Shown here: positions 1 to 19,276 of the stretch, one piece after another
Numbering within the stretch: the first letter of the stretch is position 1
Layout: each line of letters begins with the position of its first letter
DNA from: Eledone cirrhosa
Taxonomy: Eukaryota
DNA length: 19,276 nucleotides
Assembly: GCA_964016885.1 (NCBI GenBank)
Contig: CAXHJY010000989.1
Span: 1 to 19,276, forward strand
Reading direction: 5' to 3'
The notes under the pieces: model-generated
Databases searched by the model: none
Seen by the model: only the letters and a program-made list of their open reading frames with translations
What the model was told of the DNA's origin: nothing
Position numbers and translations under genes: made by a program

Positions 1-75
1 TAATATTATATATATATATATATTATAATATTATATATATATATATATTATAATATTATATATATATATATATTA

Positions 76-116
<41 letters not shown>

Positions 117-402
117 ATTATATATATATATATATATTATAATATTATATATATATATATATAATTATAATATTATATATATATATTATAATATTATATA
201 TATATATTATAATATTATATATATTATAATATTATATATATATATTATAAATATTATATATATTATAATATTATATATATATATTATATTATATATATAT
301 ATTATAATATTATATATATATATATATTATAATATTATATATATATATATTATAATATTATATATATATATATATTATAATATTATATATATATATATAT
401 TA

Positions 403-443
<41 letters not shown>

Positions 444-965
444 ATTATATATATATATATATATTATAATATTATATATATATATATATATATTATATAA
501 TATTATATATATATATATATATTATAATATTATATATATATATTATAATATTATATATATATATTATAATATTATATATATTATAATATTATATATATAT
601 ATTATATTATATATATATATTATAATATTATATATATATATATATATTATAATATTATATATATATATATATATAATATTATATATATATTATAATATTA
701 TATATATATATATATATTATAATATTATATATATATATATAATAATATTATATATATATATATAATTATAATATTATATATATATATTATATTATAATAT
801 TATATATATATATATATATTATAATATTATATATATATATATATTATAATAATTATATATATATATATATTAATAATATTATATATATATATTATAATAT
901 ATATATATATAATTATAATATTATATATATATATTATAATATTATATATATATATATATTATAAT

Positions 966-1003
<38 letters not shown>

Positions 1004-1099
1004 ATTATATATATATATATTATAATATTATATATATATATATTATAATATTATATATATATATATTTTATATATATATTTATATATATATTTATATAT
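1..1099. repeat. Pure A/T compound microsatellite: (TA)n punctuated by TTATAATATTA
   Basis: No G or C seen before position 1100; recurring self-complementary TATAATATTATA separated by variable (TA)n; runs off the window start. Confidence 0.97.
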
Positions 1100-1794
1100 G
1101 TGTGTGTGGAAGGATTTATGTGTACACCTCTCTCTATGTGTATTGCGTATCAAAATATACAGTTTTAGTCTCATGCAAATCTTTCTTTAAAATGACTTTC
1201 TTTCTTTGGGGAGAAGGAAAGAAAAAACGAAAGATCAGTGATAGCATATGAAATGAGAAACATAACAAAAGACACGGCACCGGCAATGAACCTGATTCTA
1301 ATAAAGTAGATTTGTATAGAATCTTATAAAATCTCATTTCATCTCATATTCTTCACCACACAAATGGGAATAAGAAATAATTTATCTCATACAAAATTCA
1401 TGAAACGGGTCATTCCTGCATTGAAATATTTTTGAATAACTTTCAGAGACTACAGCATTTTTATTAATTCTACAACACTAAGTTGGATACAATACCAAAT
1501 GGTAAACACACTATACTAATAACAATATTTACTGATATTTTCTTTTCTTTCTTTTTATCCAATTCTTTACGATAAGATGACATAAAGTTAGAAAATCAGT
1601 GTTGATATGACTTCTTCACAAGGATGAGCAATGTTATATCGAAACATCTAGATATTTAACAACATAAACCGAATATATCTCTATATATTTGGAGAAAAAT
1701 TCAGCTAAATGAAAATTGAGCAAGGGGACAATTACTTTTATACCAATATTTAGGAATCTATCCGTCTTATATTCATAGAGGCAAACATTATTCA

Positions 1795-1836
<42 letters not shown>

Positions 1837-1845
<9 letters not shown>

Positions 1846-2258
1846 TAAACAAATAATGAATAAAACAATGAAACAGTTCCTTATATTAAACAAAAAAAAG
1901 TTCATTATTTAAACGATCGTTTCTAGGATATATATGTGTTAGAATTGGCATGCATATTCAACAGATCTATGTACAAAATTATACAAACTATCAAGATTAA
2001 ATATACATACCAAACACACATATACGCCGTCTTCAGAAATAATTATTTCTGAAGACGGCGTATATGTGTGTTTGGTATGTATATTTAATCTTGATAGTTT
2101 GTATAATTTTTGTATAATTTTGTACATAGATCTGTTGAATATGCATGCCAATTCTAACACATATATATCCTAGAAACGATCGTTAAATAATGAACTTTTT
2201 TTGTTTAATATAAGGAACTGTTTTCATTGTTTTATTCATTATTTGTTTAATATTTTAT
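1837..2258. repeat. 422-bp spacerless inverted repeat (palindrome), probably an inverted PLE pseudo-LTR duplication
   Basis: Axis between 2042/2043 (CTTCAGAAATAA|TTATTTCTGAAG). Arms are 206 and 216 nt and differ only by an 11-nt duplication (TTGTATAATTT) in the right arm and three 1-nt homopolymer indels. The left arm starts at a (TA)n tract. Confidence 0.95.
2042..2191 (+). ncRNA. Type I hammerhead ribozyme-like motif with extended stem II (mirror copy on minus strand of left arm)
   Basis: Stem I ATTATTT 2042-2048 / AAATAAT 2185-2191; core CTGAAGA 2049-2055; long stem II 2056-2172; GAAAC 2173-2177; palindromic stem III ACGATCGT; cleavage triplet GTT 2182-2184. The stem II base is non-canonical (C...A). 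Confidence 0.65.
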
Positions 2259-2411
2259 CTTGACTCTGGATACCGTTTATCTTTCACCGAAAGTGATTTT
2301 TCATTACATCTCTTCTTTCCATGATATCCGGAATACATTGAGTTCTTCATACGGATTGGGACACTACCGTAAACTCTTGGTAGATTTATCTACATATATA
2401 TATATATATAC

Positions 2412-2557
2412 AAAATAGCTAACTGAATAGTTCCTTTCTCTTCGTACACTTTTCTTTCTATTTATCTTCTATTTCGAAATCTATCTTCTGATGAAAGACT
2501 AATGTCCGAAACGTTAAGACTCTCTGTCTACAATTTCTGTTTATCTTTTACATACCC

Positions 2558-2558
<1 letters not shown>
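2412..2558 (+). mobile_element. Short HHR-bearing insert between (TA)n tracts, probable PLE pseudo-LTR fragment
   Basis: ~147-nt unique segment bounded by TA repeats on both sides and containing a minimal hammerhead motif. Confidence 0.55.
2484..2519 (+). ncRNA. Minimal type I hammerhead ribozyme (PLE-type)
   Basis: TCTT-CTGATGA-AA-GAC-TAAT-GTC-C-GAAACGT-T-AAGA: stem I TCTT/AAGA, core CTGATGA 2488-2494, stem II GAC/GTC, GAAA 2508-2511, palindromic ACGT stem III typical of minimal dimer-forming HHRs. Confidence 0.75.
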
Positions 2559-2590
<32 letters not shown>

Positions 2591-2630
2591 TACATACATA
2601 TGTGTGTATGTAGATATATATATATATATT

Positions 2631-2683
<53 letters not shown>

Positions 2684-2731
2684 TACATACATGTGTGTGT
2701 ATATATATAATATATATATGCACATACATAC

Positions 2732-2782
<51 letters not shown>

Positions 2783-2869
2783 TACATACATGTGTGTATA
2801 TATATATTATATATATATATATATATATATGCACATACATACATACATACATACATACATACATGTGTG

Positions 2870-2915
<46 letters not shown>

Positions 2916-2967
2916 CATATGTGTGTATGTATATATATATATATATACATACATATGTGTATGTATG

Positions 2968-3011
<44 letters not shown>

Positions 3012-3055
3012 CATATGTGTATGTATATATATATATATATACATACATATGTGTG

Positions 3056-3101
<46 letters not shown>

Positions 3102-3183
3102 CATACATACATACATACATATGTGTGTATGTATATATATATATATATATATATATACATACATACATACATACATATGTGTG

Positions 3184-3221
<38 letters not shown>

Positions 3222-3269
3222 CATATGTGTGTATGTATATATATATATATACATACATACATATGTGTG

Positions 3270-3311
<42 letters not shown>

Positions 3312-3312
3312 C

Positions 3313-3357
<45 letters not shown>

Positions 3358-3358
3358 C

Positions 3359-3409
<51 letters not shown>

Positions 3410-3410
3410 C

Positions 3411-3459
<49 letters not shown>

Positions 3460-3469
3460 CATATGTGTG

Positions 3470-3505
<36 letters not shown>

Positions 3506-3506
3506 C

Positions 3507-3541
<35 letters not shown>

Positions 3542-3546
3542 CATAC

Positions 3547-3579
<33 letters not shown>

Positions 3580-3822
3580 CATACATATGTGTGTATATAT
3601 ATATATATATATACATACATATGTGTGTATGTATATATATATATATATATATATATACATACATACATATGTGTGTATGTATATATATATACATATGTGT
3701 GTATGTGTGTATGTATATATATATATATATATATATATACATACATACATATGTGTGTATGTATATATATATACATATGTGTGTATGTATGTATTTATAT
3801 ATATTTGTATATATATATTTGT
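2559..3822. repeat. Higher-order microsatellite: ACATACATATGTGTGT(ATGT) units separated by (TA)n
   Basis: Direct reading; the left part uses the variant GCACATACATACATGTGTGT. Source of the YI/HTY-repeat ORFs. Confidence 0.97.
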
Positions 3823-4480
3823 GTCAGGTCACCAGTTGGTGCTACTGGTAACATGTATCCCAGAACAATCTGTCCCATGGTCGGGTCGTTGGCGACTAAA
3901 CTGGCAACCCTACCAAGTTTTCTTGGTGAGGAGGGTGATTTTGGACATCCTAAAGGACTAAAAACAAAACCTGTCAAAGGGCAAAGGAGCTCTTAAGAGT
4001 CAATGGCCATCCAAAATCACCGGGAGAGATGACCCCTTAGCCTTTGTCAAGGCAGAATTCTAGCAGAAGGAAAATTCTGATATAACACCTGCAACCCTGA
4101 TGGTATCCAATGATGTTGACTTGTTCTTCTTTTTGGTAAATATCATCTTGGTTAAGAGAGTGGGACTGGCTTTGTGCAGTGCTTTTGCTCCCTATAAAAG
4201 CTTCACGGCACAGGCATTACTTTATATCTGGAGATCTCTCAGAACTTGTCGTCACATGGTACCATGGGCCCAGCACTATGTGTCAATAATTGTCACAAGT
4301 GTAGTGTTTGTACCAGAGTTTTCAAGTTGCTGGCCCGAATAAAAAATAATACTCGTTCAGCCCATCGGTAGGGGTTCTCCTACATGGATATAAAGTAGTG
4401 GCCCTACTCGAAAACGAGTTGGCAGCGCTCTGGTAACGAACTACTGAAAACTCAACGTCGAAACCAACGAATGATTGATC
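3823..4480 (+). mobile_element. Interspersed repeat, probable RTE-type LINE 5' leader/UTR
   Basis: The first 205 nt recur at 10194-10398 (13 substitutions, no indels by my count). CTAGCAGAAGGAAAATTCTGAT near 4060 resembles a motif I recall from RTE leaders. More GC-rich than the flanks; right boundary approximate. Confidence 0.6.
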
Positions 4481-5634
4481 ATTTTAGTTATAAATAGTAT
4501 GCAGTACTAGTGACAATTTATGAATTATGTCACATAGAAATGTTCGGATGGCTAATGTGCTAGGCCAGTAATTGTTTTTATTAAATCCATCTCCTTTTAT
4601 ATTTTCACATCATTTTAAACTCTGCATAATATATATTTAGTAAACGGCCGAAATATATACCAGATTAACATGGAATATGATATTACCTGCGGTGAACTCG
4701 AGGATCTTTAGTTACTCTTATAATATTTTTATTAAAAATGACGCCATCGGCGATGAATTAGTGCGGTTATAATAACTAACTATCTATCTGCTTACTATGC
4801 GAAGAGATCGTTAAAACGAACAGCAAAGTATATTATGCAACCAATTTTCTCAGAAATATATATATGATATATAAATAAAAATTAAATAAATCCTATATAC
4901 CAATAATAGTGTAAAACTCTGTAGACAGAAATTCTATGAAAATATATCTGCGTTCAAACAATTTGAGTTATGTACATTAAATAATTGTTGACCAAAACTT
5001 TTTAAACATCAGAATAACATGTAAAGCATCATATAAAGCTAAATACAGAAGAGAATATATTTGATACTTTTTTATCACATTCTCTTAATAATAGGTAAGC
5101 AAAATTATATTTTAAAAATACACATTGATATGTGAAAATATCAGGAATCAAGGGAAAAAAAGTTACTAAACATATAACATTATACTTTTACAATTTCTCT
5201 TCAAAAGTATGTATATTTTATATAGCTTTAGCGTTTGTTTACCCAATCATCATTTTTTTCTTATGACTTTTACTTCCCATAACCCAAAATATATTTCATA
5301 ATCTCGAAACTGATGGCTTGATAAGATACGGAAAATGGTAGAAACACACAAGCAGCAGTTATGTTGTTTTTTATGATTCTATCGAATGTAAAATTTGTTA
5401 TTATTTTATTATATTATATTTTCATTTCGTAGTGTGCATCTGCTTATTCTGTTATTTTTCCATAAATATGATTCTATGCAACAGAACGATTCATTCGGTT
5501 GGTTAACAGCACATATATCAAATCACTTAAAGAAACCTCACTGTTTGGTTTATGGTCAAACAAGAGACTGAATTGCCAGTTCTAAGTTCAAGCTCAATCA
5601 GTAAATACATTTTCCCATCATCTTAAACATCTAA

Positions 5635-5735
5635 AGACATATACACATACACACACACATATACATAGACGCATACAGATACAGACACACATTCACACAT
5701 ACATACATACATACATACATACATAAACACACACA
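5635..5735. repeat. (CATA)n/(CA)n microsatellite
   Basis: Direct reading. Confidence 0.9.
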
Positions 5736-6080
5736 TCTCATAACATCTGGTCGACCTTGTTCGGACATTCATGAACCTAGCACGGTGAAGCAGCATAAGT
5801 GTTGGGAGGGCATTAGGGGAACATCCTGTTTCTCTACATAGTTGGTCAATGTAAGTTAAAGCCGGCTGGCTAATCTTCTTCTGACCGTGGCCAGGTGCCT
5901 AAAGCAAACGATCGCTAACAAATTCTTGCTTTGCTCGTCAGCAGTGTCCAGCAAATCGCTTTGTTCATTCCCGCAACATTGCAGATATATATCAGAGATG
6001 GGACCATAGAGCAGTTGTTTAGTGGGATGTTGTGTCCAAGAGATATTAAATTCAGCCCCCAGCATCGGTGTATAAGAACT
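5733..6080 (-). mobile_element. 5'-truncated, decayed RTE-clade LINE 3' end
   Basis: Minus-strand translation across a frameshift and stops: SYTPMLGAEFNISWTQHPTKQLLYG..ISAMLRE*TKRFAGHC*RAKQEFVSDRLL*APGHGQKKISQPALTYIDQLCRETG..., matching the RTE C-terminal pattern (YTRML.ALNISW..H.T..LYG; R.AGHC.R; TYIDQL). Confidence 0.85.
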
Positions 6081-6950
6081 TATATGCGGAGGAGGAAGAA
6101 GAAGAAATAAATGATGTTCTCATAGAGTTAATAATTCCCCTCTTCCTCCACCACTAAAATAAATAATTGTCATCTTCTTTTGCCTTACGTCGTTAATATA
6201 CCTTTGCCATCAACAATTTCTTCCTCCCATCAATAATTCCTCTCGTTCATGACCATCACAGACACAAAAGCATAAGTATATCGATTAGACATATTTTATA
6301 TGTGAAATATGTTGCTTGCACTGGTCTTGTATCTGTGCTGTCTTTCATAGATTTACTTTGTTTTATTATTAGCTTCTTACCATCTTATCTTAGATTCAAC
6401 GTTTGTTTTATCATTTTTGTCTCTTTCACTTTTTCTCCTTGAATTTCACTTGTTTTTCGCTGATATTCTCTCTTGTGGTTTCGGTTTTGTCAATTGAAAT
6501 ATTGCTTTCATCTTTATATTGAAATTCCAATCCATTCAATTCTATCTCCTCAACACTTTTTTGTCTGGCTTTTGCTGTTAAAATTAAATGCTAGTGTGTC
6601 GTCAGTAATCCCCCACCCCTCTATTTCAGAGTGCCTAATCCATCGATTCAACAAACAGTCTCCTTGCCAATACAACCAACATAGCTACTTCGTCAACTAT
6701 ATACCATAATTCTTAGTGATTTCAATAATGACTTCCGCTTTCCCTTTCCCCTCCATTCCAGATGTCCCATGTTTTTTGTTTTCGTATCTATGCCTCACTC
6801 AGTTTTGTCACCTTACCTGGAGCTGGTTAGCTGATCTTAATCTACCAGTTACACAGCATAAGCTGACTATGAAGTATTGATACTAGATCTGTGAATTCTT
6901 GCATGCATTAATTTCAACTCTTCTTATTAAGAAATGCATTGTTCCTTTCC

Positions 6951-7034
6951 AGGGACTACGTTAAAAAAATAACCTCATTTGGTCATTCCATGAGAGCATC
7001 TCCGTCAGCTTATGAACCTTTCAGCCGAGCCTCG
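6951..7034 (-). mobile_element. Mariner-like DNA transposon terminal fragment
   Basis: Minus strand reads CGAGGCTCGGCTGAAAGGTTCATAAGCTGAC...CTCTCATGGAATGACCAAATGAGG, like mariner TIRs (TACGAGGG..CTGAAAAGTTC). Recognised from memory; no partner TIR found. Confidence 0.45.
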
Positions 7035-7202
7035 AAATTCATCAAATACTTAACTTCATAAATGTTACCACACTCTCATACAAACGACCTCTTGCGTATT
7101 TACTCTCATGACTACACTTCATCTCCGAAATATAATGCACTTTATTCAGTTGAGACCAATTGCAGTCTGTATAATAATTTTATGTGGAATACAACATCGA
7201 CA

Positions 7203-7330
7203 GCCCTTTACAGTCTGAGTTTAAATCCTGCTGGGGTTAACTTTGCCTTTCATCCTTACGGGGTCGATAAAATAAAATACCGGTAATGCACTTGCATAAT
7301 TGCTGGCCTTGTGCAAAAAGTAGAAATACT
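7203..7330 (+). mobile_element. tRNA-derived SINE, 5'-truncated copy
   Basis: Aligns with 14510-14635: B-box-like GAGTTTAAATCC, core CTTTGCCTTTCATCCTTACGGGGTCGATAAAAT, tail AATTGCTGGCCTTGTGC..AGTAGAAA. Confidence 0.85.
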
Positions 7331-7780
7331 GTTATAGATATATGTAGCGAATTGATGGAACAACTGATTGTTCAAAGAAACAGATTTGATTTAGGATCTA
7401 TAATTAGGTTTATCTTCACAGCCATAAGAGTGTTTTGAAGTTTTACCATGCAGAGTTTGTACAGTCAATGTTAACGACACCAATGCAGTATCTTCATTGC
7501 TGTCAATAGAGGTCAATTGTATAGAGAAATATTTTCTATATAAAACTAGCTAGATTTGAGTTATTGGTAAATTGAAAATTTCATAGAAAACTAATCATTG
7601 ACAGGTAGGTGAGTGACCCATTCGATCCGGCGTTTGTATTCCTATGTGTATCAAATATGATAATTAAGATTTTCTCCAGATTTCCAGATCCTCCAACATA
7701 CTAGAGAGAAATTCTCAATATTCCCTCAGAAAAAAGTGCATATTAATTTAATATACTAGAATTCTTTCCATACGCTGACG

Positions 7781-7850
7781 CGTATGTGTATATGTGCGTG
7801 CGTATGTGTATATGTGCGTACCTGTGTGTATATGTGCGTGCCTGTGTGTA
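7781..7850. repeat. 20-bp minisatellite (CGTATGTGTATATGTGCGTG), ~3.5 copies
   Basis: Units start at 7781, 7801, 7821 and 7841. Confidence 0.85.
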
Positions 7851-9012
7851 TGTACATATGCATATATTTATATGTATGAGGCTATAAATATAAACGTGCA
7901 AACAGTCACACTTACAAAACTACACATACATTCACAGAGGCAGCAGGTGTAATGAGAGGAGTAGTATTAGGTAGACAAACTACTCCTCTCTCTTTATGTA
8001 TTGTGAAAGAATCGCAGAAATTTATATATATGCAAAGAAGTCAAAGTACACCTTTGAGTGATGAGAACGTAGAAGACAAGATAGTGGAACATAAAATATG
8101 TAATGATTTAACGGCTCTAGCATCTCGGCACACACAGATAGTTACAATTGATTATATTACCCTTTGACTTTTATATCGTTTATAAATGAAAACAACAAAA
8201 ACAAAAAGCAACAACAACACCTAAACATGGTAAATGCCTTGATAAATACAAGAAATAAAATAGAAGGAAAAATTGAAAAATCTATTCAAAAGACAGGATG
8301 TGTAATTGACTTTTTGCGCATTCTTCTAGATAACAGATTTAATGAAAGGAAGAGATCTAAAGTAAAACTCCGAAAAATATACGAACACTATCAAACTAAA
8401 ATACTATTAAATATATATATAAAAAAACGCATCAACATAATTCAGCTAATAAACTTATTTGAAATTCATTGAAAACAAAATTAAAAGAAAATCAAACCTA
8501 GCTTATAAATATATATAAAAATGGTAAATGAAGAAAATATGGCGTTCTTGTTTTTTTTTTTACTCGTAAAGTTTTGCTGGTTAACAAAAACCAACTAGGA
8601 CATATGTGAATGGAAGATAAGGACCGTGCAAAATTGCAATTTCATTTCTTTGAGATAAACTTTAATTCCCCCCCCCCCCCCCCCCCTGATACTCACAAGT
8701 TTCGAACGCTTGTTAAAAATTGTAAAAAAAAAAACGAAAAAAAAAAACGTAAGGAAAATCCCAAAACAAACTTCAACTATAACTTCATATATAACAAAGA
8801 GAAAACATCAGAAATAACAAACAATAATATTAATCAATAAGTACCAAAAATTAAATTTAAAAAAGAATGAAAGAATTTATAGAGCATGTCTCAAGACAAC
8901 AATCGTTTTTGAATCAAGCATTGTGATAATGTATTATGTCTTCTAATTCGTTTGGCGGTGTATAAACACACATCCTCCTACACGTATAGACAGACACAAA
9001 GAGAAACAGACT

Positions 9013-9141
9013 TATATATATATATGCATATATATATATATATATGTATATATGAATATATATATGTGTATATATGAATATATATATGTGTATATATGAA
9101 TATATATATGTGTATATATGAATATATATATGTATATATGT
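9013..9141. repeat. (TA)n microsatellite with GAA/TGTG interruptions
   Basis: Direct reading. Confidence 0.9.
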
Positions 9142-9775
9142 ATATACGTGAACGACGCAGTAATATACGTGAACGACAAAGTATAAATGAATTGAGAGAG
9201 AGACTGAGCATAAGAGGAATCAAATGCTGTGTGCAGGAGAGGCGGTTGCGCTGGTATGGACATGTGATGCGTATGAAGGATGATAGCTGCATAAAAAGGT
9301 GCAGAGCACTAGAAGTTGATGGAAACCGAGGAGTGGGGAGACCCAAGATGATCTGGGATGAGGTGATAAAAGCCGACCTTACCCAATTACACCTCTCAAA
9401 GACAATGACACACGACCGTGACTTCTGGCGTCACGCAGTAATACAGAGTACCCGACCTCCCATGGGTACAAGCTGAAGCATATAGACAATATGCCCCCAC
9501 ACCTCCCACCGCAAGGTGGTCGTGGAGGTGCCACGGCAAAAAAGCACCCAGCCCACACTGTAAAGTGGACGTGTAGGCGCCACGAAAAAGCACCCAGCAC
9601 TCACTGTAAATGAGGTTGGTGTTAGGAACGGCATCCAGCTGTAGAAATCAAGCCAGATCAGTTCCTGTATGAGCAAGGCATGGTCAGCCGACCAGACACT
9701 GCCCACAACAGGACAACCCGTCTAACCCATGCTAGCGTGGAAGAACGGACGTAAAATGGTGATGATGATGATGAT
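9142..9775 (+). mobile_element. 5'-truncated RTE-clade LINE: ORF C-terminus, 3' UTR and (GAT)n tail
   Basis: Open frame to the stop at 9476: [29 protein letters not shown]...[23 protein letters not shown]...DRDFWR (RLRW.GHV.RM, GRP..W and DR..WR are RTE hallmarks); GATGATGATGATGAT tail 9761-9775. Confidence 0.92.
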
Positions 9776-10077
9776 ATATGTGTATATATATATATATATG
9801 TATATATGTGTATATATATATATGTGTATATATGTATATATGTGTATATATATATATGTGTATATATGTGTATATATGTATATATGTGTATATATATGTG
9901 TATATATATGTGTATATATATGTGTATATATATGTGTATATATATGTATATATACATGTATATATACATATGAATATATATACATATGAATATATATACA
10001 TATGAATATATACATATGAATATATACATATGAATATATACATATGAATATATACATATGAATATATATATATATGA

Positions 10078-10109
<32 letters not shown>

Positions 10110-10141
10110 GAATATATATATATATATATGAATATATATGT

Positions 10142-10193
<52 letters not shown>
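9776..10193. repeat. Compound (TA)n microsatellite with TGTG and CATATGAA variants
   Basis: Direct reading. Confidence 0.95.
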
Positions 10194-10196
<3 letters not shown>

Positions 10197-10398
10197 AGGT
10201 CACCAGTTGGTGCTACTGGTAACATGTATCTCAGTACAACCTGTCTCATGGTCGGGTCGTTGGCGACTAAACTGGCAACGCCACCAAGGTATCTCGGTGA
10301 GGAGGGTGACTTTGGACATCCTGTAGGACTAAAAACAAAAGCTGTCAAAGGGCAAAGGAGCTCTTAAGAGTCAATGGCCATCCAAAATCACCGGGAGA
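10194..10398 (+). mobile_element. Second, truncated copy of the 3823 repeat (first 205 nt)
   Basis: ~94% identical to 3823-4027; same start (GTCAGGTCACC) after a TA tract; ends in a TA tract. Confidence 0.9.
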
Positions 10399-10444
<46 letters not shown>

Positions 10445-10449
<5 letters not shown>

Positions 10450-10713
10450 ATAATAATAAATTTGAAGACTAAAATCCAAAGAGGGCTCGATAAGGATAAA
10501 TATATATCAAATATATAAGAACCGTAGAGCAAATATTATTTGCATAGCGAACGTTTCAACGAACCAAAGTATCGTCTTTCTGTCTTCCTCCGGTGCAACG
10601 TTTTTTGAAATATCCACTTCTGCGTTTACAGATTGACTTTGTTAGTTTCAGAAGATCCCGTTAAGGGTGAAAGCAGCGATTCTTTGCTTAAACTTTAATC
10701 TGTTATTTTAATA
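10445..10713 (-). mobile_element. Short repeat in (TA)n carrying a degenerate hammerhead; probable PLE pseudo-LTR fragment
   Basis: Both ends recur at 14873-14952; minus strand has TTGCAC-CGGAGGA...GACGA/TCGTT-GAAACGTTCGCT-ATGCAA. Confidence 0.55.
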
Positions 10714-10801
10714 AATATATATATATAGATATATGTATACATATAGATGTATATATATATGTATATATATATATGTATATATATATATGTATATATATAT
10801 G

Positions 10802-10880
<79 letters not shown>

Positions 10881-10889
10881 GTATATATG

Positions 10890-10988
<99 letters not shown>

Positions 10989-11823
10989 GTATATATATAT
11001 ATGTATATATATATGTATATATATATATGTATATATATATGTATATATATATATGTATATATATATATATGTATATATATATATGTATATATATATATGT
11101 ATATATATATATATGTATATATATATATGTATATATATATATGTATATATATATATGTATATATATATATGTATATATATATATGTATATATATATATGT
11201 ATATATATATATGTTTGTATATATATGTTTGTATATATATATGTATACATATATATGTATATATATATGTTTATATATGTATATATATATGTATATATAT
11301 ATGTTTATATATGTATATATATATGTTTATATATGTATATATATATGTTTATATATGTATATATATATGTTTATATATGTATATATATATGTTTATATAT
11401 GTATATATACGTTTATATATATGTTTATATATGTATATATACGTTTATATATATGTTTATACGTTTATATATATGTTTATATATGTATATATATGTGTAT
11501 ATATATGTTTATATATGTGTATATATATGTTTATATATGTATATATGTTTATATATGTTTATATATGTATATGTATGTATATATATGTATATATATATAT
11601 GTATATATATATGTATATATATATATGTATGTATATATATATGTATGTATATATATATGTATGTATATATACATGTATGTATATATATATATATATATAT
11701 GTATGTATATATATATGTATGTATATATATATGTATGTATATATACATGTATGTATATATACATGTATGAATATATATGTATGTATATATATATGTATGT
11801 ATATATATATGTATATATATATG

Positions 11824-11876
<53 letters not shown>

Positions 11877-12165
11877 GTATATATATGTATATATATGTAT
11901 ATGTATATATATGTATATATATGTATATATATGTATATATATGTATATGTATATATATGTATATGTATATATATATATGTATATATGTATATGTATATAT
12001 ATATATATGTATATATGTATATGTATATATATGTATATGTATGTATATGTATATATATATATATGTATGTATATATATATGTATATATATGTATATATAT
12101 GTATGTATATATATATGTATGTATATATATATGTATGTATATATATATGTATGTATATATATATG

Positions 12166-12212
<47 letters not shown>

Positions 12213-12615
12213 GTATATATATATATGTATGCATATATGTATATATATATGTATGCATATATGTATATATATGTATGCATATATGTATATATATGTATGC
12301 ATATATGTATATATATGTATGCATATATGTATATATATGTATGCATATATGTATATATATGTATGCATATATGTATATATATGTATGCATATATGTATAT
12401 ATATGTATGCATATATGTATATATATGTATGCATATATGTATATATATATATGTATATATATATGTATGTATGTGTATATATATATGTATGTATGTGTGT
12501 ATATATATATGTATGTATGTGTGTATATATATATATGTATGTATGTGTGTATATATATATGTATGTATGTATGTGTGTATATATATATGTATGTATGTAT
12601 GTGTATATGTATGTA

Positions 12616-12650
<35 letters not shown>

Positions 12651-12853
12651 GTGTATATGTATGTATGTATGTATGTGTGTGTATATGTATGTATGTATGT
12701 ATGTGTATATGTATGTATGTGTATATATGTATGTATGTATGTATATGTATGTATGTATATATGTATGTATATATGTATGTATGTATATATATATGTATGT
12801 ATATATATATGTATGTATATATGTATGTATGTATGTATATGTATGTATGTATG

Positions 12854-12885
<32 letters not shown>

Positions 12886-13040
12886 TGTATGTATGTATGT
12901 ATGTATGTATGTATGTATGTATGTATGTATGTATATATGTATGTATGTGTATGTATGTGTATGTATGTGTATGTATGTGTATGTATGTATGTATGTATGC
13001 ATGTGTATGTATATGTATGTATGTATATGTATTTATGTAT
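10714..13040. repeat. ~2.3-kb compound microsatellite grading from (TA)nTG to (ATGT)n
   Basis: Direct reading; source of the 807/812-aa low-complexity ORFs. Confidence 0.97.
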
Positions 13041-13437
13041 GGCCACCTCCATATTATATGGTGGGTTATACCAACAAATGCGACGGGATGTATTTCTTCT
13101 CGGTCTATTTTCGTACTCTGTATCTGCTACCTTATCGACAAATCCACTCCGAGCAAGAGCTTCATTGTAATAAGTGGAATGGTCGTTGAAAATATGCTCG
13201 TTAGTAGATAGACGGGAAAGTCTCTACGAAACGTTTCTTACCAGGTTCTCGGTTATGCTGGCAGGATGGTTGGAATGAATACTTATGTAATTAAGCGTAT
13301 CATTCGGCTTTCTATACGGGTAATACAACCCATTCAATAAATTGAGGGTAACGTCGAGGTAATTAACGACCGAGAGATTGGCCTCAAGTTGATGTCATCC
13401 TCAATGCCCGTAAGTCGGTGATTAATTTCGACGACTC
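13041..13437 (-). mobile_element. Penelope-like element RT C-terminal/thumb-linker fragment (pseudogenised)
   Basis: Manual minus-strand translation with frameshifts and a stop at 13224-13226: [81 protein letters not shown]...[15 protein letters not shown]. The YLDV, PYRKP, SNHP and W.NPP motifs are PLE-type. Confidence 0.85.
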
Positions 13438-13500
13438 TATAAATGGGCATAACTCTATGCTGGAAAGCATGGCGTCCGTCCCTCTACCGATACTGTCAAT
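13438..13500 (-). mobile_element. SINE head fragment (tRNA-like A-box region)
   Basis: Reverse complement ATTGACAGTATCGGTAGAGGGACGGACGCCATGCTTTCCAGCA matches 14459 onward. Confidence 0.8.
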
Positions 13501-13834
13501 CTACCAATATCGAGAAGAATGCCTCAAGATATCCATTGTATTCTCTTTCCTTTCTTTTGAAAAATAGGTCGTAACACCGAAATATCACGGAGTATGAAAT
13601 AAAATTGCGATTTGTTATGTTGATCTTCTCTTACTATGCAATCATGTTCAATAATTTGTTTCTAAATCGAATGGCACTAGCTCTCTCTCAAATCAAATCT
13701 AAACAAATACACATAAAACACACTCATATAGACAATAACAGACATACACATACATGTACGCACACAAAGACACTCGAACAACCACAAAAACATAAATAAG
13801 ATATACATATATAATATATTACAACAGTTAATAC

Positions 13835-14005
13835 GCACACACCACACACACACATACACACATACACACATACACACATACACACTCACATATATATATA
13901 TACACACATACACACTCACATATATATATACACATATATATATACACATATATATATACACATATATATATACACACATATATATACACATATATATATA
14001 CACAC

Positions 14006-14040
<35 letters not shown>

Positions 14041-14390
14041 CATACATATATACGTACATATATACGTACATATATATATATGTATATATTTGTATATATA
14101 TATATATATATATGTGTATATATATATATATATATGTGTATATATATATATATATATGTGTATATATATATATATATATGTGTATATATATATATATATA
14201 TGTGTATATATATATATATATGTGTATATATATATATATATATGTGTATATATATATATATATATATGTGTATATATATATATATATATATGTGTATATA
14301 TATATATATATGTGTATATATATATATATATGTGTATATATATATATATATGTGTATATATATATGTGTATATATATATATATATATAAA
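13835..14390. repeat. Compound microsatellite switching from CA/TA to TG/TA near 14075
   Basis: Direct reading. Confidence 0.93.
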
Positions 14391-14458
14391 TGTATAAGGC
14401 AAACAGATTAAATGATCGAATTTAAAACGAACCCATTAATAGTATTTCTGACAGCATT

Positions 14459-14643
14459 ATTGGCAGTATCGGTAGAGGGTCGGACGCCATGCTTTTCAGC
14501 AAAGTTACGCCCCTTTACGGTCTGAGTTCAAATGCCGTCGGGGTTAACTTTGCCTTTCATACTTACGGGTTCGATAAAATAATGTACCAGTAATGTACTG
14601 GGTAATTGCTGGCCTTGTGCCAACAGTAGAAACAATTAATAAT
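14459..14643 (+). mobile_element. Near full-length tRNA-derived SINE
   Basis: A-box-like TGGCAGTATCGG at 14461, B-box-like GAGTTCAAATGCC 14524-14536, core and tail shared with 7203-7330. Confidence 0.85.
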
Positions 14644-14837
14644 ATTTCCAGGCATATGAAACTGATAACATGAAATCTAGTATACTCAATGAAATTACAC
14701 AACAGTTAAATTTTGACAAGTTACGATAATAGGTTTATTATAGGTATAATAGAAGTATTATAGAAAATGCTATTAAACATATTGTAATTTAATATCAATG
14801 GACAGTAATACAGATACACAGACAAACACACATATAC

Positions 14838-14872
<35 letters not shown>

Positions 14873-14877
<5 letters not shown>

Positions 14878-14944
14878 ATAATAATAAATTTGAAGACTAA
14901 AATCCAAAGAGGGCTCGATTCTTTGCTTAAACTTTAATCTGTTA

Positions 14945-14952
<8 letters not shown>
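14873..14952 (-). mobile_element. Internally deleted copy of the 10445-10713 repeat
   Basis: Identical ends joined at CGAT (14916-14919); flanked by (TA)n on both sides. Confidence 0.9.
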
Positions 14953-14993
<41 letters not shown>

Positions 14994-15029
14994 GTATGAT
15001 TCCATATGCAAACCAAGAAGAAGAATTTA

Positions 15030-15192
15030 CCGTATTTGCCGACCTATTGGATGCACTCCCCCCCCCCCCAACACACAAAAAAACATGAAAAATCGTCCCT
15101 GTTCCAGCACGCTTTTTCCTCCGATTGTTGACTGATCTTATACTACATCATTTCAGAATATTGAAATTGCTCAATATATCCGAAAAATACGC
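15030..15192. mobile_element. Possible Tc1/mariner-superfamily MITE (CCGTATTT-type TIRs)
   Basis: Left TA-CCGTATTTGCCG, right CCGAAAAATACG; imperfect TIRs, right TA not intact. Confidence 0.4.
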
Positions 15193-15452
15193 CTCTATGA
15201 GTGATAACATTCGTTAAAAGCTTCTTTTTTGTGAGGAAAATCCCGGAACCGGAACCAGTGATGACATTAAATCCAAATAATTGTTGGTGCCAACAATATC
15301 TTTGCTAGAATAATATGAAAAGAACTGTTGAAGGAATCAATGAAATCTAAACGCTAAACTGCTAAGATAACGTCAGTACCTTTATACATCTCTACAAATT
15401 TTAAGATGTTAACTCTGTGACTATGTTGGCTTACAATGTTTACAAATCATCC

Positions 15453-15479
15453 CAGTAGAATGAAGGGTTCATTCTACTG
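15453..15479. repeat. Perfect 12-bp hairpin CAGTAGAATGAA-GGG-TTCATTCTACTG
   Basis: Direct reading. Confidence 0.85.
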
Positions 15480-15678
15480 ACATAGCTATAAAATTGAGGC
15501 TTGTTTGCATAATTGCAAACGAATCGAATGTTGTTATTACTATTCGAAAAACTCAGATTACATTTATTGTATTCAGCCATTTAGAGCGAACATTTTGTTA
15601 TATAATGGAGTTGTGGTAAGGAACCAGATGGACCATAACGCACCATAGTACTCAATACTTAGGGTAGTAGAGTGGGTA

Positions 15679-15793
15679 ATAAGAGAAAGTATGACTCGAC
15701 GGCAGAGCTCAAGCCGTTTCGACGGCTATTTCAGTCCAGAAATAGCCGTCGAAACGGCTTGAGCTCTGCCGTCGGGGTCATACTTTCTCTTAT
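15679..15793. repeat. 115-bp inverted repeat (54/55-nt arms, 6-nt loop AGTCCA) containing the 3' half of a hammerhead
   Basis: Arms 15679-15732 and 15739-15793 differ only at GAGTC vs GGGGTC; the right end abuts a TA tract. Confidence 0.93.
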
Positions 15794-16784
15794 ATATACA
15801 TATATATATATATGAACAGTTGTGTGGTTGCTTAATCTATGAATGAGTTTAGAAAAGCATACAACCTAACACAGTGTATTCGCCAATTAGTAAAAAAACA
15901 ATTCACAACTCGTTTCTGGTCCCACAGATCTAAAAACACATACGGTTATATTAGCATTAACCTAATAAAAATGAAATGAAAATTAAAACAAAACCTTATG
16001 GAAGTGAAGATAAATTAGTGCAAATTGTTACACATTGGAAAAAACATACATTTGGAAGCATTGAAAATACTGACAATCATATTGAACATAACGTTAAGGT
16101 TGACGACGAGATTACAAAAAATAGCAAATTCTCTTCAATTATATATAAAAAATACAATTTTTTCTTCAATTTTTCTCTCCTCAATGTTATGTTATGCTCT
16201 TCAATTTTCCATATATTTTCTGGGGTTATTCTAGTTAAAAGTATTTTTATTTAGAAATTCAAATATTAATACGATTATCCACTTGTCTAAGAATGCTATG
16301 TCAACAGTCTTCTCTTAAATTTGTTTCTTGCATGGATTCAATTCATACAATATGTAGATTTAGATATTGAATAATAAATAAATAAATACTGAAAGATTTG
16401 TAACCTTTTACTATTATTTCCATTAATTTTTCCAGACTTCCTGTCCTCGTTTCTTCGAAAGTGTATCCATGCTATTAAATTAGATCTTTCATAGAAAGCA
16501 ACAATCGTTCAAAATTAATATCCGATGCGATTTCCTCATTTTAAATAAATAAAATCAAATATATAAGGAATAGAATTAATACAATGAGAATACATATTCA
16601 TTGGTTTCTTTCACCCACGCGTTCAATCGTATGCACTTATACATAAAAATACGTAAACAGTTATTCTCTGAGATGGAAGATTCGACTTGCACACGCACGC
16701 ACGCATGCGCGCGATAATTGTAGAGAAATCGATTGTTATTCAAGTATTCGTGGAAACGTTAGAGAGTATGCCATTTGTATATGT

Positions 16785-16975
16785 TCTTGGTGCCCTAAGC
16801 TCAGCTCCCGCCGGGCCCGTGTGTGCCTTTTATATTTTTTTGACTGCTGGTGCCCTTACCTCAGCTCCCGCTTACCCCATGTGTGCCGTTTGTATTTATT
16901 CTAACTCTTGGCGCCCATAGCTCAGCTCCCACAGAGCCCGTGTGTGCCTTTTATCGTTTCGGGTCGATAAAATGT
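16785..16975 (+). repeat. Three ~60-bp tandem units inside a diverged SINE
   Basis: Units start near 16785, 16846 and 16906 (TGGTGCCC..AGCTCAGCTCCCGC...GTGTGCC); the last runs into the SINE core GCCTTTTATCGTTTCGGGTCGATAAAATG. Confidence 0.75.
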
Positions 16976-17188
16976 AGTATTAACCTCAGCGTACATAGTC
17001 CGGGGGACCGGGCAATATTTATTCCTTTACTTTGCATTATAATTTGGTGTGTACATTACTGTAGGTGTGTATGTGTGTACGTGTACATCCATATTCATAT
17101 CAAATACTAATGACTGTCTACGTTATTAGTTTTTCCCACGGGAATGGAGGATTGTTCTGTGCATCACGATCACTTACAGACGAGAAAT

Positions 17189-17650
17189 TCTCCTTCTTGT
17201 CGACAAGTGTCAGTTACAAAGCATGGGTGTCAGTTACAAAGCATGGGTGTGGTTCCGCCGCAGCTGAACACTTTATCCTTTCTCATGAAACTCTGCCAAG
17301 TCCAATGTTGTGCAGGTGTGTTCCAGCAAGCGACATATGAGGAGGTTCTGCGTAGTCTGTGGTTCGATGCTGCAATCACGCGCAACGTCCCAATCCTTTA
17401 AATATTCCCATTTTGCAAGAGTGACATTTGCACGTCCAACACCAAATCTTAGTTTGTTGAGGCATTTCCACGCTGAATAGTTTTTATATGTTCCAGGGAA
17501 ATGTGTCTTGCTTGCCTTTAGCTCCATTATTGATACTCAAGAGCGAGTGACTCTTTCACTACTTATGCTTGATGTTCTAAGGGGCATGACACTCTTTAGG
17601 AAATCCTTCATGGATTTAAAGCGGCTTCTATCTGTCTCTTGGCCGAAGAT
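17189..17650 (-). mobile_element. 5'-truncated Vingi/Ingi-like non-LTR retrotransposon 3' end
   Basis: IFGQETDRSRFKSMKDFL... then WKCLNKLRFGVGRANVTLAKWEY...DCSIEPQTTQNLLIC...CTTLDL, matching the W..LNRLR.G..R....KWG..C.CG..QT..HLL.C..CT..DL C-terminus; GAA-like tail; GAGAAAT direct repeats at 17182-17188 and 17651-17657. Confidence 0.8.
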
Positions 17651-19189
17651 GAGAAATAACGTACGGTTATACAAATACACAAATATAATACGTGAAATAA
17701 TTTCCCATTGACTCTGGATTCGAGTCACATACTCTGTTACTATAGAGTTGAAGTAAGCTACGATAAAAATGCAGGTTGTCTTCACTATATCATATCAGAG
17801 GGTGAGTGAAAATCTGCTCAATACAACGCTAACATAGCTAACTATGTAATTCATGATGATTAACTACGTGGGAGAGTATCGTCAGAGTCTCTTCAGCTAT
17901 GTACCATAACTCTTTTACGTCGTTAGTCATTAATGTATGATGGATATCAAATGCCATAATATTATATCAACTTCTGTACTAGATTGATGTTACCACTGAA
18001 TAATATACAGCTCCTGCAGTATAAAATATAGTCTTCACAGACTGCTGAGAGAAAATTTGCCAATGAATTTCAACGCATGCGTACATTGATATTAATGTAG
18101 AATTAATATTGAACAAAGTTATATTCAATCATTTCACCCAGTATATTCTGCAGTAATCATTTTATTAATTTACGATTTATTTTCTTTTTGCAAAAATACA
18201 AAAAAAACAAAACATGCTTGATAAAATTCTGACAAGTACCGCACGGACTAGAAGCTATAAATAAAATTCTACGAGATTAAAACGGAATATCCTAATAATT
18301 AAATCATTTATTTTATGAGTGCCTTTACGTTATTGGACATAATAAAAAGAAAGCTTGGTGCGTCTATAGTCGACTGACAACGTTTATGATTCAGTTATGA
18401 ACATCTGACATCTACCCACAAGCCAAATGTCAAACATATATAACTAATTCACAAAGGATTCTCTCTTTTCAGTTATTTCTTTCGCAGTTCACAGGTCTAC
18501 ACGAGAATGATTCAACTAAATTAAATCTTTATCGGGTTATTAGTCAGCGAAAATATTTCCCTGCTCTTTGACAGCCGACATGTAACTCAGGGCCATATCT
18601 AACTGTTAGTGAATGAAACGCTCTGGGAAATGCAGCTAATTAAATTAAAAGCTCGTGTATTATTCCAATCGTAAATCAAATTATTAAAGGCACATAGAAA
18701 AAGAATATTGTAGTTGCCATTATCGGCTCTAAATTTCTACAGGGACTGTTGATTATAATCAATTCTTAATATTGATTTCTAGGTTAGGAAATCTCTACTT
18801 TCCCTGATATTTTCTACGTAATCATCTAATAAAATTTGATAAACATTGCTTTACAGAAGATCCGTATGCATGGATGTGAGTGCACATAATATATCTACAT
18901 TAAATGCATTCAATAGTTTCACCATACGATTCTAACCATATAACTATATATATATAGATCACAAGTTACAAAAAGAAAATTAATAAAAAAGAAGGTAGGA
19001 TAGTGAGCCGTTGAAGGGTGCAATGAAGTGGAAAGACGAAGAGACGATTTGATTGAATCTAACGATCGATTAAGGAATAAACCAGTAATATTGTTAACAC
19101 ACATAAAATGTTCATTCATGTGAGATTAGTGTGATATGTTCATATGTATTTAAGGCCTTTGTGTACAGCTTGTTATAAACACCAGAAAG

Positions 19190-19190
<1 letters not shown>

Positions 19191-19231
<41 letters not shown>
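19191..19231. repeat. (TA)n microsatellite
   Basis: Direct reading. Confidence 0.9.
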
Positions 19232-19234
<3 letters not shown>

Positions 19235-19276
19235 TATGGTATGTGCCTGCTGGAGGCCCAAAATCATATCTTCGAC

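Follow-up and report, generated by a model that had tools for sequence, protein, structure and literature searches.

The window considered here, meaning the whole 19,276-nt stretch of Eledone cirrhosa DNA that was analysed, comes from an AT-rich host dense in microsatellites, which may in this respect resemble octopus genomes, and it holds a single long perfect palindrome that is not itself a microsatellite (search for palindromes with at least 10 bp per arm). Alignment of the arms recovered it as a 422-nt inverted repeat with zero spacer, just as the original prediction had it, with a left arm of 206 nt and a right arm of 216 nt meeting at 2042/2043 (Table 1), and with 68 bp of perfect symmetry on either side of this axis. 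No substitution separates the two arms, and the expectation that they would differ by indels only was borne out: the right arm has 11 extra nt near 2098-2108, in the loop of stem II of a hammerhead motif, the left arm carries an additional T in its cleavage triplet, and the remaining two of the four indels are single-T differences (T8 versus T7, and T3 versus T4). On the 5' strand of stem I the axis falls after the first base and so lies, as foreseen, one base inside that strand. Outside the palindrome the flanks have no mirror symmetry, the best match being 27 nt at 81%. Because both outer ends sit in (TA)n, a target-site duplication is indistinguishable here.

Table 1. Features of the palindrome and its surroundings, in window coordinates (X1, X2 and X5 are public runs described in the text).
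Feature	Position	Strand	Basis
(TA)n tract, left half of likely target site	1795..1839		TRF, 22.5 copies; its final 3 bases match the arm as well
Inverted arm, with the family's sense on the minus strand; its end corresponds to 2258 of the family	1837..2042	-	Arm alignment; X1 contig ends
Damaged hammerhead copy: extra T at cleavage triplet, stem II loop shorter by one 10-nt unit	1904..2043	-	Arm alignment; descriptor scan
Centre of symmetry AAATAA/TTATTT, at 5' edge of stem I	2037..2048		Arm alignment; axis bridged by X5 and X1 contigs
Type I minimal hammerhead motif, right arm	2042..2191	+	Descriptor scan
Direct arm, forming the family's pLTR-like body	2043..2258	+	Arm alignment; public contigs
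Stem II, 117 nt, 44 predicted pairs (7 G.U); five X5-only A>G sites at 2062, 2151, 2163, 2165 and 2172 (2176 in core)	2056..2172	+	Folding
One-sided tail of the palindrome's repeat family, ~135 nt	2259..2393	+	Covered in X1, X2 and X5; no left mirror copy
(TA)n tract, right half of likely target site	2394..2410		Sequence
Neighbouring minimal hammerhead of canonical size, outside the palindrome and from another abundant family; second motif of the scan, at 2488-2515	2484..2519	+	Descriptor scan; contig cover

Several other features lie elsewhere in the window. A second near-perfect hairpin at 15679-15793, with a 6-nt spacer, ends at a TA tract and resembles a hammerhead's 3' half, comprising stem II, GAAA at 15751, a 5-bp stem III and GUC, mirrored about the stem II loop; CUGANGA is absent from both of its strands, and it is possible that this hairpin represents a fold-back at stem II. 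On the minus strand, 13032-13394 carries a broken RT-like frame (Atlas hits 0.96-0.97, with PF26215 on 36% of one cluster) whose SNHP and WYNPPY motifs we take to resemble the RT thumb/linker of Penelope-type elements; this remnant gave no Pfam match, and as a link to PLEs it is only a lead. An open stretch at 9150-9473 (+), also without a Pfam match, presumably resembles an RTE-type LINE frame at its 3' end. A short element at 10419-10761 lies between TA tracts and has a second copy, with the middle deleted, at 14847-14998 (identical over 73 nt, followed by 85 nt matching at 89%). Two copies of another repeat (3411-4027 and 9774-10398, 83%) start directly after microsatellite tracts, and 16785-16954 is a tandem array of 2.8 copies of a ~60-nt unit. 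Among the best 150 of 312 Rfam matches none reached its gathering score, and all those listed are microRNA-family matches to hairpins or microsatellites; mir-1277/mir-3149, at 1981-2104, were rejected as lying below threshold.

Copies of the family in public contigs

Sixteen public runs hold part of 1100-2556. Four of them, all consisting of contigs, were compared on 1985-2556 (572 bases), namely X1 and X2 from one sample and X5 from another sample of organism A, and X4 from organism B; X3 and X6-X16, 12 of the 16, stand outside this comparison. More than 3,300 records fall on the 572 bases in each of X1 and X2, and, summed contig depth not being taken as copy number, the palindrome's element and its neighbour are abundant repeats. 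In X1, X2 and X5, 2259-2384 is covered at a depth of the same order as that of the arm, and because it is covered like the arm we assign 2259-2393 to the family as its tail. The original prediction had let the left arm end at a (TA)n tract, which it does, and had let the right side run on into unique sequence, a description that has to be given up, since the 2259-2393 extension is repeat-family sequence and itself stops at (TA)n. Six X1 contigs pass from 2258 into (AT)n, in the same way as the outer end of the left arm. The T3/T4 difference between the arms, at 2221, is a common family variant, with 28-37% of X1/X2 depth.

Copies that turn at the axis were also found. Record 25 of X5, from the other sample, is a diverged copy with 7 differing letters and 5 gaps, at a depth of 2.1; it spans the axis (1990-2085), reaching 53 letters to the left and 43 to the right, and record 1 of X1 crosses it (2013-2109) with a short side of 30 letters, one under the 31-letter bridging mark. 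The substitution A2041C, present in six contigs of X1 and five of X2 at a distance of at most 31 letters from where the contig stops, probably marks copies whose centre is asymmetric. All six distinct joints in X1/X2 leave the inverted arm at 2037-2046, for which the crude chance over 40 observable positions is 2.4e-4, and they re-enter the direct arm at 2150, 2162, 2277, 2307, 2334 and 2359, four of them with 3-23 filler letters; the short sides of these joints are all 22-28 letters long, less than the tool's reliability mark of 30. Two of the six re-enter within 2325-2364, a 40-nt segment of the tail whose depth in organism B far exceeds that of the sequence around it and which is perhaps a motif shared with another repeat family. 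Joints from the other runs (X4 2041>2335, 2064>2335, 2495>2533 and 2519>2481; X5 2194>2305) were excluded from the count; of the uncounted ones, X4 2041>2335 fits the axis pattern and X4 2064>2335 does not. The interior of stem II, 2065-2144, is without cover in X4, a gap to which no weight was given as evidence. Among the records listed in the four runs none spans the whole stretch.

Since a contig from another sample spans the axis, several contigs share the 2258/(AT)n end and all six joints lie near the axis, the turn point is likely a fixed 5' end of the family rather than a one-off. Whether other copies invert at the same place was one of the tests named beforehand, and the axis-crossing contigs in two samples, together with the six joints, answer it in the affirmative. 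By the same evidence, the notion of a recent, singular event gives way to a recurrent family architecture, of a kind already published for PLEs. Pattern scans in metagenomes, prokaryote genomes and viral contigs returned 0 loci.

Hammerhead motifs and A-to-G variants

A descriptor scan of both strands of the window, with 200 dinucleotide shuffles of its 13,321 non-microsatellite bases as control, returned two hammerhead motifs, both on the plus strand; not one of the 200 shuffles yielded a motif with a stem I of at least 6 bp. The motif of the right arm joins a 7-bp stem I (2042-2048/2185-2191) to CUGAAGA (2049-2055), GAAA (2173-2176), the palindromic stem III ACGAUCGU and the cleavage triplet GUU, with the cut predicted after 2184 and with C2056 as the unpaired base after A9. 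It has in common with the PLE minimal hammerhead the UH triplet, stem I, CUGANGA and GAAA, but it departs from it in two respects: the G10.1-C11.1 pair is not placed directly before GAAA, G2057-C2170 being followed by U2171 and A2172, and helix II is expanded from ~7-8 bp to 117 nt with 44 pairs. The predicted fold of this stem II has -42.3 kcal/mol (z -7.3), and no shuffle out of 200 was as stable. When the single arm is allowed to fold freely, the core is predicted to be drawn into a longer hairpin, 2046-2176, that is 7.3 kcal/mol better than the hammerhead, the pairing probability of stem I in this ensemble being 0.0, and for read-through RNA of both arms the predicted folding gives -298 kcal/mol, versus -139 with the hammerhead forced. 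The activity of the right-arm ribozyme would likely be low. As for the left arm, its copy failed the hammerhead descriptor on the minus strand by the one extra T at the triplet, and the proposal of two ribozymes pointing outward from the axis is not confirmed. With the left copy damaged, the right one lacking G10.1-C11.1 and the read-through RNA folding away from the hammerhead, a picture of two working ribozymes in the palindrome is doubtful.

In the family at large the cleavage base varies, T2184A (a GUA triplet) accounting for 33-36% of the depth in X1/X2 and for 96% in X4. All five X1/X2 variants inside the hammerhead stems preserve pairing, as A-U or G.U, and no X1/X2 variant of at least 3% falls in CUGAAGA or GAAA; this pattern supports a conserved hammerhead-type structure. 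The second hammerhead family is deeply covered in organisms A and B with differing flanks, and its majority A2496G restores the G10.1-C11.1 pair that is mismatched in the window copy. In the majority of this second family, pyrimidine-rich sequence lies upstream of the motif.

A different kind of variant came from X5. The tally covers the 23 variant rows in 2023-2329, with 12 of the 35 rows (2469-2507, second hammerhead family) excluded. Six variants have at least 3% in X5 and less than 0.5% in X1 and in X2, and each of them is an A>G change in the strand that carries the ribozyme. They lie at 2062 (recorded as T2023C), 2151, 2163, 2165, 2172 and 2176, in 3-29 contigs each. This share of A>G compares with 5 of 15 for the variants shared with X1/X2 (Fisher p 0.012), and the changes hit 6 of 63 sense A versus 0 of 102 on the antisense strand (p 0.003). 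Within the 2046-2176 hairpin they affect 6 of 39 A, versus 0 of 56 downstream (p 0.004). These figures describe the family and not the palindrome locus; X5 is a different sample from X1/X2, and contigs are not independent events. A 5' G, expected to be depleted next to A edited by ADAR, stands beside none of the six putatively edited A, a count that is uninformative at n=6 (chance 0.40). From its small contig set (88 versus ~1,390 million letters) and the A>G pattern itself, we infer that X5 is an RNA-derived run. We consider it probable, though by no means assured, that RNA of the family undergoes ADAR-type editing. Because the changes are confined to the ribozyme strand and, on it, to the hairpin of the single arm, the substrate would be stem II and not the palindrome; with the read-through palindrome as substrate, edits on both strands would be expected. 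The suggestion that the locus furnishes a dsRNA or editing substrate thus survives as an editing-like signal of the family, and not as regards the palindrome.

It is tempting to go one step further, although we think the idea improbable, and to regard the 117-nt stem II as a landing pad for ADAR, where editing would switch the ribozyme and so gate the self-cleavage of the retroelement RNA, and from which edited RNAs would be written back as A/G variants of the stem. Two sites are of concern to such a switch, 2176, which is the core A15.1, and 2172, at the base of stem II. Inosine at 2172, closing the stem II base against C2056, is predicted to make the hammerhead fold 2.5 kcal/mol more stable, and inosine at 2176 would break the core pair. 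Inosine at 15.1 opposite U impairs hammerhead cleavage. Editing at A15.1 or at the stem II base of retroelement ribozymes was not found in open-access papers, the search covering articles and not supplements. If real, editing at these two sites would link host RNA editing to retroelement ribozymes. Hyper-editing as such of Penelope repeats is known in lizard (PMC5625713).

How the palindrome may have formed

Judged by its likeness to published elements, the palindrome is very likely a non-coding PLE pLTR insertion. An inverted copy meeting the direct one by its 5' end, a tail at one end only and a (TA)n target are all three found here, and the PLE inverted-pLTR reading, put forward beforehand, gains support from the head-to-head architecture and from its recurrence in other copies. 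No PLE reading frame is attached to the palindrome. As to the origin of the two arms, the scenario we favour, giving it somewhat better than an even chance, is that each was reverse-transcribed from one nicked strand of the target and the two were joined head to head where their template has its 5' end. The arms, the axis, the one-sided tail, the (TA)n on both sides and both junction types in other copies were observed directly; the steps that follow are drawn from what is known of PLE biochemistry. An RT/GIY-YIG protein supplied in trans by a PLE would nick both strands of the (TA)n tract. From one 3' end cDNA synthesis would begin at the inner site, 2258, and from the other at the outer one, ~2393, giving rise to the tail. 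Both cDNAs would copy uncleaved RNA up to its 5' end at stem I, and the two cDNA ends, finishing in self-complementary AATT, would then anneal or be end-joined. Should one cDNA stop early, the product would be a full inverted arm and a truncated arm with a few filler bases between them. In this scheme the ribozyme would be mostly silent, and sense transcripts of the family would be A-to-I edited on the long stem II hairpin.

Priming from both strands would account for the orientation of the arms, the one-sided tail, the (TA)n at the outer ends and the truncated partners with filler. A PLE protein studied in purified form nicks the two strands of the target and extends both of them, uses uncleaved RNA and starts at two internal sites bracketing the tail (PMC11167929). 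PMC8557442 and PMC3846280 describe PLE insertions in which an inverted pLTR adjoins at the 5' end, with palindromes where the copies meet head to head, a tail at one end and a (TA)n bias, and PMC4209133 has dual minimal hammerheads on opposite strands of PLEs. Against the PLE model in general stands, besides the missing reading frame, the length of the tail, where ~135 nt exceeds the published 30-40 bp, and the truncated joints could be one-sided deletions after insertion. Among the matches listed in a literature search on Penelope, no paper combined twin priming with pLTRs.

The same PLE might have acquired its second arm by fold-back, the AAATAA/TTATTT end of the cDNA at the 5' edge of stem I priming upon itself and the product being resolved at 2258 into (TA)n, a route we regard as possible, though the less likely of the two. 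The zero spacer and the 0 substitutions between the arms speak for it. The latter also tell against priming from both strands, given that the family is polymorphic and that two independent templates would match over 7 sites with a chance of ~0.28; they fit self-copying at least as well. Short 5' palindromes together with self-priming have been proposed for PLE pLTRs (PMC3846280), two of the joints overrun the axis by 2-4 bases (2044, 2046), and the hairpin at 15679-15793 resembles folding back at a stem II loop. Fold-back has more difficulty with the four arm indels, one of which is the common family variant, with the filler letters at truncated junctions, and with the re-entry points of the six joints, none of which is at 2185-2192, where stem-I-guided self-priming would land.

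That the family is real while the palindrome at this locus is a fold-back chimera, or a mis-assembly of a single-arm copy, seems to us very unlikely: the flanks are not mirrored, both junction types are present in independent contigs with the axis bridged in another sample, and the palindrome stops exactly at the recurrent family end. An artefact of this kind would be in keeping with three of the four arm differences being single-base homopolymer indels, with the absence of the two extra T's of the left arm from family variants at 3%, with the best public run containing just 0.55 of sampled words and with the want of a listed spanning record. Nor do we give much more than nominal credence to the palindrome being a preformed unit, a fold-back/MITE-like element or a retrozyme-like RNA, copied whole and not rebuilt at each insertion. 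The constant axis would follow from it, and A2041C in high-depth contigs suggests shared descent of some palindromic copies, but the tail is one-sided, the partner arm is truncated at six different places, the window has no tandem units, and a 205-bp duplex RNA would presumably be a poor template.

Comparison with known systems

Animal non-LTR retrozymes (PMC7229834; bioRxiv 10.64898/2026.07.22.740005) are likewise short, non-coding, equipped with a type I hammerhead and probably mobilised by PLEs, but they are head-to-tail tandem repeats, whereas the palindrome is a head-to-head pair. Head-to-tail tandem hammerhead units are absent from the window, and no 'goes back' joint was found for the palindrome's family in the four runs; identity with a tandem retrozyme was rejected for lack of tandem units in the window. 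With the hyper-edited lizard Penelope repeats and palindromic frog Harbinger repeats (PMC5625713) the family shares a repeat-derived hairpin RNA and clustered A>G changes; in the accessible text of that report the edits are not placed in a ribozyme, while here candidate sites fall on A15.1 and the stem II base.

The minimal type I hammerheads of metazoan PLEs (PMC4209133) have, like the right arm, CUGANGA, an extra base after A9, GAAA, a palindromic stem III and a UH triplet, and that report already notes opposite-strand pairs 100-700 bp apart. In contrast to its helix II of 7-8 bp, the family here has a stem II of 117 nt (44 pairs), and it differs further by the extra UA between the G-C pair and GAAA and by its 7-bp stem I. 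Poseidon of Anolis (PMC11167929) resembles the present element in the two 3' ends bracketing the tail, the AT-rich target and the intact hammerhead in an inserted copy. Poseidon, however, is autonomous, with a frame that begins in stem II, whereas the stem II ATG here runs into a stop within 18 codons.

Closest are the endonuclease-bearing PLEs with inverted pLTRs (PMC3846280, PMC8557442), which share the head-to-head repeat, the palindrome at the junction, the tail at one end, the (TA)n target and the hammerhead in the repeat; taken together with PMC4209133, these reports make the architecture of the palindrome one already known for PLEs. What sets the present case apart from them is that no frame lies between or beside the arms, that the tail has ~135 nt instead of 30-40, and that the arms, without a spacer, meet precisely at stem I. 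With its abundance, its fixed turn point and its two 3' ends, the family offers material for studying how PLE inverted repeats arise, by priming on both strands or by fold-back.

What the first reader, a model, noticed from the sequence alone, without database searches (positions are those of the whole stretch)
2042..2191. Hammerhead ribozyme with an unusually long, G-U-stabilised stem II
Seen: the two HHR core boxes (CTGAAGA 2049-2055; GAAAC 2173-2177 plus GTT) are 117 nt apart, yet are closed by a 7-bp stem I and bridged by a long hairpin. 2072-2088 pairs with 2135-2151 over 17 of 17 positions, and all three non-Watson-Crick pairs are U-G wobbles on the strand carrying the core; GTATATGTGT/ACACATATAT adds 10 more pairs. 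Known: Penelope-like elements carry type I HHRs with palindromic stem III in their pseudo-LTRs, usually with a short stem II. Inference: a long-stem-II HHR family that standard descriptors could miss. Caveat: the stem II closing pair is C-A rather than R-Y.
Basis: partly seen in the sequence, partly recalled or inferred. Interest (0 to 1): 0.85.

Follow-up and report, generated by a model that had tools for sequence, protein, structure and literature searches.

The report
Retrotransposon hammerhead with giant stem II
A Penelope-like retrotransposon in this animal genome carries, in about 12,700 places, a hammerhead-ribozyme motif whose normally short second arm is replaced by a folded domain of 90-120 bases with compensating base changes between element families, a likely self-cutting RNA (cutting is untested) that the published search pattern is too narrow to find.

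Summary
2042-2191 is a type I hammerhead in the pseudo-LTR of a young Hydra-clade Penelope-like element. The window holds only a truncated, head-to-head pair of its ends, inserted in (TA)n. The two-box pattern with a 90-120 nt spacer occurs 12,743 times in the genome (reversed control 11). Families with inserts only 40-60% alike keep both boxes, vary where hammerheads tolerate change (N7; H17 = A, C or U, with no G family), and show compensatory changes in stem I and domain II. Domain II is a long hairpin in one lineage and a three-way junction in another. Stem I of 4 bp or more closes 93 of 103 copies, against 0 of 120 metagenome pattern matches. Published Hydra-clade hammerheads have 3-7 bp stems with 3-10 nt loops, and Rfam misses these. 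The C·A 'closing pair' is the extra N10/N11 known in this group. Cleavage is not shown: copies do not pile up at the cut site, and no RNA run was listed. Truncated copies begin mostly at the first base of stem I, a likely RNA start. Earlier scan notes had only compact Penelope hammerheads. Verdict: new structural variant of a known ribozyme class.

The parts
2042..2048 (+). Stem I, 5' strand. A2042 is the preferred 5' end of truncated copies (likely RNA start, inferred).
   Evidence: 7/7 pairs with 2185-2191; 16 of 31 truncations start here
2049..2055 (+). Catalytic box I (C3-A9); N7 is A here and A, G, C or T across families
2056..2172 (+). Expanded domain II (117 nt): C·A, 2 bp, C·C, 13-bp helix, bulge, 17-18-bp helix, internal loops, apical hairpin
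   Evidence: folds; pair counts
2173..2184 (+). Box II (G12-A14), 2-bp stem III with a palindromic loop, and the N-U-H triplet; predicted cut 3' of 2184
   Evidence: the palindrome pairs between two molecules at -10 to -11.8 kcal/mol
2185..2194 (+). Stem I, 3' strand (10 bp with the native upstream sequence, 7 bp in this copy)
2195..2258 (+). Pseudo-LTR up to the short 3' end (one of two element ends)
   Evidence: inverted arms end at query base 216 in 8 rows
2259..2393 (+). 135-nt optional tail ending in a small terminal hairpin (2380-2393); the long 3' end
   Evidence: all 30 loci end here before a TA-type repeat
1837..2042 (-). Mirror arm: second copy of the hammerhead (box I 2036-2030, box II 1923-1919) ending at the short 3' end. 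It lacks 11 nt of the apical region and has one extra T at the cut site.
1795..1839 (.). (TA)n target microsatellite, left flank
2394..2410 (.). (TA)n target microsatellite, right flank

Best explanation
This is the type I hammerhead motif in the pseudo-LTR of a Hydra-clade Penelope-like retrotransposon, with stem II expanded into a 90-120 nt folded domain that shows compensatory changes between element families, and it likely still cuts its own RNA after base 2184, slowly and likely only as a dimer or with the element's protein. Shown: the element (813-aa RT + GIY-YIG ORF, 6.4-kb tandem unit, hammerhead on the sense strand 3.5 kb after the stop codon and 0.5 kb before the next ATG), the copy number, the conserved core, the covariation, two 3' ends, and a sharp 5' boundary at the first base of stem I. 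Inferred: (1) the element's RNA starts at that base, so in a tandem the hammerhead is the first 150 nt of the transcript. (2) Reverse transcription from the two tail ends to this RNA start makes the short solo and head-to-head copies, including the one in the window. (3) The 2-bp stem III is unstable alone, and two motifs pair through the 8-nt palindrome to form the active core. (4) Domain II points away from the core, so its length is tolerated, and its fold is kept for a second job, most likely a protein-binding or folding platform that delays cutting. Uncut RNA would be the usual template. The window copy itself is probably inert, because a read-through transcript would fold the two arms into one long duplex.
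For: Element context. Hydra-clade motifs: against PMC8557442 section 11. Counts: 12,743 against 11. G at position 17 only 30 times, scattered singly over families, while A, C and U each mark whole subfamilies. Inserts of different lineages are 37-60% identical, yet the core is the same. Covariation: 18 of 48 pairs change on both sides in 26 hairpin-lineage copies, and 15 of 36 in 11 branched-lineage copies; 0 of 500 shuffles reach this, and slid registers fall to 27-58% paired. G-U outnumbers A-C 81:38 and 23:15 on the sense strand. Stem I of 4 bp or more: 93 of 103 copies and 15 of 19 cluster representatives, against 0 of 120 metagenome matches to the same pattern. A subfamily found by adjacency, not by my pattern, has a different stem III and still keeps both boxes, GUC, stem I and the branched domain. 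Precedent for slow, dimer- or protein-dependent cutting and for uncut RNA as template: PMC4209133, PMC11167929.
Against: There is no direct sign of cutting. Copies beginning at the cut site number 37, against 27 at a control base 5 nt away, and 12 of the 37 are stem I microhomology joins. The monomer hammerhead fold lies 3-4 kcal/mol above the predicted minimum, stem III has p of 0.04 or less, and with the window's downstream sequence stem I has p = 0.00. The window's lineage lacks the G10.1-C11.1 pair (C·A, then 2 bp, then C·C). Families were mostly collected with the core in the search pattern, so core invariance is partly built in. The covariation shuffles ignore relatedness, and I hand-picked the rows. 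One lineage (family F, 9 copies) gave only a weak consensus fold (-3.55 kcal/mol, 11 pairs). 9 of 19 cluster representatives failed at least one of three structure tests. Families E and F are not tied to an ORF. The RNA-start reading rests on DNA junctions only; the sharp 5' boundary is not seen in family E.
Confidence: 0.68

Rival explanations
1. The fold is real and selected, but the ribozyme no longer cuts. The core and domain II serve as a binding site for the element's protein, or domain II mainly holds the internal promoter just after the RNA start.
For: No excess of copies starting at the cut site. The active fold is weak in prediction. In the Anolis element, hammerhead mutants do not affect insertion in vitro and no RNA reads end at the cut (PMC11167929). 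Penelope has an internal promoter just after its start site (PMC2377424).
Against: Position 17 is A, C or U but no family has G, and N7 is free; that is the pattern catalysis demands. A DNA promoter would not need compensatory pairs or a G-U bias on one strand.
Confidence: 0.22
2. The insert is a spliceosomal intron; splicing leaves a compact hammerhead.
For: Donor-like and acceptor-like words lie inside the insert in families A-D (read). In Drosophila virilis Penelope an intron end overlaps the hammerhead (PMC4209133).
Against: By eye, no precisely spliced copy among the 100 listed of 125 short-spacer matches or the 100 listed of 172 medium-spacer matches; the deletions seen have scattered ends. 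The acceptor-like word at box II is absent from families E and F. The donor-like word sits in a helix that keeps pairing.
Confidence: 0.05
3. The hairpin is a microRNA-like or MITE-like insertion and the two boxes flank it by accident, or the whole thing is a by-product of the local palindrome or of assembly.
For: The motif sits in a 206-bp inverted repeat on a small unplaced contig, and AT-rich repeats pair easily. Rfam gives sub-threshold miRNA matches around 2003-2104.
Against: 29 other loci carry one identical ~345-nt stretch on many contigs, most without the palindrome. Inserts with little sequence likeness sit between the same boxes. Chance matches never close stem I (0 of 120). The miRNA scores are far below gathering thresholds.
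Confidence: 0.03

Closest known systems
Hammerheads of Hydra-clade Penelope-like elements (Craig et al. 2021, PMC8557442, File S2), including Hydra-1_Obim of Octopus bimaculoides
   Same: Type I, sense strand, near the 3' end of a (TA)n-targeting C-terminal GIY-YIG element; unpaired N10/N11 at the base of stem II.
   Different: Listed Hydra motifs have stem II of 3-7 bp and loop 2 of 3-10 nt. Here the insert is 52-117 nt, as a long hairpin or a three-way junction. Stem III is 2 bp with a palindromic loop rather than 3-4 bp. The unit is 6.4 kb with a 3.5-kb 3' UTR (published: under 3 kb), and the tail is 135 nt (published for PLEs: 30-40 bp).
Minimal hammerheads (min-HHR) of metazoan Penelope-like elements (Cervera and De la Pena 2014, PMC4209133)
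   Same: Pseudo-LTR location, short palindromic stem III suited to dimers, head-to-head pairs, extra nucleotide after A9.
   Different: The descriptor caps stem II at 7 bp and loop 2 at 10 nt; 'larger than usual' there means 7-8 bp.
Selaginella PLE-X1 hammerheads (PMC8557442 File S2, marked as deviating)
   Same: The longest domain II found in that table (9-bp stem with a 35-nt loop in PLE-X1_sMoe).
   Different: About half the length, drawn as an open loop, a plant element lacking the endonuclease, and no covariation reported in what I read.
Discontinuous Clec2 hammerheads of mammals (Martick 2008; seen through review PMC2950038)
   Same: A large insertion splits the core and hides it from ordinary patterns.
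Non-LTR retrozymes (PMC7229834; bioRxiv 10.64898/2026.07.22.740005)
   Same: Family E is a non-coding head-to-tail unit with one type I hammerhead per unit.
   Different: The unit is about 700-770 nt (typical about 300), the ribozyme has a branched domain II, and circular RNA was not tested.

Membership tests
Type I hammerhead ribozyme | CUGANGA and GAAA boxes with C3-G8 and a free N7 | tested here: met
   N7 is A, G, C or T across clusters
Type I hammerhead ribozyme | A15.1-U16.1 pair and an N-U-H triplet (H not G) | tested here: met
   GUU here; GUA and GUC in sister families; G only 30 times, as scattered singles
Type I hammerhead ribozyme | Stem I closes the junction and covaries | tested here: met
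   93 of 103 copies against 0 of 120 controls; 7 of 10 and 3 of 4 pairs change on both sides
Type I hammerhead ribozyme | Stem II begins next to the core, usually with G10.1-C11.1 | tested here: inconclusive
   C·A, then 2 bp, then C·C in the window's lineage; G-C, U·U or A-U in family E. An unpaired N10/N11 is allowed by the min-HHR descriptor, and U·U occurs naturally.
Type I hammerhead ribozyme | Self-cleavage 3' of H17 | not testable with these tools
   indirect genomic footprint not found
Type I hammerhead ribozyme | Loop 1-loop 2 tertiary contact of fast hammerheads | not tested
   not required in min-HHRs; no pseudoknot search was run
min-HHR descriptor (Cervera 2014) and Rfam hammerhead models | Stem II 3-7 bp and loop 2 3-10 nt; score against an Rfam hammerhead model | tested here: not met
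   insert 117 nt; no hammerhead among 22 matches for 5 copies or among the 150 shown of 423 window matches
Hydra clade of Penelope-like elements | [quoted passage not shown] | tested here: met
   813 aa, YRDD at 346, YIG at 707; Pfam gave no significant family
Hydra clade of Penelope-like elements | DKT instead of DKG; RWK motif; no GxKF/Y | tested here: met
   DKT at 115; RWR (conservative variant) at 37-39; no GxKF/Y match
Hydra clade of Penelope-like elements | CxCX5C linker; CxxC and CxH around the conserved E and N | tested here: met
   673-681, 771-774, 799-801
Hydra clade of Penelope-like elements | Insertion into (TA)n; tandem and inverted pseudo-LTRs with an optional tail | tested here: met
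Hydra clade of Penelope-like elements | Groups with the Hydra clade in an RT tree | not tested
Non-LTR retrozyme (family E only) | Non-coding tandem units with one type I hammerhead each | tested here: met
   periods of about 700-770 nt in L129, L137, L139, L154; longest frame 93 aa in the L139 stretch
Non-LTR retrozyme (family E only) | Monomeric circular RNA | not testable with these tools
   no RNA data

The most novel reading that the evidence does not exclude
A natural class of active hammerheads in which domain II has grown, more than once, into an independent 50-120 nt folded module (long hairpin or three-way junction). The module sits at the very start of the retrotransposon RNA and works as a switch: uncut, the RNA is the template for reverse transcription; cut, it sheds a 142-nt capped leader with a -42 kcal/mol hairpin and four upstream AUGs and is translated without a cap. 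Such motifs would explain some Penelope-like families now listed as lacking a hammerhead or as having only a 'half core'.
Probability: 0.25. Interest if true: 0.85.

Novelty: new variant of a known kind. Interest (0 to 1): 0.66.

Why it matters
Hammerhead censuses rely on patterns that cap stem II and loop 2. One genome here holds about 12,700 motifs outside that cap, so counts in animal genomes may be far too low. Craig et al. 2021 report Naiad elements as lacking canonical hammerheads, searched cores only 7-17 nt apart, and mark eight 'half core' cases, two of them in cephalopods; a long domain II is a direct, testable alternative. The related families form a natural series (20, 52-65 and 95-117 nt; hairpin and branched) around one core. 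That series is a ready panel for asking how much stem II can carry, and what Penelope hammerheads are for, which is still open. The sharp 5' boundary gives a simple model for how head-to-head insertions arise.

Tried and rejected
Expression: no RNA holder was listed. Contigs of four public runs hold pieces of the stretch; this shows presence only. Cleavage footprint: 37 against 27, not enriched. Intron in the element's 5' part: my first reading of L022 was wrong; the junction is an inversion. Nematis clade: first guess, dropped for Hydra after the motif check. 'Long domain II is clade-wide': rejected. A sister family picked by protein alone (about 45% identity) has a compact stem II in all 10 loci that showed the whole motif, of 20 fetched, and a compact 20-nt family shares the same stem III. 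Two apparent 65-nt inserts (L261, L262) are decayed compact copies with a second box I upstream and were dropped from the size series. Six junctions at the 5' boundary are SINE insertions, not truncations, and were removed from the count. A cap-derived G before the 5' boundary is seen in 10 of 29 junctions (p 0.018 against 17% G), but the test was post hoc, the rows are not independent and C cannot be scored, so it is a hint only. Linking families E and F to an ORF: no firm link. The family F consensus fold is weak. Lunse et al. 2017 is not held. Arkhipova et al. 2017 and Repbase/Dfam annotations were not seen and could describe similar motifs.

Full report
OBSERVATION. The left arm (1837-2042, minus strand) is a second copy of the same motif and differs by four indels. 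Both arms end in (TA)n.

WHAT IT BELONGS TO. A search of the own genome (3.0 Gb; probably an octopod, my inference, not tested) with 2043-2400 gave 447 candidates. The 40 scored were 99-100% identical, and 29 of 29 other loci fetched carry one identical ~345-nt stretch, so the family is very young, though these were the top hits. Longer loci show the element: an 813-aa ORF, a 3.5-kb microsatellite-rich 3' UTR, the hammerhead on the sense strand, then the end. The head-to-tail unit is 6,421 nt, and the tandem junction is present in 4 of 15 long loci. The protein has DKT, RWR, CxCX5C, YIG, CxxC and CxH and lacks GxKF/Y, which matches the Hydra clade as defined in PMC8557442 (section 11 read). 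No tree was built. The element has two 3' ends, at window 2258 and 2393, so its optional tail is 135 nt. The window copy is therefore a head-to-head pair of 5'-truncated pseudo-LTRs with no ORF.

IS THE LONG DOMAIN REAL? The pattern box I - 90 to 120 nt - box II - stem III - H matches 12,743 times; the reversed pattern matches 11 times. Excluding the window's own context exposed other families (870 and 936 matches). 103 distinct copies fell into 19 clusters whose inserts are 37-60% identical between lineages. Families A-D (the window's lineage) fold as long hairpins and lie downstream of related ORF ends at 60-97% identity. Family E folds as an 8-9 bp stem opening into a three-way junction. 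Family F folds as irregular hairpins with only a weak consensus. On 26 hand-picked natural copies of A-D, 18 of 48 pairs change on both sides and 89.6% of cells pair; on 11 copies of E, 15 of 36 and 93.4%. No shuffle of 500 reached these double-change counts, and slid registers paired only 27-58%. These shuffles ignore relatedness, so the numbers are not probabilities. G-U exceeds A-C on the sense strand (81:38 and 23:15), as expected for RNA rather than DNA structure.

CONTROLS FOR CIRCULARITY. Families were mostly collected with the core in the query, so I ran three checks. First, the same pattern in metagenomes gave 120 matches, none with a stem I of 4 bp, against 93 of 103 copies here. All three structure tests were passed by 10 of 19 cluster representatives and by 0 of 120 controls. 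Second, allowing G at position 17 gave 30 matches, scattered singly over known families (spacer 80-110, so the denominator differs), whereas A, C and U each mark whole subfamilies. Third, a subfamily met by adjacency in L139 has a different stem III and still keeps both boxes, GUC, a covaried stem I and the branched domain. Against generality: a sister family chosen by protein alone has a compact stem II (10 of 20 loci showed the whole motif, all compact). A compact 20-nt family and 52-65 nt families share the same stem III. The long domain is thus a feature of a subgroup, with a size series around one core; the direction of change was not tested.

THE 5' BOUNDARY. Of 63 copies taken in contig order (40 regions chosen's list plus the 30 loci; family A-C type with an intact box I only), 26 continue upstream for 25 nt or more and 37 break sooner. 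Six of the 37 are independent SINE insertions. Of the other 31, 16 begin exactly at the first base of stem I, 27 within 4-8 nt of box I, and none at 12-24 nt. Both arms of the window's palindrome begin at that base. I infer that it is the RNA's 5' end. Penelope's start site and internal promoter lie in the pseudo-LTR (PMC2377424, passages), and the Anolis element starts reverse transcription at two internal sites that define the tail and extends both strands (PMC11167929, parts 1-2 of 4). A short cDNA from each tail end to the RNA start, joined head to head, gives the window's structure. Family E shows no such boundary.

DOES IT CUT? Not shown. Copies starting at the cut site are not enriched (37 against 27 at a control base; 12 of the 37 are stem I microhomology joins). 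This fits uncut RNA being the template, as reported for the Anolis element, but it also fits a dead ribozyme. The monomer fold is 3-4 kcal/mol above the minimum and the 2-bp stem III is rarely formed, while the palindrome pairs between molecules at -10 to -11.8 kcal/mol. Metazoan min-HHRs cut weakly and as dimers (PMC4209133, parts 1-2 of 4), and the Anolis motif needs protein. I put cutting in some form at about 0.7 and the whole mechanism at 0.68. With the RNA start at stem I, a cut would release a 142-nt leader with four AUGs, leaving 360 nt and six more AUGs before the ORF. Cleavage-driven cap-independent translation is reported for viral hammerheads (PMC13725137, abstract and passages); applying it here is speculation.

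COMPARISON WITH WHAT IS KNOWN. The min-HHR descriptor allows stem II of 3-7 bp, loop 2 of 3-10 nt and an extra N10/N11 (supplement passages; one supplement file was not searched). All Hydra-clade motifs in File S2 of PMC8557442, including one from Octopus bimaculoides, are compact, most with an unpaired U·U at the base of stem II. The longest domain II in that table is a Selaginella motif with a 35-nt loop (supplement part 2). U10.1-U11.1 occurs in natural hammerheads (PMC3088659, passages). Large insertions are known for loops 1 and 3 (PMC2950038, passages). 'Long helix II' in the 2026 virus paper means 6-8 bp. Rfam found no hammerhead in five copies. Seven full-text searches turned up no natural hammerhead with a 90-120 nt domain II. 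Lunse et al. 2017 was not held, and Arkhipova et al. 2017 and repeat databases were not seen, so novelty is bounded by these searches. Also seen, as passages only: PMC6765202, PMC7229834, bioRxiv 10.64898/2026.07.22.740005 (part 1 of 5). Earlier scan notes held only compact Penelope hammerheads on other DNA.

VERDICT. It works like a min-HHR by anatomy; it fails the published descriptor only on the size of domain II; its catalytic activity is untested. New variant of a known kind, interest 0.66.

Noticed in passing
window 2484-2519 (+): A compact type I hammerhead (4-bp stem I, 13-nt stem II region, palindromic stem III) of another Penelope-like family, ending at about 2557 before (TA)n; a similar motif is in L196.
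   Followed up: partly
L050, L055, L056, L057, L059, L067 (just before box I): A tRNA-like SINE has inserted six times independently (different 5' ends and duplication lengths) at the first bases of stem I, among the 30 loci: an insertion hot spot inside the ribozyme.
   Followed up: partly
L129, L137, L139, L154: Family E occurs as non-coding head-to-tail units of about 700-770 nt with one branched hammerhead each, retrozyme-like; 4,166 first-look candidates for a 301-nt piece.
   Followed up: partly
L198, L200, L203, L207-L210, L212-L214 (3' ends); window 13040-13223 (-) is a fragment of this family: A sister Hydra-type family has a compact hammerhead-like motif with A instead of U at core position 4 in all 10 loci that showed the whole motif: a possible natural core variant.
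   Followed up: partly
L256, L261, L262: A compact family carries a second box I 45 nt upstream of the first, with a similar stem I strand; a possible route to longer domain II, or an alternative fold.
   Followed up: no
12 of 37 rows: Junctions where the reverse complement of box I and stem I runs straight into the sequence after the cut site, as expected if the cDNA end folds back on its own stem I.
   Followed up: no
L039:3663-6104: The protein has a low-complexity stretch (about residues 472-583) that relatives do not align to.
   Followed up: no
window 9078-9476 (+); 3818-4000 and 10194-10367; 16785-16954: A LINE-like fragment (RTE-like, by recalled resemblance), two copies of another repeat next to microsatellites, and a 60-61 bp tandem repeat of 2.8 copies.
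   Followed up: no
L302 (metagenome locus): A pattern match with a strongly folding 98-nt insert (z -8.1) but no stem I.
   Followed up: no
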